This document shows positions 1 to 50,126 of a stretch of 50,126 bases of DNA, one piece after another (the stretch's first letter is position 1; the number at the start of each line of letters is the position of its first letter). The stretch is from sequence record MZ501051; one strand, given 5' to 3'. The notes beneath the pieces were generated by a model, which did no database searches, had not been told where the DNA came from, and saw only the letters and a list, made by a program, of their open reading frames with translations. A program made the translations under genes and the position numbers. This stretch comes from Escherichia phage AugustePiccard.

Positions 1-507
1 ATGAGCAAAGCAGCATTAAAGATGGGCGAGGGAAATTTCAAGGCGCTCTACAACAAGAAGTATGGCGACATTGCTATGGTGGCAATCAACCGCAAGTACA
101 CGCCTGAGGAGGTATTTGACTTTGCCGTTCGATACTTCTCATGGGCCGAGAGTGAGGCAATAAAAGCAATTGAGACGGCAGCATTTCAAGGCGTGGTTAG
201 TGAAAGCCTGGTACATAAACCTCGAGTGTTCACATTAACCGGGCTGGCGCTCTTCATGGGTGTTAATATCAATAGATTCGCTCGCTGGCGTACTGAGGCT
301 GGATACTCTGATGTGATGGAATTTATTGATAACGTAATTTACGAGCAGAAATACCAACTTGGCGTTGCGGGTATCATCAACTCTACCATTGTCGGTAAAG
401 AGCTAGGCATTGATAAGCCGCAGGAAATCACTATTAGCAACAACTCCACCGCTAACGACGTTGATAGCATGAAGGAAGCGCTGGAGTCTGTGATTAGTAA
501 GCTGTAA
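1..507 (+). CDS. terS: terminase small subunit (putative)
   Basis: 168-aa ORF immediately upstream of the large terminase; a promoter and RBS AAGGAGG at the window end feed the ATG at position 1. Call by position and size. Confidence 0.55.
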   Translation: MSKAALKMGEGNFKALYNKKYGDIAMVAINRKYTPEEVFDFAVRYFSWAESEAIKAIETAAFQGVVSESLVHKPRVFTLTGLALFMGVNINRFARWRTEAGYSDVMEFIDNVIYEQKYQLGVAGIINSTIVGKELGIDKPQEITISNNSTANDVDSMKEALESVISKL

Positions 508-608
508 AAATATGAGGGTATAACAATGAAAGGCTTTATTAAATTATTCATTTGGTATTATTTATTAACGAGCATATCTCTTTGTGTCTTTATGTTGGTG
601 GTTAAGCT

Positions 609-2177
609 ATGGCTAATTTAATCTGGGAAGAAATGACAAGTCAGGAGAAATTAGCCGTTAAAGCTATCTCAGAGCATAGTTTTGAGGGCTTTTTAAGGTG
701 TTGGTTTTCAATAACACAAGGCGAGCGATACATACCTAACTGGCATCACAAGTACCTGTGTAGAATCATTGACGAGATTATCGCAGGGGAACGTAAGGAC
801 ACCATCATCAACATAGCGCCGGGCAGCGGAAAGACAGAAATCGCTTCAATCCACTTCCCTGCCTACTCTATGGTTAAGCTGAAGAAGGTGCGGAACCTTA
901 ACATCTCCTTTGCTGACTCACTGGTTAAGCGTAACTCGAAGCGCGTACGTGACCTTATCAAATCTCAAGAATTTCAATCACTCTGGCCATGCAAGTTTGG
1001 AACGTGCAAAGACGATGAACTTCAGGTTCTTGATGAGAATGGCAGGGTTAGATTTGAGTCAATATCAAAGGCGGCGGGAGGTCAGATTACAGGCGCTCGA
1101 GGTGGCTATATAACAGAAACATACAGCGGGGCCGTTCTATTGGATGATTTCGACAAGCCGGCTGACATGCTTTCTCAGGTTTATCGAACGAATAATCACG
1201 TAATGCTCAAGAACACAATTCGCTCACGTCGAGCTAGCTCTGTGAAAGGCAAGGCAACGCCAATAATTTCTATACAGCAGCGACTCCATGTGAATGATAG
1301 CACTTGGTTCATGATGGAAGGTGGTATGGGTATTGACTTCGACTTGATTAAGATACCGGCATTGGTTACTGAGGATTACATTGATTCACTTCCTGACTGG
1401 ATTAAAGAGCAGTTTGCTGATGACGTACTAAGTAGCGAATATATTGAGCGAGATGGCGTAAAATACTACAGTTATTTCCCTAAAAAGGAATCTGTAAACG
1501 ACCTAGTGGCAATGTGGGATAGTGACCCGTACACATTCCTTAGCCAGTATCAGCAGGAACCTGTAGCGCTCGGCGGCAATCTGATTAACGTGGATTGGTT
1601 CCAGAGAATCAGCGATACGTTCAGACCTCCAGCTAAATATGACTATCGATTCATAACTTGCGACACTGCGATGACTACAAAGAGTTATAGTGACTTCTCT
1701 GTACTTCAATTGTGGGGCTATAAAGATGCCAAGATTTACCTGATAGACCAGCGTAGAGGTAAGTGGGAGGCGCCGGAGTTGGAATCTGAACTACTGGATT
1801 TCGAGAGGAAATCAAGAGCAACCAGTCAGACGGATGGTATCCTTAGAAAGATTATCATCGAGAAGAAGGCTTCCGGAATTGGCCTAATTCAATCCGCAGG
1901 TAGAGTTATGCGAACACCGATAGAGCCATATGTTCCGGATAACGACAAGCTAACCAGGATAATGAGCGCCCTGCCGCAGATTAAGGCTGGTAACGTCGTT
2001 CTTCCAGAATCAGCACCGTGGCTAAATGGATTGCTTACGGAGGTTGCGGCTTTCACCGCGGATGACTCTCATAAGCACGACGACCAAATTGACTGTCTAA
2101 CAATGGCGGTAAACCTTGTTCTCAATATAGCAGATGATCCAAAATCAAGAATGCTTCGCCTTGCCGGAATAAAATAG
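609..2177 (+). CDS. terL: terminase large subunit
   Basis: 522 aa; Walker-A-like NIAPGSGKTEIAS; C-terminal nuclease-like acidic residues; first gene of the morphogenesis block. Confidence 0.8.
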   Translation: MANLIWEEMTSQEKLAVKAISEHSFEGFLRCWFSITQGERYIPNWHHKYLCRIIDEIIAGERKDTIINIAPGSGKTEIASIHFPAYSMVKLKKVRNLNISFADSLVKRNSKRVRDLIKSQEFQSLWPCKFGTCKDDELQVLDENGRVRFESISKAAGGQITGARGGYITETYSGAVLLDDFDKPADMLSQVYRTNNHVMLKNTIRSRRASSVKGKATPIISIQQRLHVNDSTWFMMEGGMGIDFDLIKIPALVTEDYIDSLPDWIKEQFADDVLSSEYIERDGVKYYSYFPKKESVNDLVAMWDSDPYTFLSQYQQEPVALGGNLINVDWFQRISDTFRPPAKYDYRFITCDTAMTTKSYSDFSVLQLWGYKDAKIYLIDQRRGKWEAPELESELLDFERKSRATSQTDGILRKIIIEKKASGIGLIQSAGRVMRTPIEPYVPDNDKLTRIMSALPQIKAGNVVLPESAPWLNGLLTEVAAFTADDSHKHDDQIDCLTMAVNLVLNIADDPKSRMLRLAGIK

Positions 2178-2217
2178 CACTTTATGCAAAGAATAAAGCT
2201 CACGGATGAGCTAACAT
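2173..2217 (+). promoter_or_regulatory. degenerate box promoter upstream of HNH copy 1
   Basis: AATAGCACTTTATGCAAAG; the TAG is the terL stop codon; weak -10. Confidence 0.3.
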
Positions 2218-2239
2218 AATCAAAACAAGAGTGGGTGTT

Positions 2240-2716
2240 ATGAATTGGGCTGAATTTTTTAGATACGAAGATGGAAATCTGGTAAGGGTTACCACAACCT
2301 CAAGTAGAGCTATTGAGGGCATGGTTGCTGGAAGCTTGTCTGGCAATGGCTATCTGCACATAAGAATAGGCGACAGGCGTGTAAAAAACCATCTCATAAT
2401 TTGGGAGATGCACAATGGAAGGATACCAGAAGGGATGGAGATAGATCATATCAATCACATAAAGACAGATAACAGGATCGAGAATTTAAGGCTCGTAAGT
2501 CACAAACAGAACCTATCAAACGCATCTCTTAGGTCAGACTCGTCAACTGGTGCGAGTGGCGTTAGTTGGAACAGAAACAGGCAGAAGTGGCACGCTTATA
2601 TAAAGTCTAACTACAAGAGGATGCACATAGGATTTTTTGATTCCTTTGATGATGCCGTAGCAGCAAGAAAGAAAAAGGAGATTGAATTGGGATTTCATGA
2701 GAATCACGGAAAATAG
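2240..2716 (+). CDS. HNH homing endonuclease with AP2-like DNA-binding domain (copy 1)
   Basis: Motif IDHINHIKTDNRIENLR plus SGVSW..W.AYI; starts MNW like copies 2 and 3 (track ORF begins at GTG 2231). Confidence 0.8.
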   Translation: MNWAEFFRYEDGNLVRVTTTSSRAIEGMVAGSLSGNGYLHIRIGDRRVKNHLIIWEMHNGRIPEGMEIDHINHIKTDNRIENLRLVSHKQNLSNASLRSDSSTGASGVSWNRNRQKWHAYIKSNYKRMHIGFFDSFDDAVAARKKKEIELGFHENHGK

Positions 2717-2756
2717 CACGAATTGCTAAACGACTAGGCCACGGATGGCGTATAGT
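2711..2756 (+). promoter_or_regulatory. box promoter (palindromic box + 22 nt + -10)
   Basis: AAATAGCACGAATTGCTAAA, 22-nt spacer, TATAGT; leader CAAAACGAGAGGAG. Confidence 0.6.
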
Positions 2757-2787
2757 TACCTTACCAAAACGAGAGGAGAAAAGATAA

Positions 2788-3168
2788 ATGACAAAAAAAT
2801 CAAAGGCTGTATATCTTGGCAACACCGAAGGAGAGTATTATGGTTTCACTGTAGGGAATGAATATGATGTTCACAATTATGAAACTGAAGATAACTTCAT
2901 TGGTACTTTTGGTGATGATGGTGGTTATCGTCACATCAAGAACGGAGCATTCCACAAGTTCGAACTCCTCGAGGATTATGATTTCGTAACTGAAAGCGAA
3001 TGCGCAGTCATGCCCCTTAGTTCCGATAAACAACCAGAGCTTAGATATTTCATAAACGGTCATGAGTTTAATAAGATTGAGTTCGAAAATGTGCGCTATA
3101 CTGTAAATCAACTTGATGAGGGCGGCGTAAAATGCGACACAATCAAGTTCGAAGTAAAATTCGAGTAA
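2788..3168 (+). CDS. hypothetical small protein (moron; paralogue of 17915..18232)
   Basis: Own box promoter and conserved leader; shares GEY.FT.G..Y pattern with ORF 17915..18232; followed by a terminator. Confidence 0.6.
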   Translation: MTKKSKAVYLGNTEGEYYGFTVGNEYDVHNYETEDNFIGTFGDDGGYRHIKNGAFHKFELLEDYDFVTESECAVMPLSSDKQPELRYFINGHEFNKIEFENVRYTVNQLDEGGVKCDTIKFEVKFE

Positions 3169-3189
3169 CCACAAAAGCTATGATAAACT

Positions 3190-3212
3190 AGCCCCCACAT
3201 GGGGCTTTTTTA
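3190..3212 (+). terminator. rho-independent terminator
   Basis: Hairpin GCCCC-ACAT-GGGGC plus T6. Confidence 0.7.
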
Positions 3213-3225
3213 TTGGAGAAACACA

Positions 3226-4488
3226 ATGGTAAAAACAGACAGCTACGCCAATATCTTTCTCGGCGGCAGTGATGGCAGTGAGATTTACGGGAGCTTACAG
3301 AATCAGGAACCTACTATTCTGGCTTCGCTTTATGCGGATAATGCCCTGGTGCGTCGAATTATTGACACAATCCCGGAAACAGCATTAGCGGCAGGATTCA
3401 ACATTGATGGTGTTGATGATGAATCTGCATTCTGGTCGCGCTGGGATGATTTGGAGATGACGCAGAATATTAACGACGCTTGGTCATGGGCAAGGTTATT
3501 CGGTGGAGCAGCAATTGTCGCTATCGTTAAGGACAATAGAGCGCTAACAAGTCCGGTCAGAGAAGGCGCCGAGCTTGAAACGGTTCGCGTTTACGACCGC
3601 ACACAGGTAAAAGTACAAACCCGCGAGGAAAATCCAAGAAACTCGCGATTTGGTAAGCCCCTAACCTATCGCATCACCACTAATGAGAGCGATATGTTCT
3701 TCGATGTGCACTACAGCCGTATTCACGTCATTGACGGAGAGCGAGTCCCTAACGTAATGCGCAGGCAGAATGATGGCTGGGGCCGCAGCGTTCTATCTAG
3801 TGACATTCTTGACTCGATTAAGGATTACACCAACTGTGAACGACTTGCCACGCAATTACTGAAGCGTAAGCAGCAAGCGGTGTGGAAAGCAAAAGGTCTG
3901 GCTGAGTTATGTGATGATAGCGAAGGATTCGGCGCGGCAAGATTAAGGCTTGCACAGGTAGATAATAACAGTGGCGTTGGTCAGGCGATTGGCATTGACG
4001 CGGAATCGGAAGAGTACAGCGTACTCAACTCTGATATTGGCGGGATTGATGCATTCCTGGATAAGAAGTTCGACAGAATCGTTGCGCTGAGCGGCATCCA
4101 TGAAATCATCCTGAAGAACAAGAACGTTGGCGGCGTGTCATCAAGCCAGAATACGGCACTGGAGACATTCCATAAGCTAGTTGACCGCAAGCGTAATGCT
4201 GAGCTACTTCCTATTCTTGAGTTCTTAATCCCGTTCATCGTTAACGTATCGGAATGGTCAGTTGAGTTTAACGCCCTCGCTCAGGAGTCCAGCAAGGATA
4301 AAGCCGAGATTCTTGAGAAGAACGTAAACAGTATCGCAGCACTAATTGCAGCTGGAGCTATGGATACTAACGAAGCCCGTGATACACTACGAACTATCGC
4401 GCCAGAGATTAAGATTGGTGAAGGTGATATTGAGGTTGAAGAACCAACTCAGGAAGTAATCGCGCAGACAGAGGAACCTAATGAATGA
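3226..4488 (+). CDS. portal protein
   Basis: About 420 aa, follows the terminase; acidic C-terminus; RBS GGAG before ATG 3226 (the track start at 3199 lies inside the terminator hairpin). Confidence 0.65.
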   Translation: MVKTDSYANIFLGGSDGSEIYGSLQNQEPTILASLYADNALVRRIIDTIPETALAAGFNIDGVDDESAFWSRWDDLEMTQNINDAWSWARLFGGAAIVAIVKDNRALTSPVREGAELETVRVYDRTQVKVQTREENPRNSRFGKPLTYRITTNESDMFFDVHYSRIHVIDGERVPNVMRRQNDGWGRSVLSSDILDSIKDYTNCERLATQLLKRKQQAVWKAKGLAELCDDSEGFGAARLRLAQVDNNSGVGQAIGIDAESEEYSVLNSDIGGIDAFLDKKFDRIVALSGIHEIILKNKNVGGVSSSQNTALETFHKLVDRKRNAELLPILEFLIPFIVNVSEWSVEFNALAQESSKDKAEILEKNVNSIAALIAAGAMDTNEARDTLRTIAPEIKIGEGDIEVEEPTQEVIAQTEEPNE

Positions 4489-4521
4489 TGAATTTGATGG
4501 CTTTTAGTGAGGAGAATTGGG

Positions 4522-5613
4522 ATGTCTAAAATCCGCTATGACAGCGCAAAGGTGAAAGCCCGATTTGATGAAAACGGTTTTCTGGTTGATACCCCGATTG
4601 TTGCTCGCGTCGGGGTGCAAACATACTACCTTCCGGACGGTACAGAACGCAGAGAATTTAGACCAGCCTCAGAGGTCTTTAAATCTGATTCTCTGGCTAG
4701 TTATCAGGGTAAGCCAATTACCTTAGGTCATGTGTTTGTTAACGCAGACAATGCTAAAGAGGTTGTTGTGGGTGCAGTATCTGGCTCAGCAATGCGCGAA
4801 GATTCAAGCGTGATTGTTCCGCTAACCATTTACGATAAGGAGTCAATCGAGAAGGCCAGAAATGGGATCGCTGGTGAGTTGTCGGTTGGGTACCACACTG
4901 TTGATGTTGAGTCCAAAGGCTGGGGTAGCAACGAAACCGGTGAATATAAGCTGGATGGAGAGTATGGCTCACAAGATGAGATTCCTTCTGACTGGGTTAG
5001 ATTTGATGCTCTACAAACCGAAATCAAGGTAAACCACGTCGCTCTTGTTTATAAAGGTCGCGCCGGTGTGGCCAAACTTAACTTTGACGCTCATCAGGAA
5101 AACCCGTATACTACTGACGTTGATATCAATAAAGAGGATAAACAGGAAATGACAGTTAAAATTAAACTCGACGGCGCGCAGGAATTTGAAGTCGCACCGG
5201 AAATCGCTTCTCACATCGAAGCACTGAACGCAAAGGCTGACACCGCAATCGCTGAACGCGACGCACTGAAAGCTAAAGTAGATGCAATTCCATCTGAAAT
5301 CGAAGCTGCCGTTGCCAAAGCGAAAGCTGATGCTGATGCCCTGGCCGCTCTGGTTGCTGTTGCTGCTGAAGCTGGTGTTAAGGCTGACGGTCTGGATGCT
5401 AAAGGCATTAAAGTGGCTTACGTTAAAGAAGTCTCCGGACTTGATGTTTCCGAGAAATCCGACGCGTACATCGACGCGGCGTTCGACATTGCCAAAGAAT
5501 CTGATAAAATGGCTGAAGTACGTAAAGCGACTACCGCTTCCGACAAATCTGACAGCGCCGATGAGCCTAAGAAATTAGACCCGCGTGCTCGTTTAGCTAA
5601 AATTAAGAAATAA
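4522..5613 (+). CDS. prohead protease / scaffold-like protein
   Basis: Follows the portal; C-terminal Ala/Lys/Glu-rich coiled-coil region (EALNAKADTAIAERDALKAKVDA...) typical of scaffolds; RBS GAGGAG before ATG 4522. Confidence 0.55.
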   Translation: MSKIRYDSAKVKARFDENGFLVDTPIVARVGVQTYYLPDGTERREFRPASEVFKSDSLASYQGKPITLGHVFVNADNAKEVVVGAVSGSAMREDSSVIVPLTIYDKESIEKARNGIAGELSVGYHTVDVESKGWGSNETGEYKLDGEYGSQDEIPSDWVRFDALQTEIKVNHVALVYKGRAGVAKLNFDAHQENPYTTDVDINKEDKQEMTVKIKLDGAQEFEVAPEIASHIEALNAKADTAIAERDALKAKVDAIPSEIEAAVAKAKADADALAALVAVAAEAGVKADGLDAKGIKVAYVKEVSGLDVSEKSDAYIDAAFDIAKESDKMAEVRKATTASDKSDSADEPKKLDPRARLAKIKK

Positions 5614-5625
5614 GGAGTTATAAAC

Positions 5626-6132
5626 ATGGCAATTCGTTCCGTAGCACTGGCTGGTATGGTTTCTGATACCTCTCTGTACAACATCGACGGCGCTTGTGTA
5701 GTTGGTGGCATTGCTGCAATTCCAGTTGGCACTGCAGTTCGCGTAACAACAGCTCAGCCTATTGATGGGCACAAGGTTGTAGTTAACACTGGCATCTCAG
5801 CAGATGAAACACCGTATGGTGTTGTAATTCGCTCCCATTATGAAACTCCTGATGGAACCGCTAAGGCACAGGAAGCAGTTAACGTAATGACTCATGGCCG
5901 AGTGTGGATGCGCGCAGCGAGCAACGTAACCGCTGAGTCTGTAAAGGTTGGTGCGGCTGTTAGTATTAGCGCATCTGGTCTCGTTGATACTGGCGGCGTT
6001 GGCAAGCCTAACTGGACTTACGCAGGTGGTTTTATTTCTAATGCCGTAACCAACCCTCAAGCCAATGACTTCGATCAGCAGGATACTAGCGTTGATGGCG
6101 CCCTGGTTGAAGTGCAGATTCGTCAGGCATAA
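5626..6132 (+). CDS. head-associated protein (possible decoration protein)
   Basis: 168 aa, Gly/Val/Thr-rich, strong RBS AAGGAG; sits between scaffold and capsid genes. Function by position only. Confidence 0.35.
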   Translation: MAIRSVALAGMVSDTSLYNIDGACVVGGIAAIPVGTAVRVTTAQPIDGHKVVVNTGISADETPYGVVIRSHYETPDGTAKAQEAVNVMTHGRVWMRAASNVTAESVKVGAAVSISASGLVDTGGVGKPNWTYAGGFISNAVTNPQANDFDQQDTSVDGALVEVQIRQA

Positions 6133-6165
6133 TCAACTGTTGCAGCTTAATAATTAAGATACATA

Positions 6166-6190
6166 AAGCCTCCTTCGGGAGGTTTTTTTA
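6166..6190 (+). terminator. rho-independent terminator
   Basis: CCTCC-TTCG-GGAGG plus T7. Confidence 0.75.
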
Positions 6191-6243
6191 CGCCTATAAT
6201 CTGTTAACATGGGGTTCCATAAACGCATAAAGGAAACTTAATA

Positions 6244-7533
6244 ATGAACTTTTTAGATTTAGTCAGAAAGCAATACGATAGCGGAAAGGTTAGTCTTTCA
6301 GGAGTAAAGGTTAGCACTGACTTCACAACCACTTCATTAATTCAAGCAGCAACGACAATAGCTAACCCAGTCACTCACACCCGCAAGGATGAAACTAAAT
6401 TTAAGTTTACCACTTACGGGCTGGCTGATGTTTCCGGCGGCTCCTATACTGGGCAGTCGCCAAATGGCGTGCAAATGAAAATTGAGTTCATGACTGACGC
6501 GCTTGTCTTTGAGTTCAAGACTATCGGCTCTATCGGTACGTACTCTGTATTTGTTGATGGAGAGCTAACCAATATTGATGCAATCTCAACTCCTAACGGT
6601 CAAGCCGTTACTTACGTAAGAACCGAAGCCTCAGATGGCGTAATTAAGAGAATGAGACACGTCGAGATTTATGGGGTGAACACTTCATTCGGCGGGTTGT
6701 TTACCGACGCTGCGGATACGGTAACCAGCGAAATCACCATCGATCCAAAACCTTTTATCTACCAGATGGGTGACAGTTACACGTACGGCACTGGCGCAGG
6801 CTACGTAACTCAGGCATACGGCTCATCCCCAGCGATTAACGATTTCTACGTGTTCAGAAATGCGCTAGGCATGGACGGCATCGCGGAAGGTATCGGTGGT
6901 AGCGGATGGAACAGCACGGGCGGGCAAGTTCCGGCCTCAAGGTTGCAAAACAGACTGCTTAAGATGAATCGCAAGCCAGATGTTGTTAGTTTCGCTCTCG
7001 CATACAATGACGCTGCGGCTATTAACACTGGAACTAACGCAAGCAAACTAGTTACCTCGATGGGTGACGCGCTAAAGGTTGTCCGAGATGCAATGCCTGG
7101 CGTTCCTGTTATTCATGTTAGCTGTGCCACGCCAAAAGGAATCACCACGCAAATTCAGAGAGTCATAGACCTTACTCATGATTTTTGCGCAAGAAATGAC
7201 ATTCCCGTGATTGGGATTAGTAACTACGTGACTGCGGCGAACAGCATTTCATACACTGGAACGGATAACGTCCACCCAAACCCTCTGGGGCACGAATTCC
7301 GCGGTTTAGCTATGGCAAGGGAGTCATTAATGGCGGCGCTGGAAGGTCGTAGCCTGGTGCCAGAAATCAAACCCAGCGGTTTCACTGTAACTTACATTGA
7401 GCGACTCCGCTTCGCGGTTGATGTTAAGCGTGAGGTTGTTCAAGCTAAAACCGCAGATGAGGCATACTGGATGGTTAAATCTCGGGAGTACAGCAATCCA
7501 GACTTGAGAATCGAAATCATTTCTGTAGCATAA
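6244..7533 (+). CDS. SGNH/GDSL-family hydrolase (esterase) domain protein
   Basis: GDS block [11 protein letters not shown] and catalytic DxxH block [12 protein letters not shown] in the C-terminal half; flanked by terminators inside the head module. Confidence 0.6.
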
Positions 7534-7537
7534 CAAC

Positions 7538-7562
7538 AAGCCTCCTTCGGGAGGTTTTTTAT
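7538..7562 (+). terminator. rho-independent terminator
   Basis: CCTCC-TTCG-GGAGG plus T7; near-identical to the terminator at 6166. Confidence 0.75.
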
Positions 7563-7615
7563 TAACCTTAACTCTGTTAGACTTATTAGGTCTATTAACC
7601 AATCAGGAGATTAAG

Positions 7616-9049
7616 ATGGCTAGCGAATTAAGAGCAGTAACCGCTGGGACTGCCCACGCCCTAAAGCAAAAAATCATGGAATACATTGCTGATGGTTGGC
7701 AGCCTTATGGAAGAATCCTTAACGCTGGAGCGACTAGCGTTGGTATCATCATGGCGAAAGGTACTACAGCAAGCATTAATGATGTTGATGTTATTACCGC
7801 AGATTCAAGGGCTTCTTTAGTTTCTAAGATTAACTCATCCATCGAAAATGGGTTTGAGATGTTCGGAGAGCAGGAAGTGAACGCAAGTAGATTTATCGCC
7901 TTCATGACTAAGGGTTCTCAAGGTTCATCTGGTGGCGGTGGAGAACCTGGACCAATTGGGCCTAAGGGTGAGAAGGGTGACAAGGGCGACAAGGGAGATG
8001 TTGGTGAGCGCGGACCCGCTGGCCTAGCTGGTGCGGCTGGCGCTACTGGTCCATCTGGCCCTCAAGGTTTAACTGGCCCCGCCGGCGCTAAAGGTGATAC
8101 TGGTGAGCAGGGACCAATGGGTCCAACTGGCGCTACTGGACCTAAAGGTGATACTGGCGAAACTGGTCCCGCCGGACCGCAGGGCCCAAGAGGATTGCAA
8201 GGTGAGCAGGGGGTTCCGGGCGAGGTTGGTCCTGCTGGATTGACATTCCAGGGCGCATGGGATTCTGCTGCGACATATGTGAAGGATGACACTGTAGTTT
8301 ATGATGGGTCTACTTGGTTTGCTCCAGATGCTGTAGCTGCTGGATTAGTCCCTGGAGTTGCTACTGAGTGGATTCTTTTAGCTGCGCAAGGCGCAAGGGG
8401 CGAGGATGGTCCGCAGGGTCCGGTTGGCCCTCAGGGTTTACAGGGTGCCACTGGCCCAGCGGGTCCTACTGGTGCTACTGGTGCTACAGGCCCGCAAGGC
8501 CCTAGAGGTATACAAGGTCAAACTGGCCCGGCAGGCCCAGCAGGTCCTCAGGGTGAGGCTGGTCCTCAGGGTATTCAGGGTCCGCAGGGTGTCGCTGGGC
8601 CTCAGGGATTAACTGGTCCTCAGGGTCCAAAAGGTGATAAAGGCGATGCTCCTTACACATTATTTAACTCGCAGAACGTTACATCAACATACATTGAAAT
8701 CCCTATTCCGCAAGTAACCAACACTGTACTTAGGGTTAGGCTTTCAGGTGCCAACTTTGAATATAGCGTTTTAAGCAAAGGCGGCGCCAATAGATATGTT
8801 GACTTTTACACATTCATCCCGTCATTAACTAGCTCAACGGGTAACATCTATACCGGAGGAACTACCTTGACACCAACTGGTAGCCTCTTTTTGGGTAACT
8901 CCCCCGTGGCTCTTGGATTGAGGGAGTTGACAATAACACTCAAGGAATGGGGCGACAGAACGCTAACTACAATAAAGGCGATACATCACGGCAGATCAGG
9001 TGACACAACAAGACCTTTGCAGATAACTATGTTTAGTAATAAGTATTAA
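7616..9049 (+). CDS. collagen-like (Gly-X-Y repeat) structural protein
   Basis: Two long Gly-X-Y tracts ([23 protein letters not shown]... and [20 protein letters not shown]...) between globular N- and C-terminal domains. Confidence 0.75.
7933..8643 (+). repeat. Gly-X-Y coding repeats (GGN-NNN-NNN periodicity)
   Basis: Repetitive GGT/GGC-CCN triplets inside the collagen-like gene. Confidence 0.7.
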
Positions 9050-9129
9050 CAAAAAGCCCACCATTGCGTGGGCTAAAAACTCGTGTATAATGAACCCGTA
9101 GACACCTAACTGAAAAGGAACAATAAAGA

Positions 9130-10074
9130 ATGGCCATTAAATTTGATGCAGAACAAGCTAAAATCACCGCTCACCTTGAGCAAATGGGCGTAGAAAAGGC
9201 CGATGCCGCTGGTATCTGGACTGTTAAGCAGCTGACCGCTACTCTGAATCGCGCTTACGAAAAAGAATATGCAGACAACTCTGTTGTTAACATCTTCCCT
9301 GTAACCAATGAAATCCCTGGTCATGCGAAGTATTTCGAATATCCAGAGTTTGATGGTGTTGGCATTGCTCAGATTATCGCTGATTACTCTGACGACCTTC
9401 CGTTGGTTGACGCCTTCATGACTGAGAAGCAAGGTAAAGTGTTCCGTTTCGGTAACGCATTCCTAATTTCTACTGATGAAATCAAAGCAGGCGCCGCAAC
9501 TGGTCAGTCACTGTCAACTCGCAAACAAGCACTGGCATTCGAAGCGCACGACAATCTGCTTGATAAACTGGTTTGGTCTGGCTCCGCTCCGCATGGTATC
9601 GTAAGCGTATTCGACCAGCCGAACATCAACAACGTTGTCGCAACTCCAGACTGGAGTGAGCCGCTGAACGCAATTAATGACGTCACCGCGATGATTGATG
9701 CAGTTGAGACTTCAACTCAGGGTTTCCATCACGTGACTGATATTCTGCTTCCGGCATCTGCTCGCCGAGTAATGCAGCAACTGGTTCCGAATACTACCCT
9801 GAGTTACGGTGAACTGTTCACTCGTAACAACCCGGGTCTGACTATTCGCTTTATGCAGTTCCTGGACAACTACGATGGCGCAGGTGGCAAGGCTGCTCTG
9901 GCGTTTGAGAAGAATCCATTGAATATGTCTATCGAGATTCCGGAAGCTACTAACGTTCTTCCGGCTCAACCTAGAGATCTGCATTTCCGCTACCCTGTAA
10001 CATCAAAAGCGACAGGTTTGATTGTTTATCGTCCTCTGACGATGGCTGTAATCAAAGGCATTACCTTCGCTTAA
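9130..10074 (+). CDS. major capsid protein (putative)
   Basis: 314 aa with strong RBS, followed by a strong terminator; position in head module. No motif confirmation. Confidence 0.55.
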   Translation: MAIKFDAEQAKITAHLEQMGVEKADAAGIWTVKQLTATLNRAYEKEYADNSVVNIFPVTNEIPGHAKYFEYPEFDGVGIAQIIADYSDDLPLVDAFMTEKQGKVFRFGNAFLISTDEIKAGAATGQSLSTRKQALAFEAHDNLLDKLVWSGSAPHGIVSVFDQPNINNVVATPDWSEPLNAINDVTAMIDAVETSTQGFHHVTDILLPASARRVMQQLVPNTTLSYGELFTRNNPGLTIRFMQFLDNYDGAGGKAALAFEKNPLNMSIEIPEATNVLPAQPRDLHFRYPVTSKATGLIVYRPLTMAVIKGITFA

Positions 10075-10078
10075 TAAA

Positions 10079-10103
10079 TCGCCCTCTTCGGAGGGCTTTT
10101 TTA
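10079..10103 (+). terminator. rho-independent terminator after the capsid gene
   Basis: GCCCTC-TTCG-GAGGGC plus T6. Confidence 0.75.
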
Positions 10104-10166
10104 CGTCTGTACCAAATGGATTTGTTCGGTTATAATCACTCAATCAGATAAACAAAGGAGAAAAAA

Positions 10167-10412
10167 ATGATTCGTTTAGAACACACTGGCGCCTGCCTTA
10201 TCGTTTACAAGGGTGAGAAATATCTGCCTGGTGATGCTTTCGAGGTTGATGTAATTTGCGACGGACTTAAGCGTTTAATCGCAGAGGGTAAACTCACCAT
10301 CGAGGGTGATGCCAAAGCAACCAAACAAATCTCGCAGGAAATTGTTAGCAAGAAAAAGCGCAAAGAACCTAAAACCATCTCCGAAGCTGAGACTGGTAAC
10401 GAGTACAAATAA
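10167..10412 (+). CDS. hypothetical protein
   Basis: 81 aa, RBS AAAGGAG, followed by a terminator. Confidence 0.5.
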   Translation: MIRLEHTGACLIVYKGEKYLPGDAFEVDVICDGLKRLIAEGKLTIEGDAKATKQISQEIVSKKKRKEPKTISEAETGNEYK

Positions 10413-10453
10413 CAAACAGGGCGCTTCGGCGTCCTTTATTGTATGGAGCTAAT

Positions 10454-10855
10454 ATGAATGATGCAATTCTGGCGTTTATGCGATCGCTTGTTCCTGCGCT
10501 CAAAGCAGTGGATGACGAATCAATTAATGTATGGATCGATTTGGCGCGTCTCTACGTATGTGAGAGTAAGTTTGGTAATGATGCAGATCGCGCTGTGGGC
10601 CTATATGCGTTACACCTGATGCTTTCTGATGGCGCATTCAAGGGTGAGAGTGAAGGGCTGGAAACATACAGTCGAAGAATGGCAAGCTACGCACTGAGCG
10701 GTGAGTTCTCTATCACTTATGATAACCAATCAGCAATCCAGGGTGATTTGTCATCTTCCTCTTGGGGTCGTATGTACAAAGCACTTCTCCGCAAGAAAGG
10801 TGGTGGTTTTGGATTGATTACTTCCGCTCGTGGCGGTGGGTGCGGTTGCCGATGA
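10454..10855 (+). CDS. head-tail connector/adaptor protein (putative)
   Basis: Position between capsid and tail genes; ATG 10454 with RBS; stop overlaps the next start (ATGA). Confidence 0.4.
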   Translation: MNDAILAFMRSLVPALKAVDDESINVWIDLARLYVCESKFGNDADRAVGLYALHLMLSDGAFKGESEGLETYSRRMASYALSGEFSITYDNQSAIQGDLSSSSWGRMYKALLRKKGGGFGLITSARGGGCGCR

Positions 10856-11223
10856 ACTACAACGAAATAGAATCAATCACTCGCGCTGGAATTAACTTCT
10901 TTAGTGATGTCAATGGCGTTTATGAGATGAGCACTGGCGCTGGATATGTTGAAATCGTTAACGGCGTTGAGGTTGAGGTTCCTTCGCAGACATTCCAGCT
11001 AAAAGGCTTGGTGCGAGAAATAAAGACGCGCGATATCGATGGTGAGTTTATCCAGTTTGGCGATAAGCGCGGAATATTCACGGCTCAGGTGGAAATTAAG
11101 CAGGGCTATCAGATTAAAGTAGATGGTGAGACTTTCGTTGTTGTTGACCCGCGCCCCGTCAAACCAACTGGTACAGTTGTTGGCTACAGGCCTATTCTTC
11201 GTAGGGTGGCTACTTATGGCTAG
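10852..11223 (+). CDS. head closure / neck protein (putative)
   Basis: Translationally coupled (ATGA overlap at 10852-10855); position. Confidence 0.4.
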   Translation: MNYNEIESITRAGINFFSDVNGVYEMSTGAGYVEIVNGVEVEVPSQTFQLKGLVREIKTRDIDGEFIQFGDKRGIFTAQVEIKQGYQIKVDGETFVVVDPRPVKPTGTVVGYRPILRRVATYG

Positions 11224-11653
11224 AAATATTGGAAGCGTGGCCACTTTTGAGAAATCTATTGCTGACTGGGCTGATAGAGCAGATAAGGGGTTTGAGATTG
11301 TAGTAGCTAATACGGTTACCAAGACAGCTAACGCTATTGTAGACCTTTCCCCTGTCGACACTGGTAGATTCAAAGCTAACTGGCAAATAACCGCAAACTC
11401 ACCAGCCCAACAGTCGCTAAATGAATACGATCAGACGGGTGGGCAAACAAAAACATATCTCGCAAGACAGGCTCGGGCAGTTGCCAATTCAAAGGCTACT
11501 AGTGTTATTTATATAACCAACCGACTTGATTACGCGGCCGATCTTGAATATGGAGCGTCAAACCAAGCTCCGGCTGGTGTTTTAGGCGTGGTGCAAGCGA
11601 GGCTTGGTAGGTATTTTCAGGAAGCAGTAGAGGAGGCTCGTCGTGCAATATGA
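11216..11653 (+). CDS. tail completion / neck protein (putative)
   Basis: Start ATG 11216 overlaps the upstream stop; position in the head-tail joining block. Confidence 0.4.
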   Translation: MARNIGSVATFEKSIADWADRADKGFEIVVANTVTKTANAIVDLSPVDTGRFKANWQITANSPAQQSLNEYDQTGGQTKTYLARQARAVANSKATSVIYITNRLDYAADLEYGASNQAPAGVLGVVQARLGRYFQEAVEEARRAI

Positions 11654-12044
11654 ATTATCATTAGCCGCAAGGAAATTCGTCGACGATTTGTTGGTAAATG
11701 AATTTCCGGTCAGATATCCAGTTGCTTGGGAGAACTGTAAGTTTACTCCTCCTGCCGACGGCTCAATCTGGCTTAAGTACGACTACACAGAAGTTGATAC
11801 CGTAACCTACGGATTAAGCAGGAAGTGCAAATACTACGTAGGCATGGTGCAGATTTCAGTATTCTTAAGTCCTGGTACTGGAATTGATAAGCCGAGACAG
11901 ATTGCTAATCAATTGGCAGAATCTATCGTTGATGGTACAATGCTTGACAGCGGGACCATTTATGAGTCTGGAGTTGTTAACCCGGTTATCAAATCCAAGT
12001 CTGGGTGGTTTATCCCGGTTCGTTTTTATGTTCGTCTAGACTAA
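11643..12044 (+). CDS. tail terminator protein (putative)
   Basis: GTG start preceded by RBS GAGGAGG; directly upstream of the major tail protein. Confidence 0.4.
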   Translation: MQYELSLAARKFVDDLLVNEFPVRYPVAWENCKFTPPADGSIWLKYDYTEVDTVTYGLSRKCKYYVGMVQISVFLSPGTGIDKPRQIANQLAESIVDGTMLDSGTIYESGVVNPVIKSKSGWFIPVRFYVRLD

Positions 12045-12059
12045 CAAAAGGAAAAATAC

Positions 12060-12716
12060 ATGGCCCATCTCAGCAATGGCACTCAGGTCTTCGTAGAAGG
12101 CTCTAGGGGAGCTACAATTGACGTAACTGCAATTTCCAACGCAGTTACCCCTGTTTTAACTGTATCTGACGCCTCTGGCTTGGTTGTTGGTGATTACCTG
12201 CTTTTCACCTCTTCTGCTTCCACGCTTCTGGCTGACAAGCAAGTTCGAGTTACCGAAATCTCTGGCACGTCAGTAACTGTTGAAGGTATTGATACCTCTA
12301 GCACTACAAAGTTCCCAGCCGGTTTAACTGGTGAAGTTGTTAAGATTACTTCTTGGTTCGAAGTTCCGTGCGTTCAGGATGTATCTACTGATGGCGGCGA
12401 ACAGCAGTTCGTTAACTTCCAGTGCCTGTCAGATGACCGTGAACAGCAGATTCCGACTTATAAATCTGCGGTAACTAACACCTTTACCTTTGCTCATGAG
12501 TACACTAACCCGGTTTATCCGGTTCTGCGTAACTATGATGAGTCTGGTCAGGTTGTTGCGATTCGTCTGTTCGTACCTAGAGCCAGCGAAATGCGTTTGC
12601 AGTCCGGCACTATCGCTTTCAACGACACCCCGACCATTGGCGTTAACGAAATCGAAACGGTATCCATCGCAGTATCCATTCGTGGCCGCCTGTCCTCTGT
12701 GGCAGCAGAAGTTTAA
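12060..12716 (+). CDS. major tail protein
   Basis: 218 aa between neck genes and tail chaperones; strong terminator downstream. Confidence 0.55.
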   Translation: MAHLSNGTQVFVEGSRGATIDVTAISNAVTPVLTVSDASGLVVGDYLLFTSSASTLLADKQVRVTEISGTSVTVEGIDTSSTTKFPAGLTGEVVKITSWFEVPCVQDVSTDGGEQQFVNFQCLSDDREQQIPTYKSAVTNTFTFAHEYTNPVYPVLRNYDESGQVVAIRLFVPRASEMRLQSGTIAFNDTPTIGVNEIETVSIAVSIRGRLSSVAAEV

Positions 12717-12721
12717 AACAC

Positions 12722-12747
12722 CAACCCTCTTCGGAGGGTTTTTTATT
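12722..12747 (+). terminator. rho-independent terminator after the major tail gene
   Basis: ACCCTC-TTCG-GAGGGT plus T7. Confidence 0.75.
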
Positions 12748-12749
12748 GC

Positions 12750-12793
12750 ATAGCACTTTTTGCCAAAGATCTTATTCAACTTTGCTGTATAGT
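12750..12793 (+). promoter_or_regulatory. box promoter for the tail-module lipoprotein
   Basis: ATAGCACTTTTTGCCAAAG, 22 nt, TATAGT, leader CATCGAAACGAAATGAGAG. Confidence 0.55.
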
Positions 12794-12826
12794 TACCTCA
12801 TCGAAACGAAATGAGAGATTAAAGAA

Positions 12827-13213
12827 ATGAAAGCAATCATCGCAATTATGGCAACCTTGTTACTCGCTGGCTGTAACTCAGATAAGGTAAAGACACTTAA
12901 CGTTGATCTGGCATCAAACGAATGCAAGAACATCGTATACAACGCGACGGTTAACAATGAATCATTTACTCAGCTTTCATTCAAACACCCAGAGCTCAAA
13001 GATGCCGTTATGTACGTGGCGCACATTGAATGCACGAAATCTGTTAACAATTTTACCCGCGGCGTTGTAGTTGAGCACAACACAACATTGGCAAAAGTAT
13101 CAAAGCCTAGTGACGCTTCAATCGCGATGGTTTATACTAATATCTACAATTTAGAAGGTTTCGCTAAGGAAGTTGGCGAGAAGCTGGCTTACTCACGCGT
13201 TGTTATGAAATAA
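12827..13213 (+). CDS. lipoprotein (moron in tail module)
   Basis: Signal peptide with canonical lipobox LLAGC; own box promoter and leader; inserted between major tail protein and chaperone genes. Confidence 0.65.
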   Translation: MKAIIAIMATLLLAGCNSDKVKTLNVDLASNECKNIVYNATVNNESFTQLSFKHPELKDAVMYVAHIECTKSVNNFTRGVVVEHNTTLAKVSKPSDASIAMVYTNIYNLEGFAKEVGEKLAYSRVVMK

Positions 13214-13230
13214 ATAGAGGATAAAACGAG

Positions 13231-13545
13231 ATGGCAAAGTTCAAACTTTCACTGGCGGCACTGCCAGACTTCAAGCTCCCAGTAAAATTTAAGCTGGCTA
13301 ACGACCAGGATGTAGAGGTTATCTTTACAGTTAAGCATAAGAAGACTTCTGAGCTTCAGGAATTGCTTAACAAGGAAGGCTTGAGCACCAAAGAACTCAT
13401 TATGGCAATTGCTTCTGATTGGGATCTGGAAGAGGAATACAACGAGGATAACGTTAATGAGTTCTCCGACCTGTTCCCGGCTTCAACTGTTGCGCTGACC
13501 ACCGCTTATATGCAAGCACTTGCTGGGCAGCGAGTAAAAAACTAA
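13231..13545 (+). CDS. tail assembly chaperone (G-like)
   Basis: Small ORF just upstream of the tape measure gene; ends at slippery heptamer A AAA AAC. Confidence 0.6.
   Translation: MAKFKLSLAALPDFKLPVKFKLANDQDVEVIFTVKHKKTSELQELLNKEGLSTKELIMAIASDWDLEEEYNEDNVNEFSDLFPASTVALTTAYMQALAGQRVKN
13536..13542 (+). other. -1 programmed ribosomal frameshift slippery site (A AAA AAC)
   Basis: X XXY YYZ heptamer 3 nt before the stop of the G-like chaperone; the -1 frame continues into ORF 13554..13865. Confidence 0.6.
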
Positions 13546-13553
13546 AACGAGCG

Positions 13554-13865
13554 GTGTATCTACAGTACCAGTCAGACCCAACCGATGCCGAACTGGAAGC
13601 TATTGGGATGCGCCGCTCTGATTACGAAGATGAAGAGCCTGAGGTTTTACACTTCGACGACAACATGATGAAGGCGTGGGACATTTATTGTTCAATGGCT
13701 ACACAATGGAGAGTCGGAGCTAACGGAGCTACAGGCTTAGATTACAACGTGCTAAATTTCCTCTTTAGAGTGTATAATGTTTCTGAAGAAGAATTGGTGC
13801 TCAGCGATTTACGCATCCTTGAAGCTAAGGCTCTAGAGATGATGGACAACCTGAGAAAAAAATAA
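13554..13865 (+). CDS. tail assembly chaperone frameshift extension (T-like; G-T fusion by -1 frameshift)
   Basis: ORF in the -1 frame relative to 13231..13545 with no independent RBS; slippery site at 13536-13542. Confidence 0.55.
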   Translation: MYLQYQSDPTDAELEAIGMRRSDYEDEEPEVLHFDDNMMKAWDIYCSMATQWRVGANGATGLDYNVLNFLFRVYNVSEEELVLSDLRILEAKALEMMDNLRKK

Positions 13866-13887
13866 CCCGCTTCGGCGGGTTTTCTAT
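13864..13887 (+). terminator. rho-independent terminator
   Basis: CCCGC-TTCG-GCGGG plus TTTTCT. Confidence 0.6.
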
Positions 13888-13900
13888 TATGGAGGCTTAG

Positions 13901-16663
13901 ATGGCAACAAATGAATTAGCCGGAATCACCCTAGCCGTAGACGTCTCGCAGGTAGACAGGGGTACGCAATCCCTACAGAAGTTCAGGCAAGCTAACCAGC
14001 AAGCCGCTTCCGGCATTAGTGAATTCGTCAATGCCGAGCAGGTTGCAAAGACTCAAGCTAGAGAAACGGCTCGCGCACTGGCTGAACAGCAAGCATCTTT
14101 GGCTAAATTGCAAACAGCGATTGATCCAACTGCGGCAAAGTTCCGTAAACTCCAGGAGGCAGCGGTAGGTCTTGATAAAGCGTTCGCTGCTGGCGCAGTT
14201 CCTGACGAGGAGTTTTTCCGATTAGGTGAAGCACTTGAAACGCAGAACGCAAAACTTGCTCGTTCACGTGCGGCGCTAACTGAAGAGGGAAGAGCGGCAG
14301 CGCAGGCTGCAAAGGATAAGGCAAAAGCAAAGGCTGAAGCGGATAGATTTATTGCGTCACTACAACGACAGGCTCAAGCGGCAACATTGACGCGTGAAGA
14401 GTACTTGAAGTTGCAGGCGGCCCAACTTGGCGTTTCGGCGCAGGCCACCCCATTAATTAACCAGATTGGCACTGCAACCCAGAGAACGGTTGAAAATCTT
14501 GGCAGGCAAGCAGCAGCATTCCAGAAATCAGGGTTAAGCGCGGGTCAATACAAAAACGCGATTTCTCAGTTACCAGCACAGATTACAGATATTGGAACAT
14601 CATTGGCTGGTGGGATTCCGATTTGGCTTATTGCAATTCAGCAGGGCGGGCAGATTAAGGATGCATTTGGCGGCATTGCTAATACTGCGAGATTCCTCCT
14701 TTCTTATCTCAACCCGCTCACGGTAGCTGCTGGAGTTCTTGGTGCTGGCTTTGCTTACGCTGCTTTAAGTATTTATAAGAGCGAGGCGGCAATTAAGGCA
14801 GCAAGAAAGGCTGTTGAGGAAACGCTTGGCGTCACAGATGAGGCAGCTCGACAACTAAGCATTAGCATCGCCAAGATTTCTGAGGCTTCAGGTAAGACTG
14901 CTGAAGACATTGCGAAGTCATTCGTATCAACACGTGACGGAGCGCAAGAAGCAATCCTGAAGCTGATTGATGTTGGTGTGAGTTATGATGAAGCCAGGGA
15001 GCTGGTCGAGCGTTACAAGAATGCATCAAACTTTACCCAAGTTAACGCACAAATCGAGCAGCACAGGCTTGAGGCTGCAAAGATTCAGGACAGCTGGTTC
15101 GAGAACGCGAAGGCTGTAAGCTACTATAATGATGTTGCTGTGCAAGGTCTTGTTAACTCCCCGCTAACAAACGTGGCGGCAAGAAACAGCGCGGCAATTC
15201 AGGAATTTGCGAGCCTTCTAGAAAAGGATGTGAACCAGGCTCTTATCGATGGTAATAGACACGTCGCTGAGCAAGTTGATTTAATCGGGAAGGAGTACTT
15301 AGCCCTTGATCGCGTGGCTGGTGCTGAGAAGTCACTTGCAGACGCCAGGAAGCAAGCAGCAGCAATTGCGAGAAGCGGTAACGCTGAAGCTATCGCTCAG
15401 GCGAACAGAGTAATTCAGTTGCGTCAGCGAGAACTAGATGAAGCCAAGAAGGCTGAGGCAGAGAGAAACAAGCCAGCAAAAACGAAAGCACCAAAGGAAG
15501 CCAGAGACCTTACCATCAATTATGAGTCAGGAGTCCTTGCTCTGGAGGCTCAGTTAAGGCTACTTCAGAACGTTGGAAGTCAGACGAAGGCAATCAGCAC
15601 TGAGCGGAGAAAACTACTTGAGGAAGAAGCTAAGTTTGCAATCCTTGAGGAGCGCCAGGCGGCTGGAACAATAGGCAGGGAGCAAGCAAGGCTTCTTATT
15701 GAGAAGGATAAGGTTCTTCAACTAGCTAGACAGAAGGCAGAATTGGGTGACCAGATTGTTTTGCAGGAGCGAGCTAATAAGTTAGCTGAAGATAACAGGA
15801 AGAAGATTCTTCAGATTAACAATGAGGCAAGTAACATCAGCCTGGGTGCTGGTCTATCCTCTCGGGAGCAGCAAAGACTCAAAGAGATTCAGGCTCTTCA
15901 ATCCAATCAGGAAAATGCTGGTGGTTCTCTTGAAGACGTAGATTTCCAGCAGTTACTGGAAGCAAGAAGGCAATTCTACAGGGATGAGGATGCGCTACGT
16001 GAAAACTGGCTTGCTGGTGTGAATCAATCCTTTGCCAATTGGGCTGAGAGCGCGACGGATGCCTTCTCAATTGCCGGAAGTTTAACCACAACCGTATTTG
16101 AGGGCATTACAGACCAGATTACCAACCTTGTAACCACTGGCGAAACAAACTTCAGAGAGTTTACTGTTAGCATTCTTAAGCAGATTGCTAAGATTGCGGC
16201 CCAGCTTCTTGTTGTCAAGGCAATCGAGTCCAGCTTAAGTAGCTTCGGTGGTACTGGCGGCGCTATTGGTTCAATTGCATCTGCTATAGGTTTCGCTGGT
16301 GGCGGTTACACTGGTGATGGAGGTAAGTATCAGCCGGCTGGCACAGTGCATCGTGGAGAGTTTGTATTCACAAAAGAAGCGACAAGCCGAATTGGTGTTA
16401 AGAACCTTTACGCACTAATGAAGGGTTACGCAAACGGCGGTGTTGTTGGTGGTCCTTCTGGTTATGCTAATGGAGGTTTGGTTTCTGGTGGCACTGATGT
16501 TAATGTTAGTGGTATCACTGTTAACGTAAACTCCGGGGTGGGTAGCGACCCAGAGCAAGCTAAGGCATTGCAAAGTGGAGTCAAGGCAATCGTAGCGGAA
16601 GAGATTGCTCAATCATTCCAGCAGGGTGGCAGGGCTTATCAGTACCTTCGCGGATTCAACTAA
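13901..16663 (+). CDS. tape measure protein
   Basis: 920 aa, Ala/Gln/Glu-rich coiled-coil N-terminal half and Gly-rich C-terminus; position in tail module. Confidence 0.85.
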
Positions 16664-16693
16664 TTAATGGGGCTTCGGCCCCTAAGGATTTTT

Positions 16694-17044
16694 ATGGCTA
16701 TTGAGACTTTTAAATGGTGCACGCAGATTCAGGGCGGGTCCGCATCTTTCAGTAACACGAATAATGTGCGAATCGTTAGCTTTGGCAACGGTTACGAGCA
16801 GCGCGGAACAGGAGGATATCGCAGTAACAAGCGAAGCTACCAGATGACTTACACTAACAAGGACTGGCGCGATGTGATGGACTTTTGCTTCAATCACATA
16901 ATTACCCCGTTCTTCTGGACTACACCTCAGGGTGATACTTCTATGTTTGTGATTCAGCAGGATAGCATTAGCGTTACACCACTCAGCAAGGAAGTTCATA
17001 CTGTAAACATGCAATTCGTGGAAGTATTTAGCTCAATGCGTTAA
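16694..17044 (+). CDS. distal/minor tail protein (lambda gpM-like)
   Basis: First gene after the tape measure; size about 116 aa. Confidence 0.5.
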   Translation: MAIETFKWCTQIQGGSASFSNTNNVRIVSFGNGYEQRGTGGYRSNKRSYQMTYTNKDWRDVMDFCFNHIITPFFWTTPQGDTSMFVIQQDSISVTPLSKEVHTVNMQFVEVFSSMR

Positions 17045-17047
17045 ACT

Positions 17048-17073
17048 AAGCCCCATTAGGGGCTTTTTTTTAT
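17048..17073 (+). terminator. rho-independent terminator
   Basis: AGCCCC-ATTA-GGGGCT plus T8. Confidence 0.7.
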
Positions 17074-17084
17074 TGGAGAAATAT

Positions 17085-17840
17085 ATGTTAAGTCCAAAGT
17101 TTGAAAATCAGTTGCAAAGCCTTTTCCCTGGCGAAATTGTGACACTAATCCAGGTTGATGGCACCTCCTTTGGCGGTCTCGTTTATTCGTTCCATAATGA
17201 GAACATTTCATACACGCCAGAGGAAATCATGCTGGCCCAGATGAATGGCGATCCACTACCAGAGAAGACAATCACATTTCGCGGAGAGGAATATGGACCT
17301 CGCCCATTCGGAATCTCTGGTATCAATATGACCTCTGACGGAAAGGCCAACAAAGTGACGCTAACAGTATCAAACGTAGACCAGCGAATTAGCGCATTGA
17401 TTCGAACATACAATGGACTGGTTAGGGCTAAGGTTACTATCTGGATTACTACGCGAGACAACATCAACGAAGATGGAAGCATTGCTGATGGGGACTATCG
17501 CAGGTTCGTTTACTTCATTGAGAGACCAAAGCAGGTTGATTACAAAACGGCATCATTTGAGCTTAGCTCACCTATGGATATGGATGGAATTTACATTCCT
17601 GCGAGACTTGTTCAGTCTGTTTGCTATTTTGCCTCCAGGGGATGGTATCGAAGTGGTAATGGGTGTTCATATGCTGGTAACAGATACTTTAACAAGGATG
17701 ATGAGCCGGTGGCAGACCCTTCATTAGACTTCTGTGCGGGAACTGTTAACAGCTGCAAGCTTAGATTCGGTGAGAATAATCAGTTGGATTTTGGCGGTTG
17801 CGCGGCGGCAAGCCTTCAGGCAAAAGCGAATCAAAGCTAA
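17085..17840 (+). CDS. minor tail protein (lambda gpL-like)
   Basis: C-terminal Cys cluster (C..SRGWYRSGNGC..C...C), consistent with the gpL Fe-S motif; position. Confidence 0.6.
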   Translation: MLSPKFENQLQSLFPGEIVTLIQVDGTSFGGLVYSFHNENISYTPEEIMLAQMNGDPLPEKTITFRGEEYGPRPFGISGINMTSDGKANKVTLTVSNVDQRISALIRTYNGLVRAKVTIWITTRDNINEDGSIADGDYRRFVYFIERPKQVDYKTASFELSSPMDMDGIYIPARLVQSVCYFASRGWYRSGNGCSYAGNRYFNKDDEPVADPSLDFCAGTVNSCKLRFGENNQLDFGGCAAASLQAKANQS

Positions 17841-17884
17841 ATAGCACGAATTGCTAAACACCAACGCGACGGATGGCGTATAGT
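17839..17884 (+). promoter_or_regulatory. box promoter
   Basis: AAATAGCACGAATTGCTAAA, 22 nt, TATAGT, leader TTCATCGAAACGAGAGGAG. Confidence 0.6.
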
Positions 17885-17914
17885 TACTTCATCGAAACGA
17901 GAGGAGATAAATAA

Positions 17915-18232
17915 ATGAAAGCTAAATTTATTGCAAAATCGGAATGGTACACTGGTGAGTACGAATTTACCACTGGAGAGGATTACGAACTTAGTCACCA
18001 AGGCGGCAACTTCTATTCAACAATAGACAATAACGGTCTTTTGGCTTACTTTGAAAATGGTCGATACTATGAATTTGAGATCCTCAAAAATGAATCAAAA
18101 GAGAAGGAGATGACTTACAGAATGAATGGGGATGTGGTTACTGAATCATTCTTTTATGACAGGCTAATGGAGGCTGAGGCACTTAAGTCCAGAGGGGTTT
18201 CTGTATTTATAGATTTTGAGGTTAGTTTTTAA
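17915..18232 (+). CDS. hypothetical small protein (moron; paralogue of 2788..3168)
   Basis: Own box promoter and leader; YTGEYEFTTGEDYEL motif shared with ORF 2788..3168. Confidence 0.6.
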   Translation: MKAKFIAKSEWYTGEYEFTTGEDYELSHQGGNFYSTIDNNGLLAYFENGRYYEFEILKNESKEKEMTYRMNGDVVTESFFYDRLMEAEALKSRGVSVFIDFEVSF

Positions 18233-18255
18233 TAATCGAAATTGGTGTTAAACTA

Positions 18256-18283
18256 GGTCAATCGATAGATTGGCCTTTTTTAT
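18256..18283 (+). terminator. rho-independent terminator
   Basis: GGTCAATC-GATA-GATTGGCC plus T6. Confidence 0.6.
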
Positions 18284-18293
18284 TGGAGAAAAC

Positions 18294-19052
18294 ATGTTAA
18301 CACCCAAAGTCAAGCTGCAAATCTTCCAGCACGCAAAAGAAGCCTACCCGCATGAGTGCTGTGGAGTTGTTACGCAGAAGGGCAGGGCGCAGAAGTATCA
18401 CAGAATCACAAACTCAAGCAAAGACCCTGAAAACGAGTTCATTCTTGATTCAAATGAGTATGCAAATATCACCTTTAACCTCGCAGATAATGAGTCGATT
18501 GTGTACGTAGCTCACTCTCACACAGGCGACGGCGCCACAACAAGACCTAGCCCAGCGGACATTTGCAGCTGCAATGAATGCGAGATTCCTTATGTTATCG
18601 TAAGCATTCCTGAGGGTGACATGAGAATCCTTGAGCCATCAACCATGCCACTGATTGGTCGCCCGTGGGGTCTGGGTAGCTTTGACTGCTGGGAGTTGGT
18701 GATGGCATTTCACAAGAAATACGGCGTAAAACTGAATGACTACCGCGTCAATTACCCGTGGTGGGAGAAACGGTACAATGAAAATATCTATGATGACAAC
18801 TGGATTAAGGAAGGATTTGAGCTAGTAAAAACTTCAGATATTCCTATTGGCTCCATGATTATGATGCAGGTGCAAAGCGAGGTGACAAACCACGCCGGAA
18901 TCTACATTGGCAACAACAGATTTATTCATCACCTTTATGGTAAAATGAGTTCCGTTGATATCTACTCCGATTACTGGCGAGAGCGCACAGTGCGAATTGT
19001 TCGCCATAAGGATTTACCAGAGGATGTAATTTATGACCCAGAAACTGATTGA
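18294..19052 (+). CDS. tail assembly protein (lambda gpK-like; JAMM/MPN + NlpC/P60-like)
   Basis: JAMM-type motif VAHSHTGDGATTRPSPAD plus a Cys/His region; position after the gpL-like gene. Confidence 0.65.
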   Translation: MLTPKVKLQIFQHAKEAYPHECCGVVTQKGRAQKYHRITNSSKDPENEFILDSNEYANITFNLADNESIVYVAHSHTGDGATTRPSPADICSCNECEIPYVIVSIPEGDMRILEPSTMPLIGRPWGLGSFDCWELVMAFHKKYGVKLNDYRVNYPWWEKRYNENIYDDNWIKEGFELVKTSDIPIGSMIMMQVQSEVTNHAGIYIGNNRFIHHLYGKMSSVDIYSDYWRERTVRIVRHKDLPEDVIYDPETD

Positions 19053-19605
19053 TATTAAGCTAGGCCTGTCTCTAGGCCGTAAGTTTGGAAAGATTCACCA
19101 GATGGCAGTGAATAGTGTTCCCGAGGCGATGAGAGCGCTATGCTCACAGATTCCAGCATTCAAAGAATTCATGAACAGTCATGTTGGTCAGAACACAAGG
19201 TACGCAGTGTTCGTTGATGGCAAAAATGTGAACGAGCATCGAATCTCTGATTTTAGTGCCGTTCAGGAGATACGCATCTTACCAATCCCACAAGGTCGCA
19301 AGTCCGGTGGGTTGTTTCAGACAATTTTAGGTGCTGCGCTTATCACGGTTGGTATCTTTACCGGGCAGATTTATCTTGTTGGCGCTGGTGTGTCTTTAGC
19401 GGCGGGTGGTATTGCTCAGTTACTCTCACCTCAAGCGACTGGATTGAAGACCCAGAACAACCAAACAAGCAACCGAGCATCATACGCATTCGGCTCAGCA
19501 GTAAACACAGTAGCTGCTGGATATCCAGTTTGCTTGCCATACGGCTATAGAACGGTTGGCGGCTCGGTATTTTCGGCCGGTTCATATGCAGAGGACAATG
19601 CTTAA
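19033..19605 (+). CDS. tail assembly protein (lambda gpI-like)
   Basis: 190 aa overlapping the K-like gene, directly upstream of the J-like gene; hydrophobic Gly-rich C-terminal half. Confidence 0.55.
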   Translation: MTQKLIDIKLGLSLGRKFGKIHQMAVNSVPEAMRALCSQIPAFKEFMNSHVGQNTRYAVFVDGKNVNEHRISDFSAVQEIRILPIPQGRKSGGLFQTILGAALITVGIFTGQIYLVGAGVSLAAGGIAQLLSPQATGLKTQNNQTSNRASYAFGSAVNTVAAGYPVCLPYGYRTVGGSVFSAGSYAEDNA

Positions 19606-19612
19606 ATACCAT

Positions 19613-19637
19613 ACCCGCCTAGTGCGGGTTTTTTATT
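19613..19637 (+). terminator. rho-independent terminator
   Basis: CCCGC-CTAGT-GCGGG plus T6. Confidence 0.7.
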
Positions 19638-19646
19638 TAGTGTAGA

Positions 19647-22600
19647 ATGGCACAAATGATCAAAACAAACATGAGGCTTTGTGATATGGCTGAAGAGATT
19701 AAGATTTATGGTGCCAAGGGTGGTAGCCAGAAGCAGCATCAACCAGTAGAGCAGGAAGATAACCTGATTTCGTTAAACAAGGTTAAGGTTCTTTTGGCGG
19801 TTGCTGACGGAGAGGTGGATCCAAACTTCTCAATGAAGGATTTATACCTTGCTGACGTTCCAGTACAAAATCAGAATGGCACCTACAACTATGAAGGAGT
19901 TCGAGCTGAGTTCCGCTCTGGTACGCAGTATCAGGATTACATCGCTGGGCTTGACGGTGCTAACTCAGAGATTCAGGCTTCACGTGAAATCACGAACGAC
20001 ACCCCGTACATTATTGCGGTTAACAATACTCAGCTATCAGCAATTAGAGTTAAGCTATTTTGGCCTCGGCTGGTTAAGCAAGAAAGCAACGGAGACCTGA
20101 ACGGAACTACTTGCGAGTACGCAATTGACCTTTCTGTTAATGGTGGCGCTTATCAGGAATACACTCGCGGAGTTGCAAACGGGAAGACAACTACGGGTTA
20201 CGACCGCAGTATTCGTGTAAACCTTCCAGCTGAATTTGATAGCGCACTGGTTCGAATTCGCAAGATTACAGCAGATTCAACAAGTAGCACGCTGGTTAAT
20301 GGAATGCAGATTACAACCTATCAGGAAGTAATTGACGCTAAATTCCGCTACCCGCTTACTGCTCTGGTTTATGTTGAGTTCGGATCTGACCTGTTCCCTA
20401 ACGGCATCCCGACAATCTCTATAAAGAAGCGCTGGAAGTTGATTCAAGTCCCGACAAACTACGACCCGGAGACCAGGACTTACAGCGGCACATGGAATGG
20501 CCTGTTCAAAATGGCGTGGTCAAACAACCCGGCCTGGGTTCTCTATGACTTAGTGACAAATCGCCGCTACGGCCTTGACCAGCGAGAGTTGGGTGTAGAG
20601 ATTGATAAGTGGGGGCTATATGAAGCTGCGCAATTCTGTGACCAGATGGTGCCGGATGGTAAGGGTGGTATGGAGCCGCGCTACCTGTGCGATATGGTTG
20701 TGCAGAATAAAGTTGAGGCCTACACGCTAATTCGTGACATCTGCTCAATCTTCCGTGGACTGACTTTCTATGATGGCGAAAAGATTGGTATCGTGGTTGA
20801 TAAGCCTCGAAATACATCTTACATCTTCACGAATGATAACGTTGTAAACGGATTATTCAGCCGAACTTTTGCCAGTGATAAGAGCCTTTACACTACGGCA
20901 AACGTTCAGTTCGATGATGTGGAAAACAACTATCAGCAAGATGTAGAGCCGGTATTCGAGTTGGAGGCTACTCGCAGATTTGGATTCAATCCAGTCGACC
21001 TTACGGCAATCGGATGTACGCGAAGAAGTGAAGCAAACAGGCGCGGCAGATGGCTCCTGAAAACCAACCTGAGAAGCGAAACTATCAGCTTCACTACCGG
21101 GTTGGAAGGCATGATTCCGATGATTGGCGAGGTGATTGCGGTTAATGATGCCGCATGGTCTAGCAACTATCAGCTGAACCTTTCCGGTCGTATTGAGTCA
21201 GTTCAGGGATTGCAGGTTTTTACACCGTTCAAAGTTGACGCTGCGCCGGGCGACAGAATTCTTCTAAACAAGCCTGACGGAAGCCCAGAGGCAAGAACTA
21301 TTGCCAGCGTTTCGGAAGATGGTAGAACAATCAACCTTAACACTGCTTTCAGCTTTGTGGCTCAACCTGATACTGTTTTTGCAATTGATAAGGACAATCT
21401 AGCGCTTCAGCAATATGTTGTGACAGGGATTCAAAAAGCAGACTCTGACGGTTCGGATTCTTTCCAGTATACGATTACCGCAGTAGAGTATGACCCGAAC
21501 AAGTACGACGAGATTGACTACGGCGTTAACATTGCTGACCGTCCAACTTCAATTGTTGAACCTGACAGATTGTCGCCGCCTGAGAATTTAACAGTATCAA
21601 GCTACAGCAAGATTGTTCAGGGCTTATCAGTTGAGACGATGGTTATCGGATGGGATAAGGCGCCATACGCTAAAACTTACAACGTTCAATGGAGGAAAGA
21701 AAATGGCAACTGGATTAACGTACCCAGAACAGCAAGCACAGAGGTTGATATCGAGGGTATTTACGCAGGAATCTACGACGTTAGGATTCGCAGCGTATCA
21801 GATACTGAAAACGTGTCCGCCTGGTCTGGCATTGTAACCAAAAGCCTCACCGGAAAGATTGGTAAGCCACCAAAGCTGCAGGTTATAACGGCGAGTGATG
21901 ATGAGGTTTTCGGAATTCGAGTTAAATGGGGGTTTGCTGACGGATCTGGTGATACTGCTTACACTGAGCTTCAGCAAGTGGCTGATAATGGTGATGGTAC
22001 ATACAACCCAGACAGTGCTAGCCTGTTAACTTTGGTCCCATATCCTCAGTATGAATACTGGCACACGCCGATTCAACCCGGCAATGTTATATGGTATCGC
22101 GCAAGGATTATAGATAGGATTGGTAATACATCTGATTGGACGGACTTCGTCAGAGGGATGAGTACTGATGACGCTCAGAAGATCGCTGAATATATCAAGG
22201 TTGATATCGAGCAGTCTGAAGGATTTAAATACCTACAGCAGAATGCAATTGATAAAAACCAAGACATTCAGAATCAAGCTGAGGCAATAATCGAGAACGC
22301 ACTAGCAAATGACTCAGATGTAAGGCGCCAGTCTGTTAAGAATGGGAAATTTACAGCTTCAATAACCGAAAGTCTTCAGTTGATTGCTGACGAGCAGCAA
22401 GCCAGGGTAACTCAGATATCTCAGCTTGAGGCGGATTTTGACGGAAGGGTTAATTCTTTAAACACTGAACTAAGAGAGGTAATAACAACTGGTGATAGCG
22501 CTCTATCAAGATCAATTGATGATTTAAGGGTTGAGATTGACGAGAACATATCATCACAAATAACAAACATAAACACGGCTTTAGTAACAGAAGCAGAAGC

Positions 22601-23156
22601 AAGAGCCACGGCTGACACAGCTTTGTCTGCAAGGCTTGGTCAGAACGAGGCGGCACTAAACCAGAAGCTGGATGCTTTCTCTAATGCCACATCAACTGGC
22701 GTACAGTACGGAATTAGTCTTGGCCTGAAATACAACGGGCAGACTTATTCATCCGGTATGAGCATGGAGCTCGTTGGCACTGGTGGCAATGTTCGCAGTC
22801 AATTCATTTTTGACGCAAACAGATTCGCAATCAGTAACGGAATTGGTTCTGGTTCCGGTCAGTGGCAACTCCCCTTTGTTGTTGAGAATGGAAACGTAAT
22901 CATCCAAAGCGCAGTAATCGGTGATGGATCAATCAGTAACGCGAAGATTGGTAACTTCATTCAGTCCAATAACTACGTGGCAGGAAGCAGAGGTTGGAGG
23001 ATTGATAAGAGTGGTAATGCTGAGATCCGAGGAAAACTTTACGCCAACAGTGGTGAGTTCGCTTTTAACGGAACAAACAATACGGTACAGATTAACGGGA
23101 ACGGAATTACGGTAAACTTACCTGGAGGTGGTAGGGTTGTTGTAGGCACGTTTTAA
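19647..23156 (+). CDS. tail tip / host specificity protein (lambda gpJ-like central fibre)
   Basis: 1169 aa; block NPAWVLYDLVTNRRYGL is characteristic of the gpJ family; true start may be ATG 19686. Confidence 0.75.
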   Translation: MAQMIKTNMRLCDMAEEIKIYGAKGGSQKQHQPVEQEDNLISLNKVKVLLAVADGEVDPNFSMKDLYLADVPVQNQNGTYNYEGVRAEFRSGTQYQDYIAGLDGANSEIQASREITNDTPYIIAVNNTQLSAIRVKLFWPRLVKQESNGDLNGTTCEYAIDLSVNGGAYQEYTRGVANGKTTTGYDRSIRVNLPAEFDSALVRIRKITADSTSSTLVNGMQITTYQEVIDAKFRYPLTALVYVEFGSDLFPNGIPTISIKKRWKLIQVPTNYDPETRTYSGTWNGLFKMAWSNNPAWVLYDLVTNRRYGLDQRELGVEIDKWGLYEAAQFCDQMVPDGKGGMEPRYLCDMVVQNKVEAYTLIRDICSIFRGLTFYDGEKIGIVVDKPRNTSYIFTNDNVVNGLFSRTFASDKSLYTTANVQFDDVENNYQQDVEPVFELEATRRFGFNPVDLTAIGCTRRSEANRRGRWLLKTNLRSETISFTTGLEGMIPMIGEVIAVNDAAWSSNYQLNLSGRIESVQGLQVFTPFKVDAAPGDRILLNKPDGSPEARTIASVSEDGRTINLNTAFSFVAQPDTVFAIDKDNLALQQYVVTGIQKADSDGSDSFQYTITAVEYDPNKYDEIDYGVNIADRPTSIVEPDRLSPPENLTVSSYSKIVQGLSVETMVIGWDKAPYAKTYNVQWRKENGNWINVPRTASTEVDIEGIYAGIYDVRIRSVSDTENVSAWSGIVTKSLTGKIGKPPKLQVITASDDEVFGIRVKWGFADGSGDTAYTELQQVADNGDGTYNPDSASLLTLVPYPQYEYWHTPIQPGNVIWYRARIIDRIGNTSDWTDFVRGMSTDDAQKIAEYIKVDIEQSEGFKYLQQNAIDKNQDIQNQAEAIIENALANDSDVRRQSVKNGKFTASITESLQLIADEQQARVTQISQLEADFDGRVNSLNTELREVITTGDSALSRSIDDLRVEIDENISSQITNINTALVTEAEARATADTALSARLGQNEAALNQKLDAFSNATSTGVQYGISLGLKYNGQTYSSGMSMELVGTGGNVRSQFIFDANRFAISNGIGSGSGQWQLPFVVENGNVIIQSAVIGDGSISNAKIGNFIQSNNYVAGSRGWRIDKSGNAEIRGKLYANSGEFAFNGTNNTVQINGNGITVNLPGGGRVVVGTF

Positions 23157-23158
23157 AA

Positions 23159-23186
23159 CAAAAGCCCCGAAAGGGGCTTTATCTTT
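23159..23186. terminator. bidirectional terminator between convergent genes
   Basis: AGCCCC-GAAA-GGGGCT flanked by A-run and T-rich tract. Confidence 0.6.
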
Positions 23187-24120
23187 AATACATATCAGGA
23201 AGGTAAGGAAGAGGAATGCCAAGTGTAACGTCTGGCCTATTTCCAATTTCATATCTAACTATCCTTGTGCCCGTGCCGCTCCTTACATTACCACCAGACA
23301 TTACCACACCTTTGTTTCTTAGCTCCTTGTATGCAGGTATTGCTCTTGTGTTAAACCCACACCTAAGTATTGGAAAGTATGAGTTTCCTATACTCTGGTT
23401 TGAGCTCGTCAAGGTCCTGAACCCAGAAACAACAAGAGGCCTTGTTAATGTTGAAAAAGTACACTGATTGTTAGAGTTGAATATGTTTATGCCAGGCCCT
23501 GGGGTTGGAGCAACCTGCTGAAATATTATTAGATCAAGAGTTACGCTACCAGGGGTATCTCCAGTATCTTCTGTATTTATATTCGTGCAATATAGAGTTC
23601 TGTCACCATCAAACTCAACTGAGACACCTGAGTTATTCCACTTCCCAAAAGGTATTCCAGCTATTGGCATTGTATAGCTGTTTGTGAATGATACGGTTGC
23701 TGAAAATTTGCAAGTAAGAAGCCTATCCCTTGTTGTTATAGAGGCGAAATCAGTACTATCAGCAACGTATATACCTTGCCCAGTTGACGCTCTCAATACT
23801 TCCACTACAGTTCCAGAGAACTGCGTAATACGGTCATTATAAGCATTCTCCCCACCAATAGTTATCGTCCCCTGAGTATTGGTTGCTGAAAATCCATTTA
23901 TATAATAAATCTCAACCCCCCTATCAAGTTCAAAGCTATAGGCACCATTTCTTGGTAGTAAGAATTTTGATGAGCCATCGCTACCAGTTATTGGGAATGT
24001 CTTTGTAAATCCTCCGCTAGAAACGTTGAAGTTACCAGCAAAAGACAACCCCCTCATCCCTGAGGTTATCATCATTGGGTTTCTACCATCATTCAGATCT
24101 ATATATATACCTTGGGCCAT
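23185..24120 (-). CDS. hypothetical protein (possible receptor-binding or tail-associated)
   Basis: About 311 aa, convergent with J; start ATG 24120 overlaps the upstream lipoprotein stop (TAATG); Gly/Ser/Thr/Asn-rich. Confidence 0.35.
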   Translation of the reverse strand: MAQGIYIDLNDGRNPMMITSGMRGLSFAGNFNVSSGGFTKTFPITGSDGSSKFLLPRNGAYSFELDRGVEIYYINGFSATNTQGTITIGGENAYNDRITQFSGTVVEVLRASTGQGIYVADSTDFASITTRDRLLTCKFSATVSFTNSYTMPIAGIPFGKWNNSGVSVEFDGDRTLYCTNINTEDTGDTPGSVTLDLIIFQQVAPTPGPGINIFNSNNQCTFSTLTRPLVVSGFRTLTSSNQSIGNSYFPILRCGFNTRAIPAYKELRNKGVVMSGGNVRSGTGTRIVRYEIGNRPDVTLGIPLPYLPDMY

Positions 24121-24350
24121 TAATTCCACTCCTTAGAGCCATGATCACGAACAGATCCGCTAGAGCCTTTAATTCCATCGTAACGAACATCAACCTCGCC
24201 AGCCGGAACAACTACACCACCCTTCCATTTAGCTACGCATACGCCGTTAGCTTGAGTTGCACACCAACCATCCGGGCGAGGACCCGATGAACAACCTACT
24301 GTCATGATTACTACTGCGGCGATGATTGCTGATTTGATTAAGTTAGTCAT
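24120..24350 (-). CDS. small lipoprotein (Cor/Llp-like superinfection-exclusion candidate)
   Basis: 76 aa; signal peptide ending in lipobox-like ..MTVGC; own box promoter; coupled to the downstream gene. Confidence 0.5.
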
Positions 24351-24390
24351 TTTGTATTCCTTAGTAAGTTCGTTTCGTTTCGATGGAGTA

Positions 24391-24436
24391 ATAGTATCGC
24401 ATCCTTGCGATCAGTGTTTAGCAATTCGTGCTATTC
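24391..24436 (-). promoter_or_regulatory. box promoter for the Cor-like lipoprotein
   Basis: Minus strand: GAATAGCACGAATTGCTAAA, 22 nt, TACTAT, CCATCGAAACGAAACG; the box encodes the methyltransferase C-terminus N-S-T-N-C-stop. Confidence 0.6.
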
Positions 24437-25107
24437 GCCAAGAATACAGCTCTTGCAAATCCACGAGGTGTAAGGCTGCGAATTACCTTTGTCTTCTTGC
24501 TCTTGCCGCCAAGTTTCTTGTATTGGTCAGAGAAACCACCATCAACCTCCACAGGAATCGCCTCAGGCCATCTAAACCCATTACCAGACCAAATACATGT
24601 CTTTTTAGGGTATGCATCTCTTGGCTTTATTAGGTCTCTAAAAAACGGGTGTAAATCATCTTCCGGCAAATATCCACCGTACTCATATGGATGGAAAGTG
24701 TTATCAGGTTTTCGCCAAAGTGATGAAAGTACGCTGATTGGGTTTTCAATCATGTATGGCACCTCGTACTTTTCAGCCAGGTTGAAAGCAAACTTGCAAG
24801 TCTCTGCCGCCTCAATTTGAAAATTAGGATTGGCAAGACGCTTACGCTCGAAGTGTCTTGAGCCGCTCACCGCTAAATCCGTACAAGGCGGGAATGCTAA
24901 AATGAAATCAGGCTTCACATCGAAATCGAAGTCAGCATCTATCCAGGTGTTAACGTAGGTAATATTCTCATGCTCAACTTTTGCGTTTAAGTCACCGTAG
25001 CTCCCGTGGTCTGACTCATCAAAGTTGAAGCAGTAGCAAGTGTGACCAGCTTCAGCCCAATCTTTTACCGCCAGACCAGAACCATCAAATAAAGACCAGA
25101 TAACCAT
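24418..25107 (-). CDS. compact DNA (cytosine-5)-methyltransferase-like protein
   Basis: Motif I LFDGSG, motif IV FPPCT (Pro-Cys), motif VI ENP, C-terminal R.LTPRGFARA; only 229 aa, so no room for a typical target-recognition domain. Confidence 0.55.
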   Translation of the reverse strand: MVIWSLFDGSGLAVKDWAEAGHTCYCFNFDESDHGSYGDLNAKVEHENITYVNTWIDADFDFDVKPDFILAFPPCTDLAVSGSRHFERKRLANPNFQIEAAETCKFAFNLAEKYEVPYMIENPISVLSSLWRKPDNTFHPYEYGGYLPEDDLHPFFRDLIKPRDAYPKKTCIWSGNGFRWPEAIPVEVDGGFSDQYKKLGGKSKKTKVIRSLTPRGFARAVFLANSTNC

Positions 25108-25136
25108 ATTAAAACCCCTCTCGTTAAAGTGCGGCG

Positions 25137-25181
25137 ATTATACCGCGCAAAATTTATTGTTCTTTGGCAATTCGTGCCATA
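25137..25181 (-). promoter_or_regulatory. box promoter for the methyltransferase-like gene
   Basis: Minus strand: GGCACGAATTGCCAAAG, 22 nt, TATAAT, leader AACGAGAGGGG. Confidence 0.55.
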
Positions 25182-25388
25182 TCAGATTTTAAATTCTTCA
25201 TAGTTGTTGTTGATAATCAGGCAGTGATAACGGATCAATTCAATGCGTCTCTCTCCGTGATTTAAAGCATTCTCGGCGCATCTTTCCTGATACTCAGCCC
25301 AAGCCTTATCTCGGTCTATTGTTGGCTCCGTGGCGATTCTGAGGCCCTTTGGTGTGGTGATTACTACCTGATAGAGTAAGTTGCTCAT
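25182..25388 (-). CDS. hypothetical protein
   Basis: 68 aa, RBS AAGGAG. Confidence 0.45.
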   Translation of the reverse strand: MSNLLYQVVITTPKGLRIATEPTIDRDKAWAEYQERCAENALNHGERRIELIRYHCLIINNNYEEFKI

Positions 25389-25399
25389 TTCATATCTCC

Positions 25400-25669
25400 T
25401 TAATGGATATTTTCGCAGCCAGGTAGGGACTTAACATTGTAATGTCGATAAGCGAATATCAAGTTAAGGGCTTGCTCGCCTGTGCACTTAAGAGCGCCAG
25501 AGATAATCAGTGAAGACTCAGCAATGTGATTCATTAACTCATTTCTGACAGGGTCGTCATCTGCCATTAACTCTGCGTGCTTAACAAAAAGAGCGTTGTT
25601 TACCAGGATGGTCACAACCTTTTCATTGAGTTCTTTCTTCGCTTTCGCAATCTCTTTCTCGTAGTTCAT
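25400..25669 (-). CDS. hypothetical protein
   Basis: 89 aa, RBS AAGGTGG. Confidence 0.45.
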   Translation of the reverse strand: MNYEKEIAKAKKELNEKVVTILVNNALFVKHAELMADDDPVRNELMNHIAESSLIISGALKCTGEQALNLIFAYRHYNVKSLPGCENIH

Positions 25670-25670
25670 C

Positions 25671-26348
25671 TTATACCACCTTATTTTCGATTTGCATTAC
25701 GTTATTAACTGCCAGCATAACATTTCGATTCTGCTGCTGCGTTGTAACTACAAAAGACTCCATCTTAATCCGATCTAAATCTTTTTCCGCACCCTCTCGG
25801 GTTAATTGCATTACCCGGTCATGGTTATATTTTTCCAATTCCGTCAACCCCACCTTATCTTCAAGCTTCCAGCAGTACACCTGCATTTCACTATATATTT
25901 TAGAGTTTACAGCCATTTGGCCTTGCATGCTATGAATGTGGTTATCTTTCTCTTTAATGATTTTCTCGTAATGTGCCACGATGTTTAGATTTCCAACAGC
26001 TTCGATCTTTGACTCAAGTTCATGAAGCCTTCGGATTACTTTATGGCGAAGTGCGACGCTGTATCCGGTGATTAGCGTTTCGGTAAGTTCCTTGTTAAGC
26101 AAAATCTCTGATGTATAGCCACGAACGTCAGTAAGTACTTGATAATCATCATGACTCAAATCTGAGTCATCGTTATAATGTAACAATTCATCGATCATTT
26201 CTTGAGCGTCCCTCACGACGTTGCCATGTCGCTTTCCGGTTAATTCGGCAACTTCCTTTGTGCTCATCATTGCTTTTGGTTGTTCTTTGTACACTTTAAT
26301 ATTCATTTTCATCTCTCTTCTGTTTTTCATGACCCAAATCTGGATCAT
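25671..26348 (-). CDS. Rha-family phage regulatory protein (antirepressor-like)
   Basis: N-terminal block MSTKEVAELTGKRHGNVVRDAQEMI matches the Rha domain signature; coiled-coil C-terminus; start codon uncertain. Confidence 0.55.
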   Translation of the reverse strand: MIQIWVMKNRREMKMNIKVYKEQPKAMMSTKEVAELTGKRHGNVVRDAQEMIDELLHYNDDSDLSHDDYQVLTDVRGYTSEILLNKELTETLITGYSVALRHKVIRRLHELESKIEAVGNLNIVAHYEKIIKEKDNHIHSMQGQMAVNSKIYSEMQVYCWKLEDKVGLTELEKYNHDRVMQLTREGAEKDLDRIKMESFVVTTQQQNRNVMLAVNNVMQIENKVV

Positions 26349-26408
26349 GATTTGATGTTCGGCCTGAAATTCAGGTTGGATGACGACACCATTGCCGCCA
26401 TGCGCCTA

Positions 26409-26455
26409 AATATAACTAAAGATACCCAGTTGTCTTTAGCAATTAGTGCTATTTA
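26409..26455 (-). promoter_or_regulatory. box promoter for the Rha gene
   Basis: Minus strand: AAATAGCACTAATTGCTAAA, 22 nt, TATATT. Confidence 0.5.
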
Positions 26456-26576
26456 TCGCCAATTCCACCATAAATCACAGTTACACGTAACCGATGTAAC
26501 TCGATGTATACAATCTCGTCCGCGGAAAATGGTATACGCCCTGTTACGCCTGGTTACGCTATAGTTACATTAAAAT

Positions 26577-26624
26577 ATCTATATATATCAACCTTTTACT
26601 CTTATTATTATTATTATATATATT
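26577..26624. repeat. microsatellite (AT)n-(TTA)5-(TA)n in divergent region A
   Basis: atctatatatatatc...cttattattattattatatatatt. Confidence 0.8.
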
Positions 26625-26939
26625 ACTATGTATATCATGTAACTACTTCTATGGAGTGTTCCGGTTGTAATTTTAATATCATGTGGATTTATACAGTATC
26701 TAACAATCAGCATAGCAACGCACCCTCCTTGAAGAATGGTATACACGATATACACGCTGGTTACATTGAGCTATAGCTGGTCTGGGGTGCCAAAAAGCGT
26801 AACTAGTGGCAGTGCCTACACGGAATTACAAGGATTCACGCGTAAACTTAATAAATTGATAGGCACAAACGATATGACTTATCACCTCCTAGTGCATATA
26901 GTTATCTCATCGAAAGCAAACAACCAGAGAGATAAAGAA

Positions 26940-27134
26940 ATGACCTACTACATTATCAAAGAGAAAAACAACGCACTGTTCGGTGACTGCTACTTTGGTG
27001 GCCCTGCCGGATACACAACGGATAAGAACGAGGCTGACAGATTCGAGACTAAAGAAGAAGCCCGAGATGTGCTGACTGGTTACTTCACAGTAGAAGATAT
27101 GAAATCGGTTAAGGTTGTTGAGGTGAAGGAATAA
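26940..27134 (+). CDS. hypothetical small protein
   Basis: ATG preceded by the conserved leader (CATCGAAAGC...AGAGAGATAAAGAA); track ORF extends upstream without support. Confidence 0.45.
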   Translation: MTYYIIKEKNNALFGDCYFGGPAGYTTDKNEADRFETKEEARDVLTGYFTVEDMKSVKVVEVKE

Positions 27135-27137
27135 AAT

Positions 27138-28103
27138 ATGAGCTTTAAAGTTTTTACGCGAGAGGAACTAAGCAACGAGGCTTATCATAACGAGACTGAG
27201 CATATATCAGGCAGTTCAATTGTCGAGATTATCCAGGGCTCTCCGGCTAAGTGGAAGTTTAAACAGCGTAATAATGATAGCAAGGCTCTTAAGTTCGGAA
27301 CGCTGAGTCACACATACATCCTAGAGGGTGACGTGTTTGATAAAGAATACCTGAGAGCAACTGACCTTGACTCAATTGAAGGATTGATTACCAGCCAAAC
27401 CGGTTTGGCTGCGGCACTTAAGAAAGTTGGTGTGGCTGGCACGTCAGGGAAGGGGTATGGCGAGCTTGTAGAGATGATGTATCGCTCTGGTGAGGATTGG
27501 CCTGTTAAATGGCTAATTGAGCAGAAGGAGAGCGCTCAGGCGCTTGTGGAGGGTAAGGAGTTAGTTAGCGCAGCGGACTACGACAAAGTGGTGGCGATGC
27601 GTGAGGTTCTTTGCAATATTCCGGCATACGATAAGATTGTTAATAGTGAGACGGCGCAGAAGGAGTTATCAATCTTCGGTGAGATTCTAGGCGTTGGCGT
27701 TAAGATTCGAATCGACCATGTTGACGTTATTGATGGAGTCGTTCGGATCACAGACTATAAAACGACAGCGGACGCAAGCCCTGAGGGATTTGGCAAATCG
27801 GCATTCTCGCACGGGTACCTTGCAAAAATGTCGCTTCAGCGCGATCTGTTTGTGAAGGCATTCAACGAGAAGCGAAAGGTTGTTGTGGGATTGTTAGCAC
27901 AGGAGAAGGTAGAGCCATACTTACCAATGCTTTACACCTTGACGGACGAGCAGTTACGAATTGGTAGGTTGCAGTATCTTGAGGCGTTGGCCACTTATAA
28001 GAAGTGCAAGGAGCTAGATATCTGGCCGGGGTACTCGAATGGGATTACAGAGCAAGAGCTACTAGTTCCTGAGTGGGCACTGAAACAATACAAAGAAATA
28101 TAA
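27138..28103 (+). CDS. PD-(D/E)XK-family exonuclease (recombination exonuclease)
   Basis: Motif IDHVDVIDGVVRITDYKTT (D...D-x-K core); directly upstream of erf and ssb. Confidence 0.5.
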   Translation: MSFKVFTREELSNEAYHNETEHISGSSIVEIIQGSPAKWKFKQRNNDSKALKFGTLSHTYILEGDVFDKEYLRATDLDSIEGLITSQTGLAAALKKVGVAGTSGKGYGELVEMMYRSGEDWPVKWLIEQKESAQALVEGKELVSAADYDKVVAMREVLCNIPAYDKIVNSETAQKELSIFGEILGVGVKIRIDHVDVIDGVVRITDYKTTADASPEGFGKSAFSHGYLAKMSLQRDLFVKAFNEKRKVVVGLLAQEKVEPYLPMLYTLTDEQLRIGRLQYLEALATYKKCKELDIWPGYSNGITEQELLVPEWALKQYKEI

Positions 28104-28147
28104 ATAGCACGAATTGCTAAAGACAAAATTAACGAGTGGGGTATGAT
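28103..28147 (+). promoter_or_regulatory. box promoter upstream of erf
   Basis: AAATAGCACGAATTGCTAAA, 22 nt, TATGAT; box starts right after the exonuclease stop. Confidence 0.6.
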
Positions 28148-28264
28148 TGCCCCATCAACAACGAACGAGGTTAAAATTATGAATCTTCACCCATTTACAT
28201 ATATCCACATTACTGCTTGGATCGGTTTGTTCATTTACTTATTCAATCGATAAGGATTTTAAAG

Positions 28265-28915
28265 ATGCAAATTTCAGAATCATTTAAGTCAATTTTAAGC
28301 GCTCTTCACACTGCTAAGTCGATGTTTGCTAAAGCAGAGAGGTCACAGCAAAACACACACCTTAAGAACAGGTACGCTAAATTAGAAGATGTTTTAGCTG
28401 CTGTTGAGCCAGGACTTGATGAGTGCGGATTAGTTATGTTCCAAAGCGTAATTGACGATGAGTCAACTAACAGATTAAAGGTTGAGACAAAAATATTCCA
28501 TGCCGAATCTGGAGAGTGGGTTAGCTTCTTAATGATCGTCCCAATCAGTAAGAATGATGCGCAGGGTTACGGCTCAGCTTTAACATACGCTCGACGTTAC
28601 GGAATAACGGCAGCTTTAGGCCTTAGCCAGGCAGATGATGATGGTAATCTCGCAGCGAAAGGCGTTAAAGACTTTAAGCGTGAACTTGAGAAGTGCAATA
28701 CTCTTGATGAACTACGTAACGTCTGGAAAGAAGCAAAGCAGTCACTTGACGCGGCAGGTTGGAAGGTTTTCGAACCTCACATTATCGAACGCAAGGCAGA
28801 GATTGAGGCAAACGCGATGACTGGCTTCAACCCAGCAACACCAAAGAAAGTCGCAGAAAAAAGTAGTCATGAAGAAAAGATTGAAGTAGAATCACAACAA
28901 ATCGAAACATTCTAA
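28265..28915 (+). CDS. erf: ERF-family single-strand annealing protein
   Basis: Blocks NRYAKLEDVLAAVEP and GSALTYARRYGITAALGL are typical of the ERF superfamily; ATG 28265 with RBS. Confidence 0.65.
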   Translation: MQISESFKSILSALHTAKSMFAKAERSQQNTHLKNRYAKLEDVLAAVEPGLDECGLVMFQSVIDDESTNRLKVETKIFHAESGEWVSFLMIVPISKNDAQGYGSALTYARRYGITAALGLSQADDDGNLAAKGVKDFKRELEKCNTLDELRNVWKEAKQSLDAAGWKVFEPHIIERKAEIEANAMTGFNPATPKKVAEKSSHEEKIEVESQQIETF

Positions 28916-28956
28916 TTTAAGAGGGGCTTCGGCCCCAGACAACAGAGGAATAAGGT

Positions 28957-29364
28957 ATGCACGTAATTACTGGTAAGATTAGTCGCGCTCCGTTCACTAA
29001 AGAAGGCGCTAACGCTAACGGTAACTGGAAAATGTTCGCAGTTGATTTGAGTGAGCGATACAAGGATAAAGATGGGAAAACTCAGTACACCAACTACCGC
29101 GCTGTGCTTTTCGCTAAAGAGTCGATGCTAGATTGGTACAATGAGGCATTTCAAGAGGGTAAAGTTGTTAGCATTAGCGCAGAAAGCCTGGCTGTTGATG
29201 TTCGGGATAAAGATGGCAAGACTTACGTTACTGTCAATATGAATAATCCTAGGCTTGAGTTTAGTCAGCGTGGCGATTCACAACCACAGAAAAATAATAG
29301 ACAGCAGCAACAGCAGCATCCTCAGCAACAGCAGCAACAGTTCAATGACGACATTCCATTCTGA
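28957..29364 (+). CDS. ssb: single-stranded DNA-binding protein
   Basis: Gln-rich linker and canonical acidic C-terminal tail DDIPF. Confidence 0.7.
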   Translation: MHVITGKISRAPFTKEGANANGNWKMFAVDLSERYKDKDGKTQYTNYRAVLFAKESMLDWYNEAFQEGKVVSISAESLAVDVRDKDGKTYVTVNMNNPRLEFSQRGDSQPQKNNRQQQQQHPQQQQQQFNDDIPF

Positions 29365-29366
29365 TA

Positions 29367-29399
29367 ATAAAAAACCCCGCTTCGGCGGGGTTAGTTTTA
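29367..29399. terminator. bidirectional terminator between ssb and the tail fibre gene
   Basis: CCCCGC-TTCG-GCGGGG flanked by A6 and T-rich tract. Confidence 0.7.
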
Positions 29400-29404
29400 G
29401 ATGA

Positions 29405-31924
29405 TTACCCAGTTGCTCCAGTAACTATATTTTTCCATCCAGTCCCTGTCGCAAAAGCAATTAATCCAGTACCCGTACCAAACGATGCATTATTGTTAGT
29501 GCATGATTGATTTCCGGTGCGCTGGAGATTTGCAGCATCTACAGTTAAACCAAATCCATAGGCACGATAGTTGAAGCCACTTTTTGCATTTGATGGGATG
29601 AGCGAGTTACCATAGTTTATTGCACCGTAGATATCAACAATCCCTGCTGCGGTCGTTTCAATTGGATTTCCCGAAGTGGAAATAAGCGTTACGTTACTTG
29701 CCGTTACCATTCCTCCAGAATAAAACAGGGCAAGTTTTCCACTGTTCGCACCTGTAACATTACTCAGTATCACTCTTGGTGATGAGGCGTCTGCATTGGC
29801 AGCGAATTGCCTGAACAGATGGCCGTTAGAATAAACCATATCAGAAATGTTTATATTTTTTAACGTTCCTCCACGAATTTGGCAGAGTGTTGCCTCTGTT
29901 TTATGATCTACCGACCCTTTTATAGTTACGTTGTCAACAACACCTCTCGTAACCAGGCACAATGAACTGTACTGGTCACCACTTAACAAAGTATTTTTTG
30001 ACTTGATATTAACGTTAAGGATTCTTGACTTATCATTTCCAGATCCTTCACCACATGCGAATCCAAACTTAGAATTTCTTGGCGCATCCATGTCTAAGTT
30101 ATAGACTGTGACACCAACAGACCCCCTAACGTCAACAACAGGAGTTGATATATTAGTTAAGTTAGTGGATACGCCTTCCACTACCACTTGATCAGCAAAC
30201 ACCTCGCCCAGGCCACGGTCGTAAATTTCACACAGTGCATGGCCCGCTCCAGGAATAGCGGATATATCATCAAATATTGCATATTTAACCGTTGTTTTTG
30301 TTAGGTTATGATCAGCCCAAATTCTTACCGGAGCATGTTGGCAGGTGCCATGTATTCCCCGTACAGATACATGCTTAAACTCAACACCATCGTTACCTGC
30401 AAGCTTTACAGCACACAGAGTTGTGTCATTAAATAACCCTTCAACATCGATAAATGTGAAATTTCCTCGAGTCCCTAAGTCATATGATGCGTAATCTCCA
30501 CCGGTCATTGCGAATAAGTCGTCTCCGGTATGACCACGTAGATTCCTTACATACGCATGGTAGATGGGTGGTTGCAAGTGAAGACCATCAGAGTGATTGT
30601 CAAACTCAAGACCCTGAGCATCAAGGTAATCAATATTCGCTACAAGATAGGCATACTTGAACGCCCCACCAACTTTAAGTCCACCACCAAGTTTTAGCCT
30701 TTTAACACCAGCTATACAGATGGCATGGGTATTAAGCCCTCCTGGAGCAGTACCGGATTTGTTATAATTTATAATTCCACCACCACGAATTCCAAGATAA
30801 TCAGATTTTTTAGTCAGGTCCGAAGGGTTTGATATGGTATCAAACCAATACTCACTAATAAATAAAGGCATGTTTGTGCCTTCTACGTTTCTAATCTCTG
30901 TTCCTGCGTGAATCAATACATCCATATTGTTTTTTAGCAGTAAAGAACCATTTACCAACACAACTCCTTTGCAGTCAAAAACAAATTGAGAAATGAAAGA
31001 TTGTCCTCCTAGCGACGAAAATACCGAGTTAATCCTTGCAGTATTCTCTTCTGCCGTAGAAGATGGGGATACACCATAATCAGACATAAAATAAGTTTGC
31101 CCAACGCGCACATCCAAAGGCATAGGAACCCCAGGGCCATTTGGATTTGTGTATGTGACTAGTGACGAACCAGATCCAGAAGCTAAGTTAGCTCTTAATG
31201 ATGTATCACTAGCTCTAACCCATGCACCAGGACCAATACCACCAGATGATTCAGGAGTTGATCCAGCTGGAACAACCTTAGGTAACGTTCCTGACCAAAG
31301 GAACTGTACGGCATAACCATCAATGAATTGAATTATCACTTGGTTTTTTGACTGAAGAGTTACTCCATCATCAAAGTTACCAACCAGGGCTCCGGATACT
31401 GATTCAGCGGCACTCTGAGCGACGATTGCAGAATTGCTTGCAGATGACGCGGAACTAGAAGCTGAATCCTTGTCTGCTGATACCTGAGATGCATCAGATG
31501 ATACCTGAGAAGCAATAGTAACAATTTCTCCAAACTGTGTGTTAACTTGGTTTACATCAGTTGAGAATTTATCATGATCAAAATCCTTGAAAACATCAAC
31601 CGCCTCTGCAATCGCAGTTTCACGCGACTGATAGTGACGAAGTGTTTCCGCAACATCTTGAGCTAAACCCTGAACGGTAATTCCATCATGCGCAAGGATT
31701 GCGTAACCAGTACCAGCAGGAACGGTTTCAGAATTAGGGTTGTAAACATTAATCTGCGTATCGCTGATAATTTCTGAGATGGTGTAAATTTTTACTGGTT
31801 CAGTTTTGAAAACAATGGTAGCACCTACGCGAATCAGTGTAAGCGGTGCTTTCCATGTAGTTCCCACGCCGGTCACCTCGCCATTTGCGGATAACGACGC
31901 CGTTCCTAAGTCATAAATTGCCAT
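29405..31924 (-). CDS. tail fibre / tailspike-like protein
   Basis: About 840 aa; Ser-rich linker (SSDASQVSADKDSASSSASSASNS) and long Gly/Asn/Thr-rich body; start taken as MAIYDLGT (ATG 31924). Confidence 0.45.
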   Translation of the reverse strand: MAIYDLGTASLSANGEVTGVGTTWKAPLTLIRVGATIVFKTEPVKIYTISEIISDTQINVYNPNSETVPAGTGYAILAHDGITVQGLAQDVAETLRHYQSRETAIAEAVDVFKDFDHDKFSTDVNQVNTQFGEIVTIASQVSSDASQVSADKDSASSSASSASNSAIVAQSAAESVSGALVGNFDDGVTLQSKNQVIIQFIDGYAVQFLWSGTLPKVVPAGSTPESSGGIGPGAWVRASDTSLRANLASGSGSSLVTYTNPNGPGVPMPLDVRVGQTYFMSDYGVSPSSTAEENTARINSVFSSLGGQSFISQFVFDCKGVVLVNGSLLLKNNMDVLIHAGTEIRNVEGTNMPLFISEYWFDTISNPSDLTKKSDYLGIRGGGIINYNKSGTAPGGLNTHAICIAGVKRLKLGGGLKVGGAFKYAYLVANIDYLDAQGLEFDNHSDGLHLQPPIYHAYVRNLRGHTGDDLFAMTGGDYASYDLGTRGNFTFIDVEGLFNDTTLCAVKLAGNDGVEFKHVSVRGIHGTCQHAPVRIWADHNLTKTTVKYAIFDDISAIPGAGHALCEIYDRGLGEVFADQVVVEGVSTNLTNISTPVVDVRGSVGVTVYNLDMDAPRNSKFGFACGEGSGNDKSRILNVNIKSKNTLLSGDQYSSLCLVTRGVVDNVTIKGSVDHKTEATLCQIRGGTLKNINISDMVYSNGHLFRQFAANADASSPRVILSNVTGANSGKLALFYSGGMVTASNVTLISTSGNPIETTAAGIVDIYGAINYGNSLIPSNAKSGFNYRAYGFGLTVDAANLQRTGNQSCTNNNASFGTGTGLIAFATGTGWKNIVTGATG

Positions 31925-31947
31925 AATTTCAACTCCTATTTTTATTG

Positions 31948-31965
31948 ATAGCACGAATTGCTAAA
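31948..31965. promoter_or_regulatory. palindromic box copy upstream of the tail fibre gene (orientation ambiguous)
   Basis: ATAGCACGAATTGCTAAA only about 25 nt from ATG 31924, with no correctly spaced -10 on the gene side. Confidence 0.35.
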
Positions 31966-31988
31966 GTGGATTGTATCATCTTTAGGGC

Positions 31989-32012
31989 ATAAAAAAACCT
32001 CCCGAAGGAGGT
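31989..32012 (-). terminator. rho-independent terminator (minus strand)
   Basis: CCTCC-TTCG-GGAGG followed by T7 on the minus strand. Confidence 0.7.
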
Positions 32013-32935
32013 TAGTTTAGTAGTTCGCTTGCCTTATAGATTCTCTTTCTTATTCCTGACTTGAAAAAATTATCATCATTTGGCATTACCACATCAATAT
32101 TGCGATCGTCAGCAACGGCGAGTAAATCAAGATCGTGGCGAGTACAAGCGATGCGTAACTTGTATTTTCTAAGCGCGTAAGCAACCATTTCCATGTTGTA
32201 GATGGAGTAGCAAACAAGCACGCAGCGGTTGCCAGTAGCAATGTGAACACGATAGCCGTCAATGAGATTATCGACCAGATAAGCGTAATCATCATCCTTA
32301 AAGGAACCAATAACAGAAACAGATTGGCGAGTATAATCTTTTGCAGCATAACTAACACCTCCATATTCATTGATAAACATTACATTACACATTTCTTCTG
32401 ATATGCCGTCACTATAAGCCATAAAGCACGGCACTGCGTGTATTAGTTCGCCTGATTTTGTTCTGCCAACATCAAAGCCAAACTCGCTATAGATTCCCTC
32501 GTATGTACTGAGCGGAGTTGATTCTACTCTTTCAGTCCTTTCCATTATCTCTAAGCATCTTTCGTGGTCAATCTGAGCGCCCATTTTGTAGATCTGGGTT
32601 CTTGATGCTTGCTTGTTTGCTTTAACTATAACCTCAATTGGTGTTAAGTTCAGCCAGTCACCAAGCAAATTTACTGAATCGGCGAAGGACGATCCAGTGC
32701 ACTTCATGACCCATCCTATACCGGAGTCACTCCCGCATTTCGAACAAACTGCCGCGCCATTTCCTTTTTCACTGCCTATTTCGTCGGTAAATCTGAATCT
32801 GTCAGTGCCAAAGCAGTATGGGCATGGTCCGTGCTTCTTACTTAGGTGTCTATCATTCCAACCAAGTTCCTTTGCATAAAATGATTTCCACAATCCGGCC
32901 ATCTTAGGTATAACTTCATTCTTATCGTAATTCAT
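32012..32935 (-). CDS. DNA primase (zinc-ribbon type, putative)
   Basis: N-terminal zinc-ribbon HGPCPYCFGTDRFRF...CSKCG; position beside helicase and HNH. Confidence 0.5.
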   Translation of the reverse strand: MNYDKNEVIPKMAGLWKSFYAKELGWNDRHLSKKHGPCPYCFGTDRFRFTDEIGSEKGNGAAVCSKCGSDSGIGWVMKCTGSSFADSVNLLGDWLNLTPIEVIVKANKQASRTQIYKMGAQIDHERCLEIMERTERVESTPLSTYEGIYSEFGFDVGRTKSGELIHAVPCFMAYSDGISEEMCNVMFINEYGGVSYAAKDYTRQSVSVIGSFKDDDYAYLVDNLIDGYRVHIATGNRCVLVCYSIYNMEMVAYALRKYKLRIACTRHDLDLLAVADDRNIDVVMPNDDNFFKSGIRKRIYKASELLN

Positions 32936-33411
32936 TTGCTTAACCCGTGATTTTCGTGAAAGTTGTATTTTCTCTCTGCTTCAATTCTTACTTTATACGC
33001 CTGCTCTGGAGTATCGAAGTTCCCAAGGTGTAACTGCTTACCGTCAACCTTGATGTGAGCCTTAAATTTTCCGTGATTTAGCTTTGCCACTCCACAATAA
33101 CCAGTTGTTGATAAAACGCTAAGCCTGCAATTTCTTGAGTTACCTTGATTTGTTGTTACTCTTAGGTTTTCTATTCTGTTATCTAATTTGTTATGGTTTA
33201 TATGATCAATGTAGTCGCCATTTTGAAGTTCTCCATTAAACATCTCCCACACAACTCTATGTACGTAAGTCCTAAAGCCATTAACAGACACTTTGTAATA
33301 GCCAGATGTAGATAGTGAGTTGCACTCATCGCCAACCTTAACACGTCTTGCAGTGCTAATCTTCCAATGCAATTTGCCATCTACATAGTAAAAATAATCA
33401 TGCCAGTTCAT
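32932..33411 (-). CDS. HNH homing endonuclease with AP2-like domain (copy 2)
   Basis: Motif IDHINHNKLDNRIENLR; N-terminus MNWHDYFYY paralogous to copies 1 and 3; stop overlaps primase start (ATGA). Confidence 0.8.
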   Translation of the reverse strand: MNWHDYFYYVDGKLHWKISTARRVKVGDECNSLSTSGYYKVSVNGFRTYVHRVVWEMFNGELQNGDYIDHINHNKLDNRIENLRVTTNQGNSRNCRLSVLSTTGYCGVAKLNHGKFKAHIKVDGKQLHLGNFDTPEQAYKVRIEAERKYNFHENHGLSK

Positions 33412-33424
33412 TTTCTTCTCTCCA

Positions 33425-33457
33425 ATAAAAAAGGATGTACCGATTATGGCACATCCA
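33425..33457 (-). terminator. rho-independent terminator (minus strand)
   Basis: GGATGT...ACATCC hairpin followed by T6 on the minus strand. Confidence 0.55.
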
Positions 33458-33462
33458 ATCCT

Positions 33463-33936
33463 TTAATCTTTAGCTTTTCGTGCTGCTTCGTTAGCTGCCT
33501 TAATCTTGCGCCACGATCGACACTCTGGCTTGGTGGCCAGTTCAGCCTCAGTTACCACACGCAGCATGTGACGTTTTTTGCAGCGTAGAGTTAGTGGTTT
33601 TCCGTTACCGTCGAATTGCAGGTCTGGTCTACAGAATGTGGCGCGAAAACCTTCTCCGGTTCGTTTGTAGTAGTTGTGCGACAGTTGAGCGCCACGTGCA
33701 GAAATCATACCACGCTTAAACCACTCTTCTACAGCCTGCGGCGTTACCTTTAACTGCTTTGCGATATTCGCCTTTGTGCCGAAGAAATCAAGAATCATCT
33801 CTAACCTTGCGCGTAACCCAGCCCTTACCTCATCTTTCAAAACGTAGTAACCTGAAGGTCGCTTTCGCTGCTTTTTATCTTCAGTGCGGATGGTTCCGTT
33901 ATTGCCGTTAATGGTTCGCTTGTCAATTGTACTCAT
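33463..33936 (-). CDS. HTH DNA-binding protein (putative transcriptional regulator)
   Basis: Helix-turn-helix-like segment TKANIAKQLKVTPQAVEEWFKRGMIS; basic protein; first gene of a leftward block. Confidence 0.5.
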   Translation of the reverse strand: MSTIDKRTINGNNGTIRTEDKKQRKRPSGYYVLKDEVRAGLRARLEMILDFFGTKANIAKQLKVTPQAVEEWFKRGMISARGAQLSHNYYKRTGEGFRATFCRPDLQFDGNGKPLTLRCKKRHMLRVVTEAELATKPECRSWRKIKAANEAARKAKD

Positions 33937-34037
33937 TTCATTACCTCGATAGCATTTTTTGTTAAAAGTCATTCTGATTTGATGGTAGTATTGTACTCAA
34001 TTAAACGCTACAAGACAATTTTTATAGGAATTTAGAT

Positions 34038-36032
34038 ATGTTGCCTATCGAGAAACTGGTTGCCAACTTTGATAAAGAAAGAATTAAACAGATTCAGAAA
34101 GACTATCAGTTTGGCGAGATAACCCCTTACGAGTTCCAGTGCGTCACATTTGATGCAATCGGAAAGGCCATTGGAAAGTACGAGGCACCATTTATCGCGG
34201 ACCTTTCCGTGTCTGCTGGTAAGACAATCATTCTGGCTATGATTGGTAAGCGCATGGAGCAGCTTGGGCTTCCTTATATGGTTCTCTCTCGCCAGTCAGA
34301 AATTATCAGTCAGAACTCAGAAGAGCTTCGTAATTTCGGTATCCGTAACAGCGTCTATTGCGCCGGCCTCAACGTTAAATCGGTTTACTACCCAACCATA
34401 GTTGCTAGCGAGGGTACGGCAGCTAACGGCTTGTTTAAGGGTCTTGGTGACTACGTTCCTGCTGTTATAGCTATTGATGAGTGTCATATGGTGGACCATA
34501 TGGATATCGTGGAAGCTGAAGAGAACGAAGAAACATTTGAGCAAATGAGCACAAAGAAAGGCGAGATGGTTTTCAAGGATGGTGTTAACACTGGATTGAT
34601 AGGCACAGGGCGAGCGCAGTACACACTAATTATCACTGAGATGAAACGTCGCTGCCGCGAGAAGTACGGTCGTGAGCTTCGTATATTCGGTCTAACTGGC
34701 AGCCCGTATCGTAACAACGATCATATCGTCGTTAGCAACCCAAACATCCGTGGATTTTGGCGCAAGACGGTTATTCAGGTTCCAACCAATTACCTGGTTG
34801 ATTTAGGTTTCGTTGTTCCCACAGTTTACGGTGAAGTTGGCGATCTGGGATATGACCTTGCGGAGTTTGCGCCGGATGGCAGTGATGGCGTGAAAGACTT
34901 TAGCAAGAAAGAAATGGAAGCGATGCAGGAAAAAATTCATCAAAACCAGTCCATGACTCAAAAGATTATGGGTTTTGTTGTAAAAATACTAGAGACTCGT
35001 AACGCCGCATTGGTAACGTGTGCTGGTAAACTTCACTGCGAAGAAGCTGCTGCAGCGCTACCAGATGGATACCCTTACGCCATCATCACAGACTCTACTG
35101 GTGAGAGGAAGCGCAGAGAGATTCTTGACGATTGCCAGACAGGGAAGTATAAAATAATATTCCAGATTGGTTGTCTAACTACGGGGGTGTCGGTTCCACC
35201 GTGGGATACAAGCGTTATACTTAGAAAGATCGGCAGCCTTACACTACTGATCCAGCTACTTGGTAGGGGTATGCGAATACTCAAGAAGAAACATAAAGAA
35301 CTTGGAATGGTTAAGGACGATCATTTGGTTCTTGATTTCGCTGGTGCGCTTGATGACATGGCGGAGCTTTACTTTGACCCAATTATTGAAGAGATTCAGG
35401 CTGAGAAGTTTAAATCATCAAGAAAAGGTGGCGATGAGGTTCGCCAGTGTCCGCAATGTGGTTATGAGAACTCTCCGTTCGCTCGCAGGTGTGGTAACAA
35501 GATTGATGGAAAGCGTTGTGAGCACTTTTTCAGCTTTACGGTTTGTGAAGATATTACTGACCCGCAAACAAAGGCTGTTATAAAGAAAGGCTGCGGTACT
35601 CGCAATGACATAGCAGCAAAGGTTTGCAGGGAATGCGGAGAGATGCTTAAAGACCCAAATGCTAACCTGACTGGCAAGATGTATCGTCGTGGTGATTACC
35701 TTCGTGTTTATGATTTTCAAGTTGGGTTAAGTAAGAATCAGACAGGCATTGTAGTTAAGTACAACATCATGGCGCATAACGGAGAGAGGTTTAATGCTTG
35801 GGAGTTCTTTAATCCAGAATCAGACCATAGAGTTTGCAGTGTGCTTTGGAAGAACTTCTGCCTTGCTCATATTGAGAATCGAACTGAGGCCGCGCGAATT
35901 GGAAGACTGAAGAATGCCAGAATGATTATGACTAACTTGGATAAGTTCCGTGCGCCAGTTCAGGTTACACACCGAAGGAATGGCAAAGGAAAGGACGTGA
36001 TCGCTTTTAAGAATTTTGGAGAATTGCTATGA
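34038..36032 (+). CDS. SF2 helicase (DEAD/DEAH-box) with C-terminal zinc-ribbon
   Basis: Walker A SVSAGKT, Walker B/DECH AIDECHMV, and Cys clusters CPQCG...C...C / CRECG. Confidence 0.8.
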   Translation: MLPIEKLVANFDKERIKQIQKDYQFGEITPYEFQCVTFDAIGKAIGKYEAPFIADLSVSAGKTIILAMIGKRMEQLGLPYMVLSRQSEIISQNSEELRNFGIRNSVYCAGLNVKSVYYPTIVASEGTAANGLFKGLGDYVPAVIAIDECHMVDHMDIVEAEENEETFEQMSTKKGEMVFKDGVNTGLIGTGRAQYTLIITEMKRRCREKYGRELRIFGLTGSPYRNNDHIVVSNPNIRGFWRKTVIQVPTNYLVDLGFVVPTVYGEVGDLGYDLAEFAPDGSDGVKDFSKKEMEAMQEKIHQNQSMTQKIMGFVVKILETRNAALVTCAGKLHCEEAAAALPDGYPYAIITDSTGERKRREILDDCQTGKYKIIFQIGCLTTGVSVPPWDTSVILRKIGSLTLLIQLLGRGMRILKKKHKELGMVKDDHLVLDFAGALDDMAELYFDPIIEEIQAEKFKSSRKGGDEVRQCPQCGYENSPFARRCGNKIDGKRCEHFFSFTVCEDITDPQTKAVIKKGCGTRNDIAAKVCRECGEMLKDPNANLTGKMYRRGDYLRVYDFQVGLSKNQTGIVVKYNIMAHNGERFNAWEFFNPESDHRVCSVLWKNFCLAHIENRTEAARIGRLKNARMIMTNLDKFRAPVQVTHRRNGKGKDVIAFKNFGELL

Positions 36033-36448
36033 ACATAACAGATAAAGAAGATTACATTGAGTTTTACCCGGGCCCGGTTAAGTATTGCCCTAAAGAGGAT
36101 GACGAGCAAATCTTTTGCTCTGATTGGGTTAAGTATCATTACCCTCAGATTGTTTACTGGCACACGGTTAATGAATCGATGAAGACCATTGGACAGGCAA
36201 GAAAAGACCAGGCCAAAGGTTTGCTTAAGGGGGTTTCGGACTGCTTATTCCTGATACCTGAATCACTTCGTGGTAAATACCCTTTTGGAGCCATAGAGCT
36301 AAAAAGGGCCGGGAAGACGCAGGCGAGTCCAGTCAGCGACGAACAGAAGTCCTTCCTTAAGAGCGTCAGAGAATCGGGCGGCTTCGGGGCTGTAGCTTAC
36401 GGACGTGAGGGTTTTCTTGCGGCATTCAAAGAAATGATTTCAAAATAG
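36029..36448 (+). CDS. VRR-NUC domain nuclease
   Basis: Motif DCLFLIPE...GAIELKRAGK (D..E.K core); overlaps helicase stop (ATGA). Confidence 0.55.
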   Translation: MNITDKEDYIEFYPGPVKYCPKEDDEQIFCSDWVKYHYPQIVYWHTVNESMKTIGQARKDQAKGLLKGVSDCLFLIPESLRGKYPFGAIELKRAGKTQASPVSDEQKSFLKSVRESGGFGAVAYGREGFLAAFKEMISK

Positions 36449-36488
36449 CACGAATTGCTAAAGACGTTTCGGTGAGTTGGTGTATTAT
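36443..36488 (+). promoter_or_regulatory. box promoter
   Basis: AAATAGCACGAATTGCTAAA, 22 nt, TATTAT, leader TTCATCGAAACGAAACG; the TAG is the VRR-NUC stop. Confidence 0.6.
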
Positions 36489-36526
36489 CTATTCATCGAA
36501 ACGAAACGCACAAAGAGAGAAACAAA

Positions 36527-36817
36527 ATGGCTACTATCTATACTGGTAAATTCTACGAATCACGCAAAACTGGTTATGAGTATGAATTAGTAATAACCCC
36601 AGAAGGTTATGTACTTGATGATGGTGAAGGGTACGCATTCGAAGTTAGCCCGACTTACAAAGATGATTTAGAAACTGTTAAAAACGCATTTGGCGAAAAA
36701 TTTGATGTTATTGATGATGGTGATGGCTACGCATTCGAAGTTAGCCCAACCTACAAAGATGATTTAGAAACTGTTAAAAACGCATTTGGCGAAAAAATTG
36801 ATGAGGTATCAGAGTAA
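36527..36817 (+). CDS. hypothetical small acidic protein with internal 32-aa tandem duplication
   Basis: Box promoter and leader; DDG(E/D)GYAFEVSPTYKDDLETVKNAFGEK occurs twice. Confidence 0.6.
   Translation: MATIYTGKFYESRKTGYEYELVITPEGYVLDDGEGYAFEVSPTYKDDLETVKNAFGEKFDVIDDGDGYAFEVSPTYKDDLETVKNAFGEKIDEVSE
36618..36809 (+). repeat. 96-bp tandem duplication (2 copies) inside ORF 36527..36817
   Basis: Two near-identical units starting gatgatggtga(a/t)gg(g/c)tacgcattcgaagttagccc... Confidence 0.75.
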
Positions 36818-37038
36818 TGGCAATTTTTACACTTGAAAAACAATGGGAAGTTTTCCAGTCGATGGTGGATCAGGAGTTGCATAAAGCTGGGTATAAACAT
36901 GAAGGCTGGGATATGGCTTGGTGCCTGGATATGAGCTTTGAAGAAGACTACCTGAATACTGATATCGAAACGTGGCGCGACCGCATGGTTGCAGACATTG
37001 AAGAAATGAAGAAAGATTGCCCGGAGGATTTCTTATGA
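36817..37038 (+). CDS. hypothetical protein
   Basis: 73 aa, overlaps upstream stop (TAATG). Confidence 0.45.
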   Translation: MAIFTLEKQWEVFQSMVDQELHKAGYKHEGWDMAWCLDMSFEEDYLNTDIETWRDRMVADIEEMKKDCPEDFL

Positions 37039-37226
37039 TTGGAATCTGCGTAAAAACAAATGGACGCTTTACACTGCTCGAGGATTACGAAATCAACTTT
37101 GATTCAGGCGGCGCAATAACAGTAAAAGGAGAAGATGAATTACATTGGTTCCTTAGTTATCAAGGTGATGGCTACTACGGTTGCACGGATTGCTACGGAA
37201 AAGAAGTTAGCTTCTTAGTAGAATAG
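37035..37226 (+). CDS. hypothetical protein
   Basis: ATG 37035 with RBS GGAGGA; ATGA overlap with upstream stop. Confidence 0.45.
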   Translation: MIGICVKTNGRFTLLEDYEINFDSGGAITVKGEDELHWFLSYQGDGYYGCTDCYGKEVSFLVE

Positions 37227-37266
37227 CACTTTTTGTTAAAACTCAAATCCAGGGATGGATTATATT
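37222..37266 (+). promoter_or_regulatory. box promoter (variant box)
   Basis: ATAGCACTTTTTGTTAAA, 22 nt, TATATT. Confidence 0.5.
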
Positions 37267-37296
37267 AAGCACATAAACAACGAAGAGGGTTAAGAG

Positions 37297-37422
37297 ATGA
37301 AAATTGTAGACAAAGAGATGTTCGAGATCGCACAAGCATACGCAAATGACGCAGTTAAAACTGGTTCGGAATACTGCTGGATGTGCGCTAAAGAATACCT
37401 GAAAATGGCTTACGGGTTATGA
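37297..37422 (+). CDS. hypothetical small protein (41 aa)
   Basis: Downstream of a box promoter; RBS AAGAGGG; ATGA overlap with next gene; below the ORF-track size cutoff. Confidence 0.35.
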   Translation: MKIVDKEMFEIAQAYANDAVKTGSEYCWMCAKEYLKMAYGL

Positions 37423-37667
37423 TAGTTGAAACCGGTCGCGCCGCAGTTTGGGCGCACTGTGGAGAGGCTGGTTTGCAAGATGACATTAAGCAGATATCCC
37501 GCTTCTTTGACATAAAAGATATCAGTGTCGTGTTCAATGGTAAATTCTCTTACATGGATGAGCGCCCAAGAAAATACGTAAGAGTTAAGCCAGGTGTCAG
37601 GATTGATGTTAATGAGTTCCTTAAATCTGAGGGATTCAAGTTTAAGATAACGAAGCCTAAGGATTGA
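37419..37667 (+). CDS. hypothetical protein
   Basis: 82 aa, translationally coupled. Confidence 0.45.
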   Translation: MIVETGRAAVWAHCGEAGLQDDIKQISRFFDIKDISVVFNGKFSYMDERPRKYVRVKPGVRIDVNEFLKSEGFKFKITKPKD

Positions 37668-37669
37668 GT

Positions 37670-37921
37670 ATGTTGGGTTTAGATTTCCAGCCAGAGCATT
37701 ACGATTTAGTGCACGGGAAAAGTGGTGCAAAGTTTAGGTCGATACCTATCTCTGACTGGTTCCCTCCTGATTATGTGGATGTGAACGCAAAAACTAAAGG
37801 CGGGAAGTGGGTGCAGATTTACTACTCCCCAGCATGCGGAAACCTTTGCATGACTGACCTTGACAAAAAATTAGCAATTAGTGCGGAAGTGATCGACTAC
37901 TGGTTGAAAGAAGTTGAATGA
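37670..37921 (+). CDS. hypothetical protein
   Basis: ATG 37670 with RBS AAGGA. Confidence 0.45.
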   Translation: MLGLDFQPEHYDLVHGKSGAKFRSIPISDWFPPDYVDVNAKTKGGKWVQIYYSPACGNLCMTDLDKKLAISAEVIDYWLKEVE

Positions 37922-38004
37922 CTAGCCTAATACTAGTAGCATCGTTACCACTGTTTAGCTTTACTATCTTATACTTTATCGTAATGAATTAAGGAACTTA
38001 TATA

Positions 38005-39135
38005 ATGGCAACTGCAAAAATCACCAACGAACAATTGCGCGAAGAGCTAGCAAATGGCATGACCAACAAGGCAATCGCAGAGAAGTACGGAATGAACATT
38101 CGCAACGTTGAATTGCGTCGCAGTAAATTAGCGAAGAGTGGAGAATTGCACGGAAACCCGGGAATCAAGAAGTTAGTTCCTGACGGCTATTTGGTCAAAG
38201 GGACGTCAACGATGATTGACGCTGAGGGCAACGAAAAGATTCGCTGGGTTAAGACCTCTGTAGATAATGAGCGCCTTGAGGTTTTGATGGAACAGGCTCG
38301 AGAGGCATTCTGCTCTGAGTTGCCAAAGGCAGATTCGGTCACCCACTCAGGCAATGAGGTCAACTCTGAATTAATGACTCTTTACCCTATTTTCGATATC
38401 CATATCGGCATGATGGCTCATCGACATGAGTCTGGTGAAAATTATGACACCAATACCGCAGAGAAATTAATGGAATCATATTTCGATCATGCAATTTCTG
38501 TATCGCCATCCTCAGAGAAAGCTGTGATTTTAGTTGGCGGCGACTTCCTTCACTCTGACGGATTGGAAGCTGTAACCCCAGCAAGCGGACACTGCCTTGA
38601 TCAGGATAGTAGGTATGCTAAGTTAGTTTATGTTGCGATTCGCTCAATTCGTGGTGCCGTAGAGAAGATGCTTAAGAAGCATAAGAATGTCGAGATTCAG
38701 ATTATAGAGGGAAATCATGACCAGAGTGGTATGATTTGGCTCCGTGCGGCAATGGCTGCATTTTATGAAAACGAGAGTCGCGTCTTTGTTGATACCAGTC
38801 CGGCAATCATGCACAAAACTAGATTTGGCTCAACATTACTTGGTTACACACACGGCCACACAATGAAGAAGGCAGAAGGCAGGCTTGCAGCTATGGCAAC
38901 TGATTACAGGAAAGATTTTGGTGAGTGTGAATTTGTTTATTGCCATTCCGGGCATTTTCACCACGCAACTGTTACAGAGTGCACACTTGGGATTGATGAG
39001 GTTCACCCAGCCCTGGCTAGCAAGGATGCATATGCCGCTCGCGGAGGGTGGCGATCATATCGCCAAGCGGCTGCAATTGTTTACCACAAGAATTTTGGCG
39101 AGGTTGGTCGACACATTTATCGCCCCGGTATGTAA
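38005..39135 (+). CDS. metallophosphoesterase (calcineurin-like) with N-terminal HTH domain
   Basis: N-terminal HTH-like segment (MTNKAIAEKYGMNIRNVELRRSKL); phosphoesterase motifs DIHIG, GGDFLHSD, GNHD, THGH, GHFHH. Confidence 0.6.
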   Translation: MATAKITNEQLREELANGMTNKAIAEKYGMNIRNVELRRSKLAKSGELHGNPGIKKLVPDGYLVKGTSTMIDAEGNEKIRWVKTSVDNERLEVLMEQAREAFCSELPKADSVTHSGNEVNSELMTLYPIFDIHIGMMAHRHESGENYDTNTAEKLMESYFDHAISVSPSSEKAVILVGGDFLHSDGLEAVTPASGHCLDQDSRYAKLVYVAIRSIRGAVEKMLKKHKNVEIQIIEGNHDQSGMIWLRAAMAAFYENESRVFVDTSPAIMHKTRFGSTLLGYTHGHTMKKAEGRLAAMATDYRKDFGECEFVYCHSGHFHHATVTECTLGIDEVHPALASKDAYAARGGWRSYRQAAAIVYHKNFGEVGRHIYRPGM

Positions 39136-39179
39136 ATAGCACCTTTTGTTAAAACAGTAGCCGCGAAAGCGGCTATTAT
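39133..39179 (+). promoter_or_regulatory. box promoter upstream of HNH copy 3
   Basis: AAATAGCACCTTTTGTTAAA, 22 nt (contains hairpin GCCGCGAAAGCGGC), TATTAT. Confidence 0.55.
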
Positions 39180-39207
39180 TGTTTTATACAAACGATAGGA
39201 GATTGAA

Positions 39208-39693
39208 ATGAATTGGCATGATATTTTTGAATACAACGATGGCATTCTTTATCATAAAGTTAAGTTATGTATAAGAAATGATGTTAACGTTGGTGATATT
39301 GCTGGGGGGGGCGTTAGGCAAAACGGCTATCACTACGTGAATTACAAAAATAAGTTTTACAAAAGGTCAAGGGTTGTATGGGAGATGTTTAATGGAGATA
39401 TACCTGAGGGATTTGTCATTGATCACGTCAACCATGACGCGACAGATGACAGGATAGAAAACCTAGAGTGCAAGGAGCGCAGGGATAACATGGTTAATGT
39501 AAAGCTAAGGATTGATAGCTCCTCTGGTGTAACTGGTGTAGCAAGAAAGAGCGGTAATAAGTGGAGGGCATACATAACAATCATGGGTAAGCAGAAGTCC
39601 AAGAGCTTTAACACGTTTGAGGATGCTTGCGCACAGAGGATTGAATGGTCGGTAACTCATGATTTTCACCCAAATCACGGTGGAAAATACTAA
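39208..39693 (+). CDS. HNH homing endonuclease with AP2-like domain (copy 3)
   Basis: Motif IDHVNHDATDDRIENLE; N-terminus MNWHDIFEY; own box promoter. Confidence 0.75.
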   Translation: MNWHDIFEYNDGILYHKVKLCIRNDVNVGDIAGGGVRQNGYHYVNYKNKFYKRSRVVWEMFNGDIPEGFVIDHVNHDATDDRIENLECKERRDNMVNVKLRIDSSSGVTGVARKSGNKWRAYITIMGKQKSKSFNTFEDACAQRIEWSVTHDFHPNHGGKY

Positions 39694-39737
39694 ATAGCAC
39701 TTTTTGCCTAACCCATGCCGTAGAAATGCGGCATAAT
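39693..39737 (+). promoter_or_regulatory. box promoter (variant)
   Basis: AAATAGCACTTTTTGCCTAA, CATAAT, leader CACATCGAAACGAG. Confidence 0.5.
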
Positions 39738-39778
39738 CACCACATCGAAACGAGATTAACTAAACGAGGAAACGCAAG

Positions 39779-39955
39779 ATGACTAAAATGATTTATTGCA
39801 CCAAGAACAACTCCAAGACTCTGCCATTTACAGTCAACAATCCGTATAACGCAGAGTACCAGGGTGATGGATATTACAAGATTTATGGCGACGATATGAC
39901 GCACATCTTAGCACCGATTGATGGTTCGCTGGTTGAATTTATTATCGCAGACTAG
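39779..39955 (+). CDS. hypothetical small protein (58 aa)
   Basis: Box promoter and conserved leader upstream; below the ORF-track cutoff. Confidence 0.4.
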   Translation: MTKMIYCTKNNSKTLPFTVNNPYNAEYQGDGYYKIYGDDMTHILAPIDGSLVEFIIAD

Positions 39956-39980
39956 CACAGAAAAAACATAGCGTTAAGCA

Positions 39981-40008
39981 AGGGGGGCCTTTTGGCTCCC
40001 CTTTTTTA
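39981..40008 (+). terminator. rho-independent terminator before the lysis cassette
   Basis: G-rich/C-rich hairpin plus T6. Confidence 0.6.
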
Positions 40009-40085
40009 TGCTTCTTTTCCGAGAGGCGCTAATGTATGATTATTTTACTAACTTAAACATTGACAAATAGATAAAGGTGGGTCAC

Positions 40086-40301
40086 ATGAGGGAAGTAATT
40101 AACGCCGCTACGGCATCAACTGGCGGTGCCGCAGTAACTGGCGCAGCAACTGGTCAGATGACCATAGCAATAATCAGCCTTATCGCTTTAATTATTTTTG
40201 GTGCCTGGGGCGCTTACTGGAAGTTCAAAGATAGCCAGGCGATTCGCAGGGCGCTTGAGTCGGGAGACTTAAAAACAGCAATCAAGATAAGGAGCAAGTA
40301 A
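40086..40301 (+). CDS. holin (single transmembrane domain, putative)
   Basis: One hydrophobic helix (MTIAIISLIALIIFGAWGAYW) and charged C-terminus; immediately upstream of the endolysin. Confidence 0.6.
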   Translation: MREVINAATASTGGAAVTGAATGQMTIAIISLIALIIFGAWGAYWKFKDSQAIRRALESGDLKTAIKIRSK

Positions 40302-40787
40302 ATGAAGCAGAAGCTGGTAGTTGGTGCCGCGACCGCTGCAGCGATATACATCGCAGCGCCTCTTATTGAGCTTGTGGAGGGTGTCGAATACAATCCATAC
40401 ATGGATATTGCTGGAATCCCTACAGTCTGTTCTGGCATTACTGGTCCTGACGTTGTTTGGGGTAAAAAATACAGCAAGAGGGAATGCCGAAACCTGCTTG
40501 AGAAACACATTCAGATTCATGGAAAGCATGTTCATGATGCAGTTACCTACCCAATTTCACCGCAGACAAGGGCAGCGTTAATCAGCTTTAGCTACAACGT
40601 TGGTGGTCATGCCATGAAGAACTCAACGGCAATTCGCCTTATCAACCAGGGTAAGATTGAGCAGGGTTGTAAGGCTCTCGGGATGTGGACGAAGGCCACC
40701 GTTAATGGCAAGAAGGTTGTCGTTAAGGGGTTAGTGAATCGCAGGAATGAGGAGATTAAGTTATGCTTAAGTGGATTGCAGCGTTAG
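40302..40787 (+). CDS. SAR endolysin (T4-lysozyme-like muramidase)
   Basis: N-terminal signal-anchor VVGAATAAAIYIAAPLI followed by catalytic E-x8-D-x5-T (EGVEYNPYMDIAGIPT). Confidence 0.75.
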   Translation: MKQKLVVGAATAAAIYIAAPLIELVEGVEYNPYMDIAGIPTVCSGITGPDVVWGKKYSKRECRNLLEKHIQIHGKHVHDAVTYPISPQTRAALISFSYNVGGHAMKNSTAIRLINQGKIEQGCKALGMWTKATVNGKKVVVKGLVNRRNEEIKLCLSGLQR

Positions 40788-41161
40788 TGATGTGCGCGGC
40801 TTTATCTGGATGTTCAGCAACAGATGCACTGACCGGATTGATTGGCAGTAAGCCAGAGATTAGTGCACAGGCTGGCGCCGAGAACAACAAGGTTGGGGTT
40901 GGGTTAACAAATAAGGTTGATTCCAGTAACTCCAGTGAAGCCACGGTTAAAGACTCTAAGGTTGGGTCACTAGATAGCTCGAGCGGTAAAAAGACTGCCG
41001 ACAACTCGATTAGGGCCTCTACAATCACCGCGGAAAGGATTGAGATTACCAATAATGACTCATTCAGCATTTATGAAATACTGGCATTGATTGGATTTCC
41101 TCTGCTCATTATTTTTAATGGCTGCTATGTGCTTTACAGGGCAAACAAAAAAGCCTCCTAA
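40763..41161 (+). CDS. unimolecular spanin (lipoprotein with C-terminal TMD)
   Basis: Lipobox LSGC at the N-terminus and a C-terminal hydrophobic helix (ILALIGFPLLIIF); overlaps the endolysin 3' end. Confidence 0.65.
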   Translation: MLKWIAALVMCAALSGCSATDALTGLIGSKPEISAQAGAENNKVGVGLTNKVDSSNSSEATVKDSKVGSLDSSSGKKTADNSIRASTITAERIEITNNDSFSIYEILALIGFPLLIIFNGCYVLYRANKKAS

Positions 41162-41178
41162 TGGAGGCTATATTTTTA
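41148..41178. terminator. bidirectional terminator overlapping the spanin 3' end
   Basis: AGCCTCC-TAAT-GGAGGCT flanked by A6 and T5. Confidence 0.6.
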
Positions 41179-41511
41179 GCTAAATAACTCGTCGTCAGTC
41201 ATTCTTCCTATGTTCATCATCTCTTTTATGTATTTGCTTTCATACCCGTTAAGTGCCTCGAAGTTAAACCCAAATGGCCTCTTCAAGCTACCCTTGCTAA
41301 CGAACTCTCCGCACTTACCATCAATGTACCCCATGCTAAGCATCTTCGCGCAAAACTCCTTTGAAGCAGCGCTGCAAAACTCTCTATGCGACAATCCCGC
41401 CGCCTTGCTGAATCTCTGAGAGTCCTTATGTTGGTAGATGAATCGCGCCAAATGCTGGCGCGTGAAAAAGCTATAGGATTCGCAGAACTTAAATATATCG
41501 AGCAGGAACAT
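41176..41511 (-). CDS. hypothetical protein
   Basis: 111 aa, immediately downstream of the 527-aa gene on the minus strand. Confidence 0.45.
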   Translation of the reverse strand: MFLLDIFKFCESYSFFTRQHLARFIYQHKDSQRFSKAAGLSHREFCSAASKEFCAKMLSMGYIDGKCGEFVSKGSLKRPFGFNFEALNGYESKYIKEMMNIGRMTDDELFS

Positions 41512-41514
41512 TCA

Positions 41515-43098
41515 TCACCCCAGCAGTCGTGGATTAATGTAAACTTTATCACCAATCAGGCATGTATAGTTTTTCTCATCTAACATCGGCAGCAAGTGGT
41601 CTTTAATCTTTGTCATCACTCCAGCCTGAGACTCGAACGGCTTAACCTTGCGCGCAGCCTCATACAATGAACGAATGCCAACTACGCCTTTCCCGTTCTT
41701 TCCTTGCTTGATAAGGATATCAATCAGCTTATTCATCTCGGCATTGTCGCCAGCGTGACCAGCGGCGTTAGCAGATGACAGATAAGTCTTGCTAAGCTCC
41801 TGGAACATGATTACAGCCTCTTGCATTGTGTCCAGTCCAATCTCTCTGGACTTCTGCGGGCTTCCGCCATTTGGGTTAAACCAGTTACGGACAGTGTGAA
41901 TAACTGCGGCAATCCTGATAGCCTGCTTATCGAACTTGCCCAGCGCGCCGCGCAACATAGTATGTGAATACTTACCGCCATCAGCAAGATGGGGCTCCAT
42001 TTCCTGACGTGCACGGTTGAGATATTTCATCGCTGAGTTACTCACTGTCAGCTTTACTTCCTGCTCGCTCATGATTTCGTGAACCAAGCGGAAGTAGTCA
42101 GCCTTCAGTCCGCTGTCAATTGGCTCGTATGTTGACTCTCCATTCTCATCAACGAATACACGTTCGCCCAGGAAGGACTTTTCACGCACAAGCAGAAAAC
42201 GCTCCGACACACCGATACCACGCGCACCAGCATTCATAATGGCGTTGATTGTTTCGTCCTGCGCAATTACCGAGATGCAACCCATAGCAACGAAACTCAT
42301 GTTGTTCTCTGCGTTCGCACGCGCGATAGATACGTTACCAGCATCCCATGCTTTAAGCACGAGTTCACTGTTTGTTTTCTTTGAGCCATCTCCATAGGTC
42401 ATGCCCAGAAGTGAGTTCACGCTCGTCGCCTCATCCGAGATTACTGCGAAGTTTCCCTGGCGGTTGTTTATTCGCGCAAGTCCCTCAGGCGTGGTGTCGG
42501 ATACGGGGAAAACGATATCGCATAGCTTCTCGAGTTTCTCCTCCAACTCCTCTTTCTCTTCAAAAAGTGAAGCCATCTCTGAAGGAGATTTTTCCTGCTT
42601 CATCTCTTTGGATAATGCAGATAGTTTGGCCATAATCTTTTTGCGCTCGCGTTTTCGCAATTCATTTAGTCGCTCAGTCTCGGCAATCATCGGGGCAATA
42701 GAAAGTGAGTTAATCGCTGATTTACCGGTCGATGGAGGTTGACTTGTAACTACGTAAAGAGATGTTGGCTGCTGCGTTCCGTGATACTCAACAGTAAAGC
42801 GGCCCAGCATAGCAGCGGAAATGCAACCCAAAAAGTGCATATAAGCTGAAGACTCCGGGAACTGAACAGAACGAGCAATGTTGGCTGACAGTCTACCAAC
42901 AACGTCAACATCATTTCCGAGCGAGATTACAGGATACTTGTCATTGGCCGCATCAATCTCGACCGGTGCTTTCCAGAATGACTGAGACTGGCGATAGCCA
43001 TTAGCATTGATAGCCACGCGCAGGGGTGGGAGGTTTTCTGCGGCAGCTATTGCCATAACTTGTTCAACAGATAGTTTATCTTCGTTGAAATCAAACAT
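41515..43098 (-). CDS. large hypothetical protein with deviant P-loop (replication-associated?)
   Basis: 527 aa; P-loop-like PPSTGKS; N- and C-terminal segments paralogous to ORF 45945..46469; RBS GGAGAG. Confidence 0.55.
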   Translation of the reverse strand: MFDFNEDKLSVEQVMAIAAAENLPPLRVAINANGYRQSQSFWKAPVEIDAANDKYPVISLGNDVDVVGRLSANIARSVQFPESSAYMHFLGCISAAMLGRFTVEYHGTQQPTSLYVVTSQPPSTGKSAINSLSIAPMIAETERLNELRKRERKKIMAKLSALSKEMKQEKSPSEMASLFEEKEELEEKLEKLCDIVFPVSDTTPEGLARINNRQGNFAVISDEATSVNSLLGMTYGDGSKKTNSELVLKAWDAGNVSIARANAENNMSFVAMGCISVIAQDETINAIMNAGARGIGVSERFLLVREKSFLGERVFVDENGESTYEPIDSGLKADYFRLVHEIMSEQEVKLTVSNSAMKYLNRARQEMEPHLADGGKYSHTMLRGALGKFDKQAIRIAAVIHTVRNWFNPNGGSPQKSREIGLDTMQEAVIMFQELSKTYLSSANAAGHAGDNAEMNKLIDILIKQGKNGKGVVGIRSLYEAARKVKPFESQAGVMTKIKDHLLPMLDEKNYTCLIGDKVYINPRLLG

Positions 43099-43172
43099 TA
43101 TTTCTCTCCGTGCTGATTCTGAGCGGTCATTATATCAACGACCGCTTATAATTCATTATCAATTTTTGCTAT

Positions 43173-43523
43173 TTACAGGTATTTCGCTTCAAATAGGTAA
43201 GTCTGACACAGGGTGTAAAAACCAACATCTTCACTGCGGTAAAGCTGCCAAGCATTGCCATCCTCATCGTAAATGTAACCGGCAGATTGACCAAGACCCG
43301 CGTGAAGATTTACCTGGTAACGTTTATTTTCTTTAAAGTCTTTTTTAACTCCTGACTTGTGGTTAACCTTTGTGCAGTAAAGCGTTTTGGTCTTAATGTA
43401 TTTGCCACGCTCTTCGAGGTTAATCCATTTGCCATCTTTCTTGATTTGCTCTGCACCATCCTTAACGCGAGCTTTGTACAATACGTTTTCGTTGCTAATC
43501 CAGTTTTTAGTTGTTGTTGTCAT
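43173..43523 (-). CDS. hypothetical protein
   Basis: 116 aa; box promoter and conserved leader upstream on the minus strand. Confidence 0.5.
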   Translation of the reverse strand: MTTTTKNWISNENVLYKARVKDGAEQIKKDGKWINLEERGKYIKTKTLYCTKVNHKSGVKKDFKENKRYQVNLHAGLGQSAGYIYDEDGNAWQLYRSEDVGFYTLCQTYLFEAKYL

Positions 43524-43560
43524 TTTATTTACCTTTCGTTATTTCGTTTCGATGAGATGA

Positions 43561-43607
43561 ATATACAGGAAAAGCCCCCGAAGGGCTTTATCAATTAGTG
43601 CTATTTC
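43561..43607 (-). promoter_or_regulatory. box promoter with terminator hairpin in the spacer
   Basis: Minus strand: AATAGCACTAATTGATAAA, 22-nt spacer holding hairpin AGCCCTTCGGGGGCT, TATATT, leader CATCTCATCGAAACGAAAT. Confidence 0.5.
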
Positions 43608-43748
43608 GAGCCTTTTCTATCGCCTTGAGCATAATCTCATGGCTCTCAAGCAAGTCCTCGCGGAACCAGTCCCCACAAGGCCAGCCCTTTCCGCTGTAGG
43701 CGCTTATTATTTCAAGATCGAAATAATTTATCTCAGATGGTAATAGCA

Positions 43749-43988
43749 TCATTTCACCTCATCAAAAGTTGCGATACCAGGAATAAACATCCCAAACTTC
43801 CAGCCAGCAATGGCAATCCATCCAGAATCGTGCTTGTGTGGTCGCTCAGCGCCATTAATTAACCATTCGTTCGGGATTGTCTTGCCGTTAATGATTAGCG
43901 GCTCAGCGTCGTATACAGAGCCTTTGACGAATGGTGTTAGAATCTTCTTGTCAGTGCTTGTAATGCAGTTAGTGCAGCGAATTTTCAT
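43749..43988 (-). CDS. hypothetical protein
   Basis: 79 aa, N-terminal CTNC. Confidence 0.4.
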   Translation of the reverse strand: MKIRCTNCITSTDKKILTPFVKGSVYDAEPLIINGKTIPNEWLINGAERPHKHDSGWIAIAGWKFGMFIPGIATFDEVK

Positions 43989-44179
43989 AACTGAATCTCC
44001 ACCTCATCCTCGAATAAGTTAATTGGTTCCCGTATTGAGTTGATAACGGTAAATGTTCTAATCCCCATCGCAATATCTCTGTCAACCACATCGTAGACAT
44101 TGCCAATGAAAAGGCCATAATCAGTTTCATTTGACCCGTCCATGTCAATATCTTTAAACTTAACTAACTTAATTTTCAT
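43985..44179 (-). CDS. hypothetical acidic protein
   Basis: 64 aa, overlaps downstream start. Confidence 0.4.
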   Translation of the reverse strand: MKIKLVKFKDIDMDGSNETDYGLFIGNVYDVVDRDIAMGIRTFTVINSIREPINLFEDEVEIQL

Positions 44180-44359
44180 ATCTCAATCCTCACCAGGGTA
44201 AACATTCTTCGCAGCCAAGCCCATCGCAGCACAGGAATTCATCTTCTGACTGGAATTGCTTCGCCAGGTCAATATCGATTCGTCCGCGCAAAACCATGTC
44301 TGTATACATCTCATTTAATCCAATCAGTGCAGATTCGTGGCGTAATTCATCTTTCTTAT

Positions 44360-44617
44360 TCATACCTTTTCCATCTCCGCAATAAAGCAGTTGACAACAA
44401 TCAACTTATCTTCGGTGTCCAGCTTCGATGCCTTAAGTGCCTCGACAAGGTTTTTAATGTCGATGCCGTCATGGAACAACTCGGCGCCAATGTTGCACAA
44501 CTGAACGCTATTGATCGTCGGCGTGCTAACACTAACTTTAATCGTGTCCGCCTTAGCAAATCCAATACCAGATGCCAGGACTGCCGCGATGTATCCAATG
44601 GTGATTAACTTTTTCAC
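44360..44617 (-). CDS. small secreted protein (signal peptide)
   Basis: N-terminal signal peptide MKKLITIGYIAAVLASGIGFAKA. Confidence 0.5.
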   Translation of the reverse strand: MKKLITIGYIAAVLASGIGFAKADTIKVSVSTPTINSVQLCNIGAELFHDGIDIKNLVEALKASKLDTEDKLIVVNCFIAEMEKV

Positions 44618-44796
44618 AAATCATTACCCTTTAAGCTGTCATATCTGATGGCGTCTCTGTTGCACTTTCTGGTCTTGCCATGAAGCACCTGCTTAAACTC
44701 AATTGTACCTTGCTGCCTTAGCTTTTTATATCTTCCTTGCGACTTACTTATTTCTTCAATCTTTTGTTGCGCTTTCAATTCCGGTCTCTGCTTCAT
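44614..44796 (-). CDS. hypothetical basic protein
   Basis: 60 aa, Lys/Arg/Gln-rich; first gene downstream of box promoter at 44824..44870. Confidence 0.45.
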   Translation of the reverse strand: MKQRPELKAQQKIEEISKSQGRYKKLRQQGTIEFKQVLHGKTRKCNRDAIRYDSLKGNDL

Positions 44797-44823
44797 ATCT
44801 ATACCCTCGTTGTTGATGAGCTA

Positions 44824-44870
44824 ACTATACCCTCAACAGCCGCGCTTGTCTTTAGCAAAAAGTGCTATTC
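44824..44870 (-). promoter_or_regulatory. box promoter for the leftward small-gene block
   Basis: Minus strand: GAATAGCACTTTTTGCTAAAG, about 23 nt, TATAGT, leader CATCAACAACGAGGG. Confidence 0.55.
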
Positions 44871-44895
44871 GTTAGATTTATGGATTGTTGCGGAT

Positions 44896-44939
44896 ATTGC
44901 AATGATTCCCATGATTATTGCACATATAGCAATATTGCT
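44896..44939. promoter_or_regulatory. cluster of short palindromes (ATTGCAAT, AGCAATATTGCT) in divergent region B
   Basis: Perfect palindromes sharing the TTGC/GCAA half-site with the promoter box. Confidence 0.4.
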
Positions 44940-45150
44940 TCAGATGCAATGATGTTTTTGATTGTTGCGAAATGAGCAATAAAGTAGTGAGTGAGTGAAT
45001 GAAAGATGGATGGACTACCATACAAGTTGATTTTGATTCTGCTAATCCATTTTCACGCTTACACGTAACGCCCGTAGCGCGATGTAAGCCAACGCCTATC
45101 GTTACGCGAGTTACGCGCAGCTACGCCTAGACTTACACTATAAGTGCCTA

Positions 45151-45200
45151 ATATATATATATATCTTCTTTCTATTATTATTATTATTATTATTATTATT
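45151..45200. repeat. microsatellite (AT)7 ... (ATT)9 in divergent region B
   Basis: atatatatatatat then (att) x9. Confidence 0.85.
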
Positions 45201-45405
45201 GTATGTAAGTCATGTAACGGGGTTTCCGGCGATATCTATATGTTTTTTCCTATCAGTTATAGCCTTGGCTATAATTTAAGGTATGGAGTGGGTGTTTTGG
45301 GGCCATTTGCCTCGTTACACGCACGACACGCCACTTACATTAAGCTATAGCTGGGCTAGCATACCATTTCGCGTAACGACCCCCAAAAGTTACCAAAAAT
45401 TACAC

Positions 45406-45434
45406 TTGACTACATGTGTAAGTCGGGATATGAT
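45406..45434 (+). promoter_or_regulatory. canonical sigma70-like promoter (TTGACT-17-TATGAT)
   Basis: TTGACT 45406-45411, 17-nt spacer, TATGAT 45429-45434, then leader AAACGAGAGGAG. Confidence 0.5.
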
Positions 45435-45465
45435 GGACTCAACTTAAACGAGAGGAGTGATAGAG

Positions 45466-45945
45466 ATGAACGAGAAAGTAACATTGGGCCAAGTGATTCG
45501 TGAGATGGTGAAAGCAGCGCTTAAGTCTGAGGACAAGCAGATCAGCGTGACACTCAACAAGATTGAGAGCCTTATCGGCGCCGAGGAGGGTGGTCTAAAT
45601 AAGCTTAAGAGCTCATACATCTACAATACAACGGCTCGCATGCCTGAGTTGAGAGATGCCGGACTGAAGGCGACTCACCACTATGATGAAGAAAGGGGTG
45701 TTAATGAATATACTGGGAGTGAGATACTTGGAGACAAAAAGCTTGTTATTAAACTAATTCCAGGCTCGGCAAACATTGGAATCAGGAAGAAGACCAACGA
45801 CGCGATCAAGGATGAGGCAATCACTGAGTTCAAAGCCAGGATTTCTAAGGTGATGCCAGACCTTTCTGCGTATGAAGGTGAGGCCCTTGCAGCCGCTATG
45901 AAGGCCATTAAGGATTACCGTTTGATTATTGAGGAGATTAAGTGA
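45466..45945 (+). CDS. hypothetical protein
   Basis: ATG 45466 after leader AAACGAGAGGAG; canonical sigma70-like promoter upstream. Confidence 0.5.
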   Translation: MNEKVTLGQVIREMVKAALKSEDKQISVTLNKIESLIGAEEGGLNKLKSSYIYNTTARMPELRDAGLKATHHYDEERGVNEYTGSEILGDKKLVIKLIPGSANIGIRKKTNDAIKDEAITEFKARISKVMPDLSAYEGEALAAAMKAIKDYRLIIEEIK

Positions 45946-46469
45946 TGTTTGACTTTAACGAGGATAAACTGACAGAAGAGCAGGTAATTGAGATAGCCAA
46001 GCAAGATGGGCTGCCGCCGCTGCGAATTGCAATCAATGCTAACGGGTATCGACAGTCAACGGCGTTTTGGGGCTCGATTGATACCTCAGGGGTGTATAGT
46101 GGTGATGAGCTTGGTGTAATGATTAAAATCATCAGGAAAATGGGAGTTAACGGCAAAGGAGTTGTTGGCGTCAGGTCTCTATATGAAGGTGCTCGCAAGC
46201 TGAAACCATTTGCGGGGCGCGATGGGATGATGCTACTGATTAAGGATAAGCTAATTCCAGAGCTCGACAAGATGAATATCACGTGCCTCATTGGCGATAA
46301 GATTTACGTCAACCCTGCCTTGACGGATTTAAGCTGGCATCCTAACTTCAAAACTTACGAAGGTGAGCACGCTAGTAGACTACCATACCACTTGCGGTAC
46401 ACTGAGGAAGAGGTGGAGAAGGCTATTGAGTTCTATCGGAAAGCTAAATCACTAATTATCGCCAAATAG
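45945..46469 (+). CDS. truncated paralogue of the 527-aa protein (N- and C-terminal modules only)
   Basis: N-terminus MFDFNEDKLTEEQV...LPPLRIAINANGYRQS and the segment NGKGVVGVRSLYEGARKLKPF...NITCLIGDKIYVNP align to the termini of ORF 41515..43098. Confidence 0.6.
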   Translation: MFDFNEDKLTEEQVIEIAKQDGLPPLRIAINANGYRQSTAFWGSIDTSGVYSGDELGVMIKIIRKMGVNGKGVVGVRSLYEGARKLKPFAGRDGMMLLIKDKLIPELDKMNITCLIGDKIYVNPALTDLSWHPNFKTYEGEHASRLPYHLRYTEEEVEKAIEFYRKAKSLIIAK

Positions 46470-46509
46470 CACGAATTGCTAAACAATGGATCGGGTAGTC
46501 AGCTATGAT
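46464..46509 (+). promoter_or_regulatory. box promoter
   Basis: AAATAGCACGAATTGCTAAA, 22 nt, TATGAT, leader TTCATCGACAACAAAGAGG. Confidence 0.6.
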
Positions 46510-46533
46510 TACTTCATCGACAACAAAGAGGAA

Positions 46534-46746
46534 ATGAAGATGAAAAACGTTATTATTGAAGATATTCACTTTGACCAAGCTGAGGTAGGAATCGCAAAAA
46601 GCGTTCGCGGAAACGTTGTATATCTGAACTTCGATCCAGATAACTACGGGGACGGCCAGACACTGATGCAGTACAGTCCTGAGCAAGCACGCAAACTGGC
46701 GGCGGCGTTAATCATGGCAGCGGACGAGGCGGAGAAGCAGCGATAG
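46534..46746 (+). CDS. hypothetical small protein
   Basis: ATG after box promoter and leader (CATCGACAACAAAGAGGAA). Confidence 0.45.
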   Translation: MKMKNVIIEDIHFDQAEVGIAKSVRGNVVYLNFDPDNYGDGQTLMQYSPEQARKLAAALIMAADEAEKQR

Positions 46747-46786
46747 CACGAATTGTTAAAAAGGGATTCATCCTGACTGGTATAAT
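46743..46786 (+). promoter_or_regulatory. box promoter upstream of the long kinase leader
   Basis: ATAGCACGAATTGTTAAA, 22 nt, TATAAT. Confidence 0.6.
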
Positions 46787-47001
46787 CCCCACATCAACAA
46801 CGAGACACTACTTATCAGGTATGTGACTATGGCGATAAAGTCCATGCCGGACTAGGTTCGCACGGCGTCGATAATAAGTGACAATATACGAACATAAATT
46901 CAGCAGCAGGGGTATTGATATGCTCCTGCACTATTTAGACGAAAAATACGCAAATCTCATGCTTAAGACGCATGGTGGCAAAATAACGAGGATTAACATA
47001 A

Positions 47002-47616
47002 ATGGCTAAAATCATCATTCTTAATGGACCAGCTGGAGTGGGCAAAGACACTATCGGAAACGCGTTACACTATGATTACCGATGTATACAAACAAGCTTT
47101 AAGCGTCCAATGTTTGAAATTGCCGAGTCAATCCTGGGGGCCGGGGCGTTCAGTAAGTTCATCACGGCTTATGATGACCGAGATCAGAAAGAGATGCCTC
47201 AGAGCTTCCTTGGTGGCAAGACGTGCCGCGAGTTCATGATCTGGATTAGCGAGTCGGTAGTCAAGCCGCTATTTGGCAATCAGCAGTTCGGTAAGCTAAT
47301 GAGCGAACATATCAAGCTGTGTGACGAAGGATTAACGTTCGTTTGCACTGATGGCGGTTTCGCTGATGAAGTTATCCAGCTTGTTGAAGATGGTCACGAT
47401 GTTACGCTGGTGCGACTTTTTATGGAAGGCAAGACCTTCGCAGGCGATAGCCGTAATTACATCCGAATCAAGGAATCGCACTTCCCTGATTATAAAAAGT
47501 ATCAGGAGCATAGCGTTCGCCTGGTTAATGGTGACATTGGTGGCGGCGTATTGGCGGTGGCTGAGGCTTGCGGACTAACCTCAGATTACGAATGGGTAGA
47601 CGATATTCCCTGGTAA
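47002..47616 (+). CDS. P-loop nucleotide kinase (dNMP-kinase-like)
   Basis: N-terminal P-loop IIILNGPAGVGKDT, as in phage dNMP kinases; about 200 aa. Confidence 0.5.
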   Translation: MAKIIILNGPAGVGKDTIGNALHYDYRCIQTSFKRPMFEIAESILGAGAFSKFITAYDDRDQKEMPQSFLGGKTCREFMIWISESVVKPLFGNQQFGKLMSEHIKLCDEGLTFVCTDGGFADEVIQLVEDGHDVTLVRLFMEGKTFAGDSRNYIRIKESHFPDYKKYQEHSVRLVNGDIGGGVLAVAEACGLTSDYEWVDDIPW

Positions 47617-47660
47617 ATAGCACGAATTGCTAAACCCGCTCCGGCGGGTTTTGTTATAGT
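47615..47660 (+). promoter_or_regulatory. box promoter with terminator-like hairpin in the spacer
   Basis: AAATAGCACGAATTGCTAAA, spacer CCCGCTCCGGCGGGTTTTG, TATAGT. Confidence 0.6.
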
Positions 47661-47689
47661 TAGTTCACACCAAACGAGAGGTAAGAGAA

Positions 47690-47908
47690 ATGATTACGAT
47701 TAACCTGTCAGACAAGCAAGCCGCCGAACTCAAGTCCATGTTGTCAATATTTGAGAAGCCAAATGACCGAGCAATTGCAAAAGAGGTCATGACTCAAATC
47801 AATAATCAGCAGTTCGACGTAAGTGACTTCGAGTCATCACGGCAGTACGAGGCGCTTAGTGTTAATGCGGCATACCTGACCAACTGGGATAAGGCGACTA
47901 AGAAATGA
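47690..47908 (+). CDS. hypothetical protein
   Basis: 72 aa after box promoter and leader. Confidence 0.45.
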   Translation: MITINLSDKQAAELKSMLSIFEKPNDRAIAKEVMTQINNQQFDVSDFESSRQYEALSVNAAYLTNWDKATKK

Positions 47909-48042
47909 TTTACATCCACACGTACTACACTGGCAAGTTTAACAGTGTTAAGCACATTAGTGTTCACGATACGTACGATAGCGCAAAGGCTCAGTGGTTG
48001 GTTCTTGGCGGCGATATTAATTCATATAGAGTTGCTGAATAG
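47905..48042 (+). CDS. hypothetical small protein (45 aa)
   Basis: ATGA overlap with upstream stop; its stop TAG is part of the next box. Confidence 0.3.
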   Translation: MIYIHTYYTGKFNSVKHISVHDTYDSAKAQWLVLGGDINSYRVAE

Positions 48043-48082
48043 CACTAATTGATAAAACAGCATTGGGGTAATTTGCTATAGT
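48038..48082 (+). promoter_or_regulatory. box promoter (variant)
   Basis: ATAGCACTAATTGATAAA, 22 nt, TATAGT, leader CCCCATCGAAACGAGCGAGG. Confidence 0.55.
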
Positions 48083-48112
48083 TACCCCATCGAAACGAGC
48101 GAGGTCAAAGAG

Positions 48113-48292
48113 ATGAGATTCACCCAATCAGAGCCAAAGCTACAGGCCAACCACTTCGATGGCTACGCAACATTCATCATTGCCCAAGCCTGCGGAATGC
48201 GAGACGAGCCTCAGGTTCACACCATTCACTTGACCGAAGAGCAGGCTCGAGAGTTGTCTTACGAAATTCTAGAGCAATTGAATAGAATTTAA
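48113..48292 (+). CDS. hypothetical small protein (59 aa)
   Basis: Box promoter and leader (CATCGAAACGAGCGAGG) directly upstream. Confidence 0.4.
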   Translation: MRFTQSEPKLQANHFDGYATFIIAQACGMRDEPQVHTIHLTEEQARELSYEILEQLNRI

Positions 48293-48343
48293 CGCGTCTA
48301 AAACGCATTCTAACGAACAATAATTTAAGCGAGGTGATTCATC

Positions 48344-48469
48344 ATGGGAGCACAAGAAAGCCCCGTAGAGTGGTGCAAGCGAATGCAGGACGAAGCTAAA
48401 ACTGGCGAAGAGGCGATGGCCTACTACGAGCTGGCGCAAATGTGGATGCAACGGGAGAAGAAACAATGA
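48344..48469 (+). CDS. hypothetical small protein (41 aa)
   Basis: RBS GAGGTG; stop overlaps next ATG (ATGA). Confidence 0.3.
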   Translation: MGAQESPVEWCKRMQDEAKTGEEAMAYYELAQMWMQREKKQ

Positions 48470-48609
48470 GCTTCACTGAATATGTTATAGCATGTGAACG
48501 ACTGGTCTTTGATATGAAAACTTTCCACTGGTTCATAATTAAAGACTTAATAAAGCCTTACAAGCAGGGCGTTACCCCAGAGGCGTTTGTTAAGTCATTC
48601 TACAAATAG
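48466..48609 (+). CDS. hypothetical small protein (47 aa)
   Basis: Translationally coupled; its stop TAG is the TAG of the next box. Confidence 0.3.
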   Translation: MSFTEYVIACERLVFDMKTFHWFIIKDLIKPYKQGVTPEAFVKSFYK

Positions 48610-48649
48610 CACGAATTGCTAAACGAAGTCGCCACGGATGGCATATAAT
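48604..48649 (+). promoter_or_regulatory. box promoter
   Basis: AAATAGCACGAATTGCTAAA, 22 nt, TATAAT. Confidence 0.6.
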
Positions 48650-48681
48650 TACCCTATCAATACAAAGAGAGAGATTGAGAA

Positions 48682-48921
48682 ATGTTCGGACTAGAGGATT
48701 CATACTTCAACGCAGTAAAGCGACAGGCTGACAAGCTTAACGATGAGTACAGCAAGCTGACACCAAAGCAGCGAAAAGACAACCATGTTGTTGCCGCACT
48801 AATCACGCAAGTCTGGGGTCCTGTATCGACGCTAATTAGTCGAGATAAATTTACCTGGATAGCAGGGTACAGGCGCGGTCGTGTTGGTCATGACGAGAAT
48901 GGGAATAGCCTTTATGAGTGA
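48682..48921 (+). CDS. hypothetical protein
   Basis: 79 aa after box promoter and leader. Confidence 0.45.
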   Translation: MFGLEDSYFNAVKRQADKLNDEYSKLTPKQRKDNHVVAALITQVWGPVSTLISRDKFTWIAGYRRGRVGHDENGNSLYE

Positions 48922-48978
48922 GTTAACAATCTGGTTTATCTCAGGTCTGATTACTTGGGCTTACTTTATGGTGGCGGC

Positions 48979-49215
48979 ATGAGAACATTGAGACAGATTT
49001 TACACGGCTGCAAGAAGCATCATTACACCTACTTTCGTGATATTAAATGGTTCGAGGATGCTTGTTGTATAGATGGTTGCAAAACGAAGCTAGTATGCAA
49101 GAAATGCCATCATGTTGAGAATAGCAAGGTAGATATGATGATTTGCCGCAGCGCACTTGATTACATTGCGTATGAAAAGCTCAAGACGCTCAAAAAACTA
49201 ACAACTAAACCGTAA
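48979..49215 (+). CDS. Cys/His-rich zinc-finger-like small protein
   Basis: C..C...C / C..C.H pattern (CCIDGCKTKLVCKKCHH). Confidence 0.4.
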   Translation: MRTLRQILHGCKKHHYTYFRDIKWFEDACCIDGCKTKLVCKKCHHVENSKVDMMICRSALDYIAYEKLKTLKKLTTKP

Positions 49216-49229
49216 TTGTTAAAAAGAGC

Positions 49230-49258
49230 TTGCATCACTGACCGGAATTATCTAATAT
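49230..49258 (+). promoter_or_regulatory. sigma70-like promoter (TTGCAT-17-TAATAT) for the ncRNA/tRNA transcript
   Basis: -35 TTGCAT at 49230-49235, 17-nt spacer, -10 TAATAT at 49253-49258. Confidence 0.45.
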
Positions 49259-49264
49259 TAACCA

Positions 49265-49557
49265 CGTAGACAAAAGAGGCCACCGAGTGGCAACGGCGCG
49301 CGGAGCGCACTACACGGCAAGTCCGCTGCTCATTAAGTAGCGTATGCGGCGCATCTGGTCCATGAGGATAAGGCGTAAACCTCAATCAACTTCCCAGTAT
49401 GGGCTTTATTCCCTTAGGGACTTGTAAGACCTAGCGCAAATAGGCCGACATGGTCCAAGTCGAAAAAACTGACCAGACCTGAGCATGTCACTAAACGAGC
49501 TTTCTGTAAATCGGTCGTTTCAGGCGACCCCGGAGCCGTAACCGGGACTCATTCTAA
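49265..49557 (+). ncRNA. candidate structured non-coding leader RNA upstream of tRNA-Arg
   Basis: About 290 nt without a credible ORF, between a promoter and the tRNA; contains local hairpins (GGCCACCGAGTGGC, GGTCGTTTCAGGCGACC). Confidence 0.3.
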
Positions 49558-49635
49558 GCTCTGCTAGCTCAATTGGACAGCAGCAACGACCTTCTAAGTC
49601 GTAGGTTACTGGTTCGAATCCAGTGCGGAGCGCCA
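49558..49635 (+). tRNA. tRNA-Arg (anticodon TCT)
   Basis: Cloverleaf: acceptor GCTCTGC/GCGGAGC, anticodon stem ACGAC/GTCGT, loop CTTCTAA, T-arm ACTGG-TTCGAAT-CCAGT, encoded CCA; D-arm slightly irregular. Confidence 0.75.
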
Positions 49636-49662
49636 AATTAAACCAATGATCCTGGGGGATTT

Positions 49663-49845
49663 ATGAAAACTGTAACATTCATCGTAAAAGATTGCGGGAC
49701 TGGCACCGTTCAGAAGTTTAACGCGAAATTAACCTACAACAAAGGCGACAGCAAAGAAGTTAAAGGCTCTCTGGGCGGAGTAATGGTTGAGGCTCGACTC
49801 CCAATTATCTACCCTGATGACGAGCGCCGCAATGTGGGACGTTAA
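49663..49845 (+). CDS. hypothetical protein
   Basis: 60 aa downstream of the tRNA. Confidence 0.4.
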   Translation: MKTVTFIVKDCGTGTVQKFNAKLTYNKGDSKEVKGSLGGVMVEARLPIIYPDDERRNVGR

Positions 49846-50014
49846 ACTTTCAATTAGATTAATGGGGCGCAGTTGCAAGAATTGCACTCAAGATTATATC
49901 GCGTCAGTTGCCGCAATCAGCGCTGAGGATGCGGTAGCGAAAGTAAAAGAGTTGTCAGGCGCTGACCCTGATACTCACAAATTCCTGGTAGCTTACGTTC
50001 GTGAGCGAAAGTAA
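49832..50014 (+). CDS. hypothetical protein
   Basis: ATG 49832 overlapping upstream stop; track ORF starts earlier at a non-ATG codon. Confidence 0.35.
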   Translation: MWDVKLSIRLMGRSCKNCTQDYIASVAAISAEDAVAKVKELSGADPDTHKFLVAYVRERK

Positions 50015-50048
50015 AAAGTGTTATACCCTCGTTAAGTTTCGTTTCTCT

Positions 50049-50074
50049 CGTTGTTTTTAGCCCTCGCTTGAGGG
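50049..50074 (+). terminator. rho-independent terminator
   Basis: AGCCCTC-GCTT-GAGGGCT plus T7. Confidence 0.75.
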
Positions 50075-50084
50075 CTTTTTTTCG

Positions 50085-50093
50085 TCTGTAATA
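50085..50093 (+). promoter_or_regulatory. extended -10 promoter (TGgTATAAT) feeding the terminase genes
   Basis: TG-n-TATAAT after a terminator, followed by RBS AAGGAGG and the window end. Confidence 0.35.
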
Positions 50094-50126
50094 TGGTATA
50101 ATCTTGCTTCAACAAAGGAGGATAAC

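Follow-up and report, generated by a model that had tools for sequence, protein, structure and literature searches.

The tail protein gp63.1 of phage G7C carries an SGNH domain and is a deacetylating enzyme. SGNH esterases are commonly components of tail fibres, and one example is the deacetylating tail fibre/tailspike of Pectobacterium phage Possum, which contains an SGNH domain (PMC9569702). PhiPsa374 gp053 is another SGNH protein of the virion and is annotated as a tail fibre. On the head, fusions of a Hoc anchor with a GDSL domain were noted in Karamvirus phages in 2023, with display at the capsid surface as the prediction (PMC10385173). Phi24B gp84/NanS-p, which consists of a DUF1737, a SASA esterase and a lectin domain, was found to decorate the capsid by cryo-EM and proteomics, and its DUF1737 binds the hexon pore of the major capsid protein (MCP) (bioRxiv 10.64898/2026.04.10.717836). 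In the T1-like phage Rogue1, Gp21, encoded in the slot discussed below and bearing a DUF1737-type N-terminus, is one of three prominent bands of purified virions. Morons, a concept of Hendrix, are accessory units within the late operons of phages that are transcribed autonomously.

The window analyzed here comprises 50,126 nucleotides of record MZ501051, Escherichia phage AugustePiccard, a T1-like (Rtp-like) Drexlerviridae coliphage, and the features mapped in its head gene region all lie on the + strand. Its head gene block contains an SGNH/GDSL esterase gene whose product we regard, with moderate confidence, as a virion-borne and probably capsid-borne glycan O-acetylesterase, encoded on a moron-like cassette and docked via a C-terminal module. 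We infer attachment to the virion, the attachment site and the substrate of this SGNH protein from the comparisons set out below.

The SGNH/GDSL Gene and Its Catalytic Residues

The gene (6244..7533) begins with ATG, is preceded by an AAGGA ribosome-binding site 9 nt 5' of the start, and was delineated by Pfam, motif, homologue alignment and structure model. The earlier note had described a 429-aa protein with a GDS block and a DxxH motif, a description borne out by the motifs, by Pfam and by invariance in 52 homologues. GDSYTYG occupies aa 176–182 (nt 6769–6789) and DNVHPNP aa 341–347 (nt 7264–7284); Pfam Lipase_GDSL_2 (PF13472) matches aa 175–351 with an E-value of 4.2e-13 and 50.6 bits, above the cutoff of 32.9, and Lipase_GDSL matches at 1.8e-08. 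Across the 52 aligned sequences, G176, D177 and the nucleophilic S178 (nt 6775–6777) of block I are invariant, as are N255 and D256 of block III and, in the block V DxxH (DNVH, aa 341–344), D341 and H344 (nt 7264–7275); G216, G218 and G221 of block II are each at least 90% conserved. Catalysis would accordingly be assigned to a predicted Ser178-Asp341-His344 triad with a Gly/Asn255 oxyanion hole.

Comparison with the homologous genes P0004, P0005 and P0006 gave pN values of 0.14–0.18 and pS values of 0.74–0.82, and this purifying selection indicates that the ORF is a real, functional coding sequence. The GC content of the cassette (0.477) matches that of the adjoining head genes, thus base composition gives no sign of a recent foreign origin.

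Domain Architecture and Structural Relatives

The AF2 model of the SGNH protein (pLDDT 93.7, pTM 0.89) is composed of three parts. An N-terminal beta-sandwich, or jelly-roll, at aa 27–168 (6322..6747), delineated from AF2 strands at aa 27–155 and Foldseek, is followed by the SGNH catalytic domain at aa 169–367 (6748..7344), placed by the Pfam match and the invariant residues, and by a C-terminal beta-beta-alpha-beta module of about 55 aa at aa 378–429 (7375..7530; AF2 pLDDT 90–97). Structure prediction of the N-terminal half, which the earlier note had named as a check, thus yielded a CE2-like jelly-roll in front of the SGNH core, and on the basis of this model the jelly-roll is a CE2-type accessory or putative substrate-binding domain. 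No signal peptide is present.

The best Foldseek matches to the model are the SsfX3 acyltransferase (3skv, on top), the CE2 acetyl esterases 2wab, 2wao, 4xvh and 2waa, and Est2A (3u37), with E-values of 1e-15 to 1e-11, TM scores of 0.5–0.68 on the target and coverage of both the jelly-roll and the SGNH domain; the alignments to 2wab, 2wao, 4xvh, 3u37 and 2waa extend over 353–408 columns. Like the SGNH protein, the CE2 enzymes (CtCE2, CjCE2 and Est2A) and SsfX3 have an N-terminal jelly-roll and then an SGNH domain. In contrast, sequence identity in the structural alignments is just 12–16%, and the phage protein differs from CE2 in its full DxxH Asp-His pair, its extra C-terminal module and its phage context. 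No CE2 chain passed in a phmmer search of the PDB, whose sole match, at E 0.03, was an acetyl esterase unrelated to CE. Judged by the model, the protein resembles CE2 in mode of action, yet it is not classified in that family.

The peptidoglycan O-acetylesterases Ape1 (4k3u and 8gld) are also among the Foldseek matches at E 3e-09 to 1e-07, and in two temperate phages, lambda-like and P2-like elements, a homologue of the SGNH gene adjoins the lysis genes. Both observations would suit an envelope or lysis accessory that acts on O-acetylated peptidoglycan in an Ape-like manner, or on lipids, and aids lysis or entry. However, CE2 and acetyl-xylan esterases match far better, with both domains aligned, and the gene is located in the head block instead of the lysis block. 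O-acetylation of peptidoglycan is, moreover, not known from E. coli, and such a role is considered very improbable.

An Accessory Slot between the Cement and Capsid Genes

The left border of the locus is the capsid cement protein gene (5626..6132; PF22758 Phage_cement, 6.7e-23), whose product is homologous to Rtp rtp26, described as similar to abundant T1 capsid proteins, and the right border is the MCP gene (9130..10074; PF09950, 4.7e-36; phrog_264). The collagen-like protein gene (7616..9049; Collagen PF01391, 2.1e-29; DUF1737, 5.1e-08) follows the SGNH gene, which confirms the initial placement of the latter between a capsid-associated and a collagen-like gene. Its product has two N-terminal DUF1737 repeats, matched as two stretches at 33.1 bits (cutoff 24), and is probably a head fibre anchored in the capsid hexons.

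Comparison of related genomes indicates that the interval from the cement gene to the capsid gene serves as an accessory slot of variable content. Rtp and JeanPiccard have no gene in it, and in RobRod40, whose MCP is 97% identical and whose collagen protein is 95–100% identical, a different gene of 181 aa replaces the SGNH gene. Other occupants are SGNH genes, DUF1737 collagen fibres, phi29-type head-fibre genes and small unknown genes, some of the slot proteins matching the phi29 head-fibre family PF11133. Because relatives keep head-fibre genes in the same slot, the virus particle probably carries the enzyme. Existing annotations widely give slot genes the wrong label, 'tail fiber' or 'DNA polymerase I'.

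The SGNH gene had been described as bracketed by near-identical terminators, and the same hairpin with a T-run is indeed present on both sides: AAGCCTCCTTCGGGAGG followed by T7 at 6166..6190, a recurrent cassette junction, and AAGCCTCCTTCGGGAGG followed by T6 at 7538..7560, 3' of the gene. The window contains three copies of the 14-nt terminator core CCTCCTTCGGGAGG, where 0.14 would be expected, a count reached in 0 of 100 shuffles, and one copy (31998–32011) flanks the lateral tail-fibre gene. Every slot cassette ends in an identical terminator, and the core is present at the slot junctions in nearly all related loci. A consensus scan detected no sigma-70-like site upstream of the SGNH gene. 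The TATAAT that follows the first terminator in the window is not conserved in relatives, among which conservation after the terminator is confined to a short CTGTTA-containing motif; neither the scan nor the junction comparison therefore offers a convincing candidate for a dedicated promoter of the cassette. The same junction comparison revealed an extended -10-like element, TGTATAAT (9084..9091), 5' of the capsid gene, which is kept at both empty and occupied slots.

To judge from these sequences, the SGNH gene has apparently been exchanged horizontally between Drexlerviridae lineages. The proposal in the earlier note that it might be a moron is partly right, in that the gene is terminator-bounded, exchanged, and absent from RobRod40, Rtp and JeanPiccard. 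The host phage is virulent; therefore, the gene has no role in lysogenic conversion. The moron reading and that of a virion-displayed enzyme are not mutually exclusive. A moron product might instead stay off the virion as a soluble cytoplasmic enzyme that is freed at lysis and deacetylates the polysaccharide of debris or neighbouring cells, thereby modifying or destroying receptors and cutting unproductive adsorption or altering susceptibility. The C-terminal module would then be a substrate-binding or oligomerisation subdomain. A cassette that is bounded by terminators and missing from close relatives, the lack of a signal peptide, the confidently packed three-domain model and the homologues adjoining lysis genes in lambda-like and P2-like elements would all agree with this alternative, whereas the co-occupants of the slot are head-surface fibres. 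Taken together with the evidence from anchors and the C-terminal module given below, a soluble enzyme is regarded as rather unlikely.

Homologues and Their Anchors

The PHROGs profile phrog_9703, named 'head decoration', matches the SGNH protein at E 4.8e-111 over profile positions 167–496 of 502, that is, over the esterase part only. The label is thus transferred to this protein, since the name of the profile rests on a Hoc domain that it lacks: a Hoc-type capsid-binding domain is absent from the SGNH protein, which starts 26 aa before the jelly-roll. The homologues of CC31/PG7 type are 35% identical to it over aa 27–354, and aa 9–75 of CC31p007 form a Hoc-like domain with an E-value of 1.7e-11 to T4 Hoc aa 294–361. 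Among the homologues compared, this domain occurs only in P0026, P0034, P0036, P0038 and P0039. The novelty implied at the outset was overstated, considering that the family already bears the label 'head decoration' in PHROGs and RefSeq, that the Hoc-GDSL fusions were noted in 2023, and that the esterase on the phi24B capsid was demonstrated in 2026.

Other members of the family carry tail-fibre-type N-termini (PF08400 in P0029 and tail-fibre PHROGs in P0041). Together with the frequent occurrence of SGNH esterases in tail fibres (PMC9569702), the presence of PhiPsa374 gp053 on the virion and the terminator hairpin beside the lateral tail-fibre gene, they would accord with a C-terminal module that docks the esterase on the lateral tail fibre, the tail tip or a similar structure. 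In contrast, the SGNH gene is placed between the cement and MCP genes beside DUF1737 head-fibre genes, a capsid-binding domain is what anchors the homologues with the clearest anchors, and neither Pfam nor PHROGs detected similarity to a tail-fibre anchor in the protein, making a tail-borne enzyme improbable. PhiPsa374 gp053 was also considered as a proteomic precedent and rejected, as it is not detectably of the same family. That homologues in several phage lineages bear a Hoc domain or tail-fibre N-termini speaks against a soluble enzyme as well, although the SGNH protein itself is without a known anchor domain, as a soluble enzyme would be.

Literature searches found no proteomic or structural data on this protein or on any of its Drexlerviridae orthologues, and papers on the T1-like phages AHP24 and Rogue1 and two Karamvirus papers contain no mention of the SGNH protein. 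The RisingSun homologue gp136 is unnamed in the main text of a crude-lysate mass spectrometry paper with 31 proteins detected, which is a weak negative.

An Independently Exchanged C-Terminal Module

The C-terminal module shares 91–96% identity with those of P0015 and P0017, while the enzyme cores of the same pairs share 40–48%. Conversely, P0004, P0005 and P0006 are 72–80% identical to the SGNH protein in the core and 28–45% in the C-terminus. Between the module and those of P0015/P0017, dS is 0.39–0.50 and dN 0.02–0.04, giving a dN/dS of about 0.05–0.08; in the core, dS has reached or is close to saturation. A sliding-window identity profile delimited a recombination block at 7345..7610 with 88–97% nucleotide identity to two phages whose cores are 40–48% identical at the amino acid level. 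The block spans the linker, the C-terminal module, the terminator and the leader of the collagen gene, and has sharp edges at the linker and the next start codon. These sequence comparisons indicate that the module is under strong purifying selection and recombines without regard to the enzyme core. Such constrained, independent shuffling would be expected of an adaptor more than of a subdomain belonging to an enzyme, which is at odds with a soluble enzyme; nevertheless, because AF2 places the module confidently (pTM 0.89), it could be an integral subdomain of the enzyme and not a tether.

All Drexlerviridae homologues have a C-terminal module of 63–72 aa, and those from outside the family always have an N-terminal extension, of 32–272 aa. 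A profile search of 1.84 billion representatives did not find the module beyond Drexlerviridae SGNH proteins, three long repetitive proteins being spurious summed matches, and it was dismissed as a portable domain. It has no Pfam match at E up to 10, and a relationship to DUF1737 was rejected at the sequence level, given that Pfam is silent and that hhalign, run with the slot-fibre DUF1737 repeats, assigns a probability of 1%. BLASTP revealed no anchor common to the SGNH protein and either the 181-aa protein of RobRod40 or the collagen-like neighbour. C-terminal identity does not co-vary with that of the cement protein, MCP, portal or terminase (IME542, for example, has an MCP 95% identical and a C-terminus 46% identical), and this lack of co-variation with capsid proteins would suit a soluble enzyme. 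The rank order of C-terminal identity agrees only loosely, and only with that of the N-terminus encoded by the fibre gene downstream, a pattern that physical linkage could explain. Tentatively, the module may be a new adaptor that docks on the capsid or the head fibre, and the cement-to-MCP interval a plug-and-play locus for capsid display.

Proposed Function and Comparison with Known Systems

Returning to the virion-borne esterase, the earlier suggestion of a virion-displayed enzyme acting on glycans finds support in the CE2-like fold, the Hoc-fused core in Karamvirus, the head-fibre slot and the C-terminal shuffling, but no recognised capsid-binding domain backs it. In the proposed mechanism, the cassette, which is optional and exchanged horizontally, occupies the slot for head decoration and would encode a predicted carbohydrate O-acetylesterase, whose C-terminal module, swapped apart from the core, would most likely dock the enzyme on the virion, probably on the capsid surface. 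Once on the particle, the enzyme would remove O-acetyl groups of polysaccharide at the surface or in the environment, with O-antigen, capsule, colanic acid, enterobacterial common antigen and mucin glycans as candidate substrates, and deacetylation might help the phage enter a glycan layer or come off it.

If the module is such a docking adaptor, the SGNH protein would be the first described enzyme-bearing decoration protein on a T1-like (Drexlerviridae) siphovirus, and the cassettes (esterase, DUF1737 collagen and phi29-like fibres) would be swapped to retune the interaction of the particle with glycans. With the enzyme on the capsid, T1-like phages would, like T4-like and Stx phages, process glycans actively at the head surface, and the head would be more than a passive container. 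A capsid-borne enzyme would also bear on how host range, mucus or biofilm penetration and debris adsorption are understood in a very common group of coliphages, one used in therapy collections, and the slot with its small C-terminal adaptor could be a natural scaffold for cargo display on T1-like capsids.

Among the known systems, SGNH tail fibres and tailspikes such as G7C gp63.1 and that of Possum are likewise virion-borne enzymes that modify host surface polysaccharide; however, they are fusion proteins from tail modules, whereas the window protein is free-standing, is encoded in the head block and has no tail-fibre domain. The SGNH gene resembles morons as a single gene with its own terminator between conserved structural genes and absent from close relatives, and differs in residing in a virulent T1-like phage and in that the other cargo of the slot consists of structural head fibres. 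SPP1 gp12 and Rogue1 Gp21 are collagen-like proteins of the virion whose genes directly precede the MCP gene, a likeness that concerns the product of 7616–9049 and not the SGNH protein. The Karamvirus proteins CC31p007 of CC31 and the 511-aa protein of PG7 have a homologous jelly-roll and SGNH core and share phrog_9703 with the SGNH protein. The Karamvirus proteins possess an N-terminal Hoc domain and a Gly-rich domain of ~90 aa and end directly after the SGNH domain, whereas the SGNH protein has neither the Hoc nor the Gly-rich domain and carries a unique C-terminal module instead; their genes are among the early genes, in contrast to the head block here. Phi24B gp84 is a capsid-borne carbohydrate O-acetylesterase, and its type of anchor, DUF1737, is found in the window on the collagen-like neighbour. 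It belongs to the SASA/NanS family as opposed to the CE2-like SGNH protein, which is without DUF1737, and it combines anchor and enzyme in one fusion protein; phi24B itself is a temperate Stx phage and, with T=9, a podovirus, whereas the window phage is T1-like and virulent.

Genomic setting of the SGNH gene

The phage, a T1-like siphovirus, belongs to the Rtp-like group of the Drexlerviridae (Braunvirinae); among sequenced phages, those closest to it are RobRod40 (87.9% identity across 76% of the first 25 kb), JeanPiccard (BASEL Bas02), the BEK phages and Rtp. Its head module runs in the order terminase, HNH endonuclease, small virion protein, portal, protease, cement, the optional SGNH and collagen-like genes, and major capsid protein (MCP), with the J-like tail tip gene (19647-23156) and the separate lateral tail-fibre gene (29405-31954, minus strand) outside it. 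The SGNH ORF at 6244-7533 (+) starts with ATG behind an AAGGA ribosome-binding site and encodes 429 aa containing GDSYTYG (aa 176-182) and DNVHPNP (aa 341-347). In Pfam, Lipase_GDSL and Lipase_GDSL_2 both cover aa 173-352, the latter at 4.2e-13 (50.6 bits vs a cutoff of 32.9). The capsid cement protein gene (5626-6132, PF22758) lies upstream, and the collagen-like gene (7616-9049, +) and the MCP gene (9130-10074) lie downstream. Terminator copies with the common core AAGCCTCCTTCGGGAGG followed by a T-run stand on either side, at 6166-6190 and 7538-7560. The gene, its placement between capsid-associated and collagen-like genes, and the near-identical bracketing terminators, all described in an earlier note, were thus confirmed.

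Chance would predict 0.14 copies of the 14-nt terminator core in the window; there are three, a number that 0 of 100 shuffles reached. The third exact copy, CCTCCTTCGGGAGG at 31998-32011, is located between a minus-strand gene (32012-32935) and the lateral tail-fibre gene. With a copy beside the latter, the hairpin borders a further exchangeable module, and it may mark a module boundary or serve as a hotspot for recombination.

Elsewhere, an HNH homing-endonuclease gene (2231-2716, +; HNH_3 plus an AP2-like domain) has been inserted behind the large terminase gene and ahead of those for the small virion protein and portal; HNH genes of related phages occupy varying positions in the structural module. 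Directly after the tail tip gene, on the opposite strand, a gene at 23185-24129 (-) encodes a 314-aa membrane protein (phrog_1265, category 'moron/host takeover') that may have a superinfection-exclusion function. A single tRNA-Arg (anticodon TCT) is encoded at 49558-49635 (+); in relatives, tRNA-Arg(CCT) is encoded close to the small terminase gene, in some cases together with tRNA-Trp. Comparison of the window ends showed no common repeat, though the window is ~3 kb longer than related genomes.

Catalytic residues, fold and predicted activity

Fifty-four homologues were found, and in an alignment of 52 sequences G176, D177, S178, N255, D256, D341 and H344 were invariant and the block II glycines at least 90% conserved; selection therefore acts on the complete SGNH catalytic apparatus. 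The very confident AF2 model (pLDDT 93.7, pTM 0.89) comprises a beta-sandwich (aa 27-165) preceded by a short helix at the N-terminus, then the SGNH domain (aa 170-367) and a small beta-beta-alpha-beta C-terminal module (aa 378-428).

The best structural matches in the PDB, at E 1e-15 to 1e-11, covered the beta-sandwich as well as the SGNH domain: the acyltransferase SsfX3, which ranked first, CE2 carbohydrate esterases (CtCE2, CjCE2, fungal CE2) and the acetyl-xylan esterase Est2A. Both domains align with these structures, yet sequence identity is just 12-16% and a PDB sequence search returned nothing meaningful. The protein is therefore predicted to work like a CE2-type polysaccharide O-acetylesterase but is kept outside CE2 as a family member. 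A peptidoglycan or lipid esterase aiding lysis or entry would suit the homologues in lambda-like and P2-like elements, which adjoin lysis cassettes; it is very improbable, the peptidoglycan O-acetylesterase Ape1 scoring below SsfX3, CE2 and Est2A in structure.

An exchangeable slot between cement and MCP

In Rtp and JeanPiccard the MCP gene directly follows the cement gene, leaving the slot empty. RobRod40 shares with the window its MCP (97% identical) and collagen-like protein (95-100% identical) and has an unrelated 181-aa gene (5535-6080 of its locus record) exactly at the position of the SGNH gene. The SGNH gene is alone in the slot in IME542 and one metagenomic phage and accompanies a fibre gene in Opt-79, Sf12, Sd1 and several metagenomic phages. 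Some slots also hold a 174-187 aa gene (Sf12 gp59, L015 6388-6912; loci L009 9386-9919 and L012 1131-1694), the type of occupant to which the RobRod40 gene belongs; its product matches nothing in Pfam or PHROGs and does not resemble the SGNH protein. IME542 gp46 (L003 6232-7275) is a 347-aa RefSeq CDS, yet tblastn places window aa 1-426 on record positions 23889-25160, so its start codon was probably mis-called or a frameshift is present.

Junction comparison showed that the empty slot has a single terminator, directly followed by a conserved TGTATAAT element and the ribosome-binding site of the MCP gene, and that each cassette in occupied slots ends with its own copy of this terminator. The SGNH cassette has a GC content of 0.477, like neighbouring head genes. 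Its architecture is moron-like, an accessory cassette in a variable slot; of the 'moron' option raised earlier, absence from close relatives and a terminator per cassette stood, but scans of the upstream region and junctions revealed no convincing dedicated promoter. The empty slots of Rtp (L017 3462-3574) and JeanPiccard (L018 2487-2601) read terminator plus ACACCATTGCGTGGGCT; the corresponding interval of the window is 9050-9129. They keep just the right half of hairpin AGCCCACCATTGCGTGGGCT, found after the collagen gene in the window and RobRod40. This gives the impression of former cassettes lost by deletion between two terminators, not of slots that never had any.

Probable head-fibre occupants of the slot

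The collagen-like protein contains two N-terminal DUF1737 repeats (33.1 bits vs a cutoff of 24), long Gly-X-Y tracts, a weak CBM5/12-like segment and a beta-rich C-terminus. In phi24B, cryo-EM and proteomics showed the NanS-p esterase gp84 to be bound, in hexameric form and through its DUF1737, to the pore at the centre of MCP hexons (bioRxiv 10.64898/2026.04.10.717836, 2026 preprint). Rogue1 gene 21, exactly in the cement-to-MCP slot, has a DUF1737-type N-terminus, and its product was one of three prominent purified-virion bands, with MCP and the major tail protein, by mass spectrometry (PMC3496638). Two more occupants combine a related N-terminus with a match to the phi29 head-fibre family PF11133. 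The products of the slot are accordingly appendages of the head surface. By analogy with phi24B gp84 and Rogue1 Gp21, the collagen-like protein is probably a capsid-hexon-anchored head fibre.

The two PF11133-type genes (L013 6308-7090 and L011 11477-11974, metagenomic Drexlerviridae), one with collagen repeats, point to mix-and-match head fibres. Relatives of the collagen-like protein in 30 phage records are labelled 'tail fiber protein', 'DNA polymerase (I)' or 'hypothetical'; the first two, the names that databases usually give to these slot genes, are wrong, and the pattern looks like systematic misannotation.

Proposed attachment of the esterase to the virion

Homologues carry various anchors. 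In the T4-like Karamvirus phages CC31 and PG7 the core, 35% identical over aa 27-354, is fused N-terminally to a Hoc capsid-binding domain (CC31p007 aa 9-75 vs T4 Hoc aa 294-361, E 1.7e-11), as also stated by Fokine et al. 2023 (PMC10385173). Others have tail-fibre-type N-termini (PF08400 in homologue P0029, tail-fibre PHROGs in P0041). All non-Drexlerviridae homologues have an N-terminal extension of 32-272 aa and end 5-8 residues past the SGNH domain, except P0025, which is also extended C-terminally, by 172 aa; in the Drexlerviridae proteins the N-terminus is 26 aa long and the C-terminal module 63-72 aa. A ~90-aa Gly-rich domain (SGGTGY...GD...GG; phrog_32129), possibly a spacer or binding domain, separates the variable N-terminal anchor from the jelly-roll domain in all non-Drexlerviridae homologues (P0033 aa ~45-135; P0047 aa 1-92; CC31p007, L004 4434-5969, aa ~105-195) and is missing from Drexlerviridae proteins.

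The C-terminal module has been shuffled independently of the core. Against homologues P0015 and P0017, core identity is 40-48% and dS is saturated or nearly so, whereas the module is 91-96% identical (dS 0.39-0.50, dN 0.02-0.04); against P0004, P0005 and P0006 the cores are 72-80% and the C-termini 28-45% identical. The shared block (~7345-7610) extends from the linker between the domains up to the start codon of the following gene. Attachment domains of tailspikes likewise pair a conserved adaptor with an exchangeable payload, and the shuffling was for this reason counted towards an attachment role, together with the Hoc and tail-type anchors and the polarity of the extra modules.

Counted on the other side were a module that has no Pfam match, is unrelated in sequence to DUF1737 (hhalign 1%), is absent outside the SGNH family among 1.84 billion representative proteins and has a generic fold; module identity that does not track cement protein, MCP or portal; confident packing against the enzyme in the AF2 model; the lysis-cassette neighbours; and literature searches that turned up no proteomic data on any orthologue. 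All but the last of these points would fit a soluble enzyme set free at lysis, which we consider rather unlikely given the anchors and the shuffling. A tail-docked enzyme would agree with the tail-fibre-type N-termini, and in a slot for head-surface appendages it is improbable. We favour, as an evenly balanced proposition, a virion-borne and probably capsid-borne polysaccharide O-acetylesterase: the exchangeable cassette would encode the enzyme, and the lineage-specific C-terminal module would dock it on the virion, probably on the capsid. The analysis shows how the cassette and the domains are built, what is conserved and that shuffling took place, while enzymology and attachment are inferred.

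Comparison with known systems

PHROGs (phrog_9703) and RefSeq label the family 'head decoration', a name derived from the Hoc-like domain of CC31-type members (note in the CC31 record); unlike these, the protein of the window lacks that domain and covers just phrog_9703 profile positions 167-496. Metagenomic proteins match it at 96% identity, and the nearest protein of a sequenced phage does so at 59%. A 2020 review of decoration proteins lists no enzymatic example. Two elements are not yet described, a C-terminal module specific to Drexlerviridae and a modular head-decoration slot bounded by terminators, and we only tentatively put them forward as a novel reading. Capsid display of an esterase has been demonstrated for phi24B gp84 and predicted for the PG7/CC31 proteins. 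Considering these precedents and the labelled family, the SGNH protein is of a known kind, the family and capsid-displayed esterases being already on record, and the finding, which yields a testable hypothesis, would little surprise a specialist.

Follow-up and report, generated by a model that had tools for sequence, protein, structure and literature searches.

The DNA analysed here (the window) is a 50,126-nucleotide stretch of Escherichia phage AugustePiccard (MZ501051), a T1/Rtp-like coliphage and an Rtp-like member of the Drexlerviridae. Judged from its sequence, the tail module of this phage holds, between the tail-tube gene and the genes of the tail assembly chaperones, an inserted gene for a predicted lipoprotein that lies directly behind a terminator and a copy of a repeated box with its TATAGT hexamer. 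The features of the locus, together with more distant genes that bear on its interpretation, are collected in Table 1.

Table 1. Features of the lipoprotein locus and related genes in the window
Feature	Position	Strand	Evidence and remarks
Major tail protein (MTP) gene	12060-12716		Upstream of the lipoprotein gene; PF08813, E 7.5e-68
Intrinsic terminator behind the MTP gene	12723..12746	+	Stem AACCCTC-TTCG-GAGGGTT, then T-run; terminator scan
Box element ATAGCACTTTTTGCCAAA	12750..12767	+	1 mismatch to consensus ATAGCAC-N3-TTGCTAAA
-10-like hexamer TATAGT (12788-12793) and conserved leader TACCTCATCGAAACGAAA	12788..12811	+	Fixed 22-nt spacing to box
Putative Shine-Dalgarno GAGAGA, weak	12813..12818	+	8 nt upstream of ATG; conserved in Rtp and EC3a
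Predicted prolipoprotein gene, rtp34 ortholog	12827..13213	+	128 aa; ORF list and sequence
Tail assembly chaperone G-like gene (TAC-G)	13231..13545	+	PF08748, E 3.9e-33
Second chaperone ORF, T part (DUF1799)	13554..13865	+	PF08809, E 5e-16; -1 frame relative to G ORF
Terminator-like hairpin closing the box-lipoprotein-chaperones unit	13864..13881	+	Terminator scan; just upstream of the tape measure gene
Tape measure protein (TMP) gene	13901-16663		920 aa
TMP central part, aa 281-640	14741..15820	+	Variant co-occurring with lipoprotein-family slot cargo
Second lipoprotein gene, Rtp45 ortholog	24120..24350	-	PF24052, E 1.2e-36; PDB 9RPS chain D (Rtp45), E 2.3e-42
Spanin of the phage	40763-41161		phrog_1804, E 2.5e-47

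The ORF begins MKAIIAIMATLLLAGCNSDK and carries a predicted signal peptide of 15 residues, in which Lys2 forms the charged n-region and an 11-residue hydrophobic core (AIIAIMATLLL) the h-region; MKAIIAIMATLLLAG is followed by Cys16 (codon 12872-12874), before which cleavage is predicted, and the residue at position +2 of the L-A-G-C lipobox is Asn. All the elements by which a lipoprotein signal is recognized ([LVI][ASTVI][GAS]C within approximately the first 25 residues, a charged n-region and an h-region) are thus present, and the Pfam model LPAM_1 stays below threshold (E 0.058), as is expected of so short a motif. With the lipobox, the ORF and the Pfam assignments of both flanking genes in agreement, the lipobox-bearing protein that the initial annotation had placed between the major tail protein and the chaperones is borne out. 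The mature protein would have 113 residues, among them the conserved Cys33 and Cys69. Across four orthologs the dN/dS ratio is 0.12-0.21, indicative of purifying selection, and the gene has a GC content of 41.3% compared with 44-49% for its neighbors, while its GC3 is not deviant. By these sequence criteria the gene is a bona fide accessory gene whose product is predicted to be made as a prolipoprotein.

The terminator behind the MTP gene forms a hairpin in both the minimum free energy and the centroid folds, and the same sequence is found in Rtp and EC3a. The terminator scan returned no terminator or hairpin in the 17-nt gap between the lipoprotein stop codon and the chaperone ATG; the hairpin that closes the unit, in front of the tape measure gene, lies at a site where MM01 and EC3a carry annotated terminators. 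Since no terminator intervenes, a transcript begun at the box should cover the lipoprotein gene and both chaperone genes. The gene resembles a moron in the sense of Juhala and Hendrix in being inserted between genes that adjoin in relatives, but differs from one in lacking a terminator of its own directly downstream, and is therefore not a self-contained moron.

The box promoter of the initial annotation was located precisely, the 12750 from which it was counted being the first base of the box, and the element belongs to a promoter-like class with 23 copies in the window (matches with no more than three mismatches) against 2.05 expected. Inside the box lies the dyad TAGCA-N5-TGCCA. The composite of box, 22 nt and TATAGT is found at 17 sites in the window compared with 0.4 expected, and its geometry is fixed: counted from the first base of the box, the hexamer lies at +38 and the ATG at roughly +72 to +85. 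The 24-mer leader occurs five times in the window and also precedes unrelated genes in JK06, Sin4, BEK12A and the T4-like Lemur_ER36, so that the shared leader crosses genera and reaches T4-like Klebsiella phages. A further box, at 24417(-), precedes the Rtp45-ortholog exclusion gene. A generic scan called no sigma-70 promoter in 12741-12826, where there is no canonical -35 element; the site was missed because TTGCCA and TATAGT are 22 nt apart. On inspection by eye, TTGCCA was rejected as a -35 element in view of the 22-nt spacer in all copies, a sigma-54 site in view of the pattern AG-N8-GC in place of GG-N10-GC, and an extended -10 element in view of a misplaced TG. The leader is unlikely to contain an RNA element (fold z-score -0.57), and Rfam gave one sub-threshold chance match, to rsmX at 13812-13885 (21 bits against a gathering threshold of 56, E 0.33), which lies outside the leader. 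A literature search for transcriptome or transcription-start data on T1-like phages found none. On sequence grounds, the box and TATAGT are best regarded as a putative promoter-like element of the phage's own, present in many copies. The abstract of the original Rtp genome paper reportedly puts forward about ten conserved inverted repeats as binding sites of the regulator Rtp52. In phage TLS, a 21-nt Drexlerviridae direct repeat, aaATAGCACnnnTTGnTAAAA, has been described ~76 nt upstream of start codons, and a repeat of this type has also been noted for T1, Rtp and Rogue1 (PMC11447400). The box at 12750-12767 is a copy of it, with the same consensus and orientation and an intergenic location 77 nt before the ATG; new relative to that description are the fixed 22-nt spacing to TATAGT/TATAAT and the cross-genus leader.

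That the lipoprotein gene is an extra, inserted gene, as had been annotated, is upheld by relatives in which the slot between MTP and chaperones is empty. The two genes adjoin directly in the Rogunavirus loci (L016-L021) and in BEK12A, and the slot of T1 was taken as empty on the ground that the annotation of rtp34 names no counterpart in T1. In 82 database phages the slot holds an unrelated membrane protein of 82 residues, and in only four records a lipoprotein of the rtp34 type; an hhalign comparison of these two cargo proteins showed no homology. Conservation runs through terminator, box and leader as far as ATGAA, beyond which the cargo differs. Irrespective of what either product does, the conserved terminator-box-leader junction thus appears, from sequence comparison, to carry interchangeable envelope-protein genes, and it offers a concrete, testable case of the shuffling of accessory genes by virulent phages.

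The closest described counterpart is rtp34 of Rtp (CAJ42238.1; UniRef name 'Lipoprotein'), an ortholog with 87% amino acid identity and the same length, which occupies the same slot (between rtp33, the major tail protein, and rtp35, a chaperone) behind the same terminator, box and leader and differs in nothing essential; identity to the lipoproteins of RobRod40 and MM01 is 91% and 89%. The MTP and TAC-G genes of the window are nearer to those of EC3a/IME253-type phages than to those of Rtp, and the region is therefore mosaic. The family is tiny, with six representatives among 1.84 billion proteins, and all traced members sit in Drexlerviridae-type contexts. Beyond the rtp34 subgroup, the lipobox signal peptide is kept in four of five relatives (P0015-P0018), of which P0017 has Asp at +2, and also in BEK12A and TR1; the fifth relative, P0014, keeps an N-terminal signal/anchor without the lipobox Cys. 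The two cysteines are kept in all recovered relatives and in BEK12A and TR1. The AlphaFold (AF2) model is confident (pLDDT 82.9, pTM 0.75), and no fold match to it was found among the solved and predicted structures searched, which included Rtp45 and Llp. A profile search of PDB sequences gave no match, and nothing informative came from Pfam, PHROGs, NCBIfam or PADLOC, the weak matches to phrog_902 and phrog_6360 being both of 'unknown function'. Taken together, the family and structure searches returned no homolog of known function, and the model suggests an orphan fold.

The gene might have no function of its own, being a passenger of recombination at the box and leader or an upstream ORF that sets chaperone expression. 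The predicted transcript shared with the chaperones would suit such a role, as would a slot that tolerates emptiness or an unrelated gene. We nevertheless regard this explanation as very improbable, as purifying selection acts on the gene, signal peptide, lipobox and both cysteines are conserved down to 30% identity, and the product is predicted with confidence to fold. Were it an ordinary passenger after all, an annotation upgrade would follow, from 'hypothetical protein' to 'predicted outer-membrane lipoprotein' for rtp34-like ORFs.

A second lipoprotein gene in the window had been annotated as Cor-like and distinct from the present one, and this distinction is correct: its product is of the PF24052/Rtp45 type and unrelated to that of the slot gene. 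As an Rtp45-type LptD blocker it adjoins the receptor-binding gene (receptor-binding locus 23185-24350), 11 kb away from the slot gene. Small phage lipoproteins of known mechanism are Llp, which acts on FhuA, and Rtp45, which acts on LptDE (PMC12685063), and the initial annotation had likened the slot lipoprotein to such Llp/Cor-type receptor blockers. The likeness extends to a lipobox lipoprotein of a virulent siphophage (Rtp45, PDB 9RPS; Llp, PDB 8A60) and to the box class, which also precedes the Rtp45 ortholog of the window. Canonical lipobox and Asn at +2 in turn predict a location at the inner leaflet of the outer membrane, from which a blocker of this type would bind an outer-membrane protein on its periplasmic side and abolish, by an allosteric effect, the binding of phages or colicins; it would then target not the terminal receptor of the phage itself but a second one or that of competing phages. 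Several observations make this unlikely. An LptD blocker is already encoded beside the receptor-binding gene, and the rtp34-type gene is not beside any receptor-binding gene. The rtp34 type occurs in phages with LptD-type modules (the window, Rtp and the P0001 contigs, with a DUF6453 receptor-binding protein) as well as in phages with FhuA/Cor cassettes (RobRod40 and MM01), a module assignment supported by PMC13164509, and therefore does not track the terminal receptor. Moreover, the protein has no likeness in sequence or fold to PF24052, 9RPS_D or 8A60; its mature form is about twice the size of the ~55-60 residues of Rtp45, Cor and Llp; and the anchor varies within the family, the relatives without the lipobox Cys and with Asp at +2 suggesting that outer-membrane anchoring may not be essential. 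Of the original reading, an inserted, box-preceded gene for an exported lipoprotein distinct from the Cor/Rtp45-like one thus stands, while the specific analogy to an Llp/Cor receptor blocker is not supported.

The lipoprotein probably is an envelope-acting accessory factor, and some form of superinfection exclusion by it is plausible. We infer periplasmic action from the signal/anchor and the two cysteines, which are kept across relatives. Following Sec export and lipidation at Cys16, the Asn at +2 would direct Lol sorting to the inner leaflet of the outer membrane, where a periplasmic domain of ~12.6 kDa, predicted to be mostly helical and probably stapled by a Cys33-Cys69 disulfide, would be displayed. 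Made during infection, the protein would hinder the entry of further phages beyond recognition of the terminal receptor, the blocked step being periplasmic or inner-membrane genome delivery, which would depend on the tail tip and the TMP. The 82-residue membrane protein of most relatives would fill the same functional slot as an alternative allele. We hold with low confidence that the lipoprotein works in the periplasm as an entry-exclusion factor, at a step later than receptor binding; the explanation as a whole (accessory prolipoprotein, outer-membrane periplasmic domain, post-receptor entry exclusion) is the best we can offer, and a tentative one that could well prove wrong.

The distribution of TMP variants bears on this proposal. 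In tblastn searches, no phages other than RobRod40, TR1, Rtp and MM01 matched the TMP center at an identity of 92% or more, the best match beyond these four reaching 46%, and an IMG/VR search with the center returned Rtp itself only. Every carrier of a slot lipoprotein whose TMP gene was recovered in full (the window, Rtp, RobRod40, MM01, TR1 and loci L024, L033 and L034-36) encodes a TMP of 917-923 residues, with a center of the window type in all except L024, where it is divergent; two loci in which the TMP is cut by the contig end (L038 and L004) also have the window-type center. Conversely, the carriers of the 82-residue protein that were examined all encode a TMP of 992-993 residues with a different central region. 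The TAC-G gene, which sits between the slot cargo and the TMP gene, encodes in the window a protein 96% identical to that of EC3a compared with 85-87% for the remaining lipoprotein carriers, so the block has recombined internally while cargo and TMP stayed together. Fine co-variation is not seen, as the lipoprotein of TR1 is only ~30% identical while its TMP center is 96% identical, and distant family members occupy a different slot and go with other TMPs, BEK12A combining a 975-residue TMP with an empty slot. A strict, family-wide link between lipoprotein and TMP is weakened by BEK12A and TR1, and common ancestry of two ancient haplotype blocks can account for the association; relevant to such descent, the carriers belong to different genera and the lipoprotein and TMP loci lie only ~1.5 kb apart. 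The co-distribution weakly backs entry exclusion. In a bolder version, the Braunvirinae slot would hold either the lipoprotein or the 82-residue bitopic protein, each matched to a TMP of ~920 or ~992 residues, as an entry-exclusion/tape-measure specificity system in which the envelope protein would block periplasmic genome delivery by a defined TMP type regardless of receptor, and the box and leader would form a portable junction that moves cargo between slots and phages; this we consider a long shot.

An envelope modulator unrelated to exclusion is a possible though doubtful alternative; it might set the timing of lysis, inhibit a periplasmic peptidoglycan hydrolase (the phage's own endolysin or a host enzyme), stabilize the outer membrane while infection proceeds or counter an envelope-associated host defense. 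The predicted periplasmic location and conserved cysteines are in keeping with it, as are the restriction of the family to virulent Drexlerviridae, the absence of the lipoprotein from most relatives, which marks it as dispensable and accessory, and a P0018-type homolog that adjoins a lysis cassette in convergent orientation. On the other hand, the protein matched no spanin, antiholin, lysozyme inhibitor or defense/anti-defense model, the phage has a complete lysis cassette of its own including a spanin, and nothing positive favors any single function of this kind. A spanin as such was rejected: the gene lies outside the lysis cassette, the phage's own spanin is encoded elsewhere, and the C-terminus (...GEKLAYSRVVMK) is not hydrophobic and forms no transmembrane segment.

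How siphophages cross the periplasm of Gram-negative hosts is still poorly understood, and if post-adsorption exclusion by the lipoprotein is true, the protein would be a structurally novel tool for the study of siphophage tail passage across this compartment. Members of a Drexlerviridae phage cocktail could in that case also exclude each other despite having different receptors.

Among known systems, the proposed logic of entry exclusion would be nearer to that of HK97 gp15 or of T4 Sp and Imm than to the masking of the phage's own receptor by Llp, Cor and Rtp45. HK97 gp15 is a membrane protein encoded in the tail operon beside the chaperone and tape measure genes, and stops genome entry in a tail-dependent and receptor-independent manner (PMC3594210). 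The slot lipoprotein is likewise the product of an extra envelope-protein gene in a tail operon near chaperone and tape measure genes, and the receptor-independent, tail-dependent logic of gp15 fits both the receptor independence and the TMP co-distribution of the rtp34 type. The two differ in that gp15, from a temperate phage, is YebO-like and spans the inner membrane once, with its gene after the chaperones, whereas the rtp34-type product is a predicted lipoprotein of a virulent phage, encoded before the chaperones and without a downstream terminator of its own; the Pfam model YebO did not match it, and its N-terminus is a predicted cleavable lipoprotein signal. Outer-membrane anchoring, as predicted from the Asn at +2, would place the lipoprotein closer to Llp and Cor than to the inner-membrane gp15, which argues against entry exclusion. 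To T4 Spackle (Sp) and Imm the likeness is by hypothesis and would lie in expression during lytic infection, export to the envelope and a block of entry after adsorption.

The window phage is an Rtp-like coliphage of the Drexlerviridae (Braunvirinae), with ~90% nucleotide identity to Rtp across the lipoprotein region, and its lipoprotein gene is the ortholog of Rtp rtp34, annotated 'hypothetical protein' (87% amino acid identity); further orthologs occur in RobRod40 (91%) and MM01 (89%). The initial annotation had described a 128-aa protein with a lipobox between the major tail protein (MTP) and the tail-assembly chaperones (TAC), which the open reading frame, the lipobox and the Pfam-typed flanking genes bear out, and the start it gave, 12750, is base 1 of the box ATAGCACTTTTTGCCAAA, confirming that the gene is box-preceded. 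The N-terminus comprises an n-region with Lys2, an 11-residue hydrophobic core and the lipobox L-A-G-C16 with Asn at +2; the GC content of the gene, 41.3%, is only mildly low. The descriptive finding is correct: a tail-module insertion, preceded by a box, that encodes a predicted outer-membrane lipoprotein of the rtp34 family. The 920-aa tape measure protein (TMP) gene comes after both chaperone ORFs. A terminator scan called none between the lipoprotein and chaperone genes, so that a transcript from the box site would span the lipoprotein gene, G and T.

Coordinates of the lipoprotein gene, its neighbors and related window features
Feature	Position	Strand	Remarks
Major tail protein gene	12060-12716		upstream of lipoprotein gene; PF08813, E 7.5e-68
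Intrinsic terminator behind tail-tube gene	12723-12740 + T-run		good hairpin (terminator scan, RNA fold)
Lipoprotein ORF	12827..13213	+	128 aa, N-terminus MKAIIAIMATLLLAGCNSDK
Lipidation Cys16 codon	12872-12874	+	TGT
Chaperone ORF G	13231-13545		downstream of lipoprotein gene; PF08748
Second chaperone ORF (T)	13554-13865		DUF1799, -1 frame
First terminator downstream of lipoprotein gene	13864-13881		terminator scan
Cor-like gene (Rtp45 ortholog)	24120..24350	-	PF24052; PDB 9RPS_D, E 2.3e-42
Rtp52 ortholog	33463-33972	-	Cro-like HTH protein

A word-indexed search of 5.8 billion clusters retrieved 14 family proteins, and a full HMM scan of 1.84 billion representatives gave six matches, one of them weak. 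The weak match, a 2144-aa repeat protein (P0019), aligns nine times, each weakly, to family-profile positions 8-88 (E 1.6e-4) and may be a Cys-containing repeat protein, or noise. All members with readable context lie in a Drexlerviridae-type locus, either in the same slot (P0014, P0015, TR1) or after helicase/VRR-NUC genes (BEK12A, P0018), and a box or near-box stands ~76 nt upstream in 4/4 members with upstream sequence (L004, L003, L025, L027). The signal peptide, the cysteines at positions 33 and 69, which lie in N-x-C-x-N and E-C motifs, and a loop resembling K-P-S-D are kept down to 30% identity. Among the window, Rtp, RobRod40 and MM01 orthologs dN/dS is 0.12-0.21, and a gene without function is very improbable. 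The anchor is variable, P0014 lacking the lipobox Cys and P0017 having Asp at +2, so the members have the periplasm in common but perhaps not the outer membrane; an envelope role other than exclusion is conceivable, if rather unlikely. AlphaFold2 (8-sequence alignment; pLDDT 82.9, pTM 0.75) models the mature domain as five helices and a small sheet, for which Foldseek found no match in the PDB below E = 1, while a BFVD search returned the MM01 ortholog as sole match. Pfam, PHROGs, NCBIfam, PADLOC and PDB-sequence profiles were uninformative.

A generic sigma-70 scan called no promoter at the slot box, where TTGCCA and TATAGT (12788-12793) are spaced by 22 nt rather than 16-18 nt. The pattern ATAGCAC-N3-TTGCTAAA has 23 window copies at ≤3 mismatches against 2.05 expected, the composite of box, 22 nt and TATAGT has 17 sites against 0.4 expected, and the 24-mer TATAGTTACCTCATCGAAACGAAA occurs five times. 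The geometry is fixed, with the hexamer 38 nt from the box start and ATG at about +72 to +85; a dyad, TAGCA-N5-TGCTA, lies inside the box and would be centered near -42, assuming a start ~7 nt past the hexamer. Phage TLS carries the same element as a transcription-oriented 21-nt repeat, aaATAGCACnnnTTGnTAAAA, ~76 nt ahead of start codons, seen also in T1 and Rtp, for which roles as stoperator, enhancer site or UP-like element have been suggested (PMC11447400). An Rtp52-type HTH regulator is a core Drexlerviridae gene with an ortholog in the window. Rtp52 has reportedly been proposed, in the Rtp genome paper, to bind such repeats. Box and leader also precede unrelated small genes in JK06, Sin4 and BEK12A. 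In the window, two phrog_14592 ('virion structural protein') paralogs, small cytoplasmic proteins of 126 and 105 aa (2713-3168 and 17841-18232), sit behind a perfect box and TATAGT in the head/packaging and tail modules and look like additional box-preceded insertions, whereas a perfect box at 31948-31965 (+), between two minus-strand genes, has no -10-like hexamer or ATG at the usual distance and is orphan or differently used. Outside the Drexlerviridae, box, TATAGT and leader TCATCGAAACGAAA precede a small gene of the T4-like Klebsiella phage Lemur_ER36 (176 kb; L007:1501-1562), with further matches in p111 and Cronobacter phage CS01. The cassette in unrelated large myophages suggests horizontal spread of a regulatory cassette, or host-factor recognition; no Rtp52-like regulator from large myophages was among the matches listed.

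The slot is empty and the box absent in Rogunavirus loci and BEK12A, where MTP adjoins TAC, and the rtp34 annotation names no T1 homolog. Across Braunvirinae the terminator, box, leader and first five ORF bases (ATGAA) are near-identical and the cargo differs: 82 database records hold an unrelated 82-aa protein (phrog_22925) with an N-terminal hydrophobic helix and two conserved Cys, and only four hold the rtp34 type (Rtp twice, RobRod40, MM01), with no detectable homology between the two. Empty slots elsewhere and a conserved junction with unlike cargo mark the lipoprotein gene as a moron-like insertion, and on sequence grounds this is a cassette-exchange slot that repeatedly holds predicted envelope-targeted proteins. 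P0014 (L004:1848-2243) joins an rtp34-like mature domain (56% identity) to an N-terminus ending ...VINP, similar to the ...IVNPT with which the membrane helix of the 82-aa allele ends, and may be an inter-allele chimera.

The lipoprotein gene is indeed distinct from the Cor-like gene, an ortholog of Rtp45, the structurally characterized LptDE-binding exclusion lipoprotein (PMC12685063); the Cor-like gene is preceded by a perfect box of the same element class (24417-24434, -) and adjoins a DUF6453 receptor-binding gene downstream on the same strand. A third predicted lipoprotein-type gene, an Rz-like/unimolecular spanin, ends the lysis cassette (40763-41161; phrog_1804, E 2.5e-47). The rtp34 type accompanies the LptD-type module in the window, Rtp and P0001 contigs, and in RobRod40 and MM01 the 'outer membrane protein + membrane-associated protein + Cor' cassette that marks FhuA-targeting phages (PMC13164509), while >90 phages have an Rtp45-type gene and no rtp34; the lipoprotein therefore probably does not block the terminal receptor that the phage itself uses. 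Wherever membership of the Llp/Cor/Rtp45 group can be tested, the lipoprotein falls outside it, and with its receptor-module-independent occurrence the Llp/Cor-type likeness first proposed finds no support. That it blocks some other outer-membrane protein in Llp/Cor-like fashion is unlikely.

Instead, we tentatively propose that the lipoprotein would exclude phages after adsorption, at a tail- or TMP-related step. Every slot carrier of the family with a full TMP gene recovered has a TMP of 917-923 aa; identity to the window TMP center (aa 281-640) reaches 92% or more in just RobRod40, TR1, Rtp and MM01 and falls to 46% in the next best match, and metagenomic carriers L033, L034, L036 and L038 show 81-86% nucleotide identity to this center along its whole length. 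In the 82-aa carriers examined, among them carriers of alleles with only 50-56% identity, the TMP is always 992-993 aa long and its center differs. Among the lipoprotein carriers, L024 has a divergent TMP center; TR1 combines a lipoprotein only ~30% identical with a TMP center 96% identical, and BEK12A, with its family member elsewhere, has a 975-aa TMP. This co-distribution weakly supports the proposed post-adsorption role; two old haplotype blocks in separate genera would produce it as well. TAC-G, between cargo and TMP, is 96% identical in nucleotides to EC3a and 85-87% to other lipoprotein carriers; this affinity indicates recombination inside the cargo-TMP block and, with the dS values against Rtp (lipoprotein gene 0.28, MTP 0.58, TAC-G 0.94), fine-scaled mosaicism around the slot. 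Separately, a 429-aa head-module ORF (6244-7533) adjoins a 477-aa fiber-like gene, and its L034 counterpart has GDSL-lipase Pfam matches.

The lipoprotein gene was already in databases as an uncharacterized ORF, and accessory lipoproteins or morons of phages are known as a general kind; new are the definition of the rtp34 family, whose fold is an orphan, the slot with two envelope-protein alleles and a conserved junction for exchange, and the findings that the lipoprotein occurs independently of the receptor module and is co-distributed with a tape-measure variant. Nothing so far points to an unusual mechanism. The exclusion hypothesis can be tested at little cost and could give a way into the periplasmic stage of genome delivery by siphophages, which is poorly understood. 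The membrane protein of HK97 gene 15, the archetypal moron, blocks genome entry in a tail-dependent manner and leaves the receptor untouched (PMC3594210). The window lipoprotein gene likewise lies in the tail operon beside chaperone and tape measure genes, and it is inserted like a moron but has no terminator of its own.

Follow-up and report, generated by a model that had tools for sequence, protein, structure and literature searches.

A leftward lipoprotein and receptor-binding protein gene pair convergent with the J gene of Escherichia phage AugustePiccard: a probable LptD-recognition and self-exclusion module

The DNA analyzed here (the window) comprises 50,126 nucleotides of sequence record MZ501051. 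Among the matches listed in a BLAST search of phages the best are Rtp, BEK, RobRod40 and the Piccard relatives (85–88%), and the genome-wide identity of the window to other Braunvirinae is likewise 85–88%. Two leftward genes, specifying a 76 amino acid lipoprotein and a 311 amino acid protein, run towards the 3′ end of a rightward gene for a J-like tail-tip protein (Table 1). The three products are exact matches to deposited proteins of Escherichia phage AugustePiccard (Bas01). The stop codons of J and of the 311 amino acid ORF are 28 nt apart, the genes being convergent, and the spacer accommodates a hairpin which, in the terminator scan, bears T-runs on both strands. The cassette had been described in the initial annotation as lying directly against the 3′ end of the J-like gene, and so it does.

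Table 1. Features of the leftward gene pair, its upstream box and the adjoining J gene (positions in the window; a dot denotes a feature read on both strands)
Feature	Position	Strand	Remarks
J-like tail-tip protein gene, 1169 aa	19647-23156	+	QXV76158.1; Pfam FNIII-A_GpJ, Phage-tail_3, Phage_Tail_Tip
Two-way intrinsic-terminator hairpin, AAAGCCCC-GAAA-GGGGCTTT	23161-23180	.	GC-rich; terminator scan, both strands
Putative receptor-binding protein gene bas01_0028, 311 aa	23185-24120	-	Rtp44 ortholog; DUF6453; Pfam PF20051; QXV76159.1
TAATG stop/start overlap	24118-24122	-	Lipoprotein TAA 24122-24120, 311-aa ATG 24120-24118, 1 nt in common
Shine-Dalgarno AAGGAG of the 311-aa gene	24129-24134	-	8 nt upstream, within the 3′ end of the lipoprotein gene; read from sequence
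Lipoprotein gene bas01_0029, 76 aa	24120-24350	-	Rtp45 ortholog; superinfection exclusion (predicted); Pfam PF24052; QXV76160.1
Ribosome-binding site AAGGA of the lipoprotein gene	24358-24362	-	7 nt 5′ of ATG; read from sequence
Conserved CATCGAAACGA after the box	24375-24385	-	Common to aligned copies
Conserved promoter-like box	24388-24435	-	Repeat; inverted repeat TAGCA-N5-TGCTA 24419-24433; -10-like TACTAT 24391-24396
Box cores	2712, 17840, 24418, 25164, 26436, 28103, 31947, 36444, 43156, 43588, 44852, 46465, 46742, 47616, 48038, 48605

Both ORFs are evidently coding and not chance, to judge from their Pfam matches (E-values of 1e-36 and 2e-113). ORF calling extended the larger one to a GTG codon (314 aa); the ATG form of 311 amino acids, 936 bp with its stop codon, is exactly the deposited protein. 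The ORF map and the sequence bear out the overlap between the lipoprotein stop and the start of this ORF, to which attention had already been drawn; a 1-nt overlap at the same place is also annotated in Rtp and JeanPiccard. Glycyl-, seryl-, threonyl- and asparaginyl-residues make up 39% of the composition of the 311 amino acid protein, in agreement with its earlier description as rich in these residues. The lipoprotein and 311 amino acid genes constitute one leftward operon with the box in front of it and, at its end, a terminator held in common with J. The observation on which the initial annotation was founded is thus confirmed.

The box upstream of the lipoprotein gene is a repeat. Its 18-nt core, AATAGCACGAATTGCTAA, is found in 16 copies with three mismatches or fewer in the whole window, against 0.08 expected, and in an alignment the clear copies all point the same way as the next ORF. 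In the aligned copies a TATAGT-like hexamer occurs at a fixed distance, followed by CATCGAAACGA, a ribosome-binding site and ATG. The TAGCA-N5-TGCTA inverted repeat in the core is perfect and is centered approximately 30 nt upstream of the TATAGT-like -10. The box has been kept 5′ of rtp45 in Rtp and of bas02_0025 in JeanPiccard, the DNA farther upstream differing.

A scan of positions 22900–25300 with the sigma-70 consensus made no call at the box because TTGCTA sits 22 nt from the -10-like hexamer, which is too far for a normal -35. If the start is set 7 nt after the -10, the center of the inverted repeat falls near -41/-42, a geometry from which we infer that the site of a regulator overlaps a -35 which is itself weak; by its sequence the box resembles a weak promoter with such a site. 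No paper containing the box sequence was found in the literature, and promoters are not discussed in the KanT1 paper. The initial annotation had placed a box promoter at 24391..24436. The repeat is real and oriented at the next ORF; it does not fit a plain sigma-70 consensus, and promoter activity is presumed. That the box drives the cassette is plausible from the repeat statistics and the geometry. It is a genome-wide feature and not a cassette-specific one, and its nature is the one notable loose thread.

The first 18 nt of the box (24418–24435) are at the same time the last five codons and stop (NSTNC*) of a gene for a Dcm-like cytosine methyltransferase, and the putative regulatory element overlaps the coding end of this ORF (24418–25107, minus strand). 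Relative to Rtp the window has four extra leftward genes (24418–26348, minus strand), which separate the lipoprotein gene from the recombination genes: the methyltransferase, 68 and 89 amino acid ORFs belonging to no family, and an Ant-like protein with an anti-repressor domain. The first and the last of the four are each preceded by a copy of the box. The rtp44/rtp45 pair of Rtp, of which Rtp45 was solved on LptDEM (9RPS), has the same gene order, overlap, place against the 3′ end of J and upstream box, but there the upstream neighbor is an intergenic region and a divergent gene, rtp46.

The 311 amino acid protein matches PF20051 (DUF6453) with an E-value of 2e-113 (379 bits against a cut-off of 25) over its full length, residues 4–291 corresponding to profile positions 1–290 of 291. 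With Rtp44 it shares 300 of its 311 residues (96%), leaving 11 substitutions, and tblastn retrieved 428 phage records, mostly of coliphages, of which Rtp was the best (96.5%). Its identity is 80% to the JeanPiccard protein and 33–34% to Dhillonvirus homologs, in each case over 100% coverage. These values place it inside the family as delimited in a 2026 preprint, namely >30% identity over >99% coverage to members from phages with proven LptD dependence. The size and place of the ORF agree with the positional definition of LptD-specific receptor-binding genes taken from PMC13035648 and PMC8594841.

A sequence search of the PDB returned, at full length, chain C of 9RPT, 9RPW and 9RQI (E-value=3.6e-44), which is the "tail fiber protein" of phage Oekolampad (Bas18, Dhillonvirus). 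An AlphaFold2 model built on 32 homologs (pLDDT 85.7, pTM 0.85) is all-beta, with no predicted helices. When this model was compared with the PDB using Foldseek, the sole significant match was again to the Oekolampad protein (9rpt_C; E-value=6e-18, TM 0.72/0.88); it was the only one of the top 50 with an E-value of 0.001 or less, the next standing at 0.3. The two proteins have the same Pfam family and fold, align over their full length and have in common a strongly conserved N-terminal motif, which in Oekolampad reads MGAGILIDYNDGR. They differ in that approximately one third of their residues are identical and in that Oekolampad belongs to another genus; its lipoprotein is bas18_0026. Structure prediction had been recommended as a check on the 311 amino acid protein, and the resemblance of the model to a solved receptor-binding protein, together with the full-length sequence match, favors the receptor-binding function that had been suggested for it.

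The Oekolampad protein was shown by Dunbar et al. (PNAS 2025; PMC12685063) to insert deeply into open-state LptDE, where it touches EL3-5 and EL11 and has an interface of ~1,700 Å2. Expression of Rtp44 failed in that study, and binding to LptD was shown only for the homolog, which is ~33% identical. In the alignment invariant residues cluster at positions 1–21 and 116–125, the latter being the least confident part of our model. In the family as modelled by Black et al. (2025; PMC13035648) the conserved residues lie at the base together with the N-terminus, where the tail is attached, and not at the LptD-binding tip, and the tail-docking part of the Oekolampad protein is disordered off the virion (PMC12685063). 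The invariant N-terminus and residues 116–125 would fit such a tail-docking part. A virion proteomics study of Rogue1-like phages, in which only seven abundant proteins were detected, did not see the receptor-binding protein, and neither proteomics nor a tail-tip structure for the DUF6453 family was found in the literature. The protein is expected to be a component of the virion, with J as its presumed docking platform.

J is 33 amino acids longer here than in Rtp. An identity profile revealed a segment at ~22313–22575 (about residues 890–976) without nucleotide similarity to the J genes of Rtp or JeanPiccard, its flanks being 75–93% identical to them. According to the 2026 preprint Bas01 needs both LptD and NupG, the NupG requirement being assigned to a distal GpJ domain, and the divergent segment fits this assignment. 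Since Bas01 needs NupG, the 311 amino acid protein is not the sole receptor determinant.

One might go further and let J bind the receptor, the 311 amino acid protein being a non-virion membrane protein, either a moron or a fiber-assembly chaperone. Its label in PHROG 1265 ("membrane protein / moron") and the RefSeq name of Rtp44 ("membrane protein") point in this direction, as does the divergent distal segment of J, given its connection to NupG recognition. Such a role is nevertheless very unlikely: the model contains no helices, a homolog binds LptDE directly in three cryo-EM structures, and the alleles of the locus track receptor specificity without exception (PMC8594841; 2026 preprint). 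The suggestion in the initial annotation that the protein might instead be a fiber-assembly factor accordingly found no support. For the pair as a whole PHROGs offers only "unknown" and "membrane protein" as labels, and NCBIfam has no model for either protein.

The lipoprotein matches PF24052 (Phage_lipoprotein) with an E-value of 1.2e-36 (125 bits against a cut-off of 27), again over its full length, residues 1–75 corresponding to profile positions 1–80 of 80. Its signal peptide conforms to a PROSITE-type lipobox pattern, with Cys20 and with Ser at +2. In the Lol pathway of E. coli a residue other than Asp at +2 specifies sorting to the outer membrane. The sequence search of the PDB retrieved Rtp45 (9RPS chain D, E-value=3.8e-43), to which the lipoprotein is identical at 68 of 76 positions (89%); only three changes, N35S, G44N and H70Y (window residue first, Rtp45 residue last), fall in the mature part, and Cys20, Cys30 and Cys38 are all kept. 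The identity to the JeanPiccard counterpart is 82%. The gene lies immediately upstream of, and overlaps, that of its cognate receptor-binding protein.

The mode of action of Rtp45 has been described from its cryo-EM structure on LptDE, with which it co-purifies (PMC12685063). Its binding site is on the periplasmic face of LptD, close to strands 5-8 and flanked by LptE and LptM, and the strand formed by its residues 30–35 pairs with LptD; this segment reads CATQAS in Rtp45 and CATQAN here, a difference at one position. It has a Cys30-Cys38 disulfide, and its hairpin reaches up the lumen of the barrel, moving EL4 by as much as 20 Å, which leaves the receptor-binding protein unable to attach. The proposal in the initial annotation that the small lipoprotein is of the receptor-blocking type agrees well with its 89% identity to a protein solved in the act of blocking LptD. 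Rtp45 is said to have been assigned a resistance phenotype in the original description of the phage. In the accessible literature, the original 2006 Rtp paper lying outside its scope, no test of plating or of adsorption on hosts that express Rtp45 or bas01_0029 was found. The spot assays of PMC12685063 concern lptD mutants only.

In its size class, its lipoprotein nature and its place beside receptor-recognition genes the protein also recalls Cor and Llp, and might be thought to block FhuA or some other TonB-dependent transporter. This is scarcely credible, however, as PF24052 is its only Pfam match and as a PDB search at E-values up to 1 gave Rtp45 and no relevant second match, Llp-FhuA being absent from the matches although it is in the PDB (8A60). 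The co-purification of the 89% identical Rtp45 with LptDE likewise argues for LptD as the target.

The likeness to T5 is one of logic: pb5 (oad) and Llp also consist of a separate tail-tip receptor-binding protein and an adjacent, periplasm-facing lipoprotein which alters receptor loops. Neither shows detectable sequence similarity to its counterpart here. A pb5-like 311 amino acid protein was considered and rejected, as the PDB sequence search found only Oekolampad and as no pb5 chain, and hence no pb5 fold match, figured in the Foldseek top 50. The receptor is LptD instead of the TonB-dependent transporter FhuA, and blocking, as known from Rtp45 (PMC12685063), is steric, EL4 being pushed aside from within the lumen of the barrel, in contrast to the long-range allostery of Llp. 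The Cor cassette of T1, phi80 and N15, which brings about FhuA exclusion, likewise provides an exclusion lipoprotein in an allelic locus downstream of gpJ in the Drexlerviridae; its protein families are unrelated and its receptor is a different one.

The dependence of Bas01 on LptD was established elsewhere. In the study of Maffei et al. (2021; PMC8594841) knockouts gave no receptor for Bas01 or Bas02, and spontaneous Bas01-resistant hosts carried mutations in lptD. The same authors located the receptor-binding loci downstream of gpJ, and the 2026 preprint confirms for this locus four families, unrelated to one another, which go with FhuA, BtuB, LptD and YncD as receptors.

We therefore put at roughly 0.93 the probability that the pair serves a Braunvirinae (Rtp-like) siphophage as its module for host recognition and self-exclusion, with LptD as the receptor. 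The 311 amino acid protein would be a separate receptor-binding protein, seated without covalent linkage at the distal end of J. The 76 amino acid protein would be exported, lipidated at Cys20 and, having Ser at +2, directed to the outer membrane, in whose inner leaflet it would bind LptD from the periplasm, at a place between LptE and LptM. Its beta-hairpin, pushed up the barrel lumen, would displace the extracellular loop EL4 by as much as ~20 Å, and the receptor-binding protein would then no longer be able to bind LptD, whether on cells already infected or on the debris of lysis. Exclusion by bas01_0029 itself is predicted on this basis.

The principal benefit of the lipoprotein could be to spare progeny phage from LptD on the debris of lysed cells, and not superinfection exclusion, the molecular mechanism being the same. 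A role in protection from debris has reportedly been proposed for Llp of T5. Because the lipoprotein gene is co-transcribed and translationally coupled with a structural gene for receptor binding, its product would be made alongside virion parts, which suits such a role. According to PMC12685063 factors of this type keep phage from adsorbing non-productively, whether to infected cells or to post-lysis fragments. Exclusion and protection from debris are, however, not mutually exclusive, and we regard debris as the main benefit as possible though rather unlikely.

The interpretation offered in the initial annotation is, in its essentials, supported; it had no means of knowing that LptD is the receptor or that the system had been published. 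The LptD module as such is already known, having been published between 2021 and 2026 down to AugustePiccard itself, and nothing in the window is new biology; what it offers is a confirmed annotation of bas01_0028 as LptD-binding and of bas01_0029 as an exclusion lipoprotein, for which the database labels are still "hypothetical" or "membrane protein". A module of this kind decides which outer-membrane protein the phage uses. As LptD is essential and conserved, it is of interest for phage steering, for receptor engineering of production strains and for the design of LptD inhibitors. With its hairpin in the LptD lumen and EL4 locked, the lipoprotein might also slow or stop LPS export, in which case the phage would possess a natural protein that inhibits LptDE, an essential machine. 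The few substitutions relative to Rtp45 and Rtp44, for their part, might tune cross-exclusion between related phages. We consider both ideas improbable and put them forward as speculation.

DUF6453 proteins also occur farther afield. In the Kuravirus podophage Escherichia phage O18-011 a distant homolog (3947–4978; 24% identity over 93% of the query, E-value=5e-7), labelled "membrane protein", is encoded directly 3′ of a tail fiber gene, and is a candidate for a receptor-binding protein with the same fold on another type of virion. Homologs with 35–64% identity are located on large chromosomal contigs of E. coli, Salmonella, Citrobacter and Enterobacter, which suggests that prophages may carry the same receptor-binding family.

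Three repeats were noticed elsewhere in the window. In the structural-gene region, at 8030–8626, a collagen-like Gly-X-Y tract is encoded by runs of repeats of the type GGT-CCT-CAG-GGT. Two copies of a 96-nt unit, 93% identical, stand in tandem at 36609–36800, and a diverged duplication of ~330 nt (26475–26803 and 45053–45377; 73–80% identity) includes an ATT/TAT-rich tract.

Follow-up and report, generated by a model that had tools for sequence, protein, structure and literature searches.

A close homologue of the enzyme described here has been characterized in K42, a KarlJaspers/Bas06 strain from which mutants escaping the retron Ec86 were isolated (bioRxiv 10.1101/2023.08.16.553469; per the reference list of PMC12673091, this preprint later became Cell Rep 2024;43:114857). 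In that study, all four escape mutants carried changes that disrupted a 711-bp dcm gene or had the potential to do so, the change in two of them being a point mutation 9 bp before its start codon, and expression of the K42 Dcm was toxic only when the retron was also in the cell (bioRxiv 10.1101/2023.08.16.553469). By LC-MS, the 5mC content of the retron msDNA was high with wild-type K42 Dcm and low with an empty vector or with the C82A/E128A/K175A/K176A protein, an inactive mutant in which the two lysines were changed only jointly with the cysteine and the glutamate. In the MG1655 host, the retron was silent and msDNA 5mC was low without the phage enzyme. The target, CCWGG, was taken over from E. 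coli Dcm and not mapped, and changing either C of the CCTGG in the msDNA abolished defence. Such a Dcm was encoded by 34 of the 35 retron-sensitive phages (all from bioRxiv 10.1101/2023.08.16.553469). As a trigger of retron Ec86, the methyltransferase is a known liability to the phages that carry it.

Two further bodies of work bear on such enzymes. The BASEL paper found C5-cytosine and N6-adenine methyltransferases to be abundant in the Drexlerviridae, where they had been proposed to counter restriction; it reported no simple pattern tying these genes to restriction resistance within the family (PMC8594841). The C5-methyltransferase fold is also used by CmoX, a phage DNA cytosine C5-carboxymethyltransferase (PDB 8yf3) with 333 residues in the crystal chain, a target-recognition domain (TRD), and a GC recognition sequence. 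CmoX is marked by an SPPC motif, by an arginine at the position of M.HhaI Asn304 that contacts the carboxymethyl group, and by a neighbouring CmoA, often together with an amide ligase, CmoY (PMC12783734).

We examined the corresponding gene of Escherichia phage AugustePiccard (BASEL Bas01) in a window of 50,126 nucleotides, meaning the whole stretch of DNA that was analyzed. The gene lies on the minus strand, a point on which the preliminary description of the locus was silent. Its product is identical to QXV76161.1, deposited as "Dcm-like C5 cytosine methyltransferase" of this phage, and is 93% identical to JeanPiccard bas02_0026, which bears the same annotation. Identity to the 236-aa KarlJaspers Dcm is 60% over the full length, and C82, E128, K175, and K176 of that protein align with C75, E121, K168, and K169 here. 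The gene is thus already known: its deposited record carries the same annotation, its family is abundant among phages, and a close homologue has been studied experimentally. Set against the other Dcm-like coliphage enzymes of phrog_757, the protein falls in the same length class, has the same invariant residues, and shows no family-level difference. In our judgment the gene very probably encodes a SAM-dependent orphan DNA (cytosine-5) methyltransferase, one of a compact family borne by phages. The 5mC chemistry was shown for the K42/KarlJaspers homologue, and by analogy the AugustePiccard protein would share it.

The preliminary description had presented the protein as an unusually compact C5-cytosine methyltransferase-like enzyme. 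The class assignment is well founded, given the predicted fold discussed below, the intact Pro-Cys and ENx-Glu elements, and the match of residues 1 to 227 to positions 15 to 220 of the 247-position phrog_757 "DNA methyltransferase" profile (E = 4.9e-85). At 229 aa the protein is indeed small for a C5-methyltransferase, but this is not peculiar to the gene. A tblastn search found phrog_757 homologues in 1,577 of 50,697 phage records; their bearers infect Escherichia, Klebsiella, Salmonella, Shigella, and other hosts, belong to several phage families, and include myoviruses of 136 to 150 kb. Relatives numbered 4,682 among 90% clusters and 1,293 among 50% identity clusters. Because the relatives in the 50% clusters are almost all 200 to 260 aa long, with a family median of about 237 aa, small size is a trait of a large family. 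Among 10 longer members scanned for fusions, one carried an HNH_2 domain, one gave a weak match, and the rest gave none.

General domain models barely register this family. Pfam PF00145 (DNA_methylase) scored 15.9 bits, below its gathering threshold of 22, and only over residues 3 to 90; it reached E <= 0.01 in only 5 of 71 family members. Searches of NCBIfam and of PDB sequences, with the single protein or with the family profile, returned nothing significant, the best matches of the profile being DNMT2 (E = 0.2) and M.HaeIII (E = 0.37) in the N-terminal region only.

The motifs quoted in the preliminary description are all present. LFDGSG occupies residues 6 to 11 and contains motif I (F7-D8-G9-S10-G11); the catalytic-type Cys75 lies in AFPPCT (motif IV, F72-P73-P74-C75-T76), Glu121 lies in IENP (motif VI), and a RSLTPRGFARAVF block stands near the C terminus, where residues 209 to 222 read IRSLTPRGFARAVF. 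This block follows the pattern Arg210-Ser211-x-Thr-Pro-Arg-Gly-Phe-Ala and is succeeded by a helix at 215 to 226. In comparison with the canonical type II C5-methyltransferases (M.HhaI, of 327 aa, M.HaeIII, and E. coli Dcm/M.EcoRII), the phage protein is about 100 residues shorter than M.HhaI, has PCT in place of PCQ in motif IV, and lacks both the small/TRD domain and a recognizable motif IX. The place of motif VIII is taken by Y166-P-K168-K169-T170, with Lys-Lys where the canonical enzymes have Arg-x-Arg (Q-x-R-x-R).

Conservation was counted in 71 diverse family members that are 34 to 73% identical to the query. Cys75, Glu121, and Pro123 are each present in 71 of 71, and Gly82, Pro140, Tyr166, Trp173, and Pro181 are also invariant. 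Conservation of at least 90% was found for Phe72, Pro73 (67/71), Thr76 (65/71), Asn122 (69/71), Arg132, Phe138, Asp164, Lys168 (70/71), Thr170, Arg210 (68/71), Ser211, Pro214, and Gly216, and 47 of the 71 have K or R at position 169. The PCT of motif IV, pointed out before, is confirmed. Motif I is degenerate, with F or Y at position 7 in 66 members, D8 in 60, and G11 in 59, and with Gly at position 9 in only 9. The lowest column entropies fall in residues 124 to 147 (1.56 bits) and 166 to 176 (1.35 bits), and the most variable segments are 31 to 67 and 177 to 199; entropy is 2.55 bits for the latter versus 1.94 bits for residues 200 to 229. Since the catalytic residues are invariant across these sequences, the comparison argues for an active enzyme.

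Structure prediction, one of the checks proposed in the preliminary description, gave a confident answer. An AlphaFold2 model computed from the 71 diverse members had a mean pLDDT of 95.0 and a pTM of 0.91, and the best 27 Foldseek matches were all DNMT3A/B catalytic domains, with E values from 1.5e-6 and query TM-scores of 0.4 to 0.54. Sequence identity to DNMT3A/B is only 12 to 13%, the DNMT3 catalytic domain is about 55 residues longer, and the phage protein has neither DNMT3-type regulatory domains nor a DNMT3L-type partner. In the model, strands at residues 2 to 6, 23 to 28, 49 to 53, and 68 to 71 lead to the Pro-Cys loop and a helical hairpin (80 to 114), followed by a strand ending in ENP (118 to 123), a short strand (136 to 138), the last core strand (170 to 175), and three short helices. 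As modelled, the protein has a class I SAM-methyltransferase fold with the catalytic-domain topology of the C5-methyltransferases.

The preliminary description had also judged the protein too short for a conventional TRD, and here the model agrees. Only 54 residues separate the end of the last core strand from the C terminus, whereas in M.HhaI the corresponding strand is followed by about 150 residues. Because of this, a separate TRD between motifs VIII and IX does not fit into the predicted structure. The limit is common to the 71 members, in which the stretch from Trp173 to Arg210 spans 28 to 48 residues (median, 36) and that from Arg210 to the end has a median of 21. The 54 residues comprise the variable stretch 177 to 199, a Lys-rich LGGKSKKTKVIRS loop with a helix, and the C-terminal helix; K or R occupies 8 of the 36 positions within residues 176 to 211. 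The family would represent a natural minimal C5-methyltransferase.

Sequence-profile alignment reached less far. Against the DNMT3A catalytic domain, for which an approximate sequence was used, hhalign gave an E value of 1e-4 and a probability of 58% over motifs I to IV only, pairing SLFDG in both proteins (motif I) and PCTDLA with PCNDLS (motif IV). Against M.HhaI, whose query sequence matches a database protein at 100%, it aligned motifs IV to VII only, at very low probability, with WRKPDNTFHPY opposite NELDYSFHAK. A profile of 30 M.HhaI relatives, which at 71 to 100% identity was too narrow, yielded 22 aligned columns. For motifs IX and X, no residue-level match was obtained by hhalign, by a forced global alignment (unreliable), or with the M.HhaI-family profile, and the attempt to align the region of Arg210, which precedes the C-terminal helix, to M.HhaI Asn304 failed.

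The preliminary description had suggested that the C5-methyltransferase fold might serve another cytosine modification, which could be carboxymethylation from Cx-SAM in the manner of CmoX or a hypermodification step linked to the dNMP-kinase-like gene that it had listed. Where CmoX is marked by SPPC and by an arginine at the Asn304 position, the phage protein has FPPC and a near-invariant Arg210-Ser211 just before the C-terminal helix. E. coli CmoA supplies Cx-SAM (PMC12783734). However, the 60%-identical homologue gives 5mC by LC-MS. Neither CmoA, CmoY, TET, a glycosyltransferase, nor a restriction partner was found among the scanned ORFs of at least 200 aa or by synteny with annotated relatives; the scanned ORFs match PHROG or Pfam families of other function, and the rest correspond to genes of other function in the annotated relatives. 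In addition, DNMT3A/B, which are SAM-dependent, carry the same Arg-Ser before the last helix (the GRSW motif, motif X). As for the dNMP-kinase-like gene, 22 kb separate it from the methyltransferase, and KarlJaspers likewise shows no linkage between the two. Because the homologue makes 5mC, CmoA is missing from the gene inventory, and DNMT3A/B combine Arg-Ser with SAM, carboxymethylation is unlikely, and we consider transfer of any group other than methyl very improbable.

We give slightly less credence again to a DNMT2-type RNA (tRNA) cytosine-5 methyltransferase or a DNA-binding protein that has no catalytic activity. Higher scores went to DNMT3A/B and bacterial DNA methyltransferases, and mutation of the catalytic residues in the msDNA-methylating homologue abolishes its phenotype. 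Against an idle protein, moreover, neither the catalytic Cys nor the Glu varies among the 71 diverse members.

For the preferred reading, a DNA (cytosine-5) methyltransferase, the fold together with the invariant residues suggests a mechanism. Cys75 in motif IV (PPC) would attack C6 of a flipped-out cytosine through its thiolate, Glu121 in motif VI (ENP) would contact N3/N4, and Lys168 and Lys169 may stand in for the motif VIII arginines. The methyl donor would be SAM, for which the degenerate motif I (F-D-G-x-G), an acidic residue that follows strand 2, and Arg210-Ser211 with the C-terminal helix presumably form the binding site. The enzyme would amount to a seven-strand catalytic domain alone, with its 54 C-terminal residues replacing the TRD and motifs IX and X. 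Since there is no TRD, DNA recognition would have to rest on short loops, plausibly the Lys-rich 200 to 211 segment and the conserved 125 to 147 block; DNMT3A/B, the closest solved structures, likewise recognize DNA through short loops. The variable stretch 177 to 199 and the Lys-rich 200 to 211 loop appear to be the likeliest stand-ins for a TRD. Methylation of the phage DNA after replication would blunt 5mC-sensitive restriction, at the probable price of exposure to methylation-sensing defences.

By analogy with E. coli Dcm the target sequence would be CCWGG, and our literature search found no mapped target motif for any member of the family. It is conceivable, although we are inclined to doubt it, that the protein is a C5-methyltransferase but no true Dcm; it would then be a protective methylase of relaxed specificity whose target is not the inner C of CCWGG but a shorter or different motif, such as CC, CCW, or the outer C. 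The lack of room for a TRD points this way, as do the borrowed rather than mapped CCWGG of the retron study and the loss of defence there when either C of the CCTGG was changed. MG1655 is itself dcm+. Its low msDNA 5mC and silent retron in the absence of the phage enzyme indicate that the latter may differ from host Dcm in dose or specificity, and they are easier to understand if it marks other sites than host Dcm does; the gap could, however, be one of dosage, with the phage enzyme over-expressed. A short target would have precedents in CmoX and in the phage C5-methyltransferases that partner with TET, which read 2-bp GC motifs (PMC12783734; see also PMC8256090). On the other side, phages with the gene, K42 among them, were isolated on an McrBC+ K-12 strain, MG1655, where broad methylation should be costly. 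McrBC cleaves R-5mC sites, and C-5mC-WGG is no McrBC substrate; such an isolation host argues against indiscriminate methylation. For CCWGG, the window had an observed/expected ratio of 0.70; the values for JeanPiccard, KarlJaspers, and Rtp, the last of which is without the gene, were 0.80, 1.03, and 0.78, and these frequencies say nothing either way on specificity.

A related proposal, tentative and in our view rather unlikely, is that this TRD-less family reads DNA through its short loops, perhaps as a DNMT3-like dimer, and that its real target is not the inner cytosine of CCWGG. If true, a non-CCWGG target would explain why the chromosomal Dcm of K-12 leaves retron Ec86 silent but the phage enzyme fires it, and the 230-aa proteins would stand as the minimal DNA C5-methyltransferases found in nature, with value as a scaffold.

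The surroundings of the gene are consistent with an orphan methyltransferase. The AugustePiccard genome aligns end to end with those of the Rtp-like Drexlerviridae (Braunvirinae) JeanPiccard, BEK2/3, RobRod40, and Rtp, at about 86% nucleotide identity over about 70% of the length. The methyltransferase belongs to a minus-strand string that runs from an Ant-like gene through two small ORFs, the methyltransferase, a lipoprotein gene, and the gene for a 314-aa protein to a terminator (Table 1). The rtp44/rtp45 region, to which the last two genes correspond, is regarded in the BASEL paper as the bona fide receptor-binding-protein locus (PMC8594841). A variable accessory slot (region 23185..26348, minus strand), which measures about 2.4 kb in AugustePiccard, separates the rtp45-like lipoprotein gene from the rtp46 homologue. 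In Rtp the slot is empty: rtp45 and rtp46 are just 342 bp apart, and a methyltransferase homologue is absent. In JeanPiccard the methyltransferase is the sole gene in the slot, and there, as in AugustePiccard, it adjoins the receptor-binding-protein/lipoprotein locus that lies downstream of the J-like gene for the tail; in KarlJaspers the methyltransferase copy is elsewhere, near a helicase gene. Because the content of the slot and the position of the gene vary among these phages, the methyltransferase behaves as a stand-alone accessory ("orphan") gene.

Table 1. Coordinates of the methyltransferase gene, its parts, and other features of the window
Feature	Coordinates	Strand	Remarks
Methyltransferase CDS	24418..25107	-	ATG start; 229 aa; compact DNA (cytosine-5) methyltransferase, putative
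Shine-Dalgarno-like GAGAGGGG	25115..25122	-	7 nt 5' of the ATG; read from sequence
Codons 125-175 of methyltransferase	24582..24735	-	Best-conserved family-specific block, SVLSSLWRKPDNTFHPYEYGGYLP ... RDAYPKKTCIWSG; motif VII/VIII-equivalent region and last core strand
Codons 176-229 of methyltransferase	24421..24582	-	54 residues in place of TRD and motifs IX and X
Ant-like protein	25671..26348	-	
Small ORFs (two)	25182..25388, 25400..25669	-	No PHROG match
76-aa lipoprotein	24120..24350	-	rtp45 homologue
314-aa protein	23185..24129	-	rtp44 homologue
Bidirectional hairpin terminator	23161..23180	.	Terminator scan; 8-bp stem, 5 G-C pairs, T-runs on both strands
dNMP-kinase-like gene	47002..47616	+	204 aa; phrog_139 "deoxynucleoside monophosphate kinase," E = 1.3e-37
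429-aa protein, GDSL lipase/acylhydrolase domain	6244..7533	+	phrog_9703 "head decoration"
477-aa collagen-repeat protein with DUF1737	7616..9049	+	phrog_5073 "tail fiber"
HNH_3 homing-endonuclease family ORF	2231..2716	+	phrog_99
HNH_3 homing-endonuclease family ORF	32932..33411	-	phrog_99
HNH_3 homing-endonuclease family ORF	39208..39693	+	phrog_99

The terminator closes both the plus-strand J-like tail gene (19647..23156) and the minus-strand accessory string that includes the methyltransferase. A promoter scan around the methyltransferase gene performed no better than on shuffled sequence. The 74 nt of intergenic DNA immediately before its start contain a G+C-rich hairpin at 25129..25148, GTGCGGCG-ATTATA-CCGCGC on the plus strand, the loop of which reads TATAAT on the minus strand; this hairpin may serve as a promoter element or have a regulatory role.

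The dNMP-kinase-like gene mentioned in the preliminary description does exist, as its PHROG match attests; in Pfam, its product has sub-threshold P-loop matches only. The corresponding region of KarlJaspers encodes a 201-aa "putative P-loop NTPase protein," which is similar to the 204-aa product here in size and position. A functional tie between this gene and the methyltransferase was considered and rejected, on account of their distance, their non-adjacency in KarlJaspers, and the fact that post-replicative methylation needs no such kinase.

The C5-methyltransferase seems to be the only DNA methyltransferase of the window, because the window holds no homologue of the KarlJaspers Dam or of the small N6-adenine methyltransferase of JeanPiccard, and a (D/N/S)PP(Y/F/W) motif is absent from its stop-to-stop frames of at least 100 codons. 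With this as possibly its sole DNA methyltransferase, Bas01 offers a clean system for asking what the enzyme does. Bas01 is subject to defence by retrons Asa1 and Squ1, whose trigger in Bas51 is an N6-adenine methyltransferase (PMC12548924); if Bas01 is without such an enzyme, that trigger would not account for the defence against it. The sequence GATC is strongly depleted in the window, with 77 sites versus about 234 expected (observed/expected, 0.33). The same ratio is 0.28 in JeanPiccard, 0.35 in Rtp, and 1.00 in KarlJaspers, which encodes a Dam-like methyltransferase.

Several other features of the window were noted. Two extra large ORFs, for the GDSL-domain and collagen-repeat proteins, stand in the head module between the gene for a 168-aa protein and the major capsid gene, where JeanPiccard and Rtp do not have them. 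The three HNH_3 ORFs are scattered over the terminase, primase, and exonuclease regions. Finally, the stretch 36655..36795, which lies downstream of the region of the VRR-NUC-like gene, contains a direct repeat whose copies match exactly over at least 45 nt; they begin at 36655 and 36751, at a spacing of 96 nt.

Follow-up and report, generated by a model that had tools for sequence, protein, structure and literature searches.

Paired iteron modules around an AT-rich core as candidate replication origins of the T1-like phage AugustePiccard

The window analyzed here, the 50,126 nucleotides of Escherichia phage AugustePiccard (sequence record MZ501051), is the whole genome of a T1-like (Drexlerviridae) phage, and it contains two copies of a module in which short repeats surround an AT-rich core. 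We lean, with modest confidence, to the view that these modules, A and B, are a pair of candidate replication origins (oriA and oriB), a reading that rests on sequence comparisons. The module is the best candidate yet for the replication origin of T1-like phages, which has never been mapped. A re-annotation of phage TLS sought a replication origin, found none and stated that no iteron-like repeats were found (PMC11447400), and no origin was found in the SU57 genome paper either. Within the collection of papers searched, there was nothing usable on mapping of the T1 origin, on intermediates of T1 replication or on transcription-start data for Drexlerviridae. Cumulative GC skew was also considered as an origin indicator; it tracks gene orientation and cannot discriminate.

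Module A lies in a gap of 591 bp (26349-26939) that is non-coding and has no conserved ORF. The original prediction, made from the letters of this DNA, had described a non-coding interval between a leftward Rha gene and a rightward recombination block; gene calls agreed with this description, and all of the features predicted for the gap are present where they had been placed (Table 1). A 132-aa ORF starting at 26736, which is annotated in phages Rtp and CEB_EC3a, was rejected because its start codon and frame are lost in orthologues. Judged from these sequences, it is probably spurious, the conserved family being its 64-aa C-terminal part only. In the rightward operon, the 64-aa gene is followed directly by recE and then by erf and ssb. 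Because the left neighbor of the module differs among relatives (in KLPN1 and TLS it is co-directional), the Rha gene is placed outside the module unit.

Table 1. Features of modules A and B and of associated genes (positions in the window; > and <, rightward and leftward iteron sites)
Feature	Position	Strand	Details
Rha-domain gene	25671-26348	-	Pfam PF09669
Leftward promoter, Rha arm	26409-26452	-	box plus -35-like AAGACA (26436-26431), 16 bp, -10 TATATT (26414-26409)
Box ATAGCACTAATTGCTAAA	26435-26452	-	overlaps -35-like AAGACA; 0 mismatches to the repeat consensus
Module A core	26477-26860
Left iteron array, module A	26480-26570		>26480 <26485 <26494 <26504, CCGCGG (26520-26525), >26532 >26543 >26553 >26564
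AT-rich core, candidate DNA unwinding element	26566-26645		(TA)4.5 26580-26588, (TTA)5 26602-26616, (TA)3.5 26617-26623; inverted sites <26628 <26637 facing the left array
IHF-consensus match TATCAACCTTTTA	26586-26598		within the AT core
Spacer	26646-26738		left half conserved in module A orthologues, including TTCCGG 26660-26665
Right iteron cluster	26739-26846		>26739 >26748 >26760, 20-mer, then <26797 >26815 <26840
20-mer TTACATTGAGCTATAGCTGG	26761-26780		palindrome AGCTATAGCT at 26769-26778
Second IHF-consensus match	26849-26861	-
Rightward promoter region and leader of recombination operon	26849-26939	+	ATGACT 26874-26879, 17 bp, TATAGT 26897-26902
First gene of rightward operon, 64 aa, function unassigned	26940-27134	+	full-length phrog_5247 match
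recE	27138-28103
DNA primase, zinc-ribbon type	32012-32935	-	Pfam PF08273, phrog_510
Cro-like HTH protein	33463-33972
DUF3987 helicase, candidate initiator and replicative helicase	41515-43098	-	Pfam PF13148, E=2.8e-41
Box and promoter left of module B	44824-44868
Module B, with its left part	45055-45422		left part: >45058 <45063 <45082, then >45101 >45110 >45120 >45132
Module B AT tract	45140-45202		(TA)n and (TAT/TTA)9 at 45173-45200; then <45203 <45212
Module B right part			102 bp, >45314 >45334, 20-mer 45335-45354, 37 bp, <45371 >45399
Module B rightward promoter	45406-45434		TTGACT-17-TATGAT

The repeats reported earlier for this gap are indeed clustered: GTAAC/GTTAC occurs nine times in the 591 bp versus 2.9 per kb genome-wide (Poisson P=8e-5), and ACACG four times versus 0.54 per kb (P=3e-4). 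A point that had been missed is that a single motif family, nTTAC(R)(Y), covers both kinds of repeat, with about 15 copies per module in A and B alike. In each module, four sites phased by about 10 bp aim into the AT tract, opposite two sites of inverted orientation. The left array of module A is an imperfect palindrome, whose four rightward sites are 10-11 bp apart and aimed at the AT tract, and the right cluster is conserved among orthologues. The (AT)n-(TTA)5-(TA)n microsatellite was recovered at 26580-26623, as was the perfect palindrome (26769-26778) in the block at 26761-26780. The IHF consensus has five matches genome-wide, two of which fall in the module A region; no match was detected in module B, and module A alone of the two carries it.

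The original prediction had also missed that the whole core of module A is duplicated, at 45055-45420, as module B, whose parts follow in the same order and are oriented and spaced alike. Spacings of 9, 102 and 37 bp are common to both modules, and their 90-bp spacer sequences are unrelated. The 102-bp gap extends from <26637 to >26739 in module A and is of equal length in module B, and the 37-bp gap from >26760 to <26797 corresponds to that from >45334 to <45371. A 20-mer, TTACATTRAGCTATAGCTGG, occurs only twice, once in each module. Modules A and B are both flanked by outward-facing promoters, and both are located upstream of an operon.

The leftward "box promoter" that had been predicted is a copy of a dispersed box, ATAGCACNNNTTGNTAAA, beside a sigma-70-like AAGACA-16-TATATT. 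This box is present in 21 copies in the window versus 0.56 expected, and a matching box and promoter lie on the left of module B. It is the same element as the published 21-nt dispersed repeat of T1-like phages (consensus aaATAGCACnnnTTGnTAAAA; PMC11447400), and at 26435-26452 it is likewise oriented with transcription and located upstream of a gene. However, the box is only the left border of module A; it is distinct from the iterons, the AT tract and the duplication, which are absent from the published description. On the right side, a ribosome-binding site precedes the ATG at 26940, and the -10 element TATAGT is kept in 8 of the 10 module A orthologues. The flanking promoters are conserved, whereas promoter candidates inside the AT tract are incompatible across the (TTA)5/7/9 variants.

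Ranked by duplex stability, the AT tracts provide the two weakest 60-mers of the genome (z=5.5 for B and z=5.2 for A; the next has z=3.4). The same ranking was obtained in ZL19, Sf12, T1 and KLPN1, and in TLS within the 11 kb examined. Motif columns of the modules are 78-79% invariant, versus 37-40% for spacers (P about 1e-9); for module A (78% motif versus 37% spacer columns), this footprint was derived from 10 orthologues, which come from at least four named genera. The AT core of module A is 96-99% identical in nine orthologues, and the values for recE DNA are 77-86%. The simple-sequence repeats had been suspected to vary in length, and a comparison of copy numbers among isolates had been proposed. 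This suspicion was not borne out: 10 orthologues of module A agree with one another in copy number, as do 8 of module B, and (TTA)n differs only between paralogues or deep lineages, as (TTA)4, 5, 7 or 9. Because the (TA)n-(TTA)n core sequence is conserved exactly, these alignments imply that the core would be read in a sequence-specific manner, AT richness alone being an insufficient explanation. The core could be read as a single-strand site for an initiator, as primer start sites or as an embedded promoter. It should be noted that a plain unwinding element would not require an identity of 96-99%, which speaks against the origin reading.

The module layout is present in all T1-like phages examined, and the same layout was found in T1, TLS, Klebsiella phage KLPN1 and IMG/VR contigs. 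Related loci were gathered with RecE alignments, as a single RecE query gave close relatives alone. The iteron type differs between lineages: it is TTACGC-type in AugustePiccard, ATCTTAC in KLPN1, GGGACAAA in L072/L155, G(A)AACA in TLS, egaa, L065 and L066, and TTTGCGGTAGAT in L075. In the examples inspected, the iterons aim inward at the AT tract, and opposed iterons on both sides of the AT region were seen in L072/L155, L066/L129, L065/L158, KLPN1 and TLS. Modules A and B on one contig carry the same iterons, and the same-contig A/B pair scores best in 7 of 12 dereplicated lineages (binomial P=1.5e-5). This concerted evolution of the two modules points to a shared, phage-encoded reader.

A candidate for this reader is the DUF3987 helicase, a putative iteron-binding partner of the modules. 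The DUF3987 family has been proposed to comprise SF6 replicative helicases with a C-terminal wHTH (PMC4889955). An AlphaFold model of the phage protein, built on a 34-sequence alignment, reached pLDDT 89 and has a C-terminal winged-helix topology (H-b-H-H-b-b), whereas a single-sequence model reached only pLDDT 38. Sequence searches of PDB (single and profile) gave no match for this protein, and fold comparison alone found MCM: the top 50 PDB matches were all MCM subunits with probability 1.0, at low TM-scores (0.31-0.36). These low scores speak against the origin reading, although the matches are uniform. As modeled, the protein is MCM-like and ends in a winged helix. Its winged-helix domain and N-terminus are its least conserved parts, and the winged-helix sequence does not contradict the iteron type, but co-variation of the two is inseparable from shared phylogeny and is left out of the evidence. 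The zinc-ribbon primase is a presumed partner of the helicase.

The main rival reading, which we regard as rather unlikely, is that the modules are early-promoter or regulatory hubs with no direct role in replication. The iterons would then be operators of a phage transcription factor, for example the Cro-like HTH protein or a Rha-type protein, the AT tract would provide UP elements, sigma-70 promoters or both, and the module would time the flanking early operons. The position of both modules between outward-facing promoters is consistent with such a role, phiSITE promoter annotations of CEB_EC3a fall within the AT tract, and the AT core has TTTACT-18-TATATT as well as several minus-strand candidates. 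Near-perfect conservation, as seen in the core, is a usual trait of strong early promoters; GTTACA is similar to the -35 hexamer, and in one lineage an iteron overlaps the box-promoter position. That the module is always promoter-flanked and upstream of an operon, so that its iterons could be operators, also speaks against the origin reading. However, a sigma-70 scan of the modules gave five hits versus 3.4 and 3.2 in shuffled sequence, which is no clear enrichment, and the candidate -35/-10 pair would not be kept in all variants: the spacer of TTTACT...TATAT is 18 with (TTA)5 in module A and 24 with (TTA)7 in module B of other phages, and AugustePiccard module B has (TTA)9. About 15 sites in convergent arrays at the least stable DNA, with spacings of 102 and 37 bp, are beyond the needs of known operators, and divergent transcription is dispensable, given the co-directional left neighbor in KLPN1 and TLS. 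The origin and promoter readings are, moreover, mutually compatible; the origins of T4 and T7 contain promoters. The original prediction had offered an origin-like or a promoter-hub role, and its origin-like half, which we still only infer, gains support from melting, footprint, duplication and family-wide conservation.

Two further explanations were weighed. In the first, the module would be part of a pac recognition or cleavage region or would otherwise mark genome ends. In its favor, nucleotide 1 of T1, at which the annotated terminal repeat has its left end, is situated about 200 bp to the left of the AT tract of T1 module B, several GenBank records begin at the module B left edge, and a conserved GATTGTTGC/ATTGCA cluster adjoins module B. 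We consider a packaging element very improbable: module A has the same anatomy but, being located upstream of recE, is about 30 kb away from the left end of T1, the ATTGC cluster coinciding with the T1 end is outside the module and absent from module A, and T1 has one pac site. The second, a contingency locus with hypervariable simple-sequence repeats or a gene for a structured non-coding RNA, is scarcely credible, as only the (TA)n and (TTA)n runs and small palindromes point to it. Repeat numbers are invariant among the orthologues of either module, gathering and permissive scans of the modules against Rfam 15 gave no match better than E=3.9, and RNA and single-stranded DNA folding showed no excess over shuffles (z +1.28, -1.00 and +0.10). 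This last explanation is effectively refuted.

Among known systems, the modules, read as origins, come closest to the replication origins of Staphylococcus aureus pathogenicity islands (SaPI), on which Rep helicases load themselves (PMC9371898). In both, short iterons (5-8 bp in SaPI) flank a central AT-rich region, two or more of them on each side and oppositely oriented, as is seen in the site maps of A and B; in both, the iteron sequence is lineage-specific, and both elements encode an SF3/SF6 (MCM-like) helicase with a C-terminal winged helix (a modeled one in the phage), together with a primase. Unlike SaPI origins, which are immediately downstream of rep, module B is about 2 kb upstream of the helicase gene and module A is about 15 kb from it, and this distance speaks against the origin reading. 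The modules further differ from SaPI in being present in two copies per genome, in having about 15 sites each, including an outer cluster 102 bp away (6-12 sites in SaPI), and in having an AT tract that is sequence-invariant and contains trinucleotide repeats. The element here is a virulent siphophage, and its likeness to SaPI is drawn from sequence and a model.

Two origins in a 50-kb genome are unusual, which is a further point against the origin reading; two have been reported for SPP1 (oriL/oriR) and P4 (ori/crr). In P4, octamer iterons of ori and crr are bound by the alpha primase-helicase, and in SPP1, G38P boxes adjoin AT-rich DNA at oriL and oriR. These phages share with the modules two separated cis elements that have the same short repeats and an adjoining AT-rich segment. 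In P4 and SPP1 a single phage initiator reads both sites, a candidate likeness to the modules, and the T1 primase is annotated as P4-alpha-like. However, the iteron sequences and proteins are unrelated, and unlike the non-equivalent ori and enhancer-like crr of P4, A and B are near-equivalent paralogues. With lambda and oriC the modules share iterons that adjoin an AT-rich unwinding region, and module A has a possible IHF site. A lambda-type origin was rejected, as the modules are intergenic and outside the initiator gene, their repeats are 6-8 bp long versus the 19-mers of lambda, and the replication genes scanned included no O-like gene. A DnaA-dependent (oriC-type) origin was also rejected: DnaA boxes (TTWTNCACA) occur four times genome-wide and in neither module, and GATC sites are absent from both. 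No match to the Fis consensus was detected in either module.

In the proposed origin, the arrays converge from both sides on an AT tract of fixed length and sequence, between divergent promoters. The MCM-like DUF3987 helicase would bind the iterons via its C-terminal winged-helix domain and would assemble on either side of the AT tract in opposite orientations. It would then melt this tract, helped by the negative supercoiling that the flanking promoters generate as they fire outward and, in module A, perhaps also by IHF bending. The helicase would load itself and unwind bidirectionally, after which the zinc-ribbon primase and host polymerase would take over. The recE-erf-ssb operon beside module A would turn early theta-type replication into recombination-driven concatemer synthesis. 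A bolder version of this model holds that Drexlerviridae have two equivalent origins evolving in concert, that the MCM-like helicase loads itself head-to-head on convergent iterons, and that the invariant (TA)n-(TTA)n core, beyond melting easily, serves the AAA+ initiator as a single-strand recognition element in trinucleotide register, analogous to the bacterial DnaA-trio. Taken jointly, these claims are quite improbable. Such a role would account for the constancy of the core within a lineage, in length and in sequence, even as the double-strand iterons are exchanged from one lineage to another.

T1 belongs to the seven classical T phages; T1-like phages often contaminate laboratories and fermenters and are studied for phage therapy. 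The question of the T1-like origin becomes directly testable, given two exactly placed candidate sites, a candidate initiator and a simple recognition code that differs from lineage to lineage. If the origin reading is true, lineage-specific origin/initiator pairs would be useful parts, and the modules could be targeted in CRISPR decontamination and would be sites to be spared when phages are engineered. It would also extend the SaPI-type mechanism, in which a self-loading MCM-like helicase acts on short iterons, to a large family of virulent phages, and would provide a natural case of two origins evolving in concert within one genome.

The analyzed sequence is a complete T1-like siphophage (Drexlerviridae) genome of 50,126 bp, with ZL19, Rao1, BEK2/3, IME253, CEB_EC3a and Rtp as the nearest GenBank relatives (~84-87% identity over the query region). 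Region A (26349-26939), located between a leftward Rha-domain gene and the rightward recE-erf-ssb operon, was found to be non-coding. All features that the original prediction listed for this region were present in the sequence, including exact matches to the 20-mer (26761-26780) and to the palindrome inside it (26769-26778). GTAAC/GTTAC occurred in nine copies per 591 bp versus 2.9 per kb genome-wide (Poisson P=8e-5), and ACACG in four copies in region A versus 0.54 per kb genome-wide (P=3e-4). What had been described as a box promoter is a minus-strand copy of ATAGCACNNNTTGNTAAA (26435-26452) that overlaps a sigma-70-like AAGACA-16-TATATT. This box, with 21 copies in the window versus 0.56 expected, is the dispersed 21-nt repeat previously published for TLS, T1 and Rtp (PMC11447400). 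Its copies were nearly always oriented with transcription (for example, at 2713, 17841, 28104, 36445, 46466 and 48606).

A 132-aa ORF from 26736, annotated as a gene in Rtp and CEB_EC3a, was rejected because its ATG and frame are lost in orthologues. This hypothetical protein (rtp46 in Rtp, Ec3a_41 in CEB_EC3a; 26736-26939 part) is the genuine 64-aa gene overextended across the right iteron cluster, and phrog_35664 appears to have been built on the over-long annotation. The right neighbor of module A (26477-26860, the core of the region), a small ORF followed by recE, was constant in relatives. The left neighbor differed (Rha/KilA, Dcm-like methyltransferase, cor lipoprotein, primase or tail protein in IMG/VR loci L003, L011, L026 and L192), and this position is a gene-exchange hotspot.

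Coordinates of module sites and of neighboring and replication genes (> and <, rightward and leftward sites)
Feature	Position	Strand	Remark
Rha-domain gene	25671-26348	leftward	Pfam PF09669; left neighbor of module A
Module A, left sites	>26480 <26485 <26494 <26504, CCGCGG, >26532 >26543 >26553 >26564, AT tract
(TA)4.5, module A	26580-26588
IHF-consensus match	26586-26598		within AT core; invariant in all ten aligned module A orthologues
(TTA)5, module A	26602-26616
(TA)3.5, module A	26617-26623
Module A, right sites	AT tract, <26628 <26637, 102 bp, >26739 >26748 >26760, 37 bp, <26797 >26815 <26840
IHF-consensus match	26849-26861		region A
64-aa gene	26940-27134	rightward	first of operon; full-length phrog_5247 match
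recE	27138-28103	rightward	followed by erf and ssb in same operon
Zinc-ribbon primase	32012-32935
Cro-like HTH protein	33463-33972
SNF2-type helicase	34038-36032
DUF3987 protein	41515-43098		E=2.8e-41
Module B, left sites	>45058 <45063 <45082, >45101 >45110 >45120 >45132, AT tract
Module B, right sites	AT tract, <45203 <45212, 102 bp, >45314 >45334, 37 bp, <45371 >45399

A second copy of the module (module B) was detected at 45055-45420, and the 20-mer TTACATTRAGCTATAGCTGG was restricted in the genome to 26761 and 45335. GTAAC/GTTAC and ACACG proved to be pieces of a single motif, nTTAC(R)(Y), with GTATAC and CTAC variants, which is present in ~15 copies per module versus 5.7 per kb in the genome (P ~3e-9 and 9e-9). 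The site maps of the two modules were superimposable: in each, four left sites, 9-12 bp apart, are aimed into the AT tract and two right sites are aimed back, and the 9-, 102- and 37-bp distances are equal in A and B despite unrelated ~90-bp spacer sequence. On its left, each module is bordered by a leftward box promoter; the promoter on its right is rightward and sigma-70-like.

By nearest-neighbor energies, no 60-bp duplex window in the genome was less stable than the two AT tracts (z=5.5 and 5.2; next 3.4), and ZL19, Sf12, T1 and KLPN1 had two stability extremes at the same positions (upstream of recE and the early-arm junction). AT-only trinucleotide arrays occurred genome-wide just in module A and at 45173-45200 (Tandem Repeats Finder). 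The alignments comprised eight orthologues of module B and ten of module A, the latter from Rtpvirus, Guelphvirus, Loudonvirus, Nouzillyvirus and unclassified Braunvirinae. The AT core was 96-99% identical to that of the window, compared with 69-91% for the module flanks and 77-86% for recE DNA of the same phages; outside the core, 78-79% of motif columns were invariant versus 37-40% of spacer columns (Mann-Whitney P ~1e-9). Because of this identity, the mostly invariant motif columns and repeat numbers that were fixed in all ten A and eight B orthologues, with rare point substitutions only, the microsatellite is, as judged from the alignments, constrained rather than hypervariable. Thus, the proposed length variation of the simple-sequence repeats did not hold among orthologues; copy number did differ between paralogues and deeper lineages, with (TTA) present five times in module A, nine times in module B of the window, and seven or four times in the B modules of other phages. 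In vB_EcoS-type and IME542-type loci (L032, L039 and L041), the module B core was nearly the A core (ATCTATATATATCAACCTTTTACT...) with (TTA)7 instead of (TTA)5, and such A-like cores suggest gene conversion between the modules.

Repeats of other kinds were observed elsewhere in the genome. A 96-bp tandem duplication (36615-36803; 2.0 copies, 94% match, TRF score 343) lies within ORF 36527-36817, and 9-, 18- and 36-bp periodic repeats (7964-8626; units such as GGTCCTCAG and GGTGCTACT) inside a 477-aa ORF (7616-9049) would translate into collagen-like Gly-X-Y repeats of a structural-region protein.

The modules were not limited to close relatives. T1 has both, upstream of recE (29851-30377) and across the record ends, with (TA)-rich tracts surrounded by TGTAACAG/GTTACA and ATTACGC/CGATTAACA sites. 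In TLS, whose genome paper reported an absence of iteron-like repeats (PMC11447400), a module with TGTTC/GAACA sites lies between tspJ and recE (z=4.9). Klebsiella phage KLPN1 contains 19 ATCTTAC copies genome-wide, 11 of them within ~360 bp upstream of recE (33761-34119), and its second AT tract is flanked by one inverted ATCTTAC pair. We sampled two sets of 80 IMG/VR loci, one around the helicase gene and one around recE. An AT tract with z of at least 4 preceded recE in 63 of 76 loci and the helicase gene in 41 of 80; at least some of the other helicase-gene cases were cut by contig ends or lay beyond the 4.5-kb flank. Iterons were lineage-specific (GGGACAAA, GAAACA, GAACA, TTTGCGGTAGAT and ATCTTAC) and aimed inward at the AT tract in every inspected example, and an (ATT)3-5 run was kept within the tract in many lineages.

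To compare the evolution of the two modules, 24 two-module contigs were dereplicated to 12 lineages and scored by non-AT 7-mer overlap. In 10 of 12 lineages, A and B of the same contig overlapped more than the cross-lineage mean, and in seven the same-contig pair was the single best match (binomial P=1.5e-5); for example, the GGGACAAA lineage had an A-B score of 106 versus a maximum of 22 with any other lineage. This joint change of the repeat in paralogous non-coding modules points to a single, phage-encoded trans-acting reader common to both. A lineage-independent motif, TGTTCCGC(G), was also found 70-116 bp right of the AT center in 19 of 26 dereplicated B modules (loci L032-L111), and both modules of the window have TTCCGG on the corresponding side (26660-26665 and 45223-45228). 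A related CCGCG(G/C)AAAA element occurs left of the AT tract in the window (26519-26530), KLPN1, egaa and ESP2949-1. This type of element is constant between lineages, in contrast to the iterons, and may therefore be bound by a conserved phage or host factor.

The candidate reader is the DUF3987 protein. This family has been proposed to comprise SF6 (MCM-related) replicative helicases that carry a winged HTH at the C-terminus (PMC4889955), and for one member both helicase activity and binding to its primase were demonstrated (PMC11724360). Sequence searches with the phage protein against PDB gave no match. Its AlphaFold model (34 homologues; pLDDT 89, pTM 0.86) has an H-b-H-H-b-b winged-helix topology at the C-terminal end (residues 451-521), and MCM subunits accounted for each of its 50 best PDB fold matches (probability 1.0, E as low as 6e-6), with low TM-scores (0.31-0.36), probably because of differing domain arrangement. 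The winged helix and N-terminus were the least conserved parts (mean pairwise identity among the homologues 35-43% and 37%, respectively, versus 54-63% for the ATPase core), and loci with an identical helicase C-terminus had GTTTC-type iterons in common. The divergent winged helix would fit, without proving, a role as the iteron-specificity domain. Among the replication genes, an HNH endonuclease gene (PF13392, 32932-33411) lies between those for the primase and the Cro-like regulator; it is missing there in relatives such as ZL19 and therefore looks like a homing-endonuclease insertion.

We somewhat favor a role of modules A and B as replication origins, or as origin-like sites at which the MCM-like helicase assembles. 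This is based on their anatomy, duplication, extreme duplex instability, purifying selection on sites and core, family-wide conservation, lineage-specific iterons that change in concert and lack of RNA signals, together with a predicted MCM-like helicase with a winged helix. The helicase would bind the iterons, the AT tract would melt and replication would start at the modules, possibly helped by outward transcription and IHF. The strict IHF consensus had five matches in the genome, two of them in region A and none in module B. An RNA element was ruled out by permissive Rfam scans of both modules (best match E=3.9) and unremarkable folding z-scores (+1.28 for rightward RNA, -1.00 for leftward RNA and +0.10 for ssDNA); in the whole window, the Rfam scan matched one tRNA-Arg and nothing else.

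The main rival, an early-promoter hub (also raised in the original prediction) or operator hub, appears rather less likely. It is compatible with origin function, as the origins of T4 and T7 have promoters within them. A reading of the modules as promoters alone is disfavored by the sole -35/-10 candidate in the core, which loses its spacing across the (TTA)5/7/9 variants, and by promoter-like matches that were not enriched. A packaging role, suggested only for module B, by T1 nucleotide 1, which lies ~200 bp to the left in an ATTGC-type repeat cluster also present at window 44880-44990, is very improbable, because module A has the same anatomy yet is far from any genome end. The sequence directly left of module B (44880-45012), an ATTGCA/GATTGTTGC-type repeat cluster followed by a (GTGA)n-like run, is itself a candidate pac or terminase-binding region; the annotated left end of T1 (nt 1, terminal repeat) is inside the equivalent cluster, and of 26 dereplicated module B loci, 14-16 have GATTGT/TGTTGC hexamers ~200 bp left of the AT center.

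Among known origins, a DnaA-type origin was rejected, as neither module contains DnaA boxes or GATC sites (Fis-consensus sites were also absent from both), and so was a lambda-type origin. Two cis sites per genome have precedents in P4 (ori plus crr) and SPP1 (oriL/oriR). The SaPI origin comes closest: there, 6-12 penta- or hexanucleotide iterons, at least two on each side in opposite directions, surround a central AT-rich region and are recognized by a self-loading SF3/SF6 Rep helicase, which uses its C-terminal winged helix for this and is partnered with a primase (PMC9371898). The modules share its iteron/AT architecture and a phage-encoded helicase with a predicted winged helix. Unlike the SaPI origin, however, they do not adjoin the helicase gene, are duplicated, and have both a sequence-invariant AT core and an outer group of sites at a constant 102-bp distance.

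No origin was reported for T1-like phages in the literature searched (TLS re-annotation, PMC11447400; SU57 paper), and our searches found no description of the modules. Origins with iterons and an unwinding element are already known as a kind; what is unusual here is the twin copies evolving in concert and the fixed trinucleotide-repeat core. The modules do not represent a new mechanism, and they open a long-standing question on a classical phage family to direct experiments.

Follow-up and report, generated by a model that had tools for sequence, protein, structure and literature searches.

Two questions are raised by a minus-strand locus in the 50126-nt window, the whole stretch of DNA analysed here and the complete genome of Escherichia phage AugustePiccard (Bas01, Drexlerviridae). 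Namely, what is the large fibre-like gene that lies among its replication genes, and what might the encoded protein recognise? The program-made ORF list gives a long ORF at 29405..31954 (minus strand), which would encode 849 aa from a GTG start. The true start is the ATG at 31924, which is preceded by AGGAG at 31937..31933; the coding sequence thus occupies 29405..31924 (minus strand; stop codon at 29405-29407) and encodes 839 aa. The interval 29405-31965 reported in the initial annotation corresponds to a real ORF, but its upper end takes in the noncoding 5' UTR and the box described below. The protein had been described as being of about 840 aa and rich in Ser, Gly, Asn and Thr, which agrees well with the 35.4% share of these residues in the 839-aa product.

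AugustePiccard (Bas01) is a T1-like siphovirus, and this product is its lateral tail fibre, which amounts to a tailspike. The product matches the 'lateral tail fiber protein' of the deposited AugustePiccard genome (50126-bp record) at 100% identity. PHROG tail fibre families match it at E = 4e-64, the value obtained for phrog_24092 over residues 1-196. Together with Pfam matches and structure prediction, these data bear out a tail fibre or tailspike gene with a beta-helix fold of the depolymerase type. The literature on AugustePiccard and its family already covers the gene with its name, location and modular variability; the gene itself is ordinary and matters little as a finding. The one feature that sets it apart is a swappable module with predicted sugar-cutting activity.

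The first ~125 residues (31550..31924, minus strand) constitute the N-terminal virion anchor, the sole part conserved at the DNA level in the Drexlerviridae. In a megablast search, 54 phages matched, all within the 5' 330-610 nt of the fibre gene. The anchor was related by phmmer to the N-termini of Webervirus depolymerases (PDB 7LZJ, 7VYV and 7VZ3; E = 1.8e-39), and residues 1-190 aligned to DpK2 and Depo32 (7LZJ and 7VYV; E = 1e-39). DpK2 of phage RAD2 was located by immunogold labelling on tail-tip appendages (PMC8552709). By analogy, the 839-aa tailspike may be part of the virion as a tail-tip appendage. Virion proteomics identified a 'tail fiber' of 124 kDa (Niu, 2014), which is too large for the 839-aa product and, therefore, gives no direct evidence on the lateral fibre.

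The anchor is followed by a Ser/Ala-rich helical stalk (residues ~126-177; 31394..31549, minus strand), defined by its composition, predicted helices and alignment with the N-terminal region of DpK2. This is the previously noted Ser-rich linker: of the 53 residues at 126-178, 16 are Ser and 10 are Ala. Helices were predicted at 123-155 and 162-175 with low monomer confidence, and weak alanine-zipper matches were obtained in Pfam and NCBIfam scans of the 839-aa protein. DpK2 possesses an N-terminal triple-helix bundle (PMC8552709), and the stalk probably forms a trimeric helix bundle; the structure prediction was made for a monomer only, in which the N-terminal 177 residues are of low confidence. 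Next comes a Tail_spike_N domain (PF18668, TSP1/gp66 type; residues ~178-240; 31205..31393, minus strand). It scored 60.2 bits against a cutoff of 25 (E = 2e-16, residues 175-239), above the gathering score, and was modelled at pLDDT 80-91. PDB sequence matches for this region were TSP1, TSP3 and TSP4 of CBA120 and gp63.1 of G7C. The P22 head-binding domain PF09008 was absent from the 839-aa protein in the Pfam scan.

Residues 243-839 (29408..31198, minus strand) make up an exchangeable receptor-binding or enzymatic module, which consists of a neck, a right-handed beta-helix and a C-terminal cap. From residue 243 onwards, the protein is 85-89% identical to tailspikes of P22-like prophages of E. 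coli and of T7-like phages, which supports horizontal exchange. The proteins sharing this module start with either a P22 head-binding (PF09008) or a T7 fibre (PF03906) N-terminus. PF09008 was present in homologues P0006, P0007, P0009 and P0010, which share the C-terminal module alone. The best match of the module to deposited phages was at 32% amino acid identity (Enterobacter phages). At the DNA level, the part encoding the distal 600 aa shows no relationship to the fibre genes of T1, JeanPiccard, SU57, Rtp and ETEP102. These comparisons support the view of the module as a cassette swapped among unrelated phage types (siphovirus, P22-like and T7-like). The gene had earlier been named a candidate for horizontal exchange and a likely host-range determinant; the former is upheld by the distal module common to P22-like prophage and T7-like tailspikes, and the latter is plausible for this module.

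The module was found in eight of 5426 complete E. coli genomes, and seven of these carriers are among the only 10 genomes with the wzx/wzy genes of strain MS6192 (P = 3.5e-20; 8.6e-15 once clones were collapsed). This association was measured between prophages and their hosts, not on Bas01. It suggests that the target of the module is probably the rare O-antigen of the ST101 strains MS6192 and MS6193, whose locus occurs in 10 of the 5426 genomes. This prediction is new. Papers on MS6192 and MS6193 term their O-antigen 'novel, non-typeable' and give it no further name. No verifiable match for an O-group name was found in papers on the ST410 Onovel1/OgN5 or OgN-RKI types, and the PC-NDM34 paper gives no serotype. 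The names of the wzx/wzy clusters were uninformative, except that some members bear the labels Providencia rettgeri and Shigella boydii. Only Bas07 plated on O16-restored K-12, and Bas01 did not (PMC8594841). Since Bas01 was isolated on rough K-12, the distal module is dispensable in the laboratory.

Alternatively, the module might target another glycan, such as capsule, colanic acid, ECA or a different O-type, with the association arising from shared ancestry or ecology. The specificity of the phage module could differ, as its identity to the prophage tailspikes is only ~85%; several of the carriers are clonal pairs; assemblies labelled Providencia rettgeri contain homologues at 74% identity; and one carrier, CFSAN064035, has a different O-locus. 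However, the prophage tailspikes fall into five different alleles and lie at chromosomal sites of three kinds, and their hosts came from human, chicken, pig and frog sources, yet they go with one wzx/wzy type that is at least 99.8% identical among the carriers. In CFSAN064035, an identical tailspike protein is encoded beside intS at argW, as in MS6192, and the O-locus has been replaced, so the exception is explained by an O-locus switch after lysogeny. The wzy cluster also includes a member labelled Providencia rettgeri. We, therefore, consider another glycan unlikely, although this reading retains some weight, and favour the MS6192-type O-antigen.

The structure model predicted, with confidence, a long single-stranded right-handed beta-helix body, which is the outcome that the initial annotation had proposed to look for; the C-terminus was modelled as a beta cap. 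The nearest fold of the predicted helix is that of GH28 glycosidases. The GH28 family PF00295 was not matched at E <= 1 with the whole protein or at E <= 10 with the helix core, and GH28 PDB sequences were not matched by the family profile. A search of PDB sequences with this 40-member profile left the beta-helix unmatched, the match being limited to the Tail_spike_N region. No glycosidase or lyase family was revealed when the whole protein and the helix core were scanned against Pfam and NCBIfam, which gave Tail_spike_N and weak alanine-zipper matches only; also, no match to a C-terminal Peptidase_S74 or intramolecular chaperone of T5-type fibres was obtained. Because of this lack of matches to glycosidase families, assignment as a hydrolase rests on fold and motif resemblance.

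The candidate active-site coils, recognised by conservation, comprise residues 445-469 (S-D446-G-L-H ... T-G-D468-D469; 30518..30592, minus strand). Among 40 homologues, down to 31% identity, D468 and D469 were invariant and D446 was at least 90% conserved. The spacing from D446 (SDG) to D468-D469 (TGDD) is 22 residues, which is one helix coil. We take these motifs to resemble the NTD and GDD catalytic motifs of GH28, and we infer that D446, D468 and D469 may be the catalytic residues. The beta-helix most probably hydrolyses O-antigen polysaccharide. We regard it as improbable that it is a polysaccharide lyase, or a binding-only adhesin that recognises the glycan without hydrolysing it. Hydrolysis remains the preferred activity.

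As stated in the initial annotation, the gene lies between ssb and the primase and about 6 kb from the tail module: it is flanked by an ssb homologue (28957..29364, plus strand) and the primase gene (32012..32935, minus strand; Zn_Ribbon_Prim), and is 6.25 kb from the end of the J-like tail tip gene at 23156. The idea that it had been displaced into the replication region was rejected on synteny. The order ssb | fibre, primase, with the latter two on the opposite strand, is identical in JeanPiccard, SU57, Rtp, BEK2 and ETEP102, and the same five relatives share the fuller order exonuclease, Erf, ssb | fibre, primase, regulator | helicase. According to the Rtp annotation, the neighbours of T1 gp26 are gp27 (ssb) and gp24 (primase), which extends the same slot to T1. 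None of the Drexlerviridae relatives inspected had ssb adjoining the primase and a fibre gene in the tail module. Some relatives, such as BEK2, carry the lateral fibre locus as two genes. Full synteny of the locus has been reported for 13 Drexlerviridae (Maffei et al., 2021, S1C Fig; PMC8594841), with only the 5' end of the gene conserved (PMC8594841). The slot between ssb and primase is its fixed, family-wide place. A recent insertion into the replication module of AugustePiccard alone could account for the low GC3 of the fibre gene (0.29-0.32 vs 0.40-0.52 in most other genes), its strand opposite to ssb, the terminators on both sides and the HNH endonuclease gene nearby, but it is highly improbable, since every relative examined has the 5' end, upstream terminator, promoter, box and RBS at the same place and with conserved sequence, the syntenic locus extends to T1 and the published family members, and replacement is confined to the distal part of the gene.

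The gene had also been regarded as separately regulated and bracketed by bidirectional terminators. The 3' terminator, which serves the convergent ssb and fibre genes (29373..29392, both strands; eight pairs, six of them G-C), indeed scored on both strands, but the 5' one scored on the minus strand only. The latter is the intrinsic terminator of the primase operon (AACCTCC-TTCG-GGAGGTT followed by seven T; 31991..32013, minus strand). It overlaps the primase stop codon, is conserved in relatives with changes in the loop only, carries a terminator annotation in both SU57 and ETEP102, and would isolate the fibre gene from upstream transcription. The predicted promoter of the fibre gene, read from sequence, is an extended -10, TGATACAAT (31970..31978, minus strand). 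Its pattern TGnTAnAnT is kept in six of six aligned phages, and no -35 element was found upstream of it.

The predicted transcription start, at about 31963, is covered by a 17-nt box, TTAGCAATTCGTGCTAT (31948..31964, minus strand), a palindrome TAGCA-N5-TGCTA inverted with respect to the gene. The initial annotation put this box about 25 nt from the start codon with no -10 on the gene side; the distance is 23 nt and no -10 lies in between, but the extended -10 upstream had been missed. The box family numbers 16 copies in the window vs 1.5 expected. For 15 of them, a -10 hexamer lies 19-22 nt downstream in gene direction; the fibre box is the sole exception and is invariant in five relatives. 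A role of this box as a normal promoter, for either the fibre gene or an antisense transcript, was rejected, as there is no -10 at 19-22 nt on either side. As the only inverted copy of its family, located downstream of a conserved extended -10, the box appears operator-like. A Cro-like regulator, encoded at 33463..33972, is a candidate for binding it. The predicted terminators and extended -10 are in line with separate regulation, and the fibre gene would form its own transcription unit, with a promoter between the primase terminator and the operator-like box.

We propose the following scheme. The family-specific N-terminal domain of ~125 aa and the Ser/Ala-rich stalk would fix a trimer to the tail tip, and the Tail_spike_N adaptor would carry the right-handed beta-helix, which would bind a specific O-antigen polysaccharide and most probably hydrolyse it. 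This step may provide reversible first-stage adsorption, after which the tail tip would reach the terminal receptor LptD. The cassette beginning at residue 243 would target the rare non-typeable O-antigen of the ST101 strains MS6192/MS6193, and the gene, in its normal family position, would be expressed as a unit of its own from the extended -10 between the primase terminator and the box. We hold this explanation as a whole, a T1-like lateral tailspike in the family position with a swapped O-antigen cassette and its own transcription unit, to be likely. More tentative, and in our view slightly short of an even chance, are two further proposals: that the Bas01 tailspike itself has MS6192-type specificity, and that the inverted box makes the shared regulator repress or time the fibre gene. 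If true, Bas01, a laboratory K-12 phage, would be pre-equipped for smooth strains of the NDM-1 ST101 MS6192/MS6193 type, whose O-antigen is carried also by a few animal isolates. Co-occurrence of prophage tailspikes and host O-loci could then serve as a general means of assigning orphan phage fibres to their glycan targets, and a regulator that switches on ~15 other promoters would repress the fibre gene or set its timing. The O-antigen prediction for this otherwise orphan tailspike module is testable, and smooth ST101-type strains could be chosen on its basis when the host range of Bas01 is examined. The inverted operator-like box offers a handle on the timing of fibre expression in T1-like phages.

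Among known systems, the closest are the lateral fibre loci of other Drexlerviridae (T1 gp26, Rtp50, JeanPiccard bas02_0034, SU57_00050 'tail spike protein' and ETEP102_52). They occupy the same ssb/primase slot, share an N-terminal anchor of ~110-190 aa and the layout of upstream terminator, promoter, box and RBS, and have the same proposed role as a first-stage O-antigen receptor-binding protein (PMC8594841), but differ in the distal 600 aa. The Webervirus capsule depolymerases DpK2 (RAD2, 7LZJ) and Depo32 (GH-K3, 7VYV/7VZ3), from the same phage family, have a homologous N-terminal 190 aa and a similar plan: an N-terminal anchor with helical bundle, a central beta-helix and a C-terminal domain. 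Their beta-helix, however, shows no sequence similarity to that of AugustePiccard, they lack its extra Tail_spike_N domain, and they degrade the Klebsiella K2 capsule, whereas the AugustePiccard tailspike is predicted to act on E. coli O-antigen. GH28 hydrolases (polygalacturonases and rhamnogalacturonases; 3JUR, 5OLP, 1BHE and 1RMG) share only 11-16% identity with the module, in which their GHG motif is not evident, and the substrate is not pectin. The tailspikes of P22-like prophages (710 aa; for example, WP_250113764.1 of MS6192) are likewise expected to recognise and cleave O-antigen and are ~85% identical from residue 243, but carry the PF09008 head-binding domain in place of the siphovirus anchor. 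The HK620 and Sf6 endoglycosidases belong to the same beta-helix fold class. In sequence, the solved tailspikes of HK620, Sf6 and P22 show no similarity to the AugustePiccard protein (structural alignments give 9-12%). Finally, the top Foldseek matches, TSP1, TSP3 and TSP4 of CBA120 (Kuttervirus) and gp63.1 of G7C, share the PF18668 adaptor followed by a beta-helix. In CBA120, Tail_spike_N joins several tailspikes in a branched myovirus complex, whereas in AugustePiccard it belongs to a single tailspike with a Drexlerviridae anchor.

The lateral tail fibre gene of phage AugustePiccard (Bas01) is contained in a single long ORF at 29405..31954 (-), which encodes 849 aa if counted from an upstream GTG. 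The ATG at 31924 is located 8 nt past an AGGAG motif (31937..31933), and the start region, ATGGCAATTTATGAC, is kept in five relatives; judged by these signals, this ATG is the functional start of the gene, with a product of 839 aa. Among 5.8 billion proteins searched, an entry of the same length is 100% identical, and the gene itself is already annotated. Bas01 shares approximately 85% nucleotide identity with Rtp, BEK2/3, JeanPiccard, and SU57 and is, on this comparison, an Rtp-like phage within the Drexlerviridae/Braunvirinae. The identification of the product as a tailspike-like fibre rich in Ser, Gly, Asn, and Thr was upheld: these four residues make up 35.4% of the protein, and the proposed Ser-rich linker corresponds to a Ser/Ala-rich stretch at aa 126-178 (16 Ser and 10 Ala).

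The fibre gene is flanked by an ssb homologue and by a primase of the zinc-ribbon type, and the end of the J-like tail tip gene, at 23156, is 6.25 kb distant, in agreement with the approximately 6 kb noted initially. The interpretation of this location as a displacement into the replication region was rejected. Five relatives, namely JeanPiccard, SU57, Rtp, BEK2, and ETEP102, have exactly the same gene order, exonuclease, Erf, ssb (+) / fibre, primase, regulator (-) / helicase (+), and the same fibre locus has been published for 13 Drexlerviridae (Maffei et al., 2021, S1C Fig; PMC8594841). By this synteny, the slot between ssb and primase is the family norm. Its gene is annotated as "lateral tail fiber protein" in JeanPiccard, "tail spike protein" in SU57, and rtp50 in Rtp, where the annotations relate ssb and primase to T1 gp27 and gp24, respectively. 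The reported conservation of the Drexlerviridae fibre gene, limited to its 5' end (PMC8594841), was reproduced here, since 54 phage records match the gene only over the first 330-610 nt and the best identity of the distal 640 aa among deposited phages is 32%.

The homologues that share 85-89% identity with the module starting at aa 243 (aa 243-839) are tailspikes of 710 aa bearing the P22 head-binding domain (PF09008), a protein of 810 aa whose N-terminus is of the T7 tail-fibre type (PF03906) and whose contigs measure about 40 kb, and proteins of 688 and 931 aa that begin with yet other domains. The identity drops to 71-74% for homologues from assemblies that bear the label Providencia rettgeri. 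The junction at aa 243 corresponds to aa 114 in the P22-like proteins. The occurrence of the module behind these different N-termini, together with the low GC3 of the fibre gene (0.29-0.32 versus 0.40-0.52 in most other genes), supports the suggested horizontal exchange of the distal part, and its reading as a host-range cassette was judged right.

Among 5426 complete E. coli genomes, eight carry the module, each time in a gene for a "phage head-binding domain-containing protein". In strain MS6192, the tailspike gene belongs to a P22-like prophage and adjoins intS at argW, while the O-antigen locus consists of galF, GT2, GT4, wzx, putative wzy, GT, GT4, manC, manB, and gnd. The wzx and wzy of this type are confined to 10 genomes of the set, which include seven of the eight carriers (hypergeometric P = 3.5e-20, or 8.6e-15 once two clonal pairs were collapsed). 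The tailspikes of the carriers represent five distinct alleles with mutual identities of 91-98%. Their genes lie in three types of chromosomal location: at argW, at a second integrase site, and at bioA-ybhC. The hosts originate from human, chicken, pig, and frog. The MS6192-type O-antigen is the predicted target of the Bas01 module, a prediction of modest interest given for a module that is about 85% identical, not identical, to the prophage alleles. The published phenotypes are consistent with this target: Bas07 is the only BASEL Drexlerviridae phage plating on O16-restored K-12, and the terminal receptor of Bas01 is LptD (PMC8594841).

The sole exception among the carriers is CFSAN064035, which possesses a different O-locus of the rfbBDAC type. 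In a comparison of CFSAN064035 (L009:13200-25544) with MS6192 (L007:37533-47244), the tailspike proteins are identical and both genes adjoin intS at argW, whereas the O-loci are wholly different (rfbBDAC-wzx-glf versus manB/manC type) and the adjacent gnd and his genes represent different alleles. On the simplest reading, this looks like replacement of the O-locus by recombination after lysogeny. The cluster of MS6192 wzy includes a member labelled Providencia rettgeri, the genus label of the more distant tailspike homologues. Assemblies so labelled (proteins P0011-P0016 and P0064) contain both tailspike homologues of 71-74% identity and a wzy fragment from the 90%-identity cluster of MS6192 wzy, which could reflect either cross-genus sharing of O-antigen and tailspike or mislabelled or contaminated assemblies.

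The 87 nt upstream of the fibre gene are 88% conserved across six phages. In gene direction, they comprise the primase stop codon with a terminator (32013..31991, -; AACCTCC-TTCG-GGAGGTT, then T7), a putative extended -10 element TGATACAAT (31978..31970, -; TGnTAnAnT in all six phages), a 17-nt promoter box TTAGCAATTCGTGCTAT (31964..31948, -; palindrome TAGCA-N5-TGCTA), the RBS, and the ATG. Sixteen copies of the box with at most three mismatches are present in the window; the chance expectation of 1.5 matches refers to a related degenerate pattern, not to this count. Fifteen copies point towards the gene that follows, with the reading ATAGCACGAATTGCTAA, and have a -10 hexamer (TATAGT, TATAAT, or TATGAT) 19-22 nt further on: 2713-2729, 17841-17857, 24418-24434, 25164-25180, 26436-26452, 28104-28120, 36445-36461, 43156-43172, 43588-43604, 44852-44868, 46466-46482, 46743-46759, 47617-47633, 48039-48055, and 48606-48622. 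Their centre near -42 is an activator-like position, which suggests activator-dependent promoters, not those of the ordinary -35/-10 type. No published description of this 15-promoter family was found in the literature.

The fibre-gene box is the one copy inverted relative to its gene, and no -10 occurs at the family spacing (19-22 nt) on either strand. It lies directly downstream of the extended -10 and covers the predicted transcription start (about +1 to +16), a position that would be operator-like. Such an arrangement would explain why the box, as the initial annotation had remarked, is so close to the start codon (23 nt measured, about 25 nt claimed) with no -10 on the gene side. The extended -10 and the upstream primase terminator, as predicted from sequence, also argue for separate transcription, in line with the proposed separate regulation. 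Bidirectional terminators had been assumed on both sides of the gene; the 3' one (29373-29392) does score on both strands, whereas the 5' one scores on the gene strand only and is that of the primase. A candidate binder of the box is the Cro-like HTH protein encoded two genes upstream (33463..33972). The putative operator-like box and the predicted glycan target are the new elements of this analysis and of modest interest.

Between the primase and this regulator, there is a 159-aa HNH endonuclease ORF (32932-33411, -; PF13392, E = 3e-18) with a low GC content of 0.377, which runs at its 3' end into the start of the primase gene. JeanPiccard, SU57, and Rtp lack this ORF at the corresponding place, and insertion of a homing endonuclease is its probable origin. 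The operon of regulator, HNH, and primase appears to start at a plain sigma-70-like promoter, TTGTCT-17-TACAAT (33990-34018, -), divergent from the helicase gene and lacking the box; no other unit in the region, the fibre gene excepted, is without the usual box-plus--10 promoter. In the stretch that separates the recombination genes from the receptor-binding-protein locus, an ORF of 225 aa (25671-26348, -) encodes a Rha-type phage regulatory domain (PF09669); the annotations of JeanPiccard and SU57 show no counterpart of this size there.

Structure prediction modelled aa 270-836 of the fibre protein as a right-handed beta-helix (pLDDT >90), the fold proposed for checking, which is preceded by a Tail_spike_N domain at aa 178-240 (PF18668, 60 bits versus a cutoff of 25). 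The protein is not assigned to GH28 because no hydrolase family was matched by sequence. Residues D468, D469, D477, and D493 are invariant among 40 homologues down to 31% identity, and D446 and the motif S-D-G-L-H-x-Q-P-P are conserved at 90% or more in the same set. D446 is spaced one coil from D468/D469, an arrangement that may resemble the NTD/GDD centre of GH28. The Ser/Ala-rich helices (aa 126-177), indicated by the structure prediction and weak alanine-zipper matches, most likely form a trimeric stalk. The family anchor extends from aa 1 to approximately aa 125. Residues 1-190 match the N-termini of two solved Webervirus depolymerases, DpK2 (7LZJ) and Depo32 (7VYV/7VZ3), with E = 1e-39. 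DpK2 has a triple-helix bundle at its N-terminus, and immunogold labelling placed it on the appendages at the tail tip of phage RAD2 (PMC8552709).
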